Shown: positions 1 to 64,000, numbered from the stretch's first letter. The stretch: 64,000 nt of DNA from an uncultured Pelagibacteraceae bacterium (GCA_902525595.1 CABZHO010000001.1:1096-65095), one strand, 5' to 3'. Program-made: numbers and translations. The notes: generated by a model not told the origin, from the letters alone.

Positions 1-722
1 CCCCTGATTTGAAAAAAAATAATGTTACCGTAATTAATTCAATTAAGATTGGACTTACAAATTTTATTAAAACATTTAAGGAAGCTAGAAAGTATAAAAA
101 TATATTTATATTTTTGATCACCAGAATGTTTTATCAAGATGCCCTTAATGCTCTATTTGTAGTCGGAGGTGTTTACGCAAGCCTTGTTGTTGGAATGTCG
201 CTCACACAGGTTTTAATACTTGGCATTATCTTAAATGTATTATCAGGACCAAGTTCAATTTATGGGGGTTATTTAAATGACCTAATCGGATCAAAAAATG
301 TGATAAACTTATCTCTGTGGGGATTATTTCTTTCAGGAGTTTTAGGAATATCAATTGATAAAGACACAATATTTTTTTTCTTCACAGTTAATGAATATTC
401 ATCAAGTGTAGAAGAATTCACATTTGGAATATTTAATTCCGTAAGTCAGGTCACTTATATTTGTGTTGTTATTGGCATTTCAATTTTTTATGGCCCTGCT
501 CAAACTGCTTCACGTGCATTAATGATTAAACTTGCTCCACAAGAAAAAATGACAGAATTTTTTGGTCTCTATGCCTTTGCTGGTAAATCAACCGCGTGGC
601 TTGTTCCTGGAATAATGTCATTAATTCTTGCTTTCACAGACAGCCTTCAATACGCCATGATTTCAATTATGTTTTTTAATTTGATCGGTATTATAGGTAT
701 GTATTTTGTCTCAGAAAAATGA
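1..722 (+). CDS. MFS transporter (UMF1/Atg22-like), 5'-truncated by window edge
   Basis: Frame is open from the window start; multiple TM helices; MFS C-half motifs GPAQTASRALM and EFFGLYAFAGK. Confidence 0.75.
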   Translation, partial: PDLKKNNVTVINSIKIGLTNFIKTFKEARKYKNIFIFLITRMFYQDALNALFVVGGVYASLVVGMSLTQVLILGIILNVLSGPSSIYGGYLNDLIGSKNVINLSLWGLFLSGVLGISIDKDTIFFFFTVNEYSSSVEEFTFGIFNSVSQVTYICVVIGISIFYGPAQTASRALMIKLAPQEKMTEFFGLYAFAGKSTAWLVPGIMSLILAFTDSLQYAMISIMFFNLIGIIGMYFVSEK

Positions 723-1219
723 TTAGGAGATATCTTAATTTAGTTTCTTTAACCAAATCTCAAATAATCATTTTTGTTTCGCTTAATATTTGCGGTCTAC
801 TTTTTTTTCTACTGCCTCACAATATTTTTTGGAATATGCTTGATTTGAAATTTTCTTATAATGAGGAAGTATTACTTAAAAGTTTTAACACCATTGGAGA
901 TGAGGGTAGACGTGTCTATTATTTTTCAGCATTAATTTTAGATACGGCCTATCCATTATTGTATGTTTCTCTCTTTTTGGGTGCTTATGTAAAATTATTC
1001 AAAAATAATTCTTATATATGTATTTTTCCAATAGCTGCAGCTATTTTTGATATTATGGAAAATATTCAAATAAGTTTTCATCTTTCTAATTTTCCATCAA
1101 TTTCTGTACAAAATATTTTTTATACGAGCACATCGACTTCTTTGAAGTGGCTCACGATTGGAATTTCCATTGTAATACTGATTTATGGAATTATTCAAAA
1201 GCAAAAAAGTAACAATTAA
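719..1219 (+). CDS. Hypothetical integral membrane protein (about 4 TM)
   Basis: ATGA overlap with upstream stop; hydrophobic segments; LDTAYPLLY and FDIMEN motifs. Confidence 0.7.
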   Translation: MIRRYLNLVSLTKSQIIIFVSLNICGLLFFLLPHNIFWNMLDLKFSYNEEVLLKSFNTIGDEGRRVYYFSALILDTAYPLLYVSLFLGAYVKLFKNNSYICIFPIAAAIFDIMENIQISFHLSNFPSISVQNIFYTSTSTSLKWLTIGISIVILIYGIIQKQKSNN

Positions 1220-1222
1220 AAA

Positions 1223-1840
1223 TTGAACAAAATTATACCTCAGTTTGTTTTTTTAGTTCCTGTAATAACAGTTATTATTTCATATTTTATTTCTTCTTTT
1301 GGAGGGTTCGTTGATTGGTGTATGCCGTTACTAGATGGTTGCACATCAATCAGTAAGGTTGGTAGATACGGTATTTCTTTTTATTTATATAAACTATTTA
1401 TTATTCCATCTGTAATCCTGTTAATTATTTTTTGGTATCAAATAAATATTTATATACACAAAAGTAATTTTCTTTTTAGTCTTGCTACAGTGTCCAGTGT
1501 CTTTTTAATTGTTTACCTGATTGCTCTTGGCTTTGATGGCAATATCTATAGATTTATGAGGGAGATTGGAATATTTGTATTTTTTATACTCACCCCAGTG
1601 TGTCAGGTTTGGCTAACAATTTCTATTTCAAATGAAAAAATTAAAGCTAAAAATATTTTGTATATATTTATATTCTCGTATTTGGTTTGCTTGGTCGCTT
1701 ATTTGTTCATTCTGCCTTTAGACAATGCTAACTATGAAAATATTATAGAGTGGAATTTTGCACTTTTAATATTTTTATTTTTCCCAGTATTTTCGTATTT
1801 ATTGGAGAAAGCTAATGCCGGAAATGACGGGTTCCTGTAA
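1223..1840 (+). CDS. Hypothetical membrane protein, Frag1/DRAM/Sfk1-like
   Basis: About 6 TM; CMPLLDGCTSISKVGR loop after TM1; C-terminal IIEWNF; family call is tentative. Confidence 0.6.
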   Translation: MNKIIPQFVFLVPVITVIISYFISSFGGFVDWCMPLLDGCTSISKVGRYGISFYLYKLFIIPSVILLIIFWYQINIYIHKSNFLFSLATVSSVFLIVYLIALGFDGNIYRFMREIGIFVFFILTPVCQVWLTISISNEKIKAKNILYIFIFSYLVCLVAYLFILPLDNANYENIIEWNFALLIFLFFPVFSYLLEKANAGNDGFL

Positions 1841-3377
1841 AGACCATTGATATACCAGCCTCATTTGCCGTTTTAATGACCTCATCGTCTTTGACCGAGC
1901 CCCCTGGCTGAATAACAGCCTTGGCTCCGTATGAAATAGCTACCAACAAACCGTCAGCAAATGGAAAAAAAGCATCTGACGCGACCACTGAATTTTCAAG
2001 TGAGTTCTCATCTGAGGGATCCATTTCATTATTTTTTTGTGAGGCAATTTTAGCACTATCAATCCGACTCATTTGGCCAGCACCAATACCAATAGTTTTT
2101 TTGTTTTTAACATAAATAATCGCATTCGACTTTACATGCTTACAAACTTTAAAAGCAAATAACATATCTTCAATCTGGCTGGGGGTGGGTATTTTTTTTG
2201 TGACAGTCTTTAAATCAGCAGATCTTGTTTCTTTATTATCGTTTGTTTGGATCAAAATACCTCCCTCAATACTTTTATAATTTTGAGATGAATTGATTTC
2301 ATGCATTGACGACAAAACTAAAAGACGTAAATTATTTTTTGTTTTAAAAATTTCTTCAGCTTCATCTGATATTTCAGGCGCGATGATAACTTCCGTAAAT
2401 ATTTTTATTATTTCACTTGCAGTTTCTTTATCAATTGTTTGATTGAGTGCAACAATACCACCAAACGCACTAGTAGTATCACACGATAAAGCTCTCGTAT
2501 AGGCATCGTGCAATGAAGCCCCACTTGCAACTCCACATGGATTAGCATGTTTGATAATCGCAACGGTTGGGATTGCTTCATCAAACTCTTTTATTAATTG
2601 AAGGGCAGCATCAGCGTCATTAATATTGTTATAACTTAGTTCTTTTCCCTGTAACAAAGTTGCGTGAGGGATACCCGATGATTGAAAAGCTGACTTATAG
2701 AGACTGGCTTCCTGATGTGGGTTCTCACCATAGCGCAGCACTGAGGATAACTGTCCAGCAGTAGAAAATTTTTCTGATTGATAGTTTGAATTTTGATAAA
2801 ACCAATTACTAATCAGGGAGTCATAGTACGCCGTAGTTGAGAACGTTTTTGCAGCTAGTTTTTTTCTAAAAGCTAGAGTTGTCGAGCCATTATTTTCTTT
2901 CATTTCATCAATCAGGTTGTCATAATCATTTGTGTCAGTAACAACTGTTACAAATTTGTGATTTTTTGCTGCTGACCGCAACATTGCAGGTCCGCCAATA
3001 TCTATATTTTCAATACAAATATCCTGTTTTTCTGTCGATTTTATCGTTTCTTCGAAGGGGTATAGATTCACAATAATCAAATCAATATCTTCAATCCCAT
3101 GGTCCTTTTGTGATTGGACATGACCTTTATCGTCTCTTTTAGACAGTAATCCACCGTGCACATTTGGGTGTAAAGTTTTAACACGTCCATCCATCATTTC
3201 TGGAAAATTAGTTATAGAGGCAACGTCGGTGACTTCAATCCCCTGATCAGCAATTGACTTTGCTGTACCCCCTGTTGAAATAATTTTAACATTATGCTCT
3301 TTAAGGAGATGAACAATTTTCTCTAAATTTGATTTATCAGAGACAGATATTAAGGCAGTTTTTATTTTTATATCCAA
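1812..3377 (-). CDS. purH: Bifunctional AICAR transformylase/IMP cyclohydrolase
   Basis: ALISVSDK, GRVKTLHP, LRYGENPHQ, SDAFFPF, TGTRHFRH motifs. Confidence 0.98.
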   Translation of the reverse strand: MDIKIKTALISVSDKSNLEKIVHLLKEHNVKIISTGGTAKSIADQGIEVTDVASITNFPEMMDGRVKTLHPNVHGGLLSKRDDKGHVQSQKDHGIEDIDLIIVNLYPFEETIKSTEKQDICIENIDIGGPAMLRSAAKNHKFVTVVTDTNDYDNLIDEMKENNGSTTLAFRKKLAAKTFSTTAYYDSLISNWFYQNSNYQSEKFSTAGQLSSVLRYGENPHQEASLYKSAFQSSGIPHATLLQGKELSYNNINDADAALQLIKEFDEAIPTVAIIKHANPCGVASGASLHDAYTRALSCDTTSAFGGIVALNQTIDKETASEIIKIFTEVIIAPEISDEAEEIFKTKNNLRLLVLSSMHEINSSQNYKSIEGGILIQTNDNKETRSADLKTVTKKIPTPSQIEDMLFAFKVCKHVKSNAIIYVKNKKTIGIGAGQMSRIDSAKIASQKNNEMDPSDENSLENSVVASDAFFPFADGLLVAISYGAKAVIQPGGSVKDDEVIKTANEAGISMVFTGTRHFRH

Positions 3378-3378
3378 C

Positions 3379-4035
3379 TTAATGGCCTCTTAACTTAGCA
3401 ATATTATTTGCGTATTCACTAGGACCACCTTTGAAGGTCGATGTGCCCGCGACAACCATATTTGCTCCGGCGTCAATGACAGATTGAATATTCTCAAAAT
3501 TGATTCCACCATCGATTTCTAAATCAATCTCTCTGCCTGACTGATCAATTTCCTTTCGAAGCTTTTCAAGTTTATCAAGTGCGGTTGGAATAAATTTCTG
3601 TCCACCAAAACCTGGGTGTACGCTCATCACGAGAATGAGATCTAATTGATCCATATAGGGTTTAACCACTTCCCATTCTGTATCAGGATTGATTGCAAGC
3701 CCCGCCTTCACATTTAGTGACTTAATTTTATCTATGCAGGCTTGCGTATCGTCATTGGCTTCAGGGTGAACCGAGACAATATCAGCACCTGAGTCGATAA
3801 ACTTTTCAATATACGGTTGAACAGGATCAATCATTAAATGTACATCAAATGGAAGTGTGGATTTATCTCTAATTGATTTTACAATATCAGGGCCAATGGT
3901 TAAGTTTGGAACGAAGTGTCCATCCATCACATCAACGTGAATATAGTCAGCACCTGCTTTGGTAATATTAACGACTTCTTCGCCTAATGATGAAAAATCA
4001 GATGCTAGAATAGAAGGTGATATTTTAACCGACAT
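3379..4035 (-). CDS. rpe: Ribulose-phosphate 3-epimerase
   Basis: ISPSIL, HVDVMDGHFVPN, MSVHPGFGGQ, DGGI motifs. Confidence 0.97.
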   Translation of the reverse strand: MSVKISPSILASDFSSLGEEVVNITKAGADYIHVDVMDGHFVPNLTIGPDIVKSIRDKSTLPFDVHLMIDPVQPYIEKFIDSGADIVSVHPEANDDTQACIDKIKSLNVKAGLAINPDTEWEVVKPYMDQLDLILVMSVHPGFGGQKFIPTALDKLEKLRKEIDQSGREIDLEIDGGINFENIQSVIDAGANMVVAGTSTFKGGPSEYANNIAKLRGH

Positions 4036-4132
4036 GTTTAAGAAGCATTATTTCTCTGTATAACAGAAACCTTATTTGTTTCCACAATTTTCATGCTTTG
4101 ATAATTTAAAATTTAAGATTAGTTTAATAATT

Positions 4133-4288
4133 ATGAATGATAAAAAATCTGATACTGCTGAGGTTATAAAAGATAAGAAAACTGCTTCTAAACTCCCTAA
4201 AAAGAAAAAGGAAATAGGTGGGGCTGACGGTCCTGAGCCAACACGCTTTGGTGATTGGGAAAAAAAGGGAATTACATCAGATTTCTAA
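4133..4288 (+). CDS. DUF1674 family small protein (SDHAF4-like)
   Basis: EIGGADGPEPTRFGDWEKKG...DF C-terminus typical of DUF1674; ATG at 4133 preferred to the track's TTG at 4076. Confidence 0.85.
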   Translation: MNDKKSDTAEVIKDKKTASKLPKKKKEIGGADGPEPTRFGDWEKKGITSDF

Positions 4289-4300
4289 TAATTGAGTTTC

Positions 4301-4756
4301 CTACAGGCCAAATCTATTATCGTAAACTTCCTGGATTTCACTAGGCCATACTTCTTTCATATAAGATACCAGTTGCCAAACCTCCTCATCAGAAAGACTT
4401 AAATTACCAAGCATTTTCCCCTCGTAATTTGGATCAAAACTCGTGAAGCCATACTTTATTACTCTATATAAATATTCTGGTGAATGATGCCAGGTATGAG
4501 CCGTGCCATTTAACGGAGGCGCAAGTCGATGTCCGTCATCATCAAGTTTATTCTGCCAACCAATCTGTCCTTGTAAATTTTTTCCATGGCACGAGGCACA
4601 ATTATTTTGATAGAGAGACACTACAGCAGCAGATGTCTCAGCATTAACAATATCAACTCTATTCAGTGTATTATTGTTGTTGGGCATCATCATAAAATAT
4701 AACCCAAAGATGACTAAACCAATTATCAATATGTAGAGCGAATTCTTTTTAGTCAC
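4301..4756 (-). CDS. Membrane-anchored c-type cytochrome
   Basis: N-terminal TM; CASCH heme-binding motif; APPLNGTAHTWHH; distal Met in GKML. Confidence 0.9.
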   Translation of the reverse strand: MTKKNSLYILIIGLVIFGLYFMMMPNNNNTLNRVDIVNAETSAAVVSLYQNNCASCHGKNLQGQIGWQNKLDDDGHRLAPPLNGTAHTWHHSPEYLYRVIKYGFTSFDPNYEGKMLGNLSLSDEEVWQLVSYMKEVWPSEIQEVYDNRFGL

Positions 4757-4811
4757 ATCAAATTAAATAATTTGATCCAATTCAACATCAAGAAGATTTC
4801 TTAAGGACTAT

Positions 4812-5228
4812 TTAAAGCTGCTGATTAAATGTAGACGGTTTCCAATCCTTTGGAGCAAGTTCTAAATCTTCAAATTGAAAGGCAGGTGCGACCGTACAAC
4901 CAATCAAGCTATAAGAACCAGTAGATTTTAGAGCAAACCAAGTACCTTTTTCAACAGTATACATAAAATTATTATTTGATCCTATCTCATCAATCTGAAA
5001 TTCTACCCCATCTCTTGACGTGTAAATGTTGAGAGGACTGCCAGAGTAAAAGTGTAACGTTTCTGTTTTTGTAATTCTGTGCCAGTGAGAGTTTTCATGT
5101 TCCTCTAATAGAAAATATATGTGCGTGACATCGTCATTTCTAAAAATCTCAACATAATGCCCACCCTCAGGATGAGGTTCCATTTTGTGTTCTTCTATTA
5201 AACTCTTAATAAGTTCTTTATCACTCAT
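4812..5228 (-). CDS. Cupin domain protein (DUF985/Cupin_5)
   Basis: HPEGG, IYFLL, SHWHR, GCTVAPAFQFEDLEL motifs. Confidence 0.9.
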   Translation of the reverse strand: MSDKELIKSLIEEHKMEPHPEGGHYVEIFRNDDVTHIYFLLEEHENSHWHRITKTETLHFYSGSPLNIYTSRDGVEFQIDEIGSNNNFMYTVEKGTWFALKSTGSYSLIGCTVAPAFQFEDLELAPKDWKPSTFNQQL

Positions 5229-5242
5229 GAATTGATGTTTAC

Positions 5243-7183
5243 CTATTTGTTCATTCGATTGTCGATTAAATCATCGACTACTGCTGGTTCAGCTAACGTA
5301 GATGTATCACCAAGATTGCTATATTCATTTTCTGCAATCTTTCTTAAAATTCTTCTCATGATTTTTCCAGAACGTGTCTTTGGAAGACCGGGTGCCCATT
5401 GAATAAGATCAGGAGATGCAATTGGACCAATTTCTTTTCGAACCCAGGCAACTAATTCTTTATACAATTCATCAGAGGTTTCTTCGCCGGCGTTTAAGGT
5501 TACATAGGCATAAATTCCCTGACCTTTGATGTCATGAGGATAGCCAACTACGGCTGCTTCACTAACTTTTGGATGGGCTACGAGTGCAGATTCAACCTCG
5601 GCTGTTCCCATACGGTGACCAGATACATTAATCACATCATCAACACGCCCAGTGATCCAATAGTAACCATCTTCATCACGCTTGCATCCATCACCTGTAA
5701 AATACTTTCCATCAAATTGAGAAAAATAAGTTTCAATAAATCTTTTGTGATCGCCGTATACTGTTCTCATTTGGCCTGGCCACGAGTCTGCAAGACAGAG
5801 TGATCCTTCACATGCTCCTTCAAGAATATTGCCTTCAGCATCTAAAATTTCAGGCTTTACACCAAAAAAAGGTTTTGTTGCCGATCCAGGTTTTTGAGCT
5901 ATTGCTCCTGGAAGTGGTGAGATTAAGATACCACCTGTTTCCGTTTGCCACCATGTATCAACGATCGGACAGTTTTGTTCACCAACAATATTATAATACC
6001 ACATCCAAGCTTCAGGATTAATAGGCTCTCCAACAGTCCCTAATAGTTTAAGCGAAGATCGACTTGTTTTTGTTACAGGCTCTTCTCCTTCACGCATTAG
6101 CGCGCGAATCGCTGTGGGCGCTGTATAGAAAATATTGACTTTATGTTTATCAACCACTTCCCAAAAACGAGAAGTACTTGGATAATTTGGGACTCCCTCA
6201 AACATTACAGTGATTGCACCGTTCGCAAGTGGTCCGTAGACAATATAACTATGTCCAGTAACCCAGCCCACATCAGCTGTGCACCAGTAAACATCCCCTG
6301 GTTTGTAATCAAATACATACTGGTGTGTCATTGATGCATATACCATATAACCGCCAGTAGTGTGCATTACTCCCTTGGGCTTTCCTGTCGATCCCGATGT
6401 GTAAAGTATAAACAATGGATCTTCAGCATTCATTTCTTCCGGAGGACATTCTTCTGAAACGTTACTTAATAATTCATGATACCAAACATCTCTGTCATCA
6501 TGCCAATTAATTGAGCCGCCGGTCCGTTTAACGACTATACAATGTCTTACTCCACCAGAGATATTTATTGCATCATCTGTATTTTGTTTTAAAGGAATTG
6601 TTTTGCCACCTCTCAAACCTTCATCAGCTGTAATAACAATATCTGATTTGCAATCACTGATACGACCTGCAAGCGAGTCAGGAGAGAAGCCTCCAAAGAC
6701 AACTGAATGAATAGCCCCAATCCGTGTGCAGGCCAGCATGGCATAAGCAGCCTCAGGAATCATTGGCATATAGATCGTGACTCGGTCCCCTTTTTTTACA
6801 CCCAGATTTTTCAGGCCGTTTGCTAATTTTGAAACTTCTTTATGCAGCTCATTATAAGTAATGTGTTTTGAGTCCTTTGGATCATCACCTTCCCAAATGA
6901 TGGCTGTCTGATCCCCTTTATCTTTTAAATGTCGATCGATACAATTAGCGGAAGCATTAAGAGAGCCATCCTCATACCATTTGATTGAGAAACTTTCTTT
7001 CTTAAACGATACATCTTTCACTTTTGAATACGGCTTTACCCATTCTATTCTTTTACCGTGTTCATTCCAAAAATCTTCATTATCGTTGAATGATTTATCA
7101 TACCATTTAGTATATTTATCATGATTAATTTGGGCGTTGGCAGACCAATCAGCACTTACTTCAAACTTTTCATTATCACTCAT
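5243..7183 (-). CDS. acs: Acetyl-CoA synthetase
   Basis: [32 protein letters not shown] motifs. Confidence 0.98.
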
Positions 7184-7195
7184 AAACCAAATATC

Positions 7196-7612
7196 TTATT
7201 TGATACCTCCTAGATTGCAAATAATTGTCCAGGACTTCTTATCGATAGGCATGACGGATAATCTTGATTGTTTCACTAAGGCGAGGTGATTAAGTCTTTT
7301 ATCTTCTTTAACTTGAGTTAGGTTTACTCTCTTTTTAAGGGCTTTCACGGCGCTGATCCGAACCATACCGAAACGATTAGACTTATCGGTTGGATCCGGA
7401 TGATATTCTCTTATGACTTTAACGATGCCGACGACATCTCTTTCTTTTACAGAATGATAAAAAAAACACAGATCCCCTTTTTTCATTTTCTTCATATTAT
7501 TTGAGGCTTGATAATTCCGGACGCCATCCCAGCCTTCACCTTTAGTGCCTGCCTTGACTTGTTGCTCCCACGACCACGTTTCGGGTTCAGATTTCATTAA
7601 CCAATAATTCAT
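7196..7612 (-). CDS. EVE domain protein
   Basis: YWLMKSEP, WDGVRNYQA, FFYHS, SRLSV motifs; usual tsaD-gpsA-EVE context of alphaproteobacteria. Confidence 0.93.
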   Translation of the reverse strand: MNYWLMKSEPETWSWEQQVKAGTKGEGWDGVRNYQASNNMKKMKKGDLCFFYHSVKERDVVGIVKVIREYHPDPTDKSNRFGMVRISAVKALKKRVNLTQVKEDKRLNHLALVKQSRLSVMPIDKKSWTIICNLGGIK

Positions 7613-7614
7613 GC

Positions 7615-8613
7615 TTACTCTTTTGTTAAAGGTCTATTTAAAAGTTCTTGAATTGTAGAATCAATATTTTTTTTCCGATACAAAACACGATAAACCGCTT
7701 CGTTGAGAGGAAGATCTAATTTTTGCTCAGCAGCAAGTTTCTTTAGAGCCCTCACAGTAAAAGCGCCTTCCGCGACAGACAACTTTTTCTGCATGATTTC
7801 ACTGAGTGTTTTGCCTTTAGCTAAATCAATGCCTAAAGAAAAGTTTCGAGACTCTTTTGATGAACAGGTTAAAAATAAATCACCCATTCCAGACAGACCG
7901 GAAAGAGTTGATCTTTTTGCTCCCATCGATTTGCCAACAATTGATATTTCTGCAAAGCTTCGTGAAATAATTGAGGCCACAGCATTGTCGCCAAACTTCT
8001 TACCAACCACAATGCCACTGGCAATGGCATAAATATTTTTAAGGGCACCTGCTATTTGAGTGCCAATAATATCGTTTGATAAATATGGTCTTAGGGTAGG
8101 TGATTTTATCAGTTCAGCAATTTCGCTTGAGACGTCGTCGTTTTTCGATGATACGACTGTGGCTGCTGGCAAACCTTGTGCAATCTCACTCGCAAAATTC
8201 GGTCCAGAGATAATGGCAATTTTATTTTTAGGAAATACCGATGACACTATCTGGCTTGGTAAACGAAGACTGCTCATTTCAAGACCTTTGGAGCAGCAAA
8301 TAAAAATCGTATTATTTTCTATATGGTCTTTAAGTTTTGATAAGACGCTTGATAAATATTGAACAGGCGATACTAAAAATAAAATTTCACAACTGGAGAG
8401 ATCACTTATCTCCGTAGTACATGAAATTTTTTTGCTTAATTTGATGTGAGGTAAAAATTTTTTATTTTCATGTTTTTTATTTATATTCTCAGCAACATTT
8501 TGTTCTTTGGCCCACAATAAAACATTTTGTTTTTTAGCAATGATATTTGATAGTGCCGTTCCCCAGGCGCCGGCGCCAATGACACCAATTTGTTTTTTCT
8601 TCTTAGTGACCAA
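7615..8613 (-). CDS. gpsA: NAD(P)H-dependent glycerol-3-phosphate dehydrogenase
   Basis: GAGAWGTAL, SGPNFA, GALKN, GLSGMGDLFLTC, SRN motifs. Confidence 0.96.
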   Translation of the reverse strand: MVTKKKKQIGVIGAGAWGTALSNIIAKKQNVLLWAKEQNVAENINKKHENKKFLPHIKLSKKISCTTEISDLSSCEILFLVSPVQYLSSVLSKLKDHIENNTIFICCSKGLEMSSLRLPSQIVSSVFPKNKIAIISGPNFASEIAQGLPAATVVSSKNDDVSSEIAELIKSPTLRPYLSNDIIGTQIAGALKNIYAIASGIVVGKKFGDNAVASIISRSFAEISIVGKSMGAKRSTLSGLSGMGDLFLTCSSKESRNFSLGIDLAKGKTLSEIMQKKLSVAEGAFTVRALKKLAAEQKLDLPLNEAVYRVLYRKKNIDSTIQELLNRPLTKE

Positions 8614-9679
8614 CTGCTCTTTTGCCTTTCATGAAGATGGCCTTCTTATCTAGAGGCCACCGCGGTTTTGGTTTAAAATTAAGTTTATTGAACAGCTTTC
8701 GTTCAAAGCGTTCAATTCCTGCTAGTGCAATCATTGCACCATTGTCGGTACAGTATTTAATGGAGGGAAATAAAAACTCACAGTCCCTTTCTTTTTCTAT
8801 CTTTTCAAGCGATTTACGTAAACTTTTATTCGCCGCAACTCCACCAGCAACAACGATCTTCACTGTTCTATTCTTCCTTTGGTGAGCTTGGAACATATCA
8901 ATTGCGTATGAGGTTTTTGTGTACAAAATTTCATTAATCGTTTTTTGAAAAGAAGCAGCCATATCTTTTTTAAATTTTTCTGTGCACTTGTGTTGGGCCA
9001 CGACAGTTGCTACAGCCGATTTAAGACCAGCAAACGAAAAGTGGCAATTTTTTTCGTGGATCAGTGGCCTCGGCAATTTAAAACGTAATTCATTACCTTT
9101 GAGTGCGTACTTTTCTATTTCAGGACCGCCTGGATATCCTAATTTCAACAAGCGTGCAGTTTTATCAAAGGCTTCACCCAGAGCATCGTCAATTGTTGTA
9201 CCAATTCTTTTGTAGGAATTAAATTTATTGATCATCGTAAACTCTGTGTGACCCCCTGAAACCAATAACAACAAATAAGGGAAGTCAATGTCTGTTTCTA
9301 ATCTAATAGAAAGTGCATGACCTTCTAAATGATTTACCGCGATAAATGGTTTCTTAAGCGCAGACGATAACGTTTTTGCAGCCACTACACCCACTAATAG
9401 CCCCCCCATTAAACCAGGTCCAGCGGTTGAGGCAATGGCATCGATATCACGAAATGATAATCGCGATTTATCCATCGCCATTTTAATCAATTTATCAATC
9501 ACATCAGAATGAGCTCGGGCCGCTAGTTCAGGAACAACTCCTCCGAAGTCTTGGTGAATGTCCAGTTGAGATTTTACGATGTTGGATAAAATATTGATTT
9601 GACCATTGGCTTTTTCAACGACCGATACAGAAGTTTCATCACAACTAGATTCAATTCCAAGAATTCTTATTTTTTTCAT
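8603..9679 (-). CDS. tsaD: tRNA N6-adenosine threonylcarbamoyltransferase
   Basis: GIESSCDET, GGVVPE, HLEGH, VSGGHT, DDALGEAFDK, CTDNGAMIA motifs. Confidence 0.97.
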   Translation of the reverse strand: MKKIRILGIESSCDETSVSVVEKANGQINILSNIVKSQLDIHQDFGGVVPELAARAHSDVIDKLIKMAMDKSRLSFRDIDAIASTAGPGLMGGLLVGVVAAKTLSSALKKPFIAVNHLEGHALSIRLETDIDFPYLLLLVSGGHTEFTMINKFNSYKRIGTTIDDALGEAFDKTARLLKLGYPGGPEIEKYALKGNELRFKLPRPLIHEKNCHFSFAGLKSAVATVVAQHKCTEKFKKDMAASFQKTINEILYTKTSYAIDMFQAHQRKNRTVKIVVAGGVAANKSLRKSLEKIEKERDCEFLFPSIKYCTDNGAMIALAGIERFERKLFNKLNFKPKPRWPLDKKAIFMKGKRAVGH

Positions 9680-9782
9680 TTTCTTTAATAATAATCAATA
9701 TTTATGAACTAAATAAAGTATACTTAAATCATTATATATTTAATCTTTAAAGTACCTTATTTAAATTTGAAAAATAGACTTA

Positions 9783-10748
9783 ATGCCGGATAAAAAGATC
9801 ACAATTGGGATTAGAAATAGTAAACTTTCAAAAGCACAGACCAATCAACTAATTCAAGCACTTATAGAGGCTACGCCAAGTCTTAATGAAAATGATATTC
9901 AAACAGAATTTATTCAAACCACTGGCGACAAAAACCCAACTCATCGGCTTGATCGGATTGGCGGCAAGGGGCTGTTCATCAAGGAAATAGAGGAACACAT
10001 TATAAAAGGCACTGTGGATCTTGGCATCCACTCCCTCAAAGATTTACCAGCGACGGCTGAACTTGGTGAATTAGAGCTTATTTGCTGGATGCGCAGACAA
10101 AGCCCTCAGGACTCTCTGCTTTCCAACTCTGGTAAAACCTTTAGTGAATTGCCTGCAGGCTCAATTATTGGGACAAGTTCTATTAGACGGCGGGCCCAAA
10201 TACTGAATTTAAGGCCAGATCTCTCAATAAAACTACTGCGAGGTAATGTCGATACGCGTGTAAATAAATTACACAATAAAGAGTACGATGCCATTCTTCT
10301 CAGTTTAGCAGGACTGGAACGATTGGGTCTAGAGGATTTGGTAACCGAAACACTGCCCTTAGATCTTTTTTTACCGGCTGCCTGTCAAGGTACTGTGGTT
10401 GTACAAGCCAAACAAAATAGTCCGCTAAAAGATTTACTCATGAATATTAATGATGAGACGACACAGATTGAAAGCATTGCTGAGAGACTGGTGTTAAAAA
10501 CCATTAATGCCAATTGTAATAGTCCAGTTTCTGTTTATGCAAAAATCAATGCAGACAAAATCACAATTGAGTGTGTTCTGTATGCCCACAATGGGGAAAA
10601 ATTATTTGCACAATCGGTCATAGATGACAAAATAAATTTTAAACAATTAAGTGCAACTCTTGGAGAAAATATTATCTCTGCTGTGGGACAAGAACATATT
10701 AACGCTTTGGATAATTTAGAAGATGATTTTAATTACACGCCCTCATAA
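9783..10748 (+). CDS. hemC: Hydroxymethylbilane synthase
   Basis: TTGD, GKGLFIKE, HSLKD, GTSSIRR, RGNVDTR motifs; cofactor Cys in CNSPV. Confidence 0.95.
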   Translation: MPDKKITIGIRNSKLSKAQTNQLIQALIEATPSLNENDIQTEFIQTTGDKNPTHRLDRIGGKGLFIKEIEEHIIKGTVDLGIHSLKDLPATAELGELELICWMRRQSPQDSLLSNSGKTFSELPAGSIIGTSSIRRRAQILNLRPDLSIKLLRGNVDTRVNKLHNKEYDAILLSLAGLERLGLEDLVTETLPLDLFLPAACQGTVVVQAKQNSPLKDLLMNINDETTQIESIAERLVLKTINANCNSPVSVYAKINADKITIECVLYAHNGEKLFAQSVIDDKINFKQLSATLGENIISAVGQEHINALDNLEDDFNYTPS

Positions 10749-11442
10749 AAAAGCACAACAATTTGTAAATCAACTTAAGAAAAAAAATATCAGCAGTTGT
10801 ATCGATTCATTATTTTCATTCTCTTTAACCACTGCAAAAATTAATCTTAAACTATACAGTGATTGTTTGATAGCGAGCACTCAAGCAGTGAACGCAATTA
10901 GAGAAAAACACAGCAACGAAATTAAGTATTTAAAAAAATGCAATCTTTATGTAATTGGTCAAGAAACAGCAAAAGCGTTAGTTGCCATTAAAATAAAAAA
11001 TATAAAAAAAGTATTTCAAAATTCGGATGAATTAGCCAGTCACTTGAGTTCATTTAGTTCTGATATAAAAAAACTCTGTTACCTGTCAAGTAATGTAAAA
11101 AATACAAAACTCATTAAAAAATTAACTGCACACAAAATTGTTTACTCCAGAAAGATCGTTTATACAGTGAGAGTTAAAAAGAAATTCAATTCACAAACTA
11201 TTCACGCCTTAAAGAATAAAACGATCAAAGCTGTCACTTTATATTCAATGTATACAGCACATCTCTATATATCCCATTTGACCGCGGCGCGGGTGACGAG
11301 ACAGGCAAAAATGATTACTCATGTTTGTTTGAGTAAGGATATTGCGAGGTTTATGAAAAAAAAGGGTTTTAAAAAAGTCCTGTCGGCATCAAAACCTACT
11401 GAAGCCTCTTTGATACAAGTAATATTAGAAACTGTTAATTAA
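10723..11442 (+). CDS. hemD: Uroporphyrinogen-III synthase (divergent)
   Basis: ILITRP start; VIGQETA; follows and overlaps hemC. Confidence 0.8.
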   Translation: MILITRPHKKAQQFVNQLKKKNISSCIDSLFSFSLTTAKINLKLYSDCLIASTQAVNAIREKHSNEIKYLKKCNLYVIGQETAKALVAIKIKNIKKVFQNSDELASHLSSFSSDIKKLCYLSSNVKNTKLIKKLTAHKIVYSRKIVYTVRVKKKFNSQTIHALKNKTIKAVTLYSMYTAHLYISHLTAARVTRQAKMITHVCLSKDIARFMKKKGFKKVLSASKPTEASLIQVILETVN

Positions 11443-11681
11443 GGGCTATTTGAGCTCTCATAAAGCGTGTCGTTTTCAATTATTTACTATTTATAAAAGC
11501 TCTTTATTTTAAAATTATGATAAAACCGCAGAATTACCTCATAATCGGATAATCAGCCTCATTTTTTAGGTATATTTTATACTGAATAAACGGCTGATAA
11601 GTACTTGACTAATCTGTGAATTCTAGTTGAATACCATTACTATTATAAGTTTTTAAAAATTTGTAATTACTATGAGAATTT

Positions 11682-11702
11682 AGCTTTGAATATTTCAAAG
11701 CT
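11682..11702. promoter_or_regulatory. Perfect 9-bp inverted repeat AGCTTTGAA-tat-TTCAAAGCT just upstream of the DUF1302 RBS
   Basis: Read directly from sequence; followed by AAAGGGGG and ATG at 11721; function inferred. Confidence 0.45.
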
Positions 11703-11720
11703 TAAAGGGGGAAAAAAAGT

Positions 11721-14700
11721 ATGAATAAATTATTTAAATTTATTTCTGTGAGTACATTGCTAACAGTACTTGCACCAGTTGCATGGACTTCATCGAACGC
11801 AGCTGAATTAAACATGCCAGGATTCAATGGCAGCATCAACACGACATTTACATCTGGTTTCTCAATGAGAGTTGCTGACTTGGATTGTCGTTTACTTGAA
11901 GGATATAAATATACAGCTGGTGGACAGTTTGCTACTCTTGCCGGCGAGAGTACTGTACCAGCAGGTGGAAACCTACCTGCGGGAATAACACCTTCTCAGG
12001 CAGTTACGGCGACATTAGGAGCCAGAAGTATTACGGGAGATGAGCTTACGTTCTTATCATCCAGTATTGGTTCAACAGGTGAAGGCTGTGCGCAACCAAC
12101 AAGTGATACTTATGGTAACACCACAGATGATTTATTTTCATACGGAAGTGATATGGCCAATGATGGAAACTTAAATTTCCGTTCTGGTGATATCTTTGAT
12201 GCAACACAAAGTTTGTATTCAGAAATTTCAGGAACCACTGACGGTGGCACAAGTCTCAATTTATCTTTCGTCGCATCCGTTAACCCAGCTTTAGATATTA
12301 ATTCCCCTAAATTTAAAGTGTTGACATCAAGTGCGGAAGATGACTTTGAACAAAATTTCGATGTTTTAGATGCATACATAGTTGACTCATTTGATGTGGG
12401 TAACACATTTGTTGATATCACAGCAGGTCGTTTTGTAACGAGCTGGGGTGAATCTACATTTATTCCAGTTGGATTAAATGGTTTGGTAACGAATGCCCTC
12501 GACTTACCAAAACTACAATCCCCAAGTGCCTCTATTAAAGAAGCATTGATGCCTACTGAGCAGCTATCGATAACAACGGGTTTAGCTGATGGTTCAACTC
12601 TTGAAGCATACTATCAATTTAGTGCTGAACAAATTGGCCTTGGTGTTAGCGGCTCATACTTCGGTAGTGAAGTCTTCGGTGAAGGTGCCAACTCACTCGA
12701 TGCATCCGGTACTTATGATTATGAAATTGAAAAGCCAACAATGTGTCCTTGGACGATGGTAGGCGCTACGTCGGCAAACGCAATGGGCGCTTCAGTTGGT
12801 CTTGGCTTAACATGTAACGCAACAAATGTTTTGGCGCAATCGCGAGATGCAACTAACTGGGTAAATCATGATACTACTCAATTAGTGGTTAGCGGTTTAC
12901 AGTCGTTTACTGGAACTGAGATAGTGGGTGCTGCAGCGGTGGCTATGACAACTCACGCATTCACAACTGCTCAAGTTCTTGATAGTAATGGAGACAATAG
13001 CGGTGGTGCTGGCAATGTGGCTGATAGCATGAATAATATTGCAACATCTGGCGCATTCAACGGTTCGGCAGCTGACAGTACGAAAACGGCTCTTGTGGCA
13101 CAAGCTTATGCTAACGTGGCAAACTCGTCATATTCAAAAGGCGCAGTAGTTGATATTTTCCCTGCTGCAACTGGGATGCTTCAAGCAGCCAGTGACGATG
13201 GTCAGTTTGGTTTCAGATGGAGTAAATATCTGGATAATGTTGGCACAGGTTTAGATTTGGGTGTTTACTATGCTAACTACCATTCAAAAGTCCCTTATAT
13301 TCAAATGAAAATGATGAACGGTGTATTTGCTCAAGATATTTTAGGCTCCTATTTATTAGCATCTGCTGACTATGCGGGAACTGATCTTTCTGCGCTTGGT
13401 CTACTGGTGGACTCGAATGGTGACAGTACGAATGCTGCGGGTGTTTATGATTTAAACGGTACTGAAGATCTTCATAAAGCTCTTTCAAATGCTGCTTTTT
13501 CAGAAGGACTATGCGATGCAGTAATGGGCACAACCATCAGAACAGCTTTTGGTTATGACAATACTAACACGCGTGGATTTATTGATACGTTACTTCAGCA
13601 AGCAAGTTTTGGTCGTGGCCTAATAGCTGGCGGAGGCAGAATGGAACACGCACACGATAGTTCAGCTTGTGCAGCAACTGCTAGCCCTTCTGTTGGAGGA
13701 TCTGGTGCTGGTGTTCTTAGTACGGACGCTACCACAGCTTTGCTTGGAACTGGAGCAAGACTATTTGCAGCCGTTACTCCACTTAATTTTATGTCTTATC
13801 AAGGCATATTTCCTGAAGATAACCAAGTCTTGGGTGTGAGTTTCAATACCAACGTGAATGGAACAACCGTTCAAGGTGAGATAGCTTATCGTCCTGATTT
13901 CCCACTGGCAACAGGGGCAGGTGATCAGATTAACCAAATCGGCGATAAGACTGGCGCGAACGATGCCTTAAACATGGTGTCTGTTGCTGGTTTTAATGCG
14001 GCTGCAGCAGATAACTTAGCAGGACAAATAACAGTTGTTGAAGCACTTTCAGGTGGTGATTACTTTGATATAATTTCATCTTTTGAGCGATCTACACTTG
14101 GCAATGTTCAAGATGCAAACGGTAATGCAATTTCTGATGTACATTCATACACTGGCGCGTGGTATTACTCAAAACCATTTATTGAGTATGATACGTGGAG
14201 TGGTACATTTGGAACAACAACAGCATTTACAACAACGCATCCGATTACAGCAACATTAGGTGCTGACTCGTCAGCGTTGGTCTCTGAAATTGGATTTGTT
14301 TATGTTCCAGACATGAATAACAACAGCTATGGCTTCGTCGCTCGAAACGGCTTTAATGAAGGGGCGGGTTCAGCTACTACAAAATGCCTTGGTGCATTTG
14401 GACATTTGTCTGGATGGTCTAATTTAGGCGCTACAGCAGCAGCTTTGGAACCAAAATACACGGGTCTATCTGGATCAGGTGCGAGCTTGACCAATATTGG
14501 ATCAGGTGTGGTTGATGCATTATTTGGTAATGGTGGTTATTGTGAAGATAATCCAGGTGCCGATGACTTTGCGGCAACATACAGATTACTTGGTACAGCG
14601 ACTTATCAAAACTTCAATAACTCAAGGTGGACACTATCGCCAACAGTTATCGTTTCTCATGACTTCATGGGTTTTGCACCATCATCACTAGGTGGATTTG

Positions 14701-14858
14701 TTGAAGACAGAATGTCAGTTTACATTGGTGCATCTATGGGCAGAGGTGATCTGAGCATTACAGCAAGTTATGTCGACTACTATGACCTTGGTAACGATTA
14801 TCAACAAAGAATGGCTGATAGAGACTACGTCTCATTATCAGTGTCTCAATCATTTTAA
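11721..14858 (+). CDS. DUF1302 family outer-membrane protein (enlarged)
   Basis: Signal peptide; DGNLNF, GRFVTSWGESTFI, EAYYQF, YANYHSKVP, GEIAYRPDFPL, DRDYVSLS motifs; C-terminal Phe beta-signal. Confidence 0.85.
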   Translation: MNKLFKFISVSTLLTVLAPVAWTSSNAAELNMPGFNGSINTTFTSGFSMRVADLDCRLLEGYKYTAGGQFATLAGESTVPAGGNLPAGITPSQAVTATLGARSITGDELTFLSSSIGSTGEGCAQPTSDTYGNTTDDLFSYGSDMANDGNLNFRSGDIFDATQSLYSEISGTTDGGTSLNLSFVASVNPALDINSPKFKVLTSSAEDDFEQNFDVLDAYIVDSFDVGNTFVDITAGRFVTSWGESTFIPVGLNGLVTNALDLPKLQSPSASIKEALMPTEQLSITTGLADGSTLEAYYQFSAEQIGLGVSGSYFGSEVFGEGANSLDASGTYDYEIEKPTMCPWTMVGATSANAMGASVGLGLTCNATNVLAQSRDATNWVNHDTTQLVVSGLQSFTGTEIVGAAAVAMTTHAFTTAQVLDSNGDNSGGAGNVADSMNNIATSGAFNGSAADSTKTALVAQAYANVANSSYSKGAVVDIFPAATGMLQAASDDGQFGFRWSKYLDNVGTGLDLGVYYANYHSKVPYIQMKMMNGVFAQDILGSYLLASADYAGTDLSALGLLVDSNGDSTNAAGVYDLNGTEDLHKALSNAAFSEGLCDAVMGTTIRTAFGYDNTNTRGFIDTLLQQASFGRGLIAGGGRMEHAHDSSACAATASPSVGGSGAGVLSTDATTALLGTGARLFAAVTPLNFMSYQGIFPEDNQVLGVSFNTNVNGTTVQGEIAYRPDFPLATGAGDQINQIGDKTGANDALNMVSVAGFNAAAADNLAGQITVVEALSGGDYFDIISSFERSTLGNVQDANGNAISDVHSYTGAWYYSKPFIEYDTWSGTFGTTTAFTTTHPITATLGADSSALVSEIGFVYVPDMNNNSYGFVARNGFNEGAGSATTKCLGAFGHLSGWSNLGATAAALEPKYTGLSGSGASLTNIGSGVVDALFGNGGYCEDNPGADDFAATYRLLGTATYQNFNNSRWTLSPTVIVSHDFMGFAPSSLGGFVEDRMSVYIGASMGRGDLSITASYVDYYDLGNDYQQRMADRDYVSLSVSQSF

Positions 14859-14875
14859 TTAGGGAAGGGTAAAAA

Positions 14876-16096
14876 ATGATGAAATCTAAAATAAAAAAAT
14901 TAATTACAGCTCTGATAGCTTCTGTGGCATTATCTTCGACTGCAGTATTTGCGGAGGTTAAGTATTCTGTGACATCTGCAAATTTCATTGAATATGCCGA
15001 CATGTTAACACCAGGACAAAAAGCTTTATTCATTGCATATCCTGATACGTTTCGAATCGATGTGTATGAAAATTCTCCAGCGTGTGAAGCGCCAGATGAT
15101 ATCAAAGCAATGTCTCAATCTAATGGAACATTAGTAAATGATAACGAAGGTTTTGAGGCGCCAAATGTTGGGCAAATACCTTTCCCAAATCCAACGCATC
15201 CTCAACATTTCGTGTGGAACTTTAGAATGAATTCAAGCTACGTTTCAAATGTGGCTCGAGTCGGAACGTCAACAAACGTTGCAGCGGATGGATCAATCGT
15301 GATTGGTCAGCAAGTAACAGACATTGTCTTCCCAAGAAATCCGAACACGAGATCTCAATACGCGGATCCAAATATTTTTGCCATGTTTATGCAGAAAAAC
15401 CTTGGACCACCAAGAACAGCTGGTGTAGTTACACTTGTTCATGACTATATTGACAGTTATATTCAACCGCGAAAAGCTTGGGGTTATGCGCCAGCAACCA
15501 GACGTGTTAGAAGAGCTCCAAATATTTCTTATGACACAGTCCTTAATGCGGGTGGTGGTATTATCACAATTGACCAGTACAATGGCTTTAATGGAGCACA
15601 GGACAAATACGATTGGAGTTATGAAGGCATGAAAAAAGCTTTGGTACCAATGTATAATGATGTACTGATGAATACGGCAGTTGAAGATTCGCATACGCGT
15701 AATCACTTAAATCCTGATCACGTTCGCTTTGAAGAAAGAGATGTTCATGTTGTTCACGCTCAATTAAAACCGGGGCAAAGGCATTTATATGAATCTCGTA
15801 CATTCTACTTCATCGATGACGATTATTATCATTTAGCACTGCATGACATGTATGATGGTAATGGTGATTTGATGAGAACATATATTGGCACAATCATTGC
15901 TGGACAATTTGGTGCATCAAAAGCCACTGAGTGTTTCTCTCAAGGAGAATTCACTTTTGACTTAGCGACACGATCTTACTCAGGAAACAATGTATTTGGT
16001 GAGGCATTTTATTCACAGCTTCCTGTTTACAATGGTGCTGAGGAAAAACCAGCAAGCTTCTATACGCCTGACGGTTTAAGACGATACGCTAGATAA
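14876..16096 (+). CDS. DUF1329 family periplasmic protein (LolA-like)
   Basis: Signal peptide; LTPGQKALF, IPFPNP, RKAWGY...RRVRRAP, FNGAQDKYDW, FYTPDGLRR motifs; follows DUF1302. Confidence 0.88.
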   Translation: MMKSKIKKLITALIASVALSSTAVFAEVKYSVTSANFIEYADMLTPGQKALFIAYPDTFRIDVYENSPACEAPDDIKAMSQSNGTLVNDNEGFEAPNVGQIPFPNPTHPQHFVWNFRMNSSYVSNVARVGTSTNVAADGSIVIGQQVTDIVFPRNPNTRSQYADPNIFAMFMQKNLGPPRTAGVVTLVHDYIDSYIQPRKAWGYAPATRRVRRAPNISYDTVLNAGGGIITIDQYNGFNGAQDKYDWSYEGMKKALVPMYNDVLMNTAVEDSHTRNHLNPDHVRFEERDVHVVHAQLKPGQRHLYESRTFYFIDDDYYHLALHDMYDGNGDLMRTYIGTIIAGQFGASKATECFSQGEFTFDLATRSYSGNNVFGEAFYSQLPVYNGAEEKPASFYTPDGLRRYAR

Positions 16097-16118
16097 CAAT
16101 CTTAATTAACGTATAATT

Positions 16119-16150
16119 AAACCCGACTTGATATTTTTAAGTCGGGTTTT
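16119..16150 (+). terminator. Intrinsic terminator-like or mRNA-stabilising hairpin inside the operon
   Basis: AAACCCGACTT (16119-16129) / AAGTCGGGTTT (16139-16149) 11-bp stem ending in a U-run. Confidence 0.7.
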
Positions 16151-16180
16151 AATTTATTCAAAACAGGATTGACTAAGTTG

Positions 16181-17311
16181 ATGAAAAATTTTCTCAAAAT
16201 AATACTTACATTTTTCGTCTTGAGTTCAGTGACGTATTCCACAGATTTTAATTTTGGATCAGGAAAAGCAGCGCTCTCCAAGTATGCATCGAATGCTCTG
16301 ATCACGGCTATGGAGCATGTTTCAGGAAGGATCTATGCTGTAGGAGTGCACGGTATTATTATCTATACAGACGATGATGGGGAAAATTGGACACAATCTG
16401 AAAATGTTCCTTATACAAATACGCTCACAGATATCAGCTGTCCAACGATTGAGCTTTGTTGGGCAACAGGACATGATTCAACGATTTTGCACAGTAGTGA
16501 TAATGGTGTGAATTGGACCATACAATTTCAAGACATCGATTTTGACGCACCTTTATTATCCATTCATATGTATGACGATAAAAATGGTATTGCACTCGGG
16601 GCTTTTGCGCTGTCACTTAGAACAAATGATGGTGGTAACTCGTGGGGATATTTATTCATCAGTGATGACGATTACCAACCTCATCTTAACTATGCCTTTA
16701 GTGATCCCCAGTTGTGGCGAGTATCAGCTGCTAACGAGGGCTTCGCAGTAGGCGAGCTAGGTAAGTTTTATTTGTCTCCAGACAAAGGATTGACATGGAT
16801 GACGATTGATACTGGCTACCCTGGTTCTTTGTGGTCAGGTATTAAAGCTGATGTAGGGATCTATATATTATTGGGTATGTCAGGCAATATCATTATTGCT
16901 AAAGAACTAGATCCTAATGCTGAAGAGCCATCTGCTGACAAGTTTACTGGACTGGGGTGTTTTGAGGGAGGAATGTATGATGGAGATTGTAAAGTATTTA
17001 CATTCGAATACCAAAATATTGGGGTCAAAAATAGTTTAACCAATGCGATTATTCTCGATGATGGAAGAATTGCCATAAGTGGCAACAGTGGAACAGTGAC
17101 AATTGTTGACTTATATAACAAAAAAAATATTGAAACATGTGTACGGTCTGATCGATTAAGTAATACATCAATCGTTAATTTAGGTAACGATGAATTTCTC
17201 ATTGCTGGGCAAAAAGGAGTAAGAAAACACAGCATGTCGCAATGCTACGAAAACTTTGTCTCTGATGATCCAGCGTTGCAAGACTCTTATTACACAGTTG
17301 ATTTAAGTTAG
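16181..17311 (+). CDS. YCF48/BNR (Asp-box) repeat beta-propeller protein
   Basis: Signal peptide; repeated T/SxDxGxxW Asp-boxes (TDDDGENW, SSDNGVNW, TNDGGNSW, SPDKGLTW); start could be 16169-16181. Confidence 0.85.
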   Translation: MKNFLKIILTFFVLSSVTYSTDFNFGSGKAALSKYASNALITAMEHVSGRIYAVGVHGIIIYTDDDGENWTQSENVPYTNTLTDISCPTIELCWATGHDSTILHSSDNGVNWTIQFQDIDFDAPLLSIHMYDDKNGIALGAFALSLRTNDGGNSWGYLFISDDDYQPHLNYAFSDPQLWRVSAANEGFAVGELGKFYLSPDKGLTWMTIDTGYPGSLWSGIKADVGIYILLGMSGNIIIAKELDPNAEEPSADKFTGLGCFEGGMYDGDCKVFTFEYQNIGVKNSLTNAIILDDGRIAISGNSGTVTIVDLYNKKNIETCVRSDRLSNTSIVNLGNDEFLIAGQKGVRKHSMSQCYENFVSDDPALQDSYYTVDLS

Positions 17312-17313
17312 TC

Positions 17314-18084
17314 ATGTCAAGAGTTGAGGGTAAAGTAGCAATCATTACAGGAGCAGCTTCGGGATTAGGTTTTGCCGCTGCTCAAAAACTTCTTGAAGAA
17401 GGTGCAAAGGTAATGCTGTCCGACATTAATGAAGAAGTGATTAATTCTATGTCTGAGCGGCTCAGTCAATTTAGTCAAACACAATTCAGTACCTGTATTC
17501 ACGATGTCACCAATGAAGACTCATGGATTGAGTTGATAGATAAGACTGAAAAAGTTTTTGGCAAAATTAATATTCTTGTTAACAGTGCAGGCATTAGTTT
17601 GGGCGCCGATATAGTCTCCACTGATTATGAAATCTGGAAAAAAGTTCACGAAGTTAATTTAGATAGCGTCTTTTTGGGCTGTAAATATGCTATTCCAAAG
17701 ATGAGTGCTCATGGACATGGATCCATTATCAATATTTCCTCAATTTCAGGAATTGTAGCTGGTTGGAATACAGCTGCATATAATTCATCAAAAGCAGGTG
17801 TTCGATTGCTAAGTAAATCGGTTGCATTGTATTGTGCAAAAAAAGGTTACGATGTTCGTTGTAACTCCCTTCATCCTGCTTTTGTTAACACACCCATTTT
17901 AGATCCACTCAAACAGGCTTTTGGTGCGGATGAGGCAGTTGCAAAACTGGCAAGACAGATCCCGATGAATAAAATAGGTGATACTGATGATGTTTCATAT
18001 GCCATTTTATATTTAGCCTCTGATGAATCCAAATTTATGACAGGAACAGAGATTATTCTTGATGGCGGCTTAAGCGCAATGTAG
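17314..18084 (+). CDS. Classical SDR oxidoreductase (3-beta-HSD/cyclopentanol dehydrogenase-like)
   Basis: TGAASGLG, NSAG, NISS, YNSSK motifs. Confidence 0.88.
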   Translation: MSRVEGKVAIITGAASGLGFAAAQKLLEEGAKVMLSDINEEVINSMSERLSQFSQTQFSTCIHDVTNEDSWIELIDKTEKVFGKINILVNSAGISLGADIVSTDYEIWKKVHEVNLDSVFLGCKYAIPKMSAHGHGSIINISSISGIVAGWNTAAYNSSKAGVRLLSKSVALYCAKKGYDVRCNSLHPAFVNTPILDPLKQAFGADEAVAKLARQIPMNKIGDTDDVSYAILYLASDESKFMTGTEIILDGGLSAM

Positions 18085-18100
18085 TTTCTTAAATGAAACT

Positions 18101-18799
18101 ATGACACAAAATAAAAAAGCACTAATGGTTGTTCATCAACCTCGATCAAGTACAGGAGACGTTGGCCTTAAATTAATTGAACGCGGTTACGATTTAGACG
18201 TTAGGCGACCAGTCATGGGAGAGAAGCTTCCAAAGACAATGAATGATCATGACTTGGCTGTCATTTATGGAGGTCCACCAAGCGCGAATGATAATCTTGA
18301 TTATATAAAGTATGAAATTGATTGGATATCAACAGTTCTAGGGTCCGATAAACCGTTTTTGGGTATTTGTCTTGGTGCGCAGATGTTAGCAAAAAACTTA
18401 GGTGGTACTGTTCAACGTGCAAAAGATCATTTATTTGAAATAGGTTTTTATGATGTTAAACCAGCTGGTGATGGTCATAAAATATTCCAAAGTCAAAAAA
18501 CATTTTTTCAATGGCATAAAGAAGGATTTACTGTTCCCTCTTCCTGCCAAGTCTTTGCTCACGGTGAAACATTTCCTCAACAAGCTTTTCGTTACAAAAA
18601 TGCAGTAGGTATTCAGTTTCATCCTGAGGTCAACCTCAAAATGCATTTACGGTGGCTGTATTTTGCAGGATATATGTTAAGGGAGAAAGGTGCACAAAAC
18701 CGTCAACAACAAATGAGCTTGAGACTTAGTCATGGAAAAAAAATAAATATGTGGTTAGACTCTTTTTTAGATAACTATTTATTAAGAGATCACAAATGA
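18101..18799 (+). CDS. Class I glutamine amidotransferase-like protein
   Basis: GICLGAQ nucleophile elbow and QFHPE catalytic motif. Confidence 0.88.
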   Translation: MTQNKKALMVVHQPRSSTGDVGLKLIERGYDLDVRRPVMGEKLPKTMNDHDLAVIYGGPPSANDNLDYIKYEIDWISTVLGSDKPFLGICLGAQMLAKNLGGTVQRAKDHLFEIGFYDVKPAGDGHKIFQSQKTFFQWHKEGFTVPSSCQVFAHGETFPQQAFRYKNAVGIQFHPEVNLKMHLRWLYFAGYMLREKGAQNRQQQMSLRLSHGKKINMWLDSFLDNYLLRDHK

Positions 18800-19089
18800 A
18801 TTCATTAATTATACTTCTTGACCAGATTATTAATCTTTACACCTGGGTTCTTATAATCAATGTCATATTCAGTTGGTTGATCGCAATGAATATTTTTAAT
18901 ACACAAAACGGAATTATTATTGCGATTTATTTTGGTACGAAAAGATTGACGGATCCCCTACTGAATCCCATTCGAAGTTTTCTACCAAATTTAGGGGGCA
19001 TTGATATATCACCAGTAGTCTTGATTTTAATTTTATATTTTATAAGAAATCTTCTTTATGAGTATTTTTATATTGGAGTTTCCATTTAA
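18796..19089 (+). CDS. yggT: YggT family membrane protein
   Basis: SWL...LTDPLLNPIR..LP.LGGIDISP motif. Confidence 0.92.
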   Translation: MNSLIILLDQIINLYTWVLIINVIFSWLIAMNIFNTQNGIIIAIYFGTKRLTDPLLNPIRSFLPNLGGIDISPVVLILILYFIRNLLYEYFYIGVSI

Positions 19090-19983
19090 ATGACAAACGT
19101 TGCAAAGGTCATTAATGGGAAACTCATAGCGTCCGAACTCAGAGCTGAAACCGCTGTTAAAGTAGAGAACTTTAAAAAGGAATTTAGCAAAGTACCTACA
19201 TTAGCTGTTGTTCTTGTGGGCGAAGATCCCGCAAGTCAAGTTTACGTCAGTACCAAGTCAAAAATGGCAAAAGAAATAGGTATGGATGTTGAAGACCATT
19301 ACTTGGATGTAACTGTATCAGAAGAAAAATTACTTGAGGTCGTGAATATGCTTAACAACGATCAAAAAGTGAATGGAATATTAGTTCAACTGCCTCTGCC
19401 TTCACATATAGATTCCCGACTAATTATTGATGCCATTGATCCCATTAAAGATGTAGATGGTTTTCATGCCATCAATGTCGGACGAAATTCAATAGGTGGC
19501 GACTTACTCGATAAGACATTTACACCATGCACACCATTGGGTTGCTACTTAATGCTGAAGAATCATATTTCTGATATGAAAGGTTTGCATGCCGTTATTA
19601 TTGGTCGGTCAAATATTGTGGGAAAGCCAATGGCTCAGTTATTGTTAGAAGAGTCTTGCACTGTCAGTATTGTCCATTCTAAAACTAAAAATATTGAAGA
19701 GATGACTAGACAAGGAGATATTGTGGTTGCTGCTGTTGGACGACCTTTAATGGTGAAAAAAGAATGGATTAAACCTGGAGCAGTTGTGATTGATGTTGGT
19801 ATTAATAGGGTCGACAACCCCAATACAGGCAAAAACAAACTGGTCGGTGATGTTGATTATGATGGTGTTGCAGAAGTGGCTTCAGCTATTACGCCTGTCC
19901 CCGGGGGTGTCGGACCAATGACTATAGCGTGTTTGTTAAAAAACACCTTAGATGCGGCATTGAGACAAGAAAAATCCAAGTAA
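19090..19983 (+). CDS. folD: Methylenetetrahydrofolate dehydrogenase/cyclohydrolase
   Basis: [35 protein letters not shown] motifs. Confidence 0.97.
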
Positions 19984-20188
19984 ATTGAGACACAACAATA
20001 TAAATAACGTTAATTTATCGTAAATACTCTCATAAATAACTCGTGTAAGCATTTTGATGTCGTTATCATTTGTTAAAGTGTCAAAATAAGAATAATTTTT
20101 TCTATATTTGATATCCTCATCATTCTTGTTAAGATATAGAACTAAAATTTATACAATTAAAAATACGAGGGTTAATTATACTATTTTT

Positions 20189-21286
20189 ATGAGATTCAAT
20201 TTAATAAATACTTTTTCTCTTCTGTTAGTATTATTTTTTTTTCCAAATATTACTCAGGCAGAAACTTATGAATGTCAGGCATCAGACCCAGAAGGTGGGT
20301 ATCTCGATTATTTAAATGATTTCGCAGAAGAAATATCTGATTTAACAGATGGTGAAGTTGAGTTTGAATTTGTTGAAGCGGGAGCACTTGTACAAACAAA
20401 TCAAATTTTAGAGGCTGTTCATACCAATGAAATTGATTGTGGGGTTTCCTATACTCATTATTGGGATAAATTTCATCCAGCTGCTATGCTTTTTGGTTCA
20501 CCCATGGCAGGTGCTGGTTTAGGTATTGATAATATTTCCTACTACTCCTGGTATTTAAATGGTGGTGGAAAAAAACTTTATAAAAGATTGTGGAGAGAAA
20601 TGGAAAAAGACATCGTTGGATTTCATATAGCTCCATTTGGTCCCGAGGCACTCGGATGGTTTACCACCCCAATAGAGTCAATGGATGATTTTAGAAATAA
20701 TGTAAGTGCGTATAGAGCGCCTCCAGGACTTCCAGGTAAAACGTACAAAGACGTTGGGGTTAACGCAATGTCGCTTGGTGCTAAAGATTTATTGCCTGCC
20801 CTTGAGCAGGGCATTATTGATGCAGCGGAATGGTGTTGTCCTGCTCCAGATAGACAATATGGAATAAGTGAAGTATTAAAAAATTATTATCTTCAGGGTT
20901 TACATCAAGTTGTAGTGAATGGAGATCTTTATATCAATAAAGATATATATAAAGAATTTTCAAAACAGCAAAAACAAGCTATTGAGACTGCTGCCAACGC
21001 GTCTCTCATGAAATTTGTTGCTAGGAGAATTATGAATAATGGTAAGGCATTAAAAATTTTAACAGAAGATGAGGGAGTCATCTTGCATGATACACCAGAT
21101 GACTACTTTACTGAGTTTTCAGCCGCGGCATACAAAAATATACAAGAACTAAAAGAAACAGATAGCTTTTTTGCAGAAGTTTTTAATTCTATGGAAGAAT
21201 TTGCTGAAGTAGCTGTTCCGTATTGGAGCAATGCGCAACTTTCCAATGCAAAACTTGGAAAAGCTTATGCAGACTCACTTAAATAA
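20189..21286 (+). CDS. dctP: TRAP substrate-binding protein (DctP, TakP-like), orphan
   Basis: Signal peptide from ATG 20189; DLTDGEVEF, GWF, YRAPPG (conserved Arg), LEQGIIDAAEW motifs; no dctQ/dctM adjacent. Confidence 0.85.
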   Translation: MRFNLINTFSLLLVLFFFPNITQAETYECQASDPEGGYLDYLNDFAEEISDLTDGEVEFEFVEAGALVQTNQILEAVHTNEIDCGVSYTHYWDKFHPAAMLFGSPMAGAGLGIDNISYYSWYLNGGGKKLYKRLWREMEKDIVGFHIAPFGPEALGWFTTPIESMDDFRNNVSAYRAPPGLPGKTYKDVGVNAMSLGAKDLLPALEQGIIDAAEWCCPAPDRQYGISEVLKNYYLQGLHQVVVNGDLYINKDIYKEFSKQQKQAIETAANASLMKFVARRIMNNGKALKILTEDEGVILHDTPDDYFTEFSAAAYKNIQELKETDSFFAEVFNSMEEFAEVAVPYWSNAQLSNAKLGKAYADSLK

Positions 21287-22502
21287 GTTTCTATTTCTAT
21301 TTTTTTTATTAATTCCATCCATTTCTCATTCTGCGGGGACAATCACAGATAATAGTGATCTGTTATTTACTGAATCACTAATTGAAAATGATGAAACTAT
21401 TACCTCTAATGAATATTCATCTGACCCTAGATTCTATCAATTACTTTCTGCAGAAAACTGTGATGTTCTCTACAATGAAATTGATTTTAGTCGTTTCAAC
21501 ACCCAAAATTTAAATGTTCAATATGATAATATTATAAAATCAATAATTCTTAGGCCTAAAGAGTTCAAATATAATATAAATTTTTTAGAACAGTCTTTTA
21601 AATTTCAAGCTAAGGAGATGAATACAGCTTTATTTCAGTTTCAATCGTTCGATATGAATATTTTGAAAGAAATGAATGAGGTAAAAAAAAATATTGAAGA
21701 AAATCAATCAGCAGACAGTGAAAATGCAATTATTTGTGAATATAATTTATTAGAAAATATAGAGACTAATAAGTTTCCAGACCTTTCAATCAACTTCGAA
21801 AATGCTCAGATTATTGATATTGGCAGCATAAGTTCAAAGATAAACGTATATTATGACGGCACAGTTGAATACTTCTTTAAAAATTATACGTATCAATTTG
21901 ATAAATCTAACTTTGACTTATCCAAATTTCCTTTTGATTCTCATAATATTCAAACAGTCATAAGATTAAATATGGATAATTCCGCAAAAGTTTCTCCATC
22001 CAGTTATTATGTGAAAAAATTTAATTTTTTAAATCAAAATAATTTTCAATTTATTAATACTCCTGAATTTTCAATTGATAATGTGAATATAAATTTTGGT
22101 TCGGTGGGTGGATCACAAACTATTAGAATGGATTTCATTGCTTCAAGAGTCAGTTATTCTTTCATTTTTAAATTTTTATTGCCCTTATTTTTTATAACAT
22201 TGGTATCATTTTCATTATACGGTTTTATTAATGATCGAGCTGTGGGAGACTCAATTACTCTTCTATTATCAATGACTATCTTTAGTCTTGTAGTAAATGA
22301 TTCTCTACCCGTAACGCCTTATATAACTTTTTATGATGCATTATATTTCATAAGTTTTATTTCAATTGGCATTTTTGTTTTCATTAAAATTTTTATATAC
22401 AAACTTTTTCAACTTAACCATCTAAGGTTAGGAATTGCACTTTCACATATCAGTATTTATTTGATTGCAATACTATTATGCACAATAATTTATTTTAACT
22501 AA
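21267..22502 (+). CDS. Prokaryotic pentameric ligand-gated ion channel (GLIC/ELIC-like)
   Basis: Signal peptide; INVYYDGTVEY strand; Pro-loop FDLSKFPFD; pre-M1 Arg; M1 with Pro (FLLPLFFI); M2 SITLLLSM; M2-M3 LPVTPYIT..D; four C-terminal TM helices. Start 21267 or 21231. Confidence 0.8.
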   Translation: MQTHLNKFLFLFFLLIPSISHSAGTITDNSDLLFTESLIENDETITSNEYSSDPRFYQLLSAENCDVLYNEIDFSRFNTQNLNVQYDNIIKSIILRPKEFKYNINFLEQSFKFQAKEMNTALFQFQSFDMNILKEMNEVKKNIEENQSADSENAIICEYNLLENIETNKFPDLSINFENAQIIDIGSISSKINVYYDGTVEYFFKNYTYQFDKSNFDLSKFPFDSHNIQTVIRLNMDNSAKVSPSSYYVKKFNFLNQNNFQFINTPEFSIDNVNINFGSVGGSQTIRMDFIASRVSYSFIFKFLLPLFFITLVSFSLYGFINDRAVGDSITLLLSMTIFSLVVNDSLPVTPYITFYDALYFISFISIGIFVFIKIFIYKLFQLNHLRLGIALSHISIYLIAILLCTIIYFN

Positions 22503-22542
22503 TTACTGAATCTTTATTGCCTTGTAGCTTTTGCTTCGTAAC

Positions 22543-23736
22543 TTATTTTTTGTCTCTTAGTCTAAGAGCATTCAGCTTAATAAATCCCTCAGAGTCTTTT
22601 TGGCTATAGATGTTATCTGACTCAAATGTTGCTAGATCAAGGTTATACAGACTCTTATCTGATTGTCGCCCGGTAACGATAACATTTCCTTTATAGAGTT
22701 TAAGATTGACCGTTCCCTCAACATTTTTTTGACTTTGATCAATCATTGATTGAAGCATATCTCTTTCTGGAGAAAACCAATAGCCATTGTAAATCAGCTC
22801 TGCATATTTAGGACTGGCGCTATCTTTCAGATGAGCGGCTTCTTTATCAAGCGTAAGGCTCTCAATAGCTCGGTGAGCATGATATAAAATTGTACCTCCT
22901 GGAGTTTCATAAACTCCTCTGGATTTCATTCCAATATATCTATTTTCAACTAAATCAATTCTGCCTACACCATGTTTTCCACCTAATTCATTGAGTTTTT
23001 TTAAAATTTTAAATGGGCTCATAGTTATGTTATTCACTGAGCATGCGTCCCCAGATTTGAACTCAATCGATAATTCTTCTGGCTTATCAGGGGCATCATA
23101 TGGCGAAACTGATCTTGAATACACATATTCAGGTGCCTCTTGATTCGGGTCTTCTAAAACTTTTCCTTCAGCCGAGGAATGTAATATATTTTCATCAATA
23201 CTAAATGGCTGCTCTCCTCTCTTATCTTTAGCTATTTCAATGCCATGCTTATCAGCATATTCAACAAGTGAGGTCCTTGAGGTAAGATCCCATTCTCTCC
23301 ACGGACTGATGATTTTAATATCAGGTTTATGGTAGTAGTAACCTAATTCAAATCTAATTTGATCATTCCCTTTACCTGTTGCACCGTGCGACACTGCATC
23401 TGCATTCACTTTATTAGCAATTTCAATTTGCTTTTTGGCAATTAATGGTCTCGCTATAGATGTACCTAAAAGATAGTAGCCCTCGTATAATGGATTTGCT
23501 CTAAACATAGGAAAGACATAATCACTAACAAACTCCTCTTTTAAATCTTCAATGAAAATTTCCTTTGTATCTTGTTGTTCAGCCTTAAGTTGAACAGAAT
23601 TAAAATCTTCATCTTGTCCAAGATCGGCAGTAAATGTGACAACTTCACAGTTATAGGTCTCTTTTAACCATTTTAAAATGACAGAAGTATCCAGCCCTCC
23701 TGAATAAGCAAGCACAACTTTTTTTATATTATCCAT
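22543..23736 (-). CDS. argG: Argininosuccinate synthase
   Basis: [28 protein letters not shown] motifs. Confidence 0.98.
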
Positions 23737-24826
23737 TAGCTCTTAATTCGCTTTTTCTAATTTTAACACTTGAGGATTTTAATTGGCCGCATGCAGCCAT
23801 AATATCTTGTCCCCTTGTTTTCCTAACAGGGCTTGCATAGCCTGCATTTTTAATGATGTCACTAAATTTCTTAATTTGCTCTTTATCTGAGCATTGATAT
23901 GGGGAATTAGGCCAAGGGTTAAAGGGAATAAGATTAATTTTTGCTGGAATTCCTGAAATTAATTTAACCAGTTTACGTGCATCAGCAAGGCCATCATTAA
24001 CCCCTTTGAGCATCACATACTCGAACGTAATGCGTTTTGCATTTTTAGCTCTTGGATATTCTCTGCAAGATTTAATTAATTCTTTTAAGGGAAATTTTTT
24101 ATTAATTGGTACTATCTCATTGCGTAATTCATCGTTTGTTGCATGCAATGATATTGCAAGCCTTGAATCCACCTCTTCTCCCCATTTCATTATTTCAGGC
24201 ACTATACCTGATGTGCTTAGTGTTATCCTCTTTGTCGACAGTTGAATTCCCTCCTTATCACCCATAATCTCTGCAGCTTGTTTGACATTGTTATAATTAT
24301 AGAGAGGCTCTCCCATTCCCATGAAAACAACATTTGAAATTTTCCTGCCATGTTTATGTGACCAATCAGATAATTCATCTTTAGCCACGAGTAATTGTGA
24401 AACAATTTCTGCACTGGTTAAATTACGGACTAATTTTTGTGTACCTGTATAGCAAAATGTACAATTTAATGTGCAGCCAACTTGTGATGACACACATAAA
24501 GTTCCTCGATTTTCCTCAGGAATAAAAACAGTCTCTATAAGGTTACCATCGTTGAGTTTGAATAACCACTTTTGTGTTCCATCAACAGATTTTTCATGTG
24601 TTTGTATTGTTGGTCTTTTAATTTGATAAAATTGAGAGAGCGCTGATCTTAACTCTTTAGATATCGAACTCATTTTTTCAAAATCAGTCTCACCCTTATT
24701 ATAAAGCCAGTGCCATATTTGCTTAGCGCGAAATTTATCTTTCGCGTCAATAAAATCATTCGCGGTCAAGGACTCATATATCTCTGATTGACTTAGTCCA
24801 ATTAAGTCTGATTTTTCATTTGTCAT
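23729..24826 (-). CDS. rlmN: Dual-specificity RNA methyltransferase RlmN
   Basis: [15 protein letters not shown] radical SAM motif; MGMGEP; AACGQL. Confidence 0.97.
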
Positions 24827-24832
24827 ATTTGT

Positions 24833-25351
24833 TTACGAGCAGGCTTCGTCGATCGCCGCTAAAGCTTTTGTAAAGCCAATTAATGAGTAGGTGTCAGTAA
24901 TTTTTGTTCCTCTGCTTGAGATACTCTTTACTTTAACTCGAGCACCATTTTTCATGTCTTTGATAAGTTTTTTACTATTTTCTCCCTCGGCAAGCCATGC
25001 TCTAGACTCAATTGTAAAAAACTTATAACTTGAGTTATTAATACTTACTTCAACCATACTTTTTGGTTTAAATGTAAATCCTGTATCAACACTGGCTTCA
25101 TGAAATGTTCCATCATCCTTAAAATTCGTGATCATAAGAGCATGCTCACCCCTGTTCAAGTCTGATGGATTTGTAGCAATTGGTTGAGAAATTATATAGC
25201 AGATCTTAGAAGTGCCATCTTTAAATTCTTTTGCTTGCCAAGCCCCGCTTTTACCAAAAGATCCTAAATGGATCACGTCAATTACTGCAAAAGCATTTAT
25301 TGAACTGAGCAACAAAATTGATAGAATAAGTTTGAAATTTAAAAATTTCAT
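24833..25351 (-). CDS. Invasion-associated locus B (IalB)-like periplasmic protein
   Basis: Signal peptide; W...CY, SSRGT..TDTYSLIGFTKA...C motif; usual position upstream of rlmN in alphaproteobacteria. Confidence 0.8.
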   Translation of the reverse strand: MKFLNFKLILSILLLSSINAFAVIDVIHLGSFGKSGAWQAKEFKDGTSKICYIISQPIATNPSDLNRGEHALMITNFKDDGTFHEASVDTGFTFKPKSMVEVSINNSSYKFFTIESRAWLAEGENSKKLIKDMKNGARVKVKSISSRGTKITDTYSLIGFTKALAAIDEACS

Positions 25352-25381
25352 ATTTGTCAATTTATATCGAGATTCATAATT

Positions 25382-26398
25382 ATGAAAGCAATTGTTTGTA
25401 AAGAATTTGGGCCTCCGAGCTCACTTGTGTATGAAGACGTCGAAGTTCCTGAACTAAAAAAAAGTCAAATACTTGTTGATGTACACGCCGCTGGAGTCAA
25501 TTTTCCAGACACATTAATTATTCAAGACAAGTATCAAGTTAAGCCACCTCTTCCTTTTTCACCTGGAGGTGAAATAGCAGGAACTATTAGTGCAATTGGT
25601 GAAAGTATAACGGATTGGAAAATTGGTGACGAAGTTGTTGCCATGACAGGGTATGGCGGTTTTAGAGAACAAGTTATTGTTAGTGCGGCACAGATCTATA
25701 AAAAACCAATCAGTATGGACTTTACTACCGCGTCTTGCTTTACGCTAACTTATGGCACTTCACAATATGCCTTAAAAAATCGTGGCCAACTCAAAGAAGG
25801 TGAAACGTTATTAGTTCTTGGAGCGGCTGGAGGTGTAGGTATATCAGCCGTAGAAATTGGTAAAGCATTAGGCGCTAAAGTTATTGCGGCCGCATCATCA
25901 GACGAAAAACTAAAAGTCTGCAAGCAGTATGGTGCGGATGAAGTGATTAATTATGGAGGCTATGATTTAACAGACCGTGATCAAGTCAAACAGTTTAGAA
26001 ATGAAATTGCAAAAGCTACAGGTGGCAAAGGACCTGATGTTATCTATGATCCCGTTGGTGCTGATTTTACAGAGCCAGCATTAAGAAGTATCGCATGGAA
26101 TGGACGTTTTTTAGTTATCGGTTGGGCTGCGGGTCATATACCTAAGATTCCGATGAATCTTTATTTGATTAAAGGCTGTTCAGCGGTAGGGGTATTTTGG
26201 GGACAATTTACTGCATTAGAGCCACAAAATCATTTAGATAATATGAACCAACTGACGAGCTGGTATGAAGAAGGTAAATTAAAAGCACCTGTTACAGAAG
26301 TTCTTCCACTTGAAAGAGGACAAGAAGCTCTTGAAACAATTCTTGCACGTAAAGCGACAGGCAAGATTGCACTGACAACTTCATTTTATAAATCTTAA
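25382..26398 (+). CDS. NADPH:quinone oxidoreductase (zeta-crystallin/MDR family)
   Basis: GVNFPD, PFSPGGE, GAAGGVG motifs. Confidence 0.9.
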   Translation: MKAIVCKEFGPPSSLVYEDVEVPELKKSQILVDVHAAGVNFPDTLIIQDKYQVKPPLPFSPGGEIAGTISAIGESITDWKIGDEVVAMTGYGGFREQVIVSAAQIYKKPISMDFTTASCFTLTYGTSQYALKNRGQLKEGETLLVLGAAGGVGISAVEIGKALGAKVIAAASSDEKLKVCKQYGADEVINYGGYDLTDRDQVKQFRNEIAKATGGKGPDVIYDPVGADFTEPALRSIAWNGRFLVIGWAAGHIPKIPMNLYLIKGCSAVGVFWGQFTALEPQNHLDNMNQLTSWYEEGKLKAPVTEVLPLERGQEALETILARKATGKIALTTSFYKS

Positions 26399-26406
26399 AA
26401 GCTATA

Positions 26407-26694
26407 TTATTTTTTCTTATTCATTTCTTGAGCCATATCAAGATCAAGTTTAGTTACCCCACTGGAATCATGCGTAGATAAAGTAACTACTACTGTGCTG
26501 TAGACATTAAACCATTCAGGATGGTGATCCTTCTTCTCAGCGTATATGGCCATTGCAGTCATCCAACCAAAAGCCTGTATAAAATCTTTGAATTTAAATG
26601 TCTTAGTTATTGCGTTACGGCCTTTGACCATTTTCCAACCCGATAACCGCTTAAGTTTTTGAGTAACTTCAGTTTTTGAAAGTTTTTTAATCAT
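26407..26694 (-). CDS. phhB: Pterin-4-alpha-carbinolamine dehydratase
   Basis: DHHPEWFNVY and STHD motifs. Confidence 0.93.
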   Translation of the reverse strand: MIKKLSKTEVTQKLKRLSGWKMVKGRNAITKTFKFKDFIQAFGWMTAMAIYAEKKDHHPEWFNVYSTVVVTLSTHDSSGVTKLDLDMAQEMNKKK

Positions 26695-27746
26695 GGTGAT
26701 GGGTTTGGGATCTCCTTATGTACATTTCTTATATCATTCATAATTTCTTTATTTAAATCAAGATGAACACTATCTATACAAGCTTTTAATTGTTCCATTG
26801 TAGTTGCGCCAATTATTGTTGATGTGACGAAAGGTTGTATATCGCAAAATCTGATTGCTAATTGAGAGGGATCGAGTTCATATTTTTTTGCAATTTCAAC
26901 ATACATCTCAACAGCCTTTGTGGTTTTTTCATTTTTGTATCTAAACATTAAAGGACCATCACCAAATAAAGCCATCCTTGACCCTTGAGGCATCTGTCCA
27001 TTTAAATATTTTCCAGATAAAGTTCCTTGAGCTAGTGGCGAATACGCTAATAACCCCACTTGTTCATGTGCAGCAATTTCAGAAAGACCAATTTCAAAGC
27101 CTCTGTTAACCAAGTTATAGGCATTTTGAATTGAAGCCACGCGAGGGAGGCTCTTGGTTTTTGCATGCTCAAGATATTTCATCGTACCCCAGGGAGTTTC
27201 ATTGGAGAGACCTATTTCCCTAACTTTTCCTTGTTTGACTAGCTCACCAAGAGCTTCAAGTGTTTCTTCAAGTGGAATTGAGTCTGAGGTGTCCATATGT
27301 TTATATTCAAGACGTCCGGAAAACGCTCCAAAAGGCCTATCAGGCCAGTGAACTTGATAAAGATCGATATAATCTGTTTGCAGTCTTTTTAAACTACCTT
27401 CAACGGCATAAAATATTTGTTCTTTGGAGAGTCTTGGAATCTCCTCATTTTCGCGTAACCATGACATACCAGAACGTCCTGCCACCTTTGTCGCAAGAAT
27501 AACTTTGTCTCTGTTACTCCGTGACTTAAACCATGAGCCAATGTACTTCTCAGTAAGCCCTTGTGTCTTTGCTTTAGTAGGTATCGCGTATATTTCAGCC
27601 GTATCAATAAAATTTACTTCATGAGCTAATGAATAATCAAGCTGGTCGTGAGCATCCGCTTCAGTGTTTTGTTCCCCCCAAGTCATTGTACCAAGACAAA
27701 TAGAACTTACATCTATATCTGATCGGCCTAATTTTCTAAATTCCAT
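26691..27746 (-). CDS. tas: Aldo/keto reductase (Tas-like)
   Basis: LGTMTWGEQ, DTAEIY, LYQVHWP, GLSNETPWG, AYSPL motifs. Confidence 0.88.
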   Translation of the reverse strand: MEFRKLGRSDIDVSSICLGTMTWGEQNTEADAHDQLDYSLAHEVNFIDTAEIYAIPTKAKTQGLTEKYIGSWFKSRSNRDKVILATKVAGRSGMSWLRENEEIPRLSKEQIFYAVEGSLKRLQTDYIDLYQVHWPDRPFGAFSGRLEYKHMDTSDSIPLEETLEALGELVKQGKVREIGLSNETPWGTMKYLEHAKTKSLPRVASIQNAYNLVNRGFEIGLSEIAAHEQVGLLAYSPLAQGTLSGKYLNGQMPQGSRMALFGDGPLMFRYKNEKTTKAVEMYVEIAKKYELDPSQLAIRFCDIQPFVTSTIIGATTMEQLKACIDSVHLDLNKEIMNDIRNVHKEIPNPSP

Positions 27747-27750
27747 TTTT

Positions 27751-28758
27751 TTATTTCCTAAGAATTTTACTCATGGATAGTGCCATGTCACTTACTGTTT
27801 TTTCAACTGGTGTAGGTTTCCAGTTAAAAATAGTTACTGTTTGAGCATTATCTGTTTGATAGCTGCCTCTTTTGATATTTTTTAAAATACCTTTCATTTC
27901 TAAATTAAACAACGCAAAAACTCTGAACAGTATAGTGGGAATAATTTTAGTTGATACTTTTTCAAAGCCACTAGCCTTCACCATCTTAGCAATTTTTGTG
28001 ATGTGATAATCATTTGTTGAAGTTGTAAGTATTCTTTTACTATCACTCGCTTCTGATTTAAGAGCTTTTACATGTAACATAGCAGTGTCCCTTACGTCTG
28101 ATATATGCAGATACACGTCTGGCAAAGCAGGAAACTTACCAAGTATCATTTTAGCCATAAAGTTTGCGGATGCGCCCTTCGTATCATCACTCAGTAGTGG
28201 TCCCATTACAAAGCCTGGGTGGATAGTAGTCATTTTAAGATTGTTATTTTCTGGTAAATTAATAAATTCCCAAGCTAATTTTTCAGCAAGCGTCTTACTC
28301 TTATTATATGCACCCACATCTTTTGTTGTATTAGTCCAATCGTTACTACCACAAATTTTTTTATTATGTCCGTAAGCAATGGCTACAATGGATGATGTAA
28401 GAATAACTTTTTTTATACCAGCTTTTCGAGCTGCCTTAAGAGCTCTCATTGTCCCTTCTTTTGCTGGTTTTATGAGCTCTTCTTCATTTTTAGGTTCTCC
28501 AACTATAAAAGGAGACGCCAAATGAATCATATAATCACATTTTGACGCGCTATTATCCCAACCATCATCAGACATTAAATCGAGTTTGCAAAATTCTAGA
28601 TTGTTGTCTGATACTTTTTTTTTCACAGCTTCTCGTACTTCATTTTCTCTACTCATATTCCTTAGAGAACCTCTTACTGCATATCCGTTATTTAATAATT
28701 CAGTTATGCAATGCAGTGCGATGTAACCCGATGCTCCTGTAACTAAAACCTTTTCCAT
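27751..28758 (-). CDS. NAD-dependent epimerase/dehydratase family (aldehyde reductase-like extended SDR)
   Basis: TGASGYIA, HLASP, TSS, YNKSK motifs. Confidence 0.88.
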   Translation of the reverse strand: MEKVLVTGASGYIALHCITELLNNGYAVRGSLRNMSRENEVREAVKKKVSDNNLEFCKLDLMSDDGWDNSASKCDYMIHLASPFIVGEPKNEEELIKPAKEGTMRALKAARKAGIKKVILTSSIVAIAYGHNKKICGSNDWTNTTKDVGAYNKSKTLAEKLAWEFINLPENNNLKMTTIHPGFVMGPLLSDDTKGASANFMAKMILGKFPALPDVYLHISDVRDTAMLHVKALKSEASDSKRILTTSTNDYHITKIAKMVKASGFEKVSTKIIPTILFRVFALFNLEMKGILKNIKRGSYQTDNAQTVTIFNWKPTPVEKTVSDMALSMSKILRK

Positions 28759-28879
28759 TTATTCCCCTAAGTATATGTAATTACTTAATAAAATCTTAAT
28801 AATTAATTACTTGTATTGATTAGCTTTATAATTATGTATTAAAATACATATAACAATTTTTACAAGAGGTTTTTAAAAT

Positions 28880-29614
28880 ATGGACTATCAAACTAGAGCT
28901 CAATCATCTCCTGCTATCGATGCAGGTCTAAGACAGTACATGCTAAGTGTGTATAATTATATGGCATCAGGATTAGCTTTAACAGGCTTAGTTGCGTACA
29001 TGCTTTTTCAGGCAACCGCAGTTATGGGGCCAACTGGCGAAATTGTGGGACTGACAAGTTTGGGTGTAACGCTTTATACGGGACCTATGATGTGGGTAGT
29101 TGCATTAGCTCCTCTTGGAATTGTTATGTATATGAGTTTCGGTATTAGAGGTATGTCAGCTTCTCGTGCCCAAACCTTATTTTGGATCTTTGCCTTTTTG
29201 ATGGGACTTTCACTATCGACGATTTTTTTAACTTATACGGGAGCAAGTATCGCAAGAGTATTTTTTATTACTGCAAGTACTTTTGGTGCCATGAGTATTT
29301 ATGGATATACAACAAAGCGTGATTTAACAGGTTTTGGTTCTTTTTTATTTATGGGCTTAATTGGTATAATCATTGCTTCAATCGTAAATATATTTATGCA
29401 ATCACCCGCTCTATATTTTGGTATATCAATTCTCGGCGTATTAATTTTCGTTGGTCTAACAGCATATGATACGCAGAAGATTAAAAATATGTATATGGCA
29501 TATGATAGTGGTGAAGTTGCAGCAAAAAAAGCTATCATGGGTGCACTAACACTTTACTTAGATTTTATAAATCTATTTATTATGTTACTAAGATTATTTG
29601 GACAAAGAAGATAG
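28880..29614 (+). CDS. Bax inhibitor-1/YccA family membrane protein
   Basis: 7 TM; TKRDL, AYDTQKIK, ALTLYLDFINLF motifs. Confidence 0.93.
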   Translation: MDYQTRAQSSPAIDAGLRQYMLSVYNYMASGLALTGLVAYMLFQATAVMGPTGEIVGLTSLGVTLYTGPMMWVVALAPLGIVMYMSFGIRGMSASRAQTLFWIFAFLMGLSLSTIFLTYTGASIARVFFITASTFGAMSIYGYTTKRDLTGFGSFLFMGLIGIIIASIVNIFMQSPALYFGISILGVLIFVGLTAYDTQKIKNMYMAYDSGEVAAKKAIMGALTLYLDFINLFIMLLRLFGQRR

Positions 29615-29956
29615 TTAGACAATTCTCTTTAGTGAAAATTGTAAATACTGAGTAATATCCGTGAGTCGATTACTTTGTTTAAGGATATGGTTGTTTACAT
29701 CCTTTAATTGAAACTTTTTTTGTTTTTTATTTGTAAAATTTTTTTTTACAATTTTTAAATGAGCTTTTTCAAAAGTACTTCTGTAAATAGAAAACATGGC
29801 CATACCACTTTGATGATCGATTGCGTAATCTCTCCAAACACCCTGACTTACTTTATTACCATAAATAGACAGTATTTGATTTAATTCAATTTTACTGAAA
29901 CAAATTAAATTATGGCTTTGGTTATCTGAGGATGTATTAATGTAGTGAATAACCAT
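29615..29956 (-). CDS. DUF2794 family protein
   Basis: ELNQILSIYG..V..G.WRDYAID...A.FSIYR motif. Confidence 0.85.
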   Translation of the reverse strand: MVIHYINTSSDNQSHNLICFSKIELNQILSIYGNKVSQGVWRDYAIDHQSGMAMFSIYRSTFEKAHLKIVKKNFTNKKQKKFQLKDVNNHILKQSNRLTDITQYLQFSLKRIV

Positions 29957-30035
29957 TTATTTATAATACTGCTATATTTCATTAAAAAAATACCGAAAAT
30001 TAAGCTATAAGCAGCCTTATTTTATTCAATTATGT

Positions 30036-30065
30036 CTTGAATTTTTATCAAAAACCCTGATATAT
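30036..30065 (+). promoter_or_regulatory. Candidate RpoH (sigma-32) promoter of htpG
   Basis: CTTGAA (30036-30041)-N14-CCTGATAT resembles the CTTGAA-N13/14-CCCCATNT consensus and precedes a heat-shock gene. Confidence 0.55.
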
Positions 30066-30086
30066 CCTAAAAATATTAATTAAACT

Positions 30087-31976
30087 ATGTCAAAAGCTGA
30101 AAAACTAGAATTTCAAACCGAAGTCAGCCAATTACTCAAATTGATGATTAATTCGGTCTATTCCGAAAAAGAAGTTTTTGTTCGAGAGCTCGTATCAAAT
30201 GCATCAGATGCTTGTGATAAACTAAGATATCTCGCCACCACAAAAGAAAAACTTATTAAAGATGATCCAAATTTCAAAGTTCAAATATCTATAAATAAAA
30301 AAGAAAATAAAATCTCAATATCTGACAATGGTATTGGAATGAATAAAAAAGATTTAATTTCAAATCTTGGCACAATTGCCCGATCGGGAACTGCTCATTT
30401 TCTCAAGGAGTTATCAGAGTCAAAAACTAAAGACCTTTCACTTATCGGACAATTTGGTGTTGGTTTTTATTCAGCATTTATGGTTGCTGAAAAAACCAAG
30501 GTTATAACCAAAAAGGCCGGCGAAAATAAAGTCTGGTTATGGGAGTCGGATGGTGAAAACCATTTCTCAATTTCAGAAACTGACGATACTAATTTATTAG
30601 TATCTAATCGTGGCACTAAAATAGAGCTAACACTTACAAAAGAGGCAAAAGAATATTTAGATAAGACTAGAGTCGAAAATATTATACGTAAGTATTCAGA
30701 CCATATTAGTATTCCTATCATTGTTCAGGATGGATCAGAAAAAAAAGATGAAACAATTGAACCTGTCAATTCGGCCTCTGCAATTTGGACAAGATCAAAA
30801 TCTCAAATCACCAAAGAGCAATATAAAGAATTTTATAATCATGTTGGCCAAATGTTCGACGATCCATGGATGACGTCGCATTATAAAGCAGAAGGAAAAA
30901 TAGAGTATACAGTTCTTAACTTTATTCCTTCTTCAAAACCTTTTGATCTTTATGATCCGGCACGTGAAAATAGACTCAAGCTTTACGTTAAAAGAGTTTT
31001 TATAACTGATAATTGTCCAGAGTTAATACCTCCTTACTTAAGGTTTTTAAGAGGAGTAATCGATTCAGAGGACCTTCCTCTAAATATCAGTCGTGAAATG
31101 CTACAAAATAATCCTGTTGTATCTAAAATAAGATCCTCACTTGTGAAAAGAACTATTTCAGACCTTAAAAAGAAACTTTTGAAAGAAAGAAATTCTTACG
31201 AAACTTTTTGGACAAATTTTGGACCAGTTTTGAAAGAAGGTATTTATGAAGATTTCGAAAAAAAGGACAGTCTACTTGAAATAGCGCTATTTAAAAACTC
31301 AAAGTCAAAAGACTTAATCACAATCGATGAATACATTGAAGGGATGGGTAAAAAGCAAAATGATATCTACTTTATGACTGGTGATAGCTATGAGAATATT
31401 CTAAATAATCCAAGTTTAGAAGGCTATAAATCAAGAAATATTAATGTTTTAATCTTAGATGATCCAGTCGATAGCTTTTGGACATCATCAACTCCAAGTT
31501 ATAAAGAAAAGAATTTTAAATCAGTTACAAAGGGTATAGACGATTTAGGTAAACTAGATGGCAAAAAAGATAAAGATGCACAAAAAGACAATAAATCAAT
31601 AGAGCCACTTATTAATCTCCTCAAGGAGAATCTCAAAGATAATGTCAGCGATGTAAGAATATCTTCAAGATTAACTGATAGTGCTGCTTGCTTAGTGGGA
31701 GATGAAAACTCAATGGATCCACAATTAGAAAAAATTTTACAGCAACACAATCAACTTAACCAGAATATGTCACTTAAAATTCTTGAAATCAATTCTGGGC
31801 ACAAGCTTATAAAAAAACTCTCTAAAATGTGTACCAAAAAAGAAAATTTCTCAGAGATTAAAAGAATTTCATCTATTTTATATGAACAATCAAAAATTCT
31901 TGATGGAGAGAAACCCACTGATCCTGCATTATTTTCAAAAAATCTGATTGATACAATTTATTTATCACTAAAATAA
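30087..31976 (+). CDS. htpG: Chaperone HtpG (Hsp90)
   Basis: RELVSNASDA, DNGIGM, IGQFGVGFYS, LNISREMLQ motifs. Confidence 0.98.
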   Translation: MSKAEKLEFQTEVSQLLKLMINSVYSEKEVFVRELVSNASDACDKLRYLATTKEKLIKDDPNFKVQISINKKENKISISDNGIGMNKKDLISNLGTIARSGTAHFLKELSESKTKDLSLIGQFGVGFYSAFMVAEKTKVITKKAGENKVWLWESDGENHFSISETDDTNLLVSNRGTKIELTLTKEAKEYLDKTRVENIIRKYSDHISIPIIVQDGSEKKDETIEPVNSASAIWTRSKSQITKEQYKEFYNHVGQMFDDPWMTSHYKAEGKIEYTVLNFIPSSKPFDLYDPARENRLKLYVKRVFITDNCPELIPPYLRFLRGVIDSEDLPLNISREMLQNNPVVSKIRSSLVKRTISDLKKKLLKERNSYETFWTNFGPVLKEGIYEDFEKKDSLLEIALFKNSKSKDLITIDEYIEGMGKKQNDIYFMTGDSYENILNNPSLEGYKSRNINVLILDDPVDSFWTSSTPSYKEKNFKSVTKGIDDLGKLDGKKDKDAQKDNKSIEPLINLLKENLKDNVSDVRISSRLTDSAACLVGDENSMDPQLEKILQQHNQLNQNMSLKILEINSGHKLIKKLSKMCTKKENFSEIKRISSILYEQSKILDGEKPTDPALFSKNLIDTIYLSLK

Positions 31977-32055
31977 TTAAAATATTAGATATGAAAATAA
32001 GACTCATCATTTCAGGATATTTGAATTAACATACTTTCAATCAAAGGAATAAAAT

Positions 32056-32688
32056 ATGCATAAATTATTATTAACCATAACACTGGCTATCTTTTCTCTA
32101 ACAGCAACATTATTTGCTACAGAGTTTAATGAATTATCTTTTTACGAGGGAAAAGTTGAAAAAGCTTACAATCAAACTGATCTACCAATGCTTCCAGGCA
32201 AATGGAAAATTTTTGATATGGAGAAATCTGGCAGTGTACCATCTGGAAACTTTTATGTTTATGCAACCCTTGCACCAGAAGCATTAGGAATTAATGATAA
32301 TTTATTTTTCTTTGATTCGATCAACTACGCCGTACTCGGCTCAAGGTCAGAAGAAACTGAATACCGAAAAACTTTTTATGGATGTGAGTCAGATTTCTAT
32401 GAAGCAGCAATTGTAAATACAATTAATATTAATTCTCGTGGTTCTGGAAATTTTGAGGAAACATGTGCTGGATACGCTGATGGTAATAATGGAAATCATA
32501 GTTTTTATTTTGTTGATTGTGCTGACATATGTGTCGAAGTAAATTTTGCTCTATATAATGAAGCATACTATATTGATGAGTCTAATTTTGTAGAAATTGC
32601 GGAACAAGTGTTTGATGAGATCAGATCTACAGTGTCTGGCAACAATCAGAATCCGTCATTGGAATTTTTAAACAGTTACAGAAAATAA
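32056..32688 (+). CDS. Hypothetical secreted acidic protein
   Basis: AAGGA RBS; signal peptide; 4 Cys; no family recognised. Confidence 0.7.
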   Translation: MHKLLLTITLAIFSLTATLFATEFNELSFYEGKVEKAYNQTDLPMLPGKWKIFDMEKSGSVPSGNFYVYATLAPEALGINDNLFFFDSINYAVLGSRSEETEYRKTFYGCESDFYEAAIVNTININSRGSGNFEETCAGYADGNNGNHSFYFVDCADICVEVNFALYNEAYYIDESNFVEIAEQVFDEIRSTVSGNNQNPSLEFLNSYRK

Positions 32689-32689
32689 T

Positions 32690-35377
32690 TTAGGAATTTA
32701 CTAGGTTTTTAAAAACGTATTGCAGTATTCCTCCGGTTTGCAGGTACTCAATTTCAGTTTCGGTATTAACTAAAAGTTTAATCGATATACTTTTGCTTTT
32801 TCCGTTATTGTTTTTTATCTGTGCTTTATAAAAACCTTGTGTTTGAATTTGGTCTTTAACGTCTAAAATACTAATTGTTTCAGATCCGTTAAGTTTAAGT
32901 GATTTTCTGTTGTCTTTACCTTGAAATTGAAAAGGTAAAACACCCATCCCTATTAGATTTGATCGATGTATTCGTTCATATGACTCGGCAATAACAGCTT
33001 GAACACCAAGCAATTTGGTTCCTTTCGCTGCCCAATCTCTCGATGAGCCCATTCCATAATCCTTACCAGCAATAATAATTAAAGGGGTTTTTGCTTTTTG
33101 ATATTTAACTGAGGCGTCATAAATAGACATTTGTTTTTTTGAAGGTATATGAATTGTATAACCACCTTCGATATTATTGAGCATCTCATTTCTAATTCTT
33201 ATATTAGCAAATGTACCTCTCATCATTACTTCATGGTTTCCTCGTCTCGCACCAAAAGAGTTAAACTCCGCGCGACTTACATTTTTTTTCTTCAAGTAAC
33301 TACCTGCAGGTCCGTCATCTTTAATAGCTCCAGCCGGACTAATATGGTCCGTTGTTACAGAGTCACCAAATATTCCAAGTATATTTGCATTTTTAATATT
33401 TTTTATGTTGTTAGAATTAAGATCTAATTTTTTGAAATAGGGAGGATGCTGAACATATGTAGAATTTTTATTCCAATTATAAGTTAGACTTTTAGGTGAT
33501 TTTACAGAGTTCCATTTCTTGTCACCTTTAAAAACATTTTTATATCGTTTCTTATAAAGCGTAGAAGTAATTGTTTTATTTATCACTTTTTGAATTTCTT
33601 TAGTACTAGGCCAAATATCGTTTAAAAAAATCTTTTTGCCTTTCTTATCTATACCCAATGGCTCTTTTGTAAGATTTATTTTTGTTGATCCTGCCAGCGC
33701 ATAAGCTACGACTAGGGGCGGTGATGCTAAATAGTTAGCCTTTACAAACGGGTTTATTCTGCCCTCAAAATTTCTATTTCCTGATAAAACACCACTTACG
33801 ATCAAATTGTTGTTACTAATCGTATTAGAAATATTTTCATTTAGTGGACCAGAATTCCCAATACATGTTGTACATCCAAAACCCACAAGATTAAAGCCAA
33901 GTAAATCTAGGTATTTTTGTAGTCCAGACTTAGATAAATAATCAGTTACTATTTTCGATCCAGGAGCAAGGGATGTTTTAACCCATGGTTTTGTTTTCAG
34001 TCCAAGCTTTATAGCTTTTTGTGCAAGTAAACCTGCACCAATCATAACATTTGGATTTGATGTATTTGTACAACTTGTAATAGCAGCAATTGCAACATGG
34101 CCATGATTTATTTCGAAATTTTCTCCAGCTACTTTACTAGGAATACTTAGATTTTTCTGGGCAAAATCAGTTTTGAGGGATTTGTGAAAATTGTTTGCCA
34201 CATTTTTTAATACAATTTTATCCTGAGGTCTTTTAGGGCCTGCAAGGCTTGGCTGAATTTTTGAAAGATTAATTTTCATCGTATCAGAGTATACCCTGTG
34301 ATTAGGCTTATAATCTTCCCACAGACCTTGTTGTATGGCATATCTTTTTACAAGTTGAATTTCCTCTTTATTTCTGCCACTAACTTTGAGAAATTTTATT
34401 GTTTCATTGTCAATTGGAAAAAAGCCACAAGTAGCTCCATATTCTGGAGCCATATTTGATATAGTTGCTCGATCTGGTATTGATAATTCTTTTAATCCAT
34501 CGCCATAAAATTCTACAAATTTACCAACTACACCTTTCTTTCTTAATTGTTCAGTGATGGTTAAGACAAGGTCAGTTGCAGTAATGCCTTCTTTAATTAT
34601 ACCCCTTATTTCAAACCCAATAACTTCTGGGACAACCATCGAAATCGGTTGACCAAGCATTGCAGCCTCGGCTTCAATTCCACCGACACCCCATCCCAAA
34701 ACAGAAAGTCCATTTATCATCGTTGTATGACTGTCCGTACCAACTACAGTATCAGGGTATGCTAGTGTAAAATTGTTACCATTAATCTTTTTATCTTCAG
34801 ACCAAACTGTTTTTGCGAGATATTCTAAGTTTACTTGGTGACATATTCCTGTACCAGGTGGGACCACTCTAAAGTTATCAAATGATTTTTGACCCCATCT
34901 TAAAAATTCATATCGTTCAATATTTCGTTTATATTCTAAATCTACATTCGCTTTATATGCAGTTGCACTGCCATACTTGTCTACCATAACAGAGTGATCA
35001 ATAACGAGATCAACAGGTGATAAAGGATTAATCTTATTGGGATCACCGTTTTTTTCCTTTATAGCCGATCTCATAGAAGCAAGATCAACTACTGCAGGCA
35101 CACCAGTAAAATCTTGCATTAATACTCTTGCAGGCCTGAAGTTAATTTCTTTCTTAATTTTTTTATTTTTTTTCCATTTTTGAAAGGCTTCTATGTCCTT
35201 TTTATAAACTGTTTTTTGGTCTTCATTTCTTAACAGATTTTCAAGAAGGACTTTTATTGAAAACGGTAAAGACGAGATATTTTGTACGCCGTTTTTTTCA
35301 GCACTCTTAAGGCTATAGTATGTATAAGATTTTTTGCCTATTTTTAGGGTTTTTTTTGTTTTAAAGCTATCGTACAT
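32690..35377 (-). CDS. acnA: Aconitate hydratase A
   Basis: QDFTGVP, DSHTTM, ITSCTNTSNP, GCTTCIGNSG, GSSRDWAAKG motifs. Confidence 0.98.
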   Translation of the reverse strand: MYDSFKTKKTLKIGKKSYTYYSLKSAEKNGVQNISSLPFSIKVLLENLLRNEDQKTVYKKDIEAFQKWKKNKKIKKEINFRPARVLMQDFTGVPAVVDLASMRSAIKEKNGDPNKINPLSPVDLVIDHSVMVDKYGSATAYKANVDLEYKRNIERYEFLRWGQKSFDNFRVVPPGTGICHQVNLEYLAKTVWSEDKKINGNNFTLAYPDTVVGTDSHTTMINGLSVLGWGVGGIEAEAAMLGQPISMVVPEVIGFEIRGIIKEGITATDLVLTITEQLRKKGVVGKFVEFYGDGLKELSIPDRATISNMAPEYGATCGFFPIDNETIKFLKVSGRNKEEIQLVKRYAIQQGLWEDYKPNHRVYSDTMKINLSKIQPSLAGPKRPQDKIVLKNVANNFHKSLKTDFAQKNLSIPSKVAGENFEINHGHVAIAAITSCTNTSNPNVMIGAGLLAQKAIKLGLKTKPWVKTSLAPGSKIVTDYLSKSGLQKYLDLLGFNLVGFGCTTCIGNSGPLNENISNTISNNNLIVSGVLSGNRNFEGRINPFVKANYLASPPLVVAYALAGSTKINLTKEPLGIDKKGKKIFLNDIWPSTKEIQKVINKTITSTLYKKRYKNVFKGDKKWNSVKSPKSLTYNWNKNSTYVQHPPYFKKLDLNSNNIKNIKNANILGIFGDSVTTDHISPAGAIKDDGPAGSYLKKKNVSRAEFNSFGARRGNHEVMMRGTFANIRIRNEMLNNIEGGYTIHIPSKKQMSIYDASVKYQKAKTPLIIIAGKDYGMGSSRDWAAKGTKLLGVQAVIAESYERIHRSNLIGMGVLPFQFQGKDNRKSLKLNGSETISILDVKDQIQTQGFYKAQIKNNNGKSKSISIKLLVNTETEIEYLQTGGILQYVFKNLVNS

Positions 35378-35436
35378 AGAGGGTTTACTGGCACTATATT
35401 TAGACTAATTTAAATAGCTATCAATAGAAAGTTTAC

Positions 35437-36042
35437 ATGAAAGAGCTAAGAATTGAAGATTTAAACTGTTATAGGGGAAGTCATTTGGTCCTTAAACGAC
35501 TAAATTTCTCTATAAACTCTGGTGAAACACTTTTAGTTAGAGGAGATAACGGTTCTGGCAAGACAACGCTGCTAAGAGCGTTATCAAATTACATAAGATC
35601 ATATGAAGGTAATATTTATTTTGATGAACTTAAAACAAAGGAAGATCATAAATATAAAAATAAATTTACTTTTATAGGACAAAAAAACTCTCTGAAAGAT
35701 AATTTGTCAGTAAAAAAAAATCTTAAGTTATGGGAATTTTTATATAATAGAAAAATCTCTCCTATTGAAATATTGAGTGAGTTTAATCTTTCTCAATTAA
35801 TTGATGACGATGTATCTTCTCTAAGTGATGGACAAAGAAAATGTATTTCAATCCAAAAACTAAGATTTTCAGAGAGCATGTTATGGTTCTTAGATGAACC
35901 TTTTGTATTTTTAGATGAAAAGAATTCAAAAATACTTATGAAAAAAATTGAAAATTTTAATAAAAAAAATGGAATAGTAATTGTCACAACAAATATTGAT
36001 TTAGGATTAAAATTTCAAAAAGAGATTAATTTAAATGTATAA
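35437..36042 (+). CDS. ccmA: Heme ABC exporter ATP-binding subunit
   Basis: GDNGSGKTT Walker A; LSDGQ; WFLDEPF; first gene of ccm cluster. Confidence 0.9.
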   Translation: MKELRIEDLNCYRGSHLVLKRLNFSINSGETLLVRGDNGSGKTTLLRALSNYIRSYEGNIYFDELKTKEDHKYKNKFTFIGQKNSLKDNLSVKKNLKLWEFLYNRKISPIEILSEFNLSQLIDDDVSSLSDGQRKCISIQKLRFSESMLWFLDEPFVFLDEKNSKILMKKIENFNKKNGIVIVTTNIDLGLKFQKEINLNV

Positions 36043-36661
36043 TTTGATTTTAAGAGATTTATATTTAGCTCTGTATTCAAGTGCCAACTTTTTTTATACA
36101 TCATCTTTCTTCATACTGATACTAGTACTGTTACCATTTATTTTTGGGACAAGTATTGATCAATTACAATTACTGTTTAAAGGGATCTTATGGATAGGCC
36201 TTTCATTATCAATCATATTAACGATGGAAAGAATATTCAATACTGATTACGAAGATGGTAGCTTGGATATAATATTACAAAAAAATTCTTCATTAGAAAT
36301 AATTGTAATTAGTAAATATATTTCTCATTGGGTAGTTTACTGTTTACCGTTGTTTATTATTCTACCTCTTTTAAGCTTACTTTTTTACCTTAATACTTCT
36401 GATGTATTTGCCATTTTTCTAAATCTCTTGCTAGGTTCATTTGGTATGATTTTTATTGCGACTTTTGTTAGTGCTCTGACTTTAGCTGCTAAAAGAACAA
36501 TATTCTTGAAGGCGATCATAATGATACCGTTATTTGTCCCCTTTGTTATATTTGGTTCAGGAGACAATTCATGGTTAATTTTGCTTGCTTTATCAATGCT
36601 TTCATTTGTGGTTTCAATTTATGTATCAACCTATGGTCTGCGTCTATATGGAGAATCGTAA
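36035..36661 (+). CDS. ccmB: Heme exporter permease CcmB
   Basis: DYEDGSL, K..SHW, PLFVP..IFG motifs. Confidence 0.9.
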   Translation: MYNLILRDLYLALYSSANFFYTSSFFILILVLLPFIFGTSIDQLQLLFKGILWIGLSLSIILTMERIFNTDYEDGSLDIILQKNSSLEIIVISKYISHWVVYCLPLFIILPLLSLLFYLNTSDVFAIFLNLLLGSFGMIFIATFVSALTLAAKRTIFLKAIIMIPLFVPFVIFGSGDNSWLILLALSMLSFVVSIYVSTYGLRLYGES

Positions 36662-36690
36662 ACCTTTAGAAAAAATATATATATAGCTTA

Positions 36691-37398
36691 ATGTATTTTA
36701 GGGTAACAAAAAATCACATCAATGCTATCAAAGCTGCTAATCCATATTTGATACTTAGCACTGTCACTGCTTTTGTAATTGGATTATATTATGCGCTGAT
36801 TCAATCACCACCTGATTATATACAGGGTGACTCGATGAGAATAATGTATATTCATGTTCCTTCTGCGTGGTTTGCTCTTATGTGTTATACAATCCTTGCT
36901 GGCTCAAGTGTTTTATGGTTTATCACACGAAATCCAACCTTCAACTTAGTTGCAAGATCTATTGCCCAGATAGGAATGATGTTTACAGTATTGTCGTTAG
37001 TTACAGGAAGTATATGGGGAAAACCAACCTGGGGAGTGTGGTGGGTATGGGATGCAAGATTGACGTCTATGCTTTTACTTTTTTTTCTTTATCTTGCATA
37101 TATTTTTTTATGGCAAGCCATCGCTAACAAAGACATTGCGTCAAAAATATCAGCTGCTTTAGCAATTATCGGTTTTATAAATATTCCAATCATAAAATTC
37201 TCAGTAGACTGGTGGAATACATTGCATCAACCTCCATCTATCTCAAAATTATCGGCCCCTAGTATTGATGTTAGCATGATGTTGCCCTTATCAATTATGA
37301 CACTTGCCAGTTTACTATTTTTAATAACAGTTTTTTTTATACGATTCAGAATTGAAGTATTAGATAATAAAATTCTGAGAGTAGGAGATGAAATATGA
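36691..37398 (+). CDS. ccmC: Heme exporter CcmC
   Basis: YIHVP, WGKPTWGVWWVWDARLTS, WWNTLHQ motifs. Confidence 0.96.
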   Translation: MYFRVTKNHINAIKAANPYLILSTVTAFVIGLYYALIQSPPDYIQGDSMRIMYIHVPSAWFALMCYTILAGSSVLWFITRNPTFNLVARSIAQIGMMFTVLSLVTGSIWGKPTWGVWWVWDARLTSMLLLFFLYLAYIFLWQAIANKDIASKISAALAIIGFINIPIIKFSVDWWNTLHQPPSISKLSAPSIDVSMMLPLSIMTLASLLFLITVFFIRFRIEVLDNKILRVGDEI

Positions 37399-37550
37399 CT
37401 GATCTAATGTATATGGGCGGCTATGCAGCATTTGTATGGTCTGCATATGCTTTCTTTTTTTTCTCTATAATTATGCTCTTTGTCTTCAATTTTATGAAGT
37501 TGAAGAATAAAGAAAAAATTCTCAAAGATAATGACAGCAGGCGTGACTGA
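37395..37550 (+). CDS. ccmD: Heme exporter protein CcmD (51 aa, absent from the ORF track)
   Basis: Hand translation MTDLMYMGGYAAFVWSAYAFFFFSIIMLFVFNFMKLKNKEKILKDNDSRRD; MGGY..FVW.AY motif; ATGA overlap with ccmC; AGGAG upstream. Confidence 0.9.
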   Translation: MTDLMYMGGYAAFVWSAYAFFFFSIIMLFVFNFMKLKNKEKILKDNDSRRD

Positions 37551-37980
37551 AAAAGTGAAAAAAAGACTTACGAAATTCTTATTAAGCTTAATCATTGTTT
37601 CAATAGCAGTTCTTCTGATTGTTTATAATCTCAAAGATAATATTGTATATTTTTACAGCCCCAGTGATTTGATTGAGGAAAATTTAAACAGAGGTCAAAT
37701 TATCAGATTAGGCGGCCTTGTTAAGACAGACTCTGTGTTCAACGAAAGTGAAAGTATATTTCATTTTAAAGTTTCTGACGGAAATGTGCATATAAACGTG
37801 AAATATGAAGGCATTTTACCCAATCTATTTGCCGAAGATAAAGGGGTTGTTGTGGAGGGGATTTATATGAATGACGGCAGATTTATTGCCAACAAAGTTT
37901 TAGCTAAGCATGACGAGAATTATATGCCACCGGAGGTAATACAGACATTAAAAGATTCAGGAAATTGGCAGGGTCAATGA
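37531..37980 (+). CDS. ccmE: Cytochrome c maturation heme chaperone
   Basis: YFYSP, RLGGLV, LPNLFAE, VLAKHDENYMP motifs. Confidence 0.96.
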   Translation: MTAGVTEKVKKRLTKFLLSLIIVSIAVLLIVYNLKDNIVYFYSPSDLIEENLNRGQIIRLGGLVKTDSVFNESESIFHFKVSDGNVHINVKYEGILPNLFAEDKGVVVEGIYMNDGRFIANKVLAKHDENYMPPEVIQTLKDSGNWQGQ

Positions 37981-39878
37981 GTACAACAATATATTATATT
38001 TCCAATATATTAATTATTATTTGTCTCGTCTCTTCACTACTGCAGACAAGATATTTATTTAATATAAATAAATTTAATAACTTGAGTGTTTCATTCTTAG
38101 CAACTATTCAACTCTTTTCAATTTTAATTGCCTTTGGGCTTTTGATTTATCTTTTTTTAATATCGGATTTTAGTTTCGAGTTAGTCTATTTAAATTCCCA
38201 TTCAGAAAAACCATTGATTTATAAATTTTCTGGTGTGTGGGGAAATCACGAAGGTAGTATGCTTTTATGGATTTTAATTTTAGTGCTGTTCAATTTTTTC
38301 TTTTCTTTATTTTCATTTAAGAGAAAAATATTTCAAAATCTTACTGTATCTGTTCAAAGTTTAATGATATTTGGCTTCACGTTATTTATTCTATTTTTAT
38401 CGAATCCATTTAAGTTAAGTGAAAATAATTATGCAGACGGAATAGGACTAAATCCAATTCTACAAGACCCATTACTCGCTATTCATCCGCCTGTTTTGTA
38501 CCTTGGATATGTTGGTTTTTCTCTTGTATTTAGTTTTGCAATTGCGGGGTTAATTTGTAAAGAAATAGATAAAACCTGGGCATCAATCATAAAACCATGG
38601 GTCTTTATCGCTTGGTCATTTTTGACTGCAGGCATCGCTCTTGGTTCGTTTTGGGCATATTATGAATTAGGTTGGGGCGGTTACTGGTTCTGGGATCCAG
38701 TTGAAAATGCATCACTAATGCCTTGGTTGGCAGCGACAGCTCTCATACATTGTGTTGTGGTTCTTGAGAAAAAAAACACTATGCAATCGTGGACTATTGT
38801 CTTGGCGATCATGACGTTTTCCTTAAGTTTGATAGGAACCTTTCTAGTTAGGTCAGGAATTTTAAACTCTGTTCACACTTTTGCTTCTGATCCTGGACGT
38901 GGTTTATTTATTCTAATTTTCTTATTTACCGTTCTTTTTGGCTCTTTTTTTCTTTTTGCCATTCAATCTGAAAAGATTAATAAACCTGACTTATCATCGT
39001 TGGTAAGCAGGAGTACAGGCATACAAATTAACAATTGGTTGTTGATGACAATTCTATCAATTGTATTTATTGGAACAATGTATCCCCTAGCAACAGATCT
39101 TTTTTTCAATCAAAGTTTAACGGTTGGACCTCAGTATTACGCGATCACAATTACCCCTTTGATTATTATTTTTATATTTTTTATGATTTTCTCACCAAGG
39201 TTAGGTTGGAAAGAGAGTAAGTTGATAAATCTTATTATGAGCATGAGATTTATTTTAATATCTGTTTTATCGCTCTCTTTTATTATTAGTTTATATTTTG
39301 ATCTATTTAATCTAAGTGAAATTACAATAATTTTTTTAAGTCTCATTTTAGTTTTTACTTCTCTTAAATCTGGATTTAGTCTCTCTGGTAAAAATACAAT
39401 TATCAAATCTAATTTAGGCCAAAATATAGCACATGCTGGATTTGGAATTTTTATGATTGCTGTTGTTAGTAATGCCGTTTATTCAAAAGAAAAAATATAT
39501 GATGCAAAAGTTGGAGATAGTTTAGAACTAAGTGGATACGTTTTTAATTTTAAAAAAATAGAACAAGTTGAAGGGGCAAATTTTAATTCACTAAAAGCGT
39601 ATATTGATCTTGAGAAAGAAGAAAAGACACTAGACGAGTTTACCCCAGAAATTCGTTTTTATTCTGATCCTCCAACAATTACTTCCGAAACAAGCATAAT
39701 CCATAAATTTTTTTCAGATATTTACGTAGTGATGAATGTACCACAAAATCAGCAGTCGGTCAGTGTTCGTCTCCACATAAAGCCCTTTATGAATATTTTG
39801 TGGTTTGGAGTAATTATGATTATTTTAGGCGGTTTAATAACAGCTTTTCTTAAAAGGACAAGAATTGATGAAGTATAA
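37977..39878 (+). CDS. ccmF: Heme lyase CcmF
   Basis: WGNHEGS, LNPILQD, HPP, WGGYWFWDPVENAS, SVHTF motifs; ATG 37977 overlaps ccmE stop. Confidence 0.96.
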   Translation: MSTTIYYISNILIIICLVSSLLQTRYLFNINKFNNLSVSFLATIQLFSILIAFGLLIYLFLISDFSFELVYLNSHSEKPLIYKFSGVWGNHEGSMLLWILILVLFNFFFSLFSFKRKIFQNLTVSVQSLMIFGFTLFILFLSNPFKLSENNYADGIGLNPILQDPLLAIHPPVLYLGYVGFSLVFSFAIAGLICKEIDKTWASIIKPWVFIAWSFLTAGIALGSFWAYYELGWGGYWFWDPVENASLMPWLAATALIHCVVVLEKKNTMQSWTIVLAIMTFSLSLIGTFLVRSGILNSVHTFASDPGRGLFILIFLFTVLFGSFFLFAIQSEKINKPDLSSLVSRSTGIQINNWLLMTILSIVFIGTMYPLATDLFFNQSLTVGPQYYAITITPLIIIFIFFMIFSPRLGWKESKLINLIMSMRFILISVLSLSFIISLYFDLFNLSEITIIFLSLILVFTSLKSGFSLSGKNTIIKSNLGQNIAHAGFGIFMIAVVSNAVYSKEKIYDAKVGDSLELSGYVFNFKKIEQVEGANFNSLKAYIDLEKEEKTLDEFTPEIRFYSDPPTITSETSIIHKFFSDIYVVMNVPQNQQSVSVRLHIKPFMNILWFGVIMIILGGLITAFLKRTRIDEV

Positions 39879-40401
39879 TTATTTTAAATTTATTCCTTTG
39901 ATCTTCATAATTGGATTTGGAATCTTTTTTTACTTCTCGCTTAGTAATGACACATCCAAGTTATCCTCTCCATTAATTGGAAAAAAACTACCCTCTTTTA
40001 CTGTTCCAGAATTGCTCTCCAATGGGGAATTCATGGATAAAGACCTAGGGGGAGCGATACCAGTTATATTGAATGTATGGGCTTCCTGGTGCATTCCTTG
40101 TCGAGTTGAGCATCCAGCTTTAATGACATTGGCAAACATGGATGAAATTGATGTATACGGTTTAAACTATAAAGACGATGAAGAAGAAGCAAAAAAGTTT
40201 ATTGATGAACTTGGAAACCCTTTTAAAAAAATCGGCATAGACCGTTCTGGTAGAACAGGTATTGATCTTGGAGTTTATGGGATACCTGAGACTTTTATCA
40301 TTAAGGATGGCCATGTACTCTATAAACACATTGGCCCAATTCATGTGAATGAAATTGAGGAGAAAATCTTACCTATTTTGAATAAGGAACGTAAGCAATG
40401 A
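39868..40401 (+). CDS. ccmG: Thiol:disulfide interchange protein CcmG/DsbE
   Basis: WASWCIPCRVEHP and GVYGIPETF motifs. Confidence 0.94.
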   Translation: MKYNYFKFIPLIFIIGFGIFFYFSLSNDTSKLSSPLIGKKLPSFTVPELLSNGEFMDKDLGGAIPVILNVWASWCIPCRVEHPALMTLANMDEIDVYGLNYKDDEEEAKKFIDELGNPFKKIGIDRSGRTGIDLGVYGIPETFIIKDGHVLYKHIGPIHVNEIEEKILPILNKERKQ

Positions 40402-40751
40402 AAAAAATATGCTTGATATTTTTTTTATTAATTTCAACCAACATGTCAATCGCTGAAGAAAATAGAGCTATAAACTTATTCAAAGAAGTTAGGTGTTTAG
40501 TTTGTCAGGGTCAAACTATTCACGAGTCAAATGCTGAGATGGCCGAAGATTTAAAAGAAGTGATTAGGGAAAAAATAGATCAAGGCCAGACAGATGGTGA
40601 AATCAAAAGTTTCTTAATAGAGAAATATGGCAATTGGATAATTATGACTCCACCATTTAACGGGCTTACATATTTGTTGTGGTTTGTGCCATTGATTATT
40701 CTTTTATTCGGTATTTACTTTATTTTGAGTAAAAAAAATCACAAAGTCTAA
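40398..40751 (+). CDS. ccmH: Cytochrome c biogenesis protein CcmH/CycL
   Basis: VRCLVCQGQ motif; C-terminal TM LLWFVP. Confidence 0.92.
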   Translation: MKKICLIFFLLISTNMSIAEENRAINLFKEVRCLVCQGQTIHESNAEMAEDLKEVIREKIDQGQTDGEIKSFLIEKYGNWIIMTPPFNGLTYLLWFVPLIILLFGIYFILSKKNHKV

Positions 40752-40827
40752 ATTCAGACACTTTGTTGATTTTTTTAAGACAAATTTTTGTTATTTGTTA
40801 TAAGCTGAGCACAAGGAGAACTAAATT

Positions 40828-41145
40828 ATGAAATTTAAATTTTATAGCATTCTAGGTATATTTTTTTTAAGCCTAGGTTTTGCATTTGCAGGCGGATTAG
40901 ATGAAGATCCTAACGAATCAAAAGATTATGACGGCGTAGAATTAACAACAAGAGAGGACATTGCAGACTTTCAAGATGAGCAAGAAAAGCTTTATGAAAA
41001 AGTAGACGAAATACTTAGTGCTCAGGGTAATAATTGTAACGGTGAAGATAATGTCGTTAAGTGGTCTGGTGGATGTGTAACTTGGTCAGGTGGTTATCAA
41101 CAAGATGGAGTAATAAGTGATAATTTCGTTAGATATGGGTCATAA
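40828..41145 (+). CDS. Hypothetical small secreted acidic protein
   Basis: AAGGAG RBS; signal peptide ending AFA; one Cys pair. Confidence 0.7.
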   Translation: MKFKFYSILGIFFLSLGFAFAGGLDEDPNESKDYDGVELTTREDIADFQDEQEKLYEKVDEILSAQGNNCNGEDNVVKWSGGCVTWSGGYQQDGVISDNFVRYGS

Positions 41146-41157
41146 AATATCAGTCCA

Positions 41158-41643
41158 ATGAAAAAAATATTTTGCACTATTATAGTTATATTGTTTTGCG
41201 GAATTAACTTGCAGGCCGATGAAAAAAATATGTGGTCTTACTCTATAGGGCAATTTGATGTAAATGATACGGTCGACTCATTTGAATTAAGAGCTGAATA
41301 CTTATATTCTTATAATATTTTCCAAAATAATTATCAGTTAAAACCATTTTTAGGCGTTATGAGAAACGGAGATGATGGAACATATTTATATTCAGGACTA
41401 AGAAGAGACAGTAAAATTTCAAAAAAATGGTATTTCACACCAAGTTTTGCTGCTGGTTACTATGACAGAGGTGATAGTAAAGATCTAGGCCATAATTTAC
41501 AATTCCGAAGTCAAATTGAGTTCTCTTATGAGCTTGGATCAAGCCGTATCGGATTTAATTTAAACCATATTTCTAATGCCAGTATAGGGGATACAAACCC
41601 AGGAACAGAAAGTGCAACGATTTCTCTAATTAGGTCTTTTTAA
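41158..41643 (+). CDS. pagL: Lipid A 3-O-deacylase PagL / acyloxyacyl hydrolase family outer-membrane protein
   Basis: Signal peptide; DLG..LQFRS; HISNA catalytic motif; NPG.E; terminal Phe. Confidence 0.82.
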   Translation: MKKIFCTIIVILFCGINLQADEKNMWSYSIGQFDVNDTVDSFELRAEYLYSYNIFQNNYQLKPFLGVMRNGDDGTYLYSGLRRDSKISKKWYFTPSFAAGYYDRGDSKDLGHNLQFRSQIEFSYELGSSRIGFNLNHISNASIGDTNPGTESATISLIRSF

Positions 41644-42524
41644 ATCTCCACAAATTCTTTCGCAAATTTTTCAGAGTCAAAGTCTTTAATATCATCTAAC
41701 TTTTCTCCATCACCAATTGCTAATATAGGTATTTTGGTTTTATTTGTAATGGATACAAGTGTTCCACCTGACGCATTGGAATCAAATTTTGTCATAATTA
41801 TACCTGTTAGTTCTGTGAATTTATTAAATTCTTCTACTTGTTTAAGAGCATTTTGACCTGTAGTTGCATCAATCGATATAATAGACTCGTGGGGGTATTC
41901 ATCATCATGTTTCTTTAGCACTCGATTAATTTTTCCTAATTGATCCATTAAGTCACTTTTATTTTGAAGTCTTCCAGCTGTATCTATAATAATAACGTCA
42001 ATACCTTTGTTCTTTGCAAATCCAATAGATTCAAAAACTATACTTGCAGGATCAGACCCATCAGTTGTTCTTATAAATTCTGTTCCGATTCTATCAGACC
42101 ATTGATTTAATTGCTCCGCCGCAGCTGCCCTAAAAGTATCTGCTGCTACAAGCAAAACTTTTTTTTTGTTCTGTTGAAACCGATTAGCTAACTTAGCAAT
42201 TGTTGTTGTCTTTCCAGAACCGTTTACTCCTACCATTAATATTACGTAAGGATTATTATTTGATTCGTAGTTAATACATTTTGAATTAGTAAAAATAATT
42301 TCGTTTATAATTTCACTTAATAATTTCTGAATGACTGAAAGTGATGGGGTATCTGAAAATTTTAGATTGCTAAGTTTTGATGTTATTAATTCTGATGTTT
42401 CTAAATCAACATCTGAGGTTAAGAGTAAATCTTCAAAATCTTGTATTGTATTTTCATCAATCTTTTGATTGGCAAAAATTTTGGTAAGTCCTGTTTTTAA
42501 AGTTTTAAACAATGATATTTCCAA
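41640..42524 (-). CDS. ftsY: SRP receptor FtsY (NG domain only)
   Basis: GVNGSGKTTT, DTFRAAA, DTAGRLQ, DATTGQN motifs. Confidence 0.95.
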   Translation of the reverse strand: MEISLFKTLKTGLTKIFANQKIDENTIQDFEDLLLTSDVDLETSELITSKLSNLKFSDTPSLSVIQKLLSEIINEIIFTNSKCINYESNNNPYVILMVGVNGSGKTTTIAKLANRFQQNKKKVLLVAADTFRAAAAEQLNQWSDRIGTEFIRTTDGSDPASIVFESIGFAKNKGIDVIIIDTAGRLQNKSDLMDQLGKINRVLKKHDDEYPHESIISIDATTGQNALKQVEEFNKFTELTGIIMTKFDSNASGGTLVSITNKTKIPILAIGDGEKLDDIKDFDSEKFAKEFVEI

Positions 42525-43761
42525 CTAACCCTTCTTGACGTTTACCAGTGACATACATCCGCATTATCTTTCCAGTTTCAAAACTATCTTCCAAGTAAAC
42601 TTTTGCAAATGTATCTGATCTTCCCTGGTTTTGAGTTTCAACTATCAAGTTGATCTCTTTATTTCTAAGTTTATCGTAATGCTCTGATATTTTACGTTCC
42701 CCAATTTTCCTCAACATTTTTGCTCGTTTTTTGATAATTTCCCGATCTACCTGAGGCATTCTTGAAGCAGGCGTCCCTTCTCTTGGTGAGAATGGAAACA
42801 CATGTAAGAAAGTAATGTCACATTCGTCAATAAGTTTTACTGAATTCATAAACATTTCTTCAGTTTCCGTTGGGAATCCAGCAATTAAATCAGCTCCAAA
42901 AACGACATCCGGTCTCACAGCTCTGATATGGTTTATTGCATAAATTGCATCTTCTCTTAAATGCCTTCTTTTCATTCTTTTTAGAATCATGTTGTCCCCT
43001 GCTTGGAGTGATAAATGAATATGTGGCAAAAGCCTTTTTTCTTTGCCATATAGTTCAATTAATTCATCGTCGATTTCTGCAATATCCAGTGAAGATAGCC
43101 GAAGCCGTTTAAGATCTGGAACAGCTTTAAGAATAAGCTTGACCAATTTTGATAATGAAACTTTATCCTTTAGATCACTGCCATAACTTGTGAGGTCGAC
43201 ACCAGTTAAAACTATTTCTTTATAGTTTTTTTCTAGCAGCATTTTTACCTGTTCAACAATATTTGTTGGACTTACACTTCGTGAATTACCTCTGCCATAT
43301 GGAATAATGCAAAATGTACATCTATGGTCACAACCATTTTGAATTTGTACAAATCCTCTTATTCTATTTTTAACTTTTTCTATTATTGGCGATATAGCTT
43401 GTGCATTTTCAAAAATATCTCCCACTAAATTTACATTATGATTACTTTTTCTAATTGTTTTATAGGTAGACGACTCTAATTTCTCTTTATTGCCAATTAT
43501 CGAATCTACTTCTTTCATTTTTTCAAAATCTTGTTTATGAATTTGAGCAGCACAACCTGTAAGTATTAGTTGACTTTTTTTATTATCTTTCTTTATCTTT
43601 CTAATCTCATGTTTCAGATCAGAAATAGTCTTATTCGTTACAGCGCAGCTATTAATAAAGATATGGTCTTGTAGATTATTTTCATTAGCATATTTTCTTA
43701 TAACTTCAGACTCATAGAAATTAAGTCTACAGCCATAAGTTTTAATTTTTGGATCTTTCAT
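42505..43761 (-). CDS. mtaB: tRNA t6A methylthiotransferase MtaB
   Basis: TYGCRLNFYE; GCDHRCTFC radical SAM motif; dapF-mtaB-ftsY context. Confidence 0.92.
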   Translation of the reverse strand: MKDPKIKTYGCRLNFYESEVIRKYANENNLQDHIFINSCAVTNKTISDLKHEIRKIKKDNKKSQLILTGCAAQIHKQDFEKMKEVDSIIGNKEKLESSTYKTIRKSNHNVNLVGDIFENAQAISPIIEKVKNRIRGFVQIQNGCDHRCTFCIIPYGRGNSRSVSPTNIVEQVKMLLEKNYKEIVLTGVDLTSYGSDLKDKVSLSKLVKLILKAVPDLKRLRLSSLDIAEIDDELIELYGKEKRLLPHIHLSLQAGDNMILKRMKRRHLREDAIYAINHIRAVRPDVVFGADLIAGFPTETEEMFMNSVKLIDECDITFLHVFPFSPREGTPASRMPQVDREIIKKRAKMLRKIGERKISEHYDKLRNKEINLIVETQNQGRSDTFAKVYLEDSFETGKIMRMYVTGKRQEGLVGNIIV

Positions 43762-44128
43762 CTTTGATCTGATTTCTATTTTTTAAGTAAAGAAAAAACG
43801 CCAGTAATTCATATAAGATATGACTTAAATTGTATATCAGAGGTAATTTTACAAAACGATAAAGCCATTTATATCTTGGTAATTTTGACCATACCAATAA
43901 AAAAGCATCTATTCCCTCTAACAACTCTCCGTTATGCCTAGCGTGTAGCCGTCTTATCAATTGATTAGCTTTTTTTGAAGTCTCTTTTTCTGCTTCAGAA
44001 TTTTGAGTAACATCAATCCAATTAATTTCGTTATTAAGTTTCTTATAGTGATTAATTTCAAATCTGCAGATACTGCAAGAGTTGTTAAAGTAAACCTTAG
44101 TGTCTAATTCTGTATTTATTTTATTCAC
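43742..44128 (-). CDS. DCC family thiol-disulfide oxidoreductase (DUF393)
   Basis: YFNNSCSICRFEI motif; G.DAF...W. Confidence 0.85.
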   Translation of the reverse strand: MNKINTELDTKVYFNNSCSICRFEINHYKKLNNEINWIDVTQNSEAEKETSKKANQLIRRLHARHNGELLEGIDAFLLVWSKLPRYKWLYRFVKLPLIYNLSHILYELLAFFLYLKNRNQIKDERSKN

Positions 44129-44949
44129 AGCTTATATTTATCAGTAAAATTTATTTCAGTTGGTCCCGTCATTATAACATTACTATCTTTTTCATAATAT
44201 ATCTCTAAATCTCCTCCGGGCAATGTGACAGTTACGTTATTTTCCAGTATTCCAAGTTCAACTCCTGCTATTGTTGAAGCGCATGCTGCAGTTCCACACG
44301 CTTTAGTTATGCCTGCGCCTCTTTCCCATACATTTAATAATATATTATTTTTGTTAGCTAATTTTGCAAAACTGACATTTATTTTTTCAGGAAATAAATG
44401 ATTATTTTCAATGATTGGTCCAAAACTCTCAATATCATATTTTTCAATTTCATCGTCAAAGAAAATAATATGTGGATTTCCAATGTTAACCAAAAATGGT
44501 TTTTCTAAAATAAGATTGTCTAAAGAAAATTTCATATCCATCAAATTAACATCTTTAATCAAAGGAATGTCCCTCCATTTAAATTTAGGATAACCCATAT
44601 TTATACTTACAACTTCATCATCAATTTTCTTACATTTAATTGTTCTTTCGCGTGTGATCAAATCTATTGATTTAAGTTCACTGTCTTTCATTAAAAAATT
44701 TGCAACACAACGTGCACCATTTCCGCACGCGTTTATTTCCCCACCATCAGAATTATAAAATATAATTAATGGACTGCTCTTAATCTTAGACTTTCTTATT
44801 AATATTAATTGGTCGCAGCCAATTCCATTTTCTCTGTGGCAAATCAATCTTATTTGGTCATCGGTAAAATTAAATTCAAAATTTCTTTGATCAATGACAA
44901 CAAAATCATTTCCTAATCCATTCATTTTAATAAATTCAAACTCAACCAT
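44125..44949 (-). CDS. dapF: Diaminopimelate epimerase
   Basis: KMNGLGNDF, CGNGARC, GNPH, ERGAG.T.ACGT motifs; ATG 44949 preferred. Confidence 0.96.
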   Translation of the reverse strand: MVEFEFIKMNGLGNDFVVIDQRNFEFNFTDDQIRLICHRENGIGCDQLILIRKSKIKSSPLIIFYNSDGGEINACGNGARCVANFLMKDSELKSIDLITRERTIKCKKIDDEVVSINMGYPKFKWRDIPLIKDVNLMDMKFSLDNLILEKPFLVNIGNPHIIFFDDEIEKYDIESFGPIIENNHLFPEKINVSFAKLANKNNILLNVWERGAGITKACGTAACASTIAGVELGILENNVTVTLPGGDLEIYYEKDSNVIMTGPTEINFTDKYKL

Positions 44950-45007
44950 AAACACTTTATATTGAGCCAAATTTGTTTTTTCCAGCAAATAACAAACTAA
45001 TTCAAAC

Positions 45008-45036
45008 TTGACATTAAATCGTTGAAGTAATAAAAA
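45008..45036 (+). promoter_or_regulatory. Candidate sigma-70 promoter for ffh leader/operon
   Basis: Perfect TTGACA at 45008-45013, 17-nt spacer, then TAAAAA (imperfect -10). Confidence 0.5.
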
Positions 45037-45087
45037 AATCCTGTTTTCCGTCAGAAATATTATTTCTGCGGTGCCAATTTTAAAGGT

Positions 45088-45135
45088 ATCGACACCAGTC
45101 AGCGAGTTTCGCCCACTGGTGCAATACCAGCTGAA
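45088..45135 (+). ncRNA. ffh leader RNA motif (alphaproteobacterial)
   Basis: CACCAGT (45093-45099) / ACTGGTG (45115-45121) stem with inner GCGA/TCGC helix, followed by ACCAGC just upstream of ffh; matches the position of the known ffh motif. Confidence 0.7.
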
Positions 45136-45147
45136 AGAGAATTTATA

Positions 45148-46530
45148 GTGTTTGAGAGTCTGAGCAATCGGTTTGATGAAATTTTTAAGGGTCTGAAAAA
45201 GACAGGGTCTATAGATGAGTCTTCCTTAGATATTGCCATGAGAGACATTAGACGTGCTCTTTTAGAGGCGGATGTTGCTCTACCTGTAGCAAAACAATTT
45301 ATTGAAGAAGTAAGAAAAGAAGCTATCGGAAAAGAAATTATTCGATCGATAACTCCTGCTCAAATGATAACAAAAATTGTAAATGATCAGCTAATTAAAA
45401 TTTTAGGGCCAGCTGATAGCGAATTTAACATAAATAAAAATGAAATATCTTCTTATTTATTTGTTGGTCTTCAAGGCTCAGGTAAAACTACTACAGTTGG
45501 TAAAGTTGGAAATTACCTTAAAAATAATTTTGATAAAAATATTCTTTTTGTTTCATTAGATACATCAAGGCCAGCAGCTTTTGATCAATTAAAAAAACTC
45601 TCAGAAATAGTTAGCGTAAGAATTTTACCTAAAATTGAAAATCAAATACCAGTTGATATTGTCACTAGGGCAAAACAATTTGCTCAATTAAATGAAATTG
45701 ATTGCATTTTATATGATACAGCAGGACGAATGAATATTGAAGAAAACCTGATGAGTGAATTGAGCTTACTAGAAAAAGAAATTCATCCCTTAGAAACATT
45801 GCTTGTTTTAGACAGTTTAACTGGTCAAGAAGCCGTTAATGTGGCTCGTGATTTTTCAAATACTATAAGTATTTCAGGTTCAATACTCACAAGAATTGAT
45901 GGAGACTCCCGAGGTGGTGCTGCACTGAGTATGAAGTATGCAACACCTTGCCCAATAAAATTTATGGGTATCGGTGAACAAATTGAAGACCTTGAAAAAT
46001 TCTACCCCGAGCGAATTGCCAATCGTATACTTGGTATGGGAGATATTGTTTCCTTAGTTGAAAAAGCTACTGAAACAGTTGATCAAGAAGATGCTGAGAG
46101 GATGGCTAAAAAAATACAAAAAGGTGAGTTTGATCTTGATGACTTACTGAGTCAAATTAGGCAAATGAAAAAAATGGGAGGTATTTCTGGAATGATGAAG
46201 TTTATTCCTGGTCTTGGTAATCTGACAAATAAGATATCACAAAATTCAAACCCAGATAACTCAATGGCTCAACAAGAAGCGATTATTCTCTCAATGACTA
46301 AATACGAGAGAAGTAGACCAAAAATAATTAATGGCTCAAGAAAAAAGAGAATAGCAGCAGGTTCGGGAACGTCTATATCAGAAATAAATAAAATTCTTAA
46401 GCAACATAGAAAGATGTCAGACATGATGAAAAAACTATCCAAAAAAGGGGCAGGATCAATTGATCCTAATATATTAGCAAGTCAGCTTGGAGGAGGTATC
46501 CCGAGCAATTTTTTAAAAAATAAATTTTAA
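45148..46530 (+). CDS. ffh: Signal recognition particle protein
   Basis: ALLEADV, GLQGSGKTTT, DTAGR, RILGMGD motifs; Met-rich M domain. Confidence 0.97.
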   Translation: MFESLSNRFDEIFKGLKKTGSIDESSLDIAMRDIRRALLEADVALPVAKQFIEEVRKEAIGKEIIRSITPAQMITKIVNDQLIKILGPADSEFNINKNEISSYLFVGLQGSGKTTTVGKVGNYLKNNFDKNILFVSLDTSRPAAFDQLKKLSEIVSVRILPKIENQIPVDIVTRAKQFAQLNEIDCILYDTAGRMNIEENLMSELSLLEKEIHPLETLLVLDSLTGQEAVNVARDFSNTISISGSILTRIDGDSRGGAALSMKYATPCPIKFMGIGEQIEDLEKFYPERIANRILGMGDIVSLVEKATETVDQEDAERMAKKIQKGEFDLDDLLSQIRQMKKMGGISGMMKFIPGLGNLTNKISQNSNPDNSMAQQEAIILSMTKYERSRPKIINGSRKKRIAAGSGTSISEINKILKQHRKMSDMMKKLSKKGAGSIDPNILASQLGGGIPSNFLKNKF

Positions 46531-46549
46531 ATAATAGAAGGAGAAAACA

Positions 46550-47017
46550 ATGGCGTTAAAAATTAGATTATCAAGAGCAGGTTCTAAGAAAAGACCTGTT
46601 TACAGAGTTGTCGTCGCTGATTCAAGAAGCCCACGTGATGGAAAATTTATTGAAAAAGTAGGGCTATATAACCCGCTTTTGCAAAAAGATAATAAGGATC
46701 GGGTACAATTAAACTCAGAATCAATAAAAGAATGGATTGCAAAAGGAGCTAAGCCAACAGATAAGGTAGCAAAATTTTTAGGAGAAGCTGGTATAATACC
46801 AATGCCAGCATTAGCAAATAATCCAAAAAAAGCACTACCAAAAAAGAAGGCCCAGGAGAGACTTGCGGCAGCAGAGGAAGCAAAGAATGAGTCTGCTTCA
46901 CCCAATACTGAAACTCCAGCAGAAGAAGCTCCAGCAGAAGAAACTCCAGCAGAAGAAGCTCCAGCAGACGAAACTCCAGCAGAAGAAGCTCCAAAAGAAG
47001 AGGAGAAAAAAGACTAA
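46550..47017 (+). CDS. rpsP: 30S ribosomal protein S16 with acidic C-terminal tail
   Basis: [21 protein letters not shown] motifs. Confidence 0.97.
46910..46999 (+). repeat. Tandem coding repeat, 6 x 15 bp (3 x 30 bp), encoding (E-T/A-P-A-E)n
   Basis: GAAACTCCAGCAGAA alternates with GAAGCTCCAGCAGAA, with few substitutions. Confidence 0.95.
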
Positions 47018-47028
47018 TCCTATTATTT

Positions 47029-47535
47029 ATGTCCCAATTAGTAGTTATTGGAGAAGTAAGAGCAGTTCATGGTTTGAAGGGTCATTTCAAAATCACATCA
47101 TATACACAGACGCCAGATGATTTTTTTAGATTTGGTTCATATAGACTGGGCAAAGACTATGCAAATATTTCTTTTAAAAAAATTAAGGATTTGAAAACAG
47201 GATTTGTTGTTAGTTGTGATCAAATTAATACTAGAGCGCTGGCTGAAAAAATTGTAGGTCTGACGATTGAAATAGATCAATCATGCTTACCTCAAATAAA
47301 TAAGTTAAATCAATTTTATTATCATCAATTAATTAATTTAATTATTAAGACAGAAGATGGAAAAAATATCGGTAAAGTAATATCAGTTCAAAATTTTGGC
47401 TCATCGGATTTGCTTGAGATTAGAAAAAAAAATAGAAAAGATTTTTTTATCCCGATAAGTGATAGTACAGTAAAAAAAGTTGATCTTAATAAAAAAATTA
47501 TAATTGTAAAAAATATTAACAATTACGTAGTTTAG
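47029..47535 (+). CDS. rimM: Ribosome maturation factor RimM
   Basis: HGLKG, FYYHQLI, NFGSSDLLEI motifs; rpsP-rimM-trmD order. Confidence 0.92.
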   Translation: MSQLVVIGEVRAVHGLKGHFKITSYTQTPDDFFRFGSYRLGKDYANISFKKIKDLKTGFVVSCDQINTRALAEKIVGLTIEIDQSCLPQINKLNQFYYHQLINLIIKTEDGKNIGKVISVQNFGSSDLLEIRKKNRKDFFIPISDSTVKKVDLNKKIIIVKNINNYVV

Positions 47536-47537
47536 AT

Positions 47538-48254
47538 ATGTACCGTGTAAAAATAATTACAGTTTTTCCAGATAGCTTTCCTGGTACATTAAATACTGGA
47601 GTTGTAGGAAAAGCATTGAAAAACAAAATATGGTCACTAAAGACAATTAATCCAAGAAAATTTGCAAAGGGAAACTATAAAAAAGTTGATGATACAACAG
47701 CGGGTGGTGGTCCTGGTATGCTATTGAAAGCAGATGTTATCGGCAAATCGATAGATGCTTGTTATAAGAATATTAAATCTAATGAAAATTATCCATTGGT
47801 CTATCTAAGTCCTCGTGGGATTCCATTAAAGCAAAGTAAAGTTATAAATTTATCTAAGATGAAAGGAATAAATATCCTTTGTGGTAGATATGAAGGTATT
47901 GATCAACGCTTACTTGATTTTTATCCTATTGAGGAAGTAAGCATTGGAGATTATGTTTTGGCGGGTGGAGAAATTGCGTCTCAAGTCTTGGTTGAGTCAA
48001 TTGTAAGACTCCTTCCAGGAACGTTAGGTGATATTGAGTCAACTACTTCAGAGACATTTTCTCAGGATCTTCTTGAATACCCTCAGTACACAAGGCCTAA
48101 AAAGTGGAAAAATATTGCTATTCCAGAGGTATTACTTTCTGGAAATCATGAAAATATTAATAAGTGGCGCTTGAAACAATCTGAAATACTTACACAAAAA
48201 GTAAGACCAGATTTATGGAAAAACTACAAAAAAAGCAAGACAAGCAAGAAATAA
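47538..48254 (+). CDS. trmD: tRNA (guanine-N1)-methyltransferase
   Basis: VDD...GGGPGM, CGRYEGIDQR, SIGDYVL.GGE, LEYPQYTRP motifs. Confidence 0.97.
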   Translation: MYRVKIITVFPDSFPGTLNTGVVGKALKNKIWSLKTINPRKFAKGNYKKVDDTTAGGGPGMLLKADVIGKSIDACYKNIKSNENYPLVYLSPRGIPLKQSKVINLSKMKGINILCGRYEGIDQRLLDFYPIEEVSIGDYVLAGGEIASQVLVESIVRLLPGTLGDIESTTSETFSQDLLEYPQYTRPKKWKNIAIPEVLLSGNHENINKWRLKQSEILTQKVRPDLWKNYKKSKTSKK

Positions 48255-48281
48255 AGTATTAAAACACGGTGCGAGGCAACC

Positions 48282-48863
48282 ATGAACATCATAGAACAAT
48301 TTGAAAAAGACCAAATAAAGTCATTAGTAAAAGGTAAGAAAATACCGCAATTCCATCCTGGCGACACTGTCAGGGTTAATGTAAAAGTTCGTGAAGGTAC
48401 ACGTGAAAGAATACAAGCATTTGAAGGCGTTTGCATTAGAAAAAAAAATAGAGGTCTAAGTTCATCATTTACTGTTAGAAAAATATCCTTTGGTGAAGGT
48501 GTGGAGAGAGTATTTCCAATATTCAGTCCATCCATTGACTCGATTTCTATTGTTCGAAGTGGTCAAGTCAGAAGAGCGAAGCTTTACTATCTAAGAGACT
48601 TAACTGGTAAGAAGGCAAGAATCGTTGAGCGAATTAGAAAAAAACAACCTGATCTTGCAAGTTTATATATTGATGAAAGCGAAGAAATTGAAGCAGATGA
48701 GATTTTAGCATCTGAGGAGGTTTCGCAAGAAGAAAATAATGAGATATCAGCTGATGCAAGTAGTGTTGAAGCAGAAGCTGAAGTTGCTCCTGAGCCTACT
48801 GAGGAAAAAGGTCCTGAAGATAATGCTAAAATTTCTGAAGATTCAGAAACCGCAAAAGAATAA
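48282..48863 (+). CDS. rplS: 50S ribosomal protein L19 with acidic C-terminal extension
   Basis: [33 protein letters not shown] motifs. Confidence 0.97.
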
Positions 48864-48898
48864 CCAATTCTTTTTCTCTTTAATTAGCTGAGTATATT

Positions 48899-50302
48899 AT
48901 GAGTGCGCCAAAGACATTATATGACAAAATATGGAACGAACACCTAGTAACTAACAACGATGATGGTACTTCAATTATCTATATTGATCGACACCTAGTC
49001 CATGAGGTTACTAGTCCCCAAGCTTTTGAAGGTTTAAAAATTACTAATAGGTCCGTCAGAAAACCTAATTTTACTTTAGCAACTGCTGATCACAATATAC
49101 CTACTACAAACAGAGATGCGGGAATTTCAGATCCTGAGTCTAAATTACAAGTAGATACGCTGGAAGAAAATTGCAAGGAGCACGGTATTACATTCTTATC
49201 AATGTCTGACAAAAGGCAAGGAATAGTTCATATTATTGGTCCAGAGCAAGGGTTTACTCAGCCAGGAATGACTATTGTATGTGGGGACAGCCATACTTCA
49301 ACTCATGGTGCTTTTGGGGCACTTGCATGGGGTATTGGAACATCAGAAGTGGAACACGTATTAGCAACGCAAACATTAGTGCAAACAAAAGCAAAGAATA
49401 TGCAAATCAATATTAGGGGTGAGCTACCAATCGGTGTTACAGCTAAAGATATTGTTCTAAAAATAATTCAGACGATTGGAACAGCGGGCGGCACAGGGTA
49501 TGTAATTGAGTATACTGGTGAAGCAATCGAGTCTCTGACTATGGAGGGAAGAATGACTGTTTGTAACATGTCTATTGAGGCAGGTGCTAGGGCAGGTCTC
49601 ATCAGTCCCGATGAAAAAACAATTGAATATTTAGAAGGAAAACCATTTTCCCCATCAGAAAATGAATACAAATTCGCATCAGATTATTGGTTATCATTAG
49701 CTTCAGATCATGGAGCAGCTTATGACAAAGTTATTGATATTGATGCGAGCGATATAATTCCCCAAGTAACATGGGGTACTAGTCCTGAGGATGTTGTTTC
49801 AATTGATGGTTTGGTTCCAAACCCAGAAGACGAAAGAGATGACAGTAAGAAAAAGTCAATGATAAGAGCTTTGGAGTATATGGGTCTTTCGCCCAATACC
49901 CCACTAAAAGAAGTAAAAATTGATAGAGTATTTATTGGGTCGTGCACTAACGGACGAATAGAAGATTTAAGAGCAGCATCTGAAATTGCTAGAAACAGAA
50001 AAGTAGCAGACCATGTAAATGCAATTATTGTGCCAGGTTCAGGGTTAGTAAAAGAACAGGCGGAACGAGAAGGTCTTGACAAAATATTTATTGAATCAGG
50101 TTTTGAGTGGAGAGAACCAGGATGTTCAATGTGCCTTGCTATGAATGCTGATAAACTTAAGCCTCAGGAACGATGTGCATCAACTTCAAATAGAAACTTC
50201 GAGGGAAGACAAGGAAGAGGTGGAAGAACACATTTAATGAGTCCTGCTATGGCAGCGGCAGCGGCTATTAATGGAAGATTATCAGATTGTAGGGAAATAT
50301 AA
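48899..50302 (+). CDS. leuC: 3-isopropylmalate dehydratase large subunit
   Basis: [36 protein letters not shown] motifs. Confidence 0.98.
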
Positions 50303-50928
50303 TGGAAGAGTTTAAAAAAATAACTAGTAACGCAATTCCTCTACCGATGGTTAATGTCGATACAGATATGATAATTCCTAAACAATTTCTTAAAACAATA
50401 AAAAGAACGGGTTTAGGTAAAAACTTATTTTATGAATTAAGATATGACGAAAAAGATGTTCCAATTGACTCCTTTGTTCTCAATCAAGATAAATATAAAG
50501 AGTCAAAAATTTTAATTACTGGAAAAAATTTTGGGTGCGGATCATCTCGAGAACACGCTCCATGGTCAATACTGGACTATGGAATAAAATGTATAATTGC
50601 CTCAAGTTTTGCCGATATTTTTTATAACAATTGTTTCAAAAATGGCATCCTACCAATTAAATTAGATGAGACAGAAGTTAGTAAATTACAAAAAGCTGCT
50701 GAAAATAGCCTTAGTTTTACAATTGACTTAGAAAACCAAAAAATATCTTATATTGAAGATAATAAAAATCATGAGATAAATTTTGATTTAGACAAAGCCA
50801 AAAAAACCAGTTTGTTAGAGGGTTTAGATGATATTGGATTGACACTCGCTAAAGTTAATCATATTTCCGACTTTGAAAATAGACAGGAATCTAAAACTCC
50901 TTGGTTATATAGTCAGAAAATAAAATGA
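50302..50928 (+). CDS. leuD: 3-isopropylmalate dehydratase small subunit
   Basis: [13 protein letters not shown] and [13 protein letters not shown] motifs. Confidence 0.97.
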
Positions 50929-52040
50929 GCAATTCCTATAAATTATTAGTGCTACCTGGAGATGGTATTGGGCCTGAGGTCATGAATGAAGTAGTTAAGA
51001 TAGCTAAAGGCATTGAGGAGATAGGTGGAGTTCAATTTAATATTGAAAAGGATGATATTGGTGGAGCTGCTTATGATCGTTATGGTACACCGTTATCAGA
51101 AGAAACACTTGAAAAAGCAAAAAATTCTCATGCCATTTTACTTGGCGCAGTCGGAGGAGAAAAATGGGACAATTTGGATTTCTCTCTTAAACCTGAGCAA
51201 GGTTTATTAAGAATAAGAAAAGAATTAGATTTGTTTGCTAATTTGAGACCTGCACTTTGTTTTAAGTCAATGGTTGAGTCTTCTTCCCTTAAAGCTGAAT
51301 TAGTTTCAGGACTTGATATAATGATCGTCAGAGAGTTAACAGGCGGTATTTATTTTGGAGAACCAAGAGGTATACAAGAACAAGGTGATGGTAGCCGAGT
51401 CGGTATTAATACTCAGTCATACAATACAGAAGAAATTAGAAGAGTCGCACGCATTGCATTTGAACTAGCTAGTAAAAGAGACAACAGAGTCACTTCATGT
51501 GAAAAATCTAATGTTATGGAGTCGGGTATATTATGGAGAGAGGAAGTTACCCACGTGCACAAAAATGAATTTCAGAGTGTACAATTATCCCATATGTACG
51601 CTGACAATTGTGCAATGCAATTAGTACGTAACCCTAAACAATTTGATGTTATTGTAACAGACAATTTATTTGGGGATATCTTGTCAGATGAAGCAGCTAT
51701 GCTAACAGGCTCTCTTGGAATGCTGCCCTCTGCTTCATTAGGGGCGGTTGATAGCAAAAATTTTAGAAAGTCGTTATATGAGCCTGTACATGGTTCTGCG
51801 CCAGACATATCTGGGAAAGGTATAGCTAATCCTATAGCGTCAATCTTGAGTTTCGCTATGTGCTTGAAGTATTCTTTTAATATGGATAAAGAGTCGGATC
51901 TACTTAATAAGTCTGTCAATGATGTTCTTTCTAGTGGTTTTAAAACTGCCGATTTAATGGGTGACAACAATAAAAATCTATCAACTGTTGAAATGGGTGA
52001 CCAAATACTAAATCAACTTAGAAATAATTTTAAATTATGA
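50925..52040 (+). CDS. leuB: 3-isopropylmalate dehydrogenase
   Basis: [38 protein letters not shown] motifs. Confidence 0.97.
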
Positions 52041-53050
52041 ATTTTAATATAGCAATAGTTGGTGCAACAGGAAATGTTGGAAGAGAAATGTTAAGTATTC
52101 TGTCAGAAAAAAAATATGATGCTGCTAAAATTTTTCCAGTAGCATCTAAAAAAAGTGAAGGCATTGAGATTGATTATGGAGATCAGAAGTTGCTAGTTGA
52201 GTCGATAGAAAAATTTGATATTTCAAAAGTTCAAATAGCCCTTTTTTCTGCTGGAGCAAACATATCAAAAGAATGGGCTCCTAAATTTGCAGACAAAGGG
52301 TGTACTGTTATTGATAATTCAAGTTACTTCAGAATGGACAACGATATTCCATTGATTGTTCCTGAAGTCAATTCAGATGAGATAAAGCAATATAAAAAAA
52401 GAAATATCATTGCCAATCCTAACTGCTCTACAATTCAACTAGTGATGGCATTAAAGCCTTTACATGAAATATCAAAAATAAAAAAAGTAATTGTATCAAC
52501 TTATCAATCTGTTTCAGGAGCAGGTAAAGATGGAATGGATGAATTATTTGAGCAAACAAAAGATATGTTTTCTGAAGAAATAAAAGATAATGTTAAATTT
52601 ACAAAACCAATTGCATTCAATGTCATCCCGCATATTGATAAATTTATGGAGGATGGTTATACAAAAGAAGAATTAAAAATGAGACAAGAAACAAATAAGA
52701 TTTTAGATAAAAATATAAGTTTTAGTGCGACTTGCGTAAGAGTACCAGTATTCATTGGTCATTCTGAAGCTGTTCATGTTGAATTTTCAGAAAATGTTAC
52801 AGTTGAAGAAGCTAGAAAAGCAATAAAAAATGCTTCCGGATGTACTTTGTTAGATCAGAGAGAGGATGGTGGTTATGTTACACCAAAAGAATGTGCAGGT
52901 AATGATGATACTTATGTATCAAGAATAAGAGAGGATACATCGACAAAAAATAGTTTATCGATGTGGGTAGTATCTGATAATTTGAGAAAAGGCGCAGCTC
53001 TTAACACAATTCAAATTGCAGAAAAATTAATCGAGGATCACTTAAGCTAA
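52037..53050 (+). CDS. asd: Aspartate-semialdehyde dehydrogenase
   Basis: [31 protein letters not shown] motifs. Confidence 0.97.
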
Positions 53051-55008
53051 TGAGAAAAGATATAAGAAAACCGAGAAGAAGTGTCCTGTATGTGCCAGGA
53101 TCAAATGATAAGGCGTTAAAGAAAAGTAGCACATTAGATGTGGATGCATTGATTTATGATCTTGAAGACTCTGTTGCACTGTCAGCAAAAGAAAAAGCTA
53201 GAGAAGAAATAATTAAAATTATCAACTCGGGCATCAATAAAAATAAAGAGCAAGTATTGCGTGTTAATTCACTTGAGACTGTCGAGGGTAAAAAAGATTT
53301 GAAAATTCTTGAAAAATGTTCACCTGATGCAATTTTAATACCTAAGGTAAATGAAGCAAAAGATGTGAAATCTTATGAGCAATCTGTCAAACCAAAAAAT
53401 ATTAAAATTTGGGCAATGATGGAAACAGCCTTATCAATTGTCAATGCGTACGATATTGCTAAGTCATCTAAGTTTTTAAAATGTTTTGTGATGGGTACGA
53501 ATGATCTTTCAACAGAACTTGGATTAGAACCAGAGTTGAAAAGAACAGGATTAGTTACAAGCTTTGAAAAATGTATGATGGCGAGTAAAGCATTCAAATT
53601 ATCCATACTAGATGGTGTATTCAATGATATTAGGGATAGTAATGGATTTGAAGAAGAATGCATATACAGTCATGGTTTAGGATTTGATGGCAAAACTCTT
53701 ATTCACCCTGGACAAATACAGATATGTAATAAAATCTTTACCCCTACTCCTGATCAATTAGATAAAGCAAAAAGAATTGTATCAGCATTCGAGGAAGCAA
53801 GGAAAAAAGATCCTAAAATTGGTGTAATAACATTTGAAGGAAGTCAAATTGAGGAATTGCATGTAGCTCATGCGAGACGAATAATTGAAGCAGAGGTTTT
53901 AGTAAACAGTGTAGAGGAAAAAGAGCAATCTCAAATCACACAGACATCTACCAGTAAATATAAAATAGGTAATTTTTTTGAAAACTTTAAAATGGGTCAG
54001 AAAATTGTGCATGCTACACCCAGAACTATAACAGAAGGTGACTGCGCTCTTTATACAGCTTTATATGGATCGAGATACGCACTTCATTCTTCCTCCGAGT
54101 TTGCAAAAGGATTGTCGTTTGAGAAATCGCCTGTTGACGACTTTTTATTATTTAACATTGCCTTCGGAAAAACTGTGCCTGATATATCGTTGAATGCGAT
54201 AGCTAACTTAGGATATGCAGAATGTAAGTTTTTAAAACCTGCCTACCCAGGTGACACAATAAGCTCAACCTCAGAAGTTATTGGAATAAAAGAGAACTCC
54301 AATGGTGAAAATGGAGTTGTATATGTTCATTCAACTGGAACAAATCAGAATGATGAGGTGGTTATTGATTACAAGCGGTGGGTCATGGTCAGAAAGAAGA
54401 ATAAAAAATTAGAAAAAGTTGATCCAAAAATTCCAGATCTAAAATCTGAGTTATCGAGTGAAGATGTGAAGTCAATCGCTGAGAGTTATGAAATCAATTG
54501 TTTAGATTACGACTTCCAAGCTGCAGGATCTGATCTATGCTTTGATGATTACAGTATTAATGAAAAAATTAATCATATAGATGGTATGACAGTTGAAGAA
54601 GCTGAGCATATGATGGCGACAAAACTCTATCAAAATAATGCTAAAGTTCACTTTAATCATTTTATAGAAAAGGGTGGAAGATTTGGAAAAAGAATTGTTT
54701 ATGGAGGTCATGTCATTAGTTTAACTAGAGCGCTCTCTTTTAATGGTTTGTCAAATGCATTTAAAATAATTGCTATCAATGGTGGAACACATGCCTCACC
54801 TTGTTTTGCTGGGACTACAGTTTTTGCTTGGAGTCAAATTCTGGATAAAATTATTATTTCAGAGTCTTTAGGTGCTATAAGAGTTAGAACTAATGGTATT
54901 GGTGATGCTCAGGCTTACCAGTTTCAACATCAAGATATGAATAAAAGATTTGACCAATCAGTTCTTTTAAGTCTTGATTATTGGGCATTGGTACCAAGAA
55001 AAATATAA
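53050..55008 (+). CDS. Fusion of CitE/Mcl family (malyl-CoA thioesterase/lyase-like) and mesaconyl-CoA hydratase-like double hot-dog domains
   Basis: N-half RSVLYVPGS, DLEDSV, GTNDL, GFDGKTLIHP.Q; C-half GNFFENF..GQ.I.HATPRT, NAIANLGYA, YQNNAKVHF, YGGHVIS; single frame. Confidence 0.85.
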   Translation: MRKDIRKPRRSVLYVPGSNDKALKKSSTLDVDALIYDLEDSVALSAKEKAREEIIKIINSGINKNKEQVLRVNSLETVEGKKDLKILEKCSPDAILIPKVNEAKDVKSYEQSVKPKNIKIWAMMETALSIVNAYDIAKSSKFLKCFVMGTNDLSTELGLEPELKRTGLVTSFEKCMMASKAFKLSILDGVFNDIRDSNGFEEECIYSHGLGFDGKTLIHPGQIQICNKIFTPTPDQLDKAKRIVSAFEEARKKDPKIGVITFEGSQIEELHVAHARRIIEAEVLVNSVEEKEQSQITQTSTSKYKIGNFFENFKMGQKIVHATPRTITEGDCALYTALYGSRYALHSSSEFAKGLSFEKSPVDDFLLFNIAFGKTVPDISLNAIANLGYAECKFLKPAYPGDTISSTSEVIGIKENSNGENGVVYVHSTGTNQNDEVVIDYKRWVMVRKKNKKLEKVDPKIPDLKSELSSEDVKSIAESYEINCLDYDFQAAGSDLCFDDYSINEKINHIDGMTVEEAEHMMATKLYQNNAKVHFNHFIEKGGRFGKRIVYGGHVISLTRALSFNGLSNAFKIIAINGGTHASPCFAGTTVFAWSQILDKIIISESLGAIRVRTNGIGDAQAYQFQHQDMNKRFDQSVLLSLDYWALVPRKI

Positions 55009-55054
55009 ATACTATCGTTTAATCTCACACTTTTTGGTATAAATAACTATATTA

Positions 55055-55432
55055 ATGAATAATCCGTTATCACCTCATCTTGAAATCTATAGGTGGCAAA
55101 TCACATCTGTATTATCCATATTGCATCGAATTACTGGTGTTGTCTCTTCATTAGGTGCAGTCATTTTAATTTTATTTTTATTTTCTATTGGTGTTAGTGA
55201 AGAGTTTTTCATGTTTATTAATAACATTTTAAATAATGTATTTTTAAGAACACTTTTAATTGGATTATCTTTCTCATATTTGTTTTATTTTTCTAACTGC
55301 ATAAGACATCTCTTTTGGGACTCAGGCTATGGATTAGACTTAAACACTGCCAAACTGACAGGTTGGTTCACAATTATATTTACTCTCTTGCTCACTGTTA
55401 TATTTTGGCTTTTGATAACCGGGATAATATAG
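55055..55432 (+). CDS. sdhC: Succinate dehydrogenase cytochrome b556 subunit
   Basis: PLSPHL.IY, SILHRITG, IRHL.WD motifs. Confidence 0.93.
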   Translation: MNNPLSPHLEIYRWQITSVLSILHRITGVVSSLGAVILILFLFSIGVSEEFFMFINNILNNVFLRTLLIGLSFSYLFYFSNCIRHLFWDSGYGLDLNTAKLTGWFTIIFTLLLTVIFWLLITGII

Positions 55433-55433
55433 A

Positions 55434-55766
55434 ATGGAATCAGCAAAGAACGCCTGGAAAATCCACAGATGGAGCACCATTCTTTTGATGCCCCTGATCA
55501 TATACCTTTTTTATAAGGTGTATGAGTTTACAAGACTGTCATATGATGGGATTTTAGAGGATTTATCAAGTTCAAGGTCTATTGGGTTTATATTGATTTT
55601 TACGATTTTGGGCCTAATTCATATGAAAGTAGGAGTGAATGAAATTTTAGAGGATTATGTTCACGATGGTTTTTATAGAAAATTATTTCAAACATTAATT
55701 TTTGCATTTTTTTTATTTATATTAATATTTGTATGTCTATCACTCCTTTTAATATTGTTGAGTTAA
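55434..55766 (+). CDS. sdhD: Succinate dehydrogenase membrane anchor
   Basis: W..HR, HM..G...ILEDYVH motifs; position in sdh operon. Confidence 0.88.
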   Translation: MESAKNAWKIHRWSTILLMPLIIYLFYKVYEFTRLSYDGILEDLSSSRSIGFILIFTILGLIHMKVGVNEILEDYVHDGFYRKLFQTLIFAFFLFILIFVCLSLLLILLS

Positions 55767-55769
55767 ATA

Positions 55770-57545
55770 ATGAATTACGAAATTGAATATCATGATTATG
55801 ACGTTGTTGTTGTTGGAGCAGGTGGTTCAGGATTAAGAGCTACAGTTGGAGCCGTTGAAAACGGCTATAAGACTGCTTGTATTTCAAAAGTATTTCCAAC
55901 AAGAAGCCATACGGTCGCTGCTCAAGGCGGTATATCGGCGGCGCTAGGAAATATGGGAGACGATGATTGGCGTTGGCATATGTATGATACAGTTAAAGGC
56001 TCAGATTGGCTTGGTGATCAAGACGCAATTGAATATTTGTGTAAGAATGCGCCCAAAGCAGTTTTAGAATTAGAAGATTATGGGGTTCCATTTAGTCGAA
56101 CTGAAGATGGTAAAATCTATCAGAGAGCTTTTGGTGGAATGACTAAAAATTACGGAGAAGGAACCGCTCAACGAACATGTGCGGCAGCTGACAGAACTGG
56201 TCACGCCATAATACACACATTGTATGGTCAATCACTTAAACATGATGTTGACTATTATATAGAATATTTTGTTCTTGATTTACTCATGGTTAATGGGGAA
56301 TGCAGAGGTGTAGTTGCGTGGTGTTTAGAGGACGGTAAACTGCATGTATTTAACTCAAAACAAACTGTTCTAGCTTCTGGTGGCTATGGAAGAGTTTACT
56401 TTTCTGCAACGTCAGCACATACATGTACTGGCGATGGCAATGCTATGGTATTAAGAGCAGGTCTTCCCCTTCAAGATATGGAATTTGTTCAATTTCATCC
56501 AACAGGTGTTTATGGAGTAGGATGTTTAATTACTGAAGGAGCAAGAGGTGAAGGTGGCTACCTAGTAAACAGTGAAGGTGAGAGATTTATGGAGAGGTAT
56601 GCGCCCTCAGCCAAGGATCTTGCTTCAAGAGACGTTGTCTCTAGATCTATTACAAAGGAAATATTAGAAGGTAGGGGTGTTGGTAAAGAAAAAGATCATG
56701 CATACTTGCACCTTGACCACATTGACTCTAATATTTTAGAGGAGAGACTACCCGGCATATCTGAGTCAGCTAAAGTTTTTGCTGGTGTAGATGTAACTAA
56801 AGAACCAATTCCGATTATACCAACTGTCCATTATAACATGGGTGGAATACCAACCAATTTTCATGGTGAGGTGATGAATTTAGTTAAAGGTGATGAAACG
56901 GTTGTAGAAGGATTAATGGCTGTAGGTGAGGCAGCATGTGTTAGTGTTCATGGGGCAAATAGGCTCGGATCTAATTCTCTCATAGATCTAGTAGTGTTTG
57001 GTAAAGCGGCGGCAGACAGAATAAACGATGTTGTTCCTAAAAATAAACCTAATAAAGAAATACCACAGAGTGTAATTGATGAGGTGATTTCTAGGTTTGA
57101 TGGGACAAGAAATTCAAACGGTGATGTATCCACCGCAGAACTAAGGTCTCAAATGCAAAGAGTAATGCAGAAACATTGTGCAGTCTTTAGAGATGATGAA
57201 ATTATGTCTGAAGGAAAGAAGCTCATTGAGGAAACTTGGTTAAATTCAGAAAATATTAAAATAAAAGATACATCTCTTATTTGGAATACAGATTTATTAG
57301 AAACACTAGAGTATAAAAATTTAATTGCCCAAGCAGTTGTTACTATGAATTCAGCATTAAATAGAAAAGAAAGCCGTGGTGCTCATGCTCGGGAAGACTA
57401 TCAAGAAAGAGATGATAAAAATTGGATGAAACATACTATGTCATGGCTATACAATAATGAGTGCCAATTAGATTATCGATCAGTTCATGAATATACATTA
57501 TCTAATGAAGTTAAGTACATAGAGCCAAAAGCAAGGGTATATTAA
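55770..57545 (+). CDS. sdhA: Succinate dehydrogenase flavoprotein
   Basis: [34 protein letters not shown] motifs. Confidence 0.98.
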
Positions 57546-58321
57546 TGGTTCAATTTAATTTGCCTGATAATTCAAAACTTGTTGAAGGCGATTACTATAA
57601 AACTCCTTCTAAAAGTAATAATATAAAAAACTTTAGAGTTTATCGCTGGTCTCCTGATGATGAAAAAAATCCTAGAGTTGATACTTACGAGGTTGACCTT
57701 AATGACTGTGGCCCAATGGTTCTAGATGCGGTCATGAAAATCAAGAATGAAATAGATACATCACTTACTTTTAGACGATCTTGTCGTGAAGGCATCTGTG
57801 GCTCATGTGCAATGAATATTGATGGAACTAATACACTTGCTTGTACCAAAGCCATTGCTGATGTCAAAGGCGATGTAAAAATATATCCTTTGCCACATAT
57901 GCCTGTAATTAAAGATTTGGTAACTAATTTGAAGAACCTTTATAAACAGTTAAAATCAATTAAGCCATGGCTGATTAAAAAGAGTCGTAATGAATCTAGT
58001 GAAGAGAATATCCAATCTAGGAATGAGCGTGAAAAACTTGATGGTCTTTATGAATGTATTTTATGTGCGTGTTGTTCAACATCATGTCCAAGTTATTGGT
58101 GGAACAGTGACAAATATCTTGGTCCCGCAGTATTACTTCAATCTTACAGGTGGTTACAAGATAGTAGGGACGAAGAGCGTAAAGAAAGATTAAAAGAACT
58201 TGATGATACGTTTAAGGTTTATCGTTGCCATACAATAATGAATTGCACGCAGGCTTGTCCTAAAGGTCTCAATCCCGCAAAAGCAATTGCTGGTATTAAG
58301 CAAATGATTGCTCAGCAATAA
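57545..58321 (+). CDS. sdhB: Succinate dehydrogenase Fe-S subunit
   Basis: [29 protein letters not shown]...CP clusters. Confidence 0.98.
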
Positions 58322-58322
58322 T

Positions 58323-58403
58323 TTAAATAATAGTTATCTGAAATACAAAGCTTGATAAGAGCAAAGCAATGATTACGGATGCAGCAGTAAAATATAATCT
58401 CAT
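58323..58403 (-). CDS. Putative 26-aa single-TM small protein (absent from the ORF track)
   Basis: Hand translation MRLYFTAASVIIALLLSSFVFQITII; AAGGAG RBS (58411-58416) 7 nt upstream of ATG; stop abuts the sdhB stop. Confidence 0.6.
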   Translation of the reverse strand: MRLYFTAASVIIALLLSSFVFQITII

Positions 58404-58418
58404 ATCACTTCTCCTTCG

Positions 58419-58471
58419 TTGATGGGTAACTTAATTAGGGGGTTTAATGAAAATATGCTGTTACCCATCAA
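58419..58471. repeat. Perfect 12-bp inverted repeat TTGATGGGTAAC / GTTACCCATCAA with 29-nt spacer
   Basis: Arms at 58419-58430 and 58460-58471, read directly. Confidence 0.9.
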
Positions 58472-58545
58472 AATCTATAAAGTGTATATTATTAATTTCA
58501 AAAAATTTAACGCATAGAAGACTGCCAAATTGACAAAATGAAAAA

Positions 58546-58779
58546 TTAGTACTTTTTTTCAATTTTTACGATGAAGCTTCCACCATGCCAACTTGTTTCA
58601 ATATATTGTATTTGATGACTGCTTTCTGACCAGTGAGGAAATTCCTGTCTAATTTTCCCACTTTTGCCTGTAATTATTTCAACTTTAGAAATTCCATCTT
58701 GGTAAGCTGAATAGATAAAATCGGTAAACTCCTCGTAAGCTTCTTCTAACGTAAAACCGTGAAGATCAAGTTTTCTCAT
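58546..58779 (-). CDS. Stand-alone Smr/MutS2 C-terminal domain protein
   Basis: LDLHG.T..EA, IITGKSG, HGGSF.V motifs. Confidence 0.88.
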   Translation of the reverse strand: MRKLDLHGFTLEEAYEEFTDFIYSAYQDGISKVEIITGKSGKIRQEFPHWSESSHQIQYIETSWHGGSFIVKIEKKY

Positions 58780-58828
58780 AATTTTCTAACATTGCCATTA
58801 GCATTAATTAATTTACAATAATCCGCAT

Positions 58829-59836
58829 ATGAAAAATACTTACACGAAGCCTAACCTTAATACTAAATATTTTGACGATTTATTCAACTCACTGCCTTCC
58901 ATGGAAGGCAAAACTGTAGCAATTACAGGTACAACATCCGGATTAGGATTTTATGCCGCTGAATCAGTTGCTAAGCTCGGCGCAAAATTATTGCTACTAA
59001 ATCGCCCTTCAGAAAGGGCAGACTCATCTTTTGCTAAGTTGAGCGATAGTTGCTCTAATGGTGACCTTCACAAAATTGATTGTAACTTACAAAGTTTTGA
59101 GTCAGTAAAATCAGCATTTTCAAAAGTGAGTGAAATGTGCACTGATGGTATCGATGTGTTATGCAATAATGCAGGAGTAATGGCTCTTAAAGACAAAGCT
59201 ACAATTGATGGGTTTGATGTACAAATGCAAACAAATCATCTATCTCATTTTCTTCTAACTAAACTTTGTATGCCCTTACTAGAAAAAGCGTCACAATTAA
59301 GAAACGAAGCAAGAATAGTTAACCATTCTAGTATTGCACGCTTTCAAGCAAAAAAACTGAAAGAAAAATTTCTTGAAAAAAAAGGTGGTAACTTGGGTGG
59401 CGATGGTGGCAATTTGATTTTAGGGGGTGGCCGCTGGGAACGTTATGCCCAGACTAAGCTTGCTAATGCTGCTTTCACTGCATGTTTGCATGAGAAATTG
59501 CAAAAGAGCAACTCAAAAATCAGGGCGATGGTTGCACATCCAGGCCTTGCAGAAAGTGATTTGCAATCTACAACAGTAGAGGACGGTGGGATGGGAAGTT
59601 TTTTCACAAAATATTTAATGAAGTTTGGTCAGTCTGAAAAAGATGGAACTTTGGGACTTCTAAGATGTATTGCGGATCCTAAAATAAATTCAGGCTCTAT
59701 GGTTGGGCCTGGACTAAAAGGAATGAAAGGTAAGGCAAAATCATTCCCTCTTGAACCTTTTTACGACAATCCTACAGTAAAAAATATGCTATGGATCAAA
59801 AGCTGCGAAGCTATTGGTGAAAATTTCGAAATTTAA
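58829..59836 (+). CDS. SDR oxidoreductase (retinol dehydrogenase/WWOX-like subfamily)
   Basis: TGTTSGLG, NNAGVM, QTNHLSHFLLT, YAQTK, AHPG motifs. Confidence 0.88.
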   Translation: MKNTYTKPNLNTKYFDDLFNSLPSMEGKTVAITGTTSGLGFYAAESVAKLGAKLLLLNRPSERADSSFAKLSDSCSNGDLHKIDCNLQSFESVKSAFSKVSEMCTDGIDVLCNNAGVMALKDKATIDGFDVQMQTNHLSHFLLTKLCMPLLEKASQLRNEARIVNHSSIARFQAKKLKEKFLEKKGGNLGGDGGNLILGGGRWERYAQTKLANAAFTACLHEKLQKSNSKIRAMVAHPGLAESDLQSTTVEDGGMGSFFTKYLMKFGQSEKDGTLGLLRCIADPKINSGSMVGPGLKGMKGKAKSFPLEPFYDNPTVKNMLWIKSCEAIGENFEI

Positions 59837-59845
59837 TAAATTTTT

Positions 59846-61339
59846 ATGCAAGTAGTCAATCAGTTTATCGATGGCAAAGAACACATTAGTAAATCAGAGA
59901 GATTTGGTGATATTTATAATCCCGCAAGTGGAGAAAAAATCAAAAAAGTATCATTTTCAAATGAAGACGATGTTGAGTTAGCAATTAAATGTGCTGTTAA
60001 GGCTGGTGAAAAATGGTCCGCTACTCCTCCATTAACCAGATCAAGAGTTCTATTTAAATTTAAGGATTTAATTTTAAGAGACATGCATAAGCTAGCTTTT
60101 GAGTTAACAACCGAGCATGGAAAAATATTATCTGACTCTGTTGGTTCAATTACTCGAGGGATGGAAGTTGTTGAGTTTGCGTGTGGTATTCCTCATTTAC
60201 TTAAAGGAGAATATTCTGAAAATGTAGGTTCGGATATTGACAGCTGGAGTATGAGACAATCTTTAGGAGTGTGTGTGGGTATTTCGCCCTTTAATTTTCC
60301 AGCAATGGTTCCTATGTGGATGTTTGTTATGTCAATAGCTTGTGGCAATTCTTTCATATTAAAGCCAAGTGAGAAAGACCCAACTGTCCCCTATATGTTG
60401 GGAGAATTATTGTCAGAAGCTGGATTACCAGACGGTGTTTTCAATGTTCTAAACGGCGACAAAGAAGTAGTTGATCATCTGATTACTCATCCTCAAGTTG
60501 CATCCGTAAGCTTTGTTGGATCAACTCCAGTAGCAGAGTATATCTATCATACTTCTTCAAAGCATAATAAGCGTGTTCAATCCTTAGGTGGTGCAAAAAA
60601 TCATATGGTTGTTATGCCAGATGCAGATTTAGATCAGGTTGTTGATGGCTTAATTGGAGCGGGATATGGGTCGGCAGGTGAGAGATGTATGGCTCTTTCA
60701 GTAGCTGTAGCCGTTGGTGATGTTGGCGATAAGTTAATTGAAAAGCTGACGCCCCGAGTTCAGGGTCTGAAAGTTGGCCCTGGTACGGATCCTGACGTTG
60801 AAATGGGTCCACTCATTAGTGATGATCACTTATCAAAGGTTAGAAGCTATGTAGACTCTGGGGTTGCAGAGGGTGCTCAACTCATAGTTGATGGGCGATC
60901 AATTTCACTTCAAGGTTATGAAAACGGATATTTTATTGGCGGATGTTTATTTGACCATGTTAAGGATGATATGCGAATATATAATGAGGAAATTTTTGGC
61001 CCTGTTTTATCTGTTGTGCGGCAGCCCACTTTTGATGACGCCCTAAAAATGGTCAATGAGCATGAGTTTGGAAACGGAACAACGATTTATACACGAGATG
61101 GTGATACCGCTAGAGCTTTTTCAAATAAATGTAAAATTGGAATGGTAGGTGTAAATGTTCCAATACCTGTTCCGATGGCTTTTCATAGTTTCGGCGGTTG
61201 GAAGAGATCTTTATTTGGTGACCATGCCATGCACGGTATGGATGGTGTAAGATTTTTTACACGCTTAAAAACGGTAACTTCAAGATGGCCAACAGGTATT
61301 AGAAAAGGTGCTGAGTTCAAAATGCCAACGATGAAGTAA
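59846..61339 (+). CDS. mmsA: CoA-acylating methylmalonate/malonate-semialdehyde dehydrogenase
   Basis: PFNFPAMVP, KPSEKDP, GGAKNH, SAGERCMA, EEIFGPV, GVNVPIPVP motifs. Confidence 0.95.
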   Translation: MQVVNQFIDGKEHISKSERFGDIYNPASGEKIKKVSFSNEDDVELAIKCAVKAGEKWSATPPLTRSRVLFKFKDLILRDMHKLAFELTTEHGKILSDSVGSITRGMEVVEFACGIPHLLKGEYSENVGSDIDSWSMRQSLGVCVGISPFNFPAMVPMWMFVMSIACGNSFILKPSEKDPTVPYMLGELLSEAGLPDGVFNVLNGDKEVVDHLITHPQVASVSFVGSTPVAEYIYHTSSKHNKRVQSLGGAKNHMVVMPDADLDQVVDGLIGAGYGSAGERCMALSVAVAVGDVGDKLIEKLTPRVQGLKVGPGTDPDVEMGPLISDDHLSKVRSYVDSGVAEGAQLIVDGRSISLQGYENGYFIGGCLFDHVKDDMRIYNEEIFGPVLSVVRQPTFDDALKMVNEHEFGNGTTIYTRDGDTARAFSNKCKIGMVGVNVPIPVPMAFHSFGGWKRSLFGDHAMHGMDGVRFFTRLKTVTSRWPTGIRKGAEFKMPTMK

Positions 61340-61402
61340 ATAATTAAAACTTATCTTGATTTTAACTACTATCTAGATAATTTACCGATTAACAAAATCA
61401 CA

Positions 61403-62365
61403 ATGAATAATAAAAAAATATCACTTATTGGAGCCGGACAAATTGGTGGAACACTTGCTCACTTGGCTGCAATGAAAGAGCTGGGAGATATTGTTTTGTT
61501 TGATTTAATGTCCGGGTTAGCAAAAGGAAAAGCGTTGGATATAGCTCAATCTTCTGCGATTGATGGATTTAACGTTTCACTTACAGGAACAGATAATTAT
61601 ACAGATACACGTGACTCCGATGTTATAATAATTACAGCTGGTGTTCCTCGAAAACCTGGAATGACTCGAGATGACTTATTAGGAACAAATCTAAAAATTA
61701 TTAAGCAAGTAGCTGAGGGTATCAAATCAACCTCGCCTAATGCCTTTGTTATATGCATTACAAATCCATTAGATGTAATTGTTATGGCATTACAAAAATA
61801 TTCTGGTTTACCAAAAAATAAAGTGATTGGTATGGCAGGTGTTTTAGATACGTCTCGATTTAAATATTTTTTATCGCAAGAGCTCCAAGTACCAATTAGT
61901 AAAGTTGATTCATTCGTTCTTGGAGGACATGGCGATACAATGGTGCCTGTGCCTAATAGAACAACAGTTAATGGGGAAAACCTTAATGATCTTATGAATC
62001 AAGGAAAAATTTCAAAAGCTAAAATTGAGGAAATTATTGATAGAACAAGAAAAGGTGGAGCCGAAGTAGTGAAACTTTTAGAGACTGGGTCTGCTTTTTA
62101 TGGACCAGCAGCCTCTGGCATCGAAATGGCGGATTCATATTTAAACGATAAGAAAAAGGTTTTACCTTGTGCAGCATATCTGGACGGTGAATACGACATC
62201 AAAGATCTCTATGTTGGAGTTCCAGTTATAATTGGCTCGGGAGGTATTGAAAAAGTCGTTGAACTTAATTTAGATGATGAAGAGCAGAAACATTTTCAAA
62301 CATCTATAGAAGCGGTTAGAGAATTATTCGATGCAGCAAAAAATATTGATCCGTCACTTGTATAG
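61403..62365 (+). CDS. mdh: Malate dehydrogenase
   Basis: [30 protein letters not shown] motifs. Confidence 0.97.
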
Positions 62366-62367
62366 AA

Positions 62368-63525
62368 ATGAATATTCACGAACACCAAGCAAAAGAATTA
62401 TTTAGTACTTATAATATACCTGTATCCACAGGAAGTGTTGCATTCTCTATGAGTGAAATTCATACTGCTGTAAATAATGTTGTAGGACCTATCTGGGTTG
62501 TAAAAGCCCAAATCCATGCAGGGGGAAGAGGAAAAGGTGGTGGAGTAAAAGTGGTATCTTCAAGGGATGATGCAATAAGTGAAGCGGAGAAAATGTTTGG
62601 GATGAACTTAATCACGCCTCAAACTGGGGCTGAAGGCAAAGAAGTAAAACGTATTTATATTGAAAATGGTTCAGATATAAAAAAAGAACTTTATCTTTCA
62701 TGTTTACTGGACAGAGCGACTAGTAAAGTTGCTTTTATAGTTTCAAAAATGGGAGGTATGGATATTGAGGCTGTAGCTGAAGATACACCAGAAAATATAA
62801 CAACAATTCAAATCGAACCAGCAGTCGGCGTAACTGACGAGAGTATTAATAAAATTCTTCATGCCTTTGAGCTTGAAGATGATTATGTAACTCAGTTATC
62901 CAATCTTATCCAAAATATGTATAAATTTTTTTTAGAAAAAGATGCCAGTCTAGTTGAAATCAATCCTTTGATTGTGACCGAAACTAATAAACTCCTATGT
63001 CTTGATGCGAAGGTCAATTTTGATGAAAACGCCCTTTATCGTCATCCAGAAATCGAAAAGCTACGTGATGAGAACGAAGAAGATGTATATGAAAGAGAGG
63101 CATCAAAGCATGATTTAGCTTATATAAAACTGGGTGGAAATATTGGATGCATGGTTAATGGTGCAGGTTTAGCCATGGCTAGTTTAGATATTATTAAAAT
63201 GTATGGTGGTGAGCCTGCTAATTTTCTCGATGTTGGCGGAGGAGCATCAAAGGAAAAGGTTTCAAGTGCATTCAAAATCATTCTTTCAGACACTGGCGTG
63301 AAGGGTATTTTAGTAAATATTTTTGGAGGAATTATGCGGTGTGATATCATTGCTGAAGGCATAGTTGCTGCTGCAAAAGAACTAAAAATTTCTGTACCTC
63401 TTGTTGTTAGACTTGAAGGTACAAACGTAAATGAAGGTAAAAAAATTCTTGAAAATTCTAGTATAGAAATCATCCCAGCTAGCAATCTAGATGATGCAGC
63501 AAAGAAAATTGTAAAGCTGGTTTAA
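62368..63525 (+). CDS. sucC: Succinyl-CoA synthetase beta subunit
   Basis: [36 protein letters not shown] motifs. Confidence 0.98.
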
Positions 63526-64000
63526 TGTCAGTAATTGTAAATAAAGACACGAAAGTTATTTGTCAGGGTTTTACTGGTTCTCAAGGTACATTTCATTCAG
63601 AACAAGCCATCAAGTATGGTACCAAAATGGTAGGTGGAGTAACACCAAAAAAAGGAGGAACTCAACATCTTGGATTACCTGTATTCGATACAGTAAAAGA
63701 AGCTAAAGAAAAAACACAAGCTAACGCCTCCGTTATTTATGTACCACCTCCATATGCTGCAAACGCAATTCTTGAAGCAGTAGATAGTGAGATTGAACTT
63801 ATTGTTTGTATCACTGAAGGTATTCCAGTTATAGATATGTTAAATGTTAAAGACAAATTAAGATCATCTTCATCCAGACTTATTGGGCCTAATTGTCCAG
63901 GAATTATAACACCAGATGAGTGTAAAATAGGTATTATGCCCGCACACATTCACCAAAAAGGTAATGTAGGAATTGTATCTAGGTCTGGTACCCTTACATA
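63525..64000 (+). CDS. sucD: Succinyl-CoA synthetase alpha subunit, 3'-truncated by window edge
   Basis: TAATG overlap with sucC; hand translation [27 protein letters not shown]...ITEGIP...GPNCPG...VSRSGTLT. Confidence 0.96.

Follow-up and report, generated by a model that had tools for sequence, protein, structure and literature searches.

A gene for a TRAP-type binding protein, dctP, and a gene for a subunit of the pentameric ligand-gated ion channel (pLGIC) family travel together in SAR11-type bacteria as a pair that, judged from sequence comparisons, is real, conserved and probably functional. We propose that DctP is the soluble, ligand-sensing part of the pentameric channel encoded next to it, a reading to which we give an even chance. 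It is favoured by the gene linkage, the finding of no DctM, purifying selection, the remodelling of DctP, the conservation of the predicted channel surface and a precedent in the accessible text of Tasneem et al. (2005; PMC549065). If the proposal is true, a transporter subunit has been re-used as a receptor subunit, and streamlined ocean bacteria may convert phytoplankton exudate to an ion signal.

The cassette and its two products

The window, the whole 64,000-nucleotide stretch of DNA that was analysed, carries dctP at 20189-21286 (+), which encodes 365 amino acids from its ATG with an N-terminal signal-like stretch and a Pfam DctP domain (PF03480; 94.6 bits, cut-off 23.4). The pLGIC subunit gene follows at 21267-22502 (+; 411 aa, G+C 26%). 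The dctP stop region lies over the channel start in a 20-nt overlap (21267-21286, +), by which translation of the channel is likely to be coupled to that of dctP. The channel may instead start at another in-frame ATG, at 21231, which is not favoured because the dctP reading frame already dictates that codon. The flanking genes folD (19090-19983, +) and argG (22543-23736, -, convergent) lie outside the system, with 205 nt from folD to dctP and 40 nt from the channel gene to the argG stop. The ORF calls agree with the sequence-only reading, which had described a two-gene cassette with a 20-nt overlap between folD and the convergent argG. In all four cassette-free relatives in which folD could be located (five were searched), folD and argG adjoin within 0-1 nt. 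Therefore, the gene pair is an insert, spanning 19984-22542 (no strand) with both cassette genes inside. A promoter and terminator scan returned the same counts as shuffled sequence. A pseudogene or chance ORF is ruled out, as the ORFs are intact and dN/dS is well below 1. Elsewhere in the window, genes for a DUF1302 protein of unusual length (1045 aa), a DUF1329 protein and a YCF48/BNR-repeat protein stand in a row at 11721-17311 (+).

By its predicted fold, the product of 21267-22502 is a prokaryotic pLGIC subunit; pentamer assembly and gated conduction are predicted. In profile searches for the pLGIC hallmarks claimed from the sequence, E-values were significant but scores stayed under the curated cut-offs. 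Neur_chan_memb reached 22 bits, below its cut-off of 28.1, the Pfam search gave no match to Neur_chan_LBD (PF02931), and TIGR00860 matched at E 6e-11, under the family cut-off. These scores fall below the cut-offs because the channel sequence is divergent; phmmer relates it to 5-HT3A and GLIC at E about 1e-7. The fold tests, which work on a predicted model, are decisive for pLGIC membership and bear the claim out. In the AlphaFold2 model (pLDDT 88.6), a signal helix is followed by a beta-sandwich, into which two helices are inserted at residues 116-146, and then by four membrane helices, M1-M4, at residues 296-319, 324-346, 355-376 and 384-410. Foldseek matches the model, with E-values near 1e-17, to GLIC, which the sequence-only reading had named with ELIC for comparison, and to sTeLIC and GABA-A, and VIA-align gives Z 23.7 with an rmsd of 3.1 over 310 residues. 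Only pLGICs appear among the matches listed by the two programs, and the ESM Atlas agrees. The channel shares with GLIC, sTeLIC and GABA-A subunits the whole fold, the Pro-loop (FPFD, 221-224, with P222 and D224), the pre-M1 Arg (R294), the M1 Pro (P306), the 9' Leu of M2 (L334) and the M2-M3 Pro (P348). However, it is only 13-19% identical to them, adds the two-helix insert and a C65/C157 pair, and lacks both an acidic -1' residue and the Cys-loop cysteines. Its loop C is short.

No TRAP membrane partner was found for the binding protein. The absence of dctQ and dctM that the sequence-only reading reported for the window extends to the whole assembly of its genome (G000; 1.0 Mb, 72% complete), in which 142 DctQ/DctM queries gave 0 matches. 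DctM was found in 0/47 genomes of the genus, 10 of which are at least 90% complete, and in 0/5 family genomes tested, one of which is also among the 47. DctP occurs in two of the 47 (G000 and G009), adjoining the channel in both. This genus, g1, is apparently a TRAP-less genus of the SAR11 order, with no DctM and with DctP in the cassette only, yet sulfoacetaldehyde acetyltransferase (xsc) scores over the cut-off in 36/47 of its genomes. The carrier G071 has DctM, every copy of which sits with its own DctP, unrelated to that of the cassette. Among the matches listed, dctM lies nearby in 76/80 GTDB loci of cassette-DctP relatives, and channel-free members of the DctP clade may lie beyond these matches. 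The four exceptions are a channel locus (L020), two loci that lie at the end of a contig and one at an insertion sequence.

Recurrence and history of the pair

The adjacency is not confined to this genome, and a neighbourhood survey for dctP-pLGIC pairs without dctQM found a recurring one. The dctP gene lies directly upstream of the channel gene in 6/6 metagenome loci of the channel clade, found by a scan with the channel alignment, and in 4/4 genomes: G000, G009, G175 (from another genus) and G071 (locus L020). The resulting total, 10/10 channel-clade loci found, leaves out database proteins without context (for example, P0026 and clusters of 157 and 96 DctP members). Identity to the window's channel is 97, 87, 82, 50 and 31%, and identity to the window's DctP runs from 98 to 78% across loci. 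The cassette is rare, being present in 3/60 family genomes. Where the completeness of a carrier genome is known, it is 72-79%, a point against the sensing-subunit proposal.

Three genomic settings were seen. In addition to the folD-argG site, the cassette has bestrophin-like, pentapeptide-repeat, secretin-TPR and TAXI genes around it in L120, and in L020 and L121 it has a TAXI gene on its 3' side, with a TPR/secretin-like gene in L020 too. A 99-nt spacer separates dctP from the channel gene in L020 and L121. This spacer, together with a distinct stop and start codon at every locus, rules out a frameshifted fusion gene. A gene for a glutamine amidotransferase-like protein of 460 aa is inserted between folD and dctP in two loci (L117:2080-3462, -; L136:4840-6222, -), and the end of an ORF upstream in L120 resembles a homologue of it.

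Both gene sets are monophyletic in the DctP and channel trees, the latter a FastTree tree with long-branch warnings. Therefore, the loci represent one old pairing with three deep lineages, and repeated independent pairing is ruled out by the single clade in each tree. Rough Nei-Gojobori estimates put dN/dS at 0.02-0.11 in DctP and at 0.09-0.34 in closely related channel pairs, and between the lineages synonymous changes approach saturation (dS about 1.6-3.6). In the comparison of G000 with G175 by the same rough method, dS is 0.89 and 0.60 for the cassette genes and 1.89 for folD, which indicates that both genes were exchanged together. The sequence comparisons thus point to dctP and the channel gene as a conserved mobile two-gene unit under purifying selection.

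Does this unit carry one function or two? The genes may be co-travelling and functionally separate, the channel having inserted behind dctP, dctQM having been lost and the pair persisting as flexible-genome cargo, in which case DctP would serve another receptor or transporter or buffer its ligand. We regard this explanation as rather unlikely. It gains from the single origin of the pair and from the sister channels, which stand alone at many unrelated sites; the cassette DctP was absent within about 1.5 kb in 22/22 sister-family loci. One sister channel gene, in G421, immediately follows a complete but unrelated dctPQM operon, whose end it overlaps (L168:4791-9189) and whose DctP is 25% identical to that of the window. 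The G421 operon includes IclR, aldehyde dehydrogenase-like and alcohol dehydrogenase-like genes. Such an arrangement suggests a possible origin route for the pair and also that adjacency can be accidental, by insertion. The single origin, the stand-alone sister channels and the G421 insertion likewise count against DctP as a sensing subunit. A CitMHS-family membrane protein, which we take to be NhaD-like and of the same superfamily as DctM, is present in 5/5 genomes tested and adds to the case for separate functions, but it occurs also in genomes without the cassette DctP. Orphan binding proteins can, moreover, signal via other receptors, according to the accessible portions of PMC5812351 and PMC8050422. 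However, the adjacency has outlasted synonymous saturation and flank changes on both sides, and no further neighbour is common to all loci.

A class-wide draw of 401 genomes gave three distant channels only, with no DctP match among their neighbours. The family of G071 (116 genomes; 101 relatives) gave no additional member of either clade, and ten DctPs at 53-57% identity in that family all have dctQM. Viral contigs held no relatives of the cassette genes, and a weak search of proteins of 640-2000 aa scored no DctP-channel fusion.

Ancestry and remodelling of the binding protein

The nearest DctP sequences among the matches listed (about 440-460 bits, 52-60% identity) lie in isethionate/DHPS gene clusters, next to GMC oxidoreductase, sulfoacetaldehyde acetyltransferase (over the cut-off), IclR, HisD-like, SDR and Zn-dehydrogenase genes. 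Of the 80 GTDB loci from the matches listed, 68 carry at least one gene that is 50% or more identical to the reference for GMC, Xsc or HpsN-like (HisD-like) proteins. These neighbourhoods match iseJKLMR and hpsKLMNOP as given in the accessible part of PMC4334477, and the ancestry of the cassette DctP is therefore in sulfonate uptake. In the available text of PMC11485210, the ligands of SAR11_0864 are isethionate (Kd 0.48 uM in the presence of Ca2+) and DHPS, whereas taurine is not bound. The protein defines a sulfonate cluster, for which the available text of PMC13335735 sets a membership threshold of about 40% identity. This threshold is cleared by the 52-60% identity to ise/hps-neighbourhood members. 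As far as the accessible text of these three papers allows comparison, the cassette DctP resembles IseK/SAR11_0864 in that identity to the cluster proteins and in its cation-site residues, and a C-terminal motif, judged by eye, is common to SAR11_0864 and the cassette-DctP relatives. Unlike IseK/SAR11_0864, the cassette has neither dctQM nor catabolic genes nearby, and 24 invariant positions of its DctP are switched. Some of these switches are near the TakP Tyr99/Tyr100 region, and therefore the ligand may differ from that of the sulfonate relatives. No sulfonate catabolic genes accompany the cassette in its loci; xsc was not found in G000, and G009 has only a below-cut-off paralogue.

The sequence-only reading had favoured a TakP-type ligand such as a 2-oxo acid. 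This assignment was rejected as a default, as the closest relatives among the matches listed sit in sulfonate clusters and TakP, at 83.5 bits, is near only among solved structures. Four residues of the six-residue TakP site are identical in the cassette DctP (the equivalents of Tyr100, Arg177, Glu214 and Trp215 of Rhodobacter sphaeroides TakP; 2hzk/2hzl; PMC1839085, accessible part). The remaining Gln and Glu are swapped, Gln156/Glu240 of TakP being Glu153/Gln240 in the cassette DctP and in all 72 sulfonate-cluster relatives, and this pattern is undiagnostic because it is common to the sulfonate relatives. Our leading candidate, at slightly below an even chance, is an organosulfonate such as isethionate or DHPS. 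Another small acid is a doubtful alternative, and a changed ligand, or none at all, is unlikely.

The linked DctPs (12 sequences, 8 with known context) form their own clade on a long stem, with an SH-aLRT of 100 in a quick tree. At 185 positions that are at least 95% invariant in the 72 relatives, the linked clade keeps 140, has switched and fixed 24 and is variable at 21. The residues kept include Y91, E153, R176 (the conserved Arg of the DctP family), E214, W215 and Q240. These six are the equivalents of the TakP cation-pyruvate site described in the available text of PMC1839085. The residues changed include D78H, G80N/S and L81E in one patch, G198A and G199K in a second, and F86V, A87S and W88Y in a third, which may alter specificity. 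Residues D58, S60 and E172 of H. influenzae SiaP presumably map to cassette DctP residues 79-81 and 200, and we take patches 78-81 and 198-199 to correspond to the regions by which SiaP docks on its membrane domain. Position 80 is Gly in 72/72 relatives and position 199 in 71/72, and the cassette clade has N/S and K there; five solved DctPs that were compared have small residues at both positions. Mutations at the three SiaP residues block docking on the membrane domain, according to the accessible part of PMC9352664. The linked clade thus appears to be remodelled at family-conserved surface residues with its cation/anion-binding core kept. On the other hand, the linked DctPs retain D200 and much the greater part of the C-lobe motif, which, together with the 99-nt spacer of L020 and L121, counts against the sensing-subunit proposal.

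The channel surface and possible modes of cooperation

In three deep linked pairs, the conservation of channel residues 52-75 and 107-135 is 1.89, 1.50 and 1.63 times that of the remaining outer domain (Fisher p 0.002-0.009), a comparison of non-independent pairs over a region picked post hoc from the alignment. The same ratio is 0.74-1.34 in 14 control channel pairs, which involve six proteins without known context, with one pair at p 0.03. From the family topology, the 52-75 helix and the 107-135 strand/helix insert are predicted to lie on the membrane-distal, apical outer surface. Loop C spans 35 residues in all 9 clade rows, compared with 38-45 in 22/23 other relatives, and a conserved aromatic is absent from it across the three lineages. 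The pore is the least conserved part of the channel. M2 of the window's channel is 17% identical to that of L020, and within the clade position 9' is L or F and position -1' is R, I, E, D or Q/P, varying even among close relatives.

We propose that DctP would capture a small anion and a cation in the periplasm and that one DctP conformer would dock on the membrane-distal surface formed by the 52-75 helix and the 107-135 insert. Docking would take over from the reduced orthosteric site and shift the open/closed balance in either direction, changing ion flux. Beyond the gene linkage, every step of this mechanism is one that we infer. SAR11 bacteria are generally non-motile, and the chemotaxis output proposed in 2005 is therefore unlikely; altered membrane potential or ion balance is a plausible output. 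The fullest form of this mechanism, in which a TRAP binding protein was converted into a docking activator and the pair is a two-component ionotropic receptor of SAR11-type bacteria for algal organosulfonates, gated from its outer surface instead of through a small molecule bound at the classical site, is unlikely. If it is true, it provides a physiological ligand for a bacterial pLGIC and a way of gating that the family has not been shown to use; to our knowledge, few bacterial pLGICs have an established physiological ligand. A complex prediction with two channel outer domains (47-296) and DctP (24-365) scored 0.00 with controls that did not fold, and so speaks neither way. The variable pore is odd for one fixed signalling output and counts against DctP as a sensing subunit, and the TAXI binding protein near the cassette in L020, L120 and L121 is a rival partner for the channel.

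Could DctP help the channel without docking on it? In the scheme of Tasneem et al., the binding protein only raises the ligand concentration near the channel, and free ligand binds the orthosteric site. This concentrator role, which is put forward in the accessible text of PMC549065, needs no docking surface, and E108, Q109 and F111 on strand 2, invariant within the channel clade, could face the orthosteric site. However, loop C is short and lacks the conserved aromatic across the three lineages, and the fixed DctP surface changes are left unexplained; we consider this role improbable. Still less probable is an uptake device that replaces DctQM, in which the anion would pass from DctP into the vestibule and be conducted by the pentamer. 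The descent of the cassette DctP from uptake systems, the prevalence of xsc in a genus with DctM in 0/47 genomes, and the small-residue, variable inner pore mouth agree with such a device. By contrast, the 9' hydrophobic gate is retained, and neither a catabolic gene in the cassette nor an above-cut-off xsc in G000 or G009 was found. Two general points also count against uptake: a solute at nanomolar levels cannot be accumulated through a passive pore, and the membrane potential would oppose the entry of an anion.

The general idea of cooperation is not new. The accessible text of PMC549065 describes pLGIC genes beside stand-alone PBP-II genes, as well as PBP-I/Cache fusions, and predicts cooperation from context. 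The present pair is of the same kind in that a stand-alone class II binding-protein gene conservedly adjoins a pLGIC gene, at 10/10 loci. The difference is that the partner here is a TRAP-type DctP (PF03480) of sulfonate-uptake ancestry, remodelled clade-wide; that text of PMC549065 names no TRAP protein. In the available part of Jaiteh et al. (2016; PMC4795631), extra-domain associations of pLGICs are known at the genome level only. The titles, abstracts and passages searched, a scope outside which subscription papers and bioRxiv supplements lie, contained neither a DctP-pLGIC pairing nor an experimental test of the 2005 cooperation prediction, and the words 'ligand-gated' and 'TRAP' are absent from the SAR11 unknome paper (PMC13712998). 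The claim that no TRAP-binding-protein/pLGIC pairing has been described thus stands for the literature searched, but its more general form, a stand-alone binding protein cooperating with a pLGIC, was already predicted, and DctP as the partner is what appears to be new. In the accessible text of PMC5812351 and PMC8050422, a liganded transport-type binding protein feeds a membrane receptor in the BctC and BctDE two-component system, as we propose here, but the receptors so stimulated belong to the kinases, chemoreceptors and cyclases. In the accessible text of PMC8050422, a review, the word 'channel' does not appear. The pair is tractable, as there are only two genes, the soluble partner has a relative whose ligand has been measured, and candidate surface residues for mutation are named in both proteins. 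DctP has the class II binding-protein fold.

Near-identical dctP contigs are present in 4/4 seawater metatranscriptomes examined (4 studies; 22 runs listed). One seawater RNA contig covers 20978-21324 and crosses the dctP/channel junction; such contigs carry no strand or single-transcript information and may include DNA carry-over. RNA cover of the channel gene is sparse, in short contig pieces only, and cannot rank expression.

Several further observations concern the neighbourhoods and other channels of these bacteria. TAXI and TPR-secretin genes co-travel close to the cassette in two lineages (L120:6556-9344, -; L020:8423-10486, +) at 62-64% identity, and no fused TRAP membrane gene was seen at the TAXI loci. 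In L120, a bestrophin-like gene (1160-1900, +; below the Pfam cut-off) lies two ORFs 5' of dctP; bestrophin is another pentameric channel type. A second, unrelated pLGIC gene (342 aa; L121:231-1259, +) lies directly upstream of dctP, giving the order channel-dctP-channel-TAXI, and its product is a possible heteromer partner or second client. SAR11-order genomes (L014, L015, L016, L139-L142, L153, L156 and L164) also encode diverse longer pLGICs of 460-690 aa, one with a weak PDZ match, which are sometimes in tandem and lie at varied sites, often beside the same small accessory genes.
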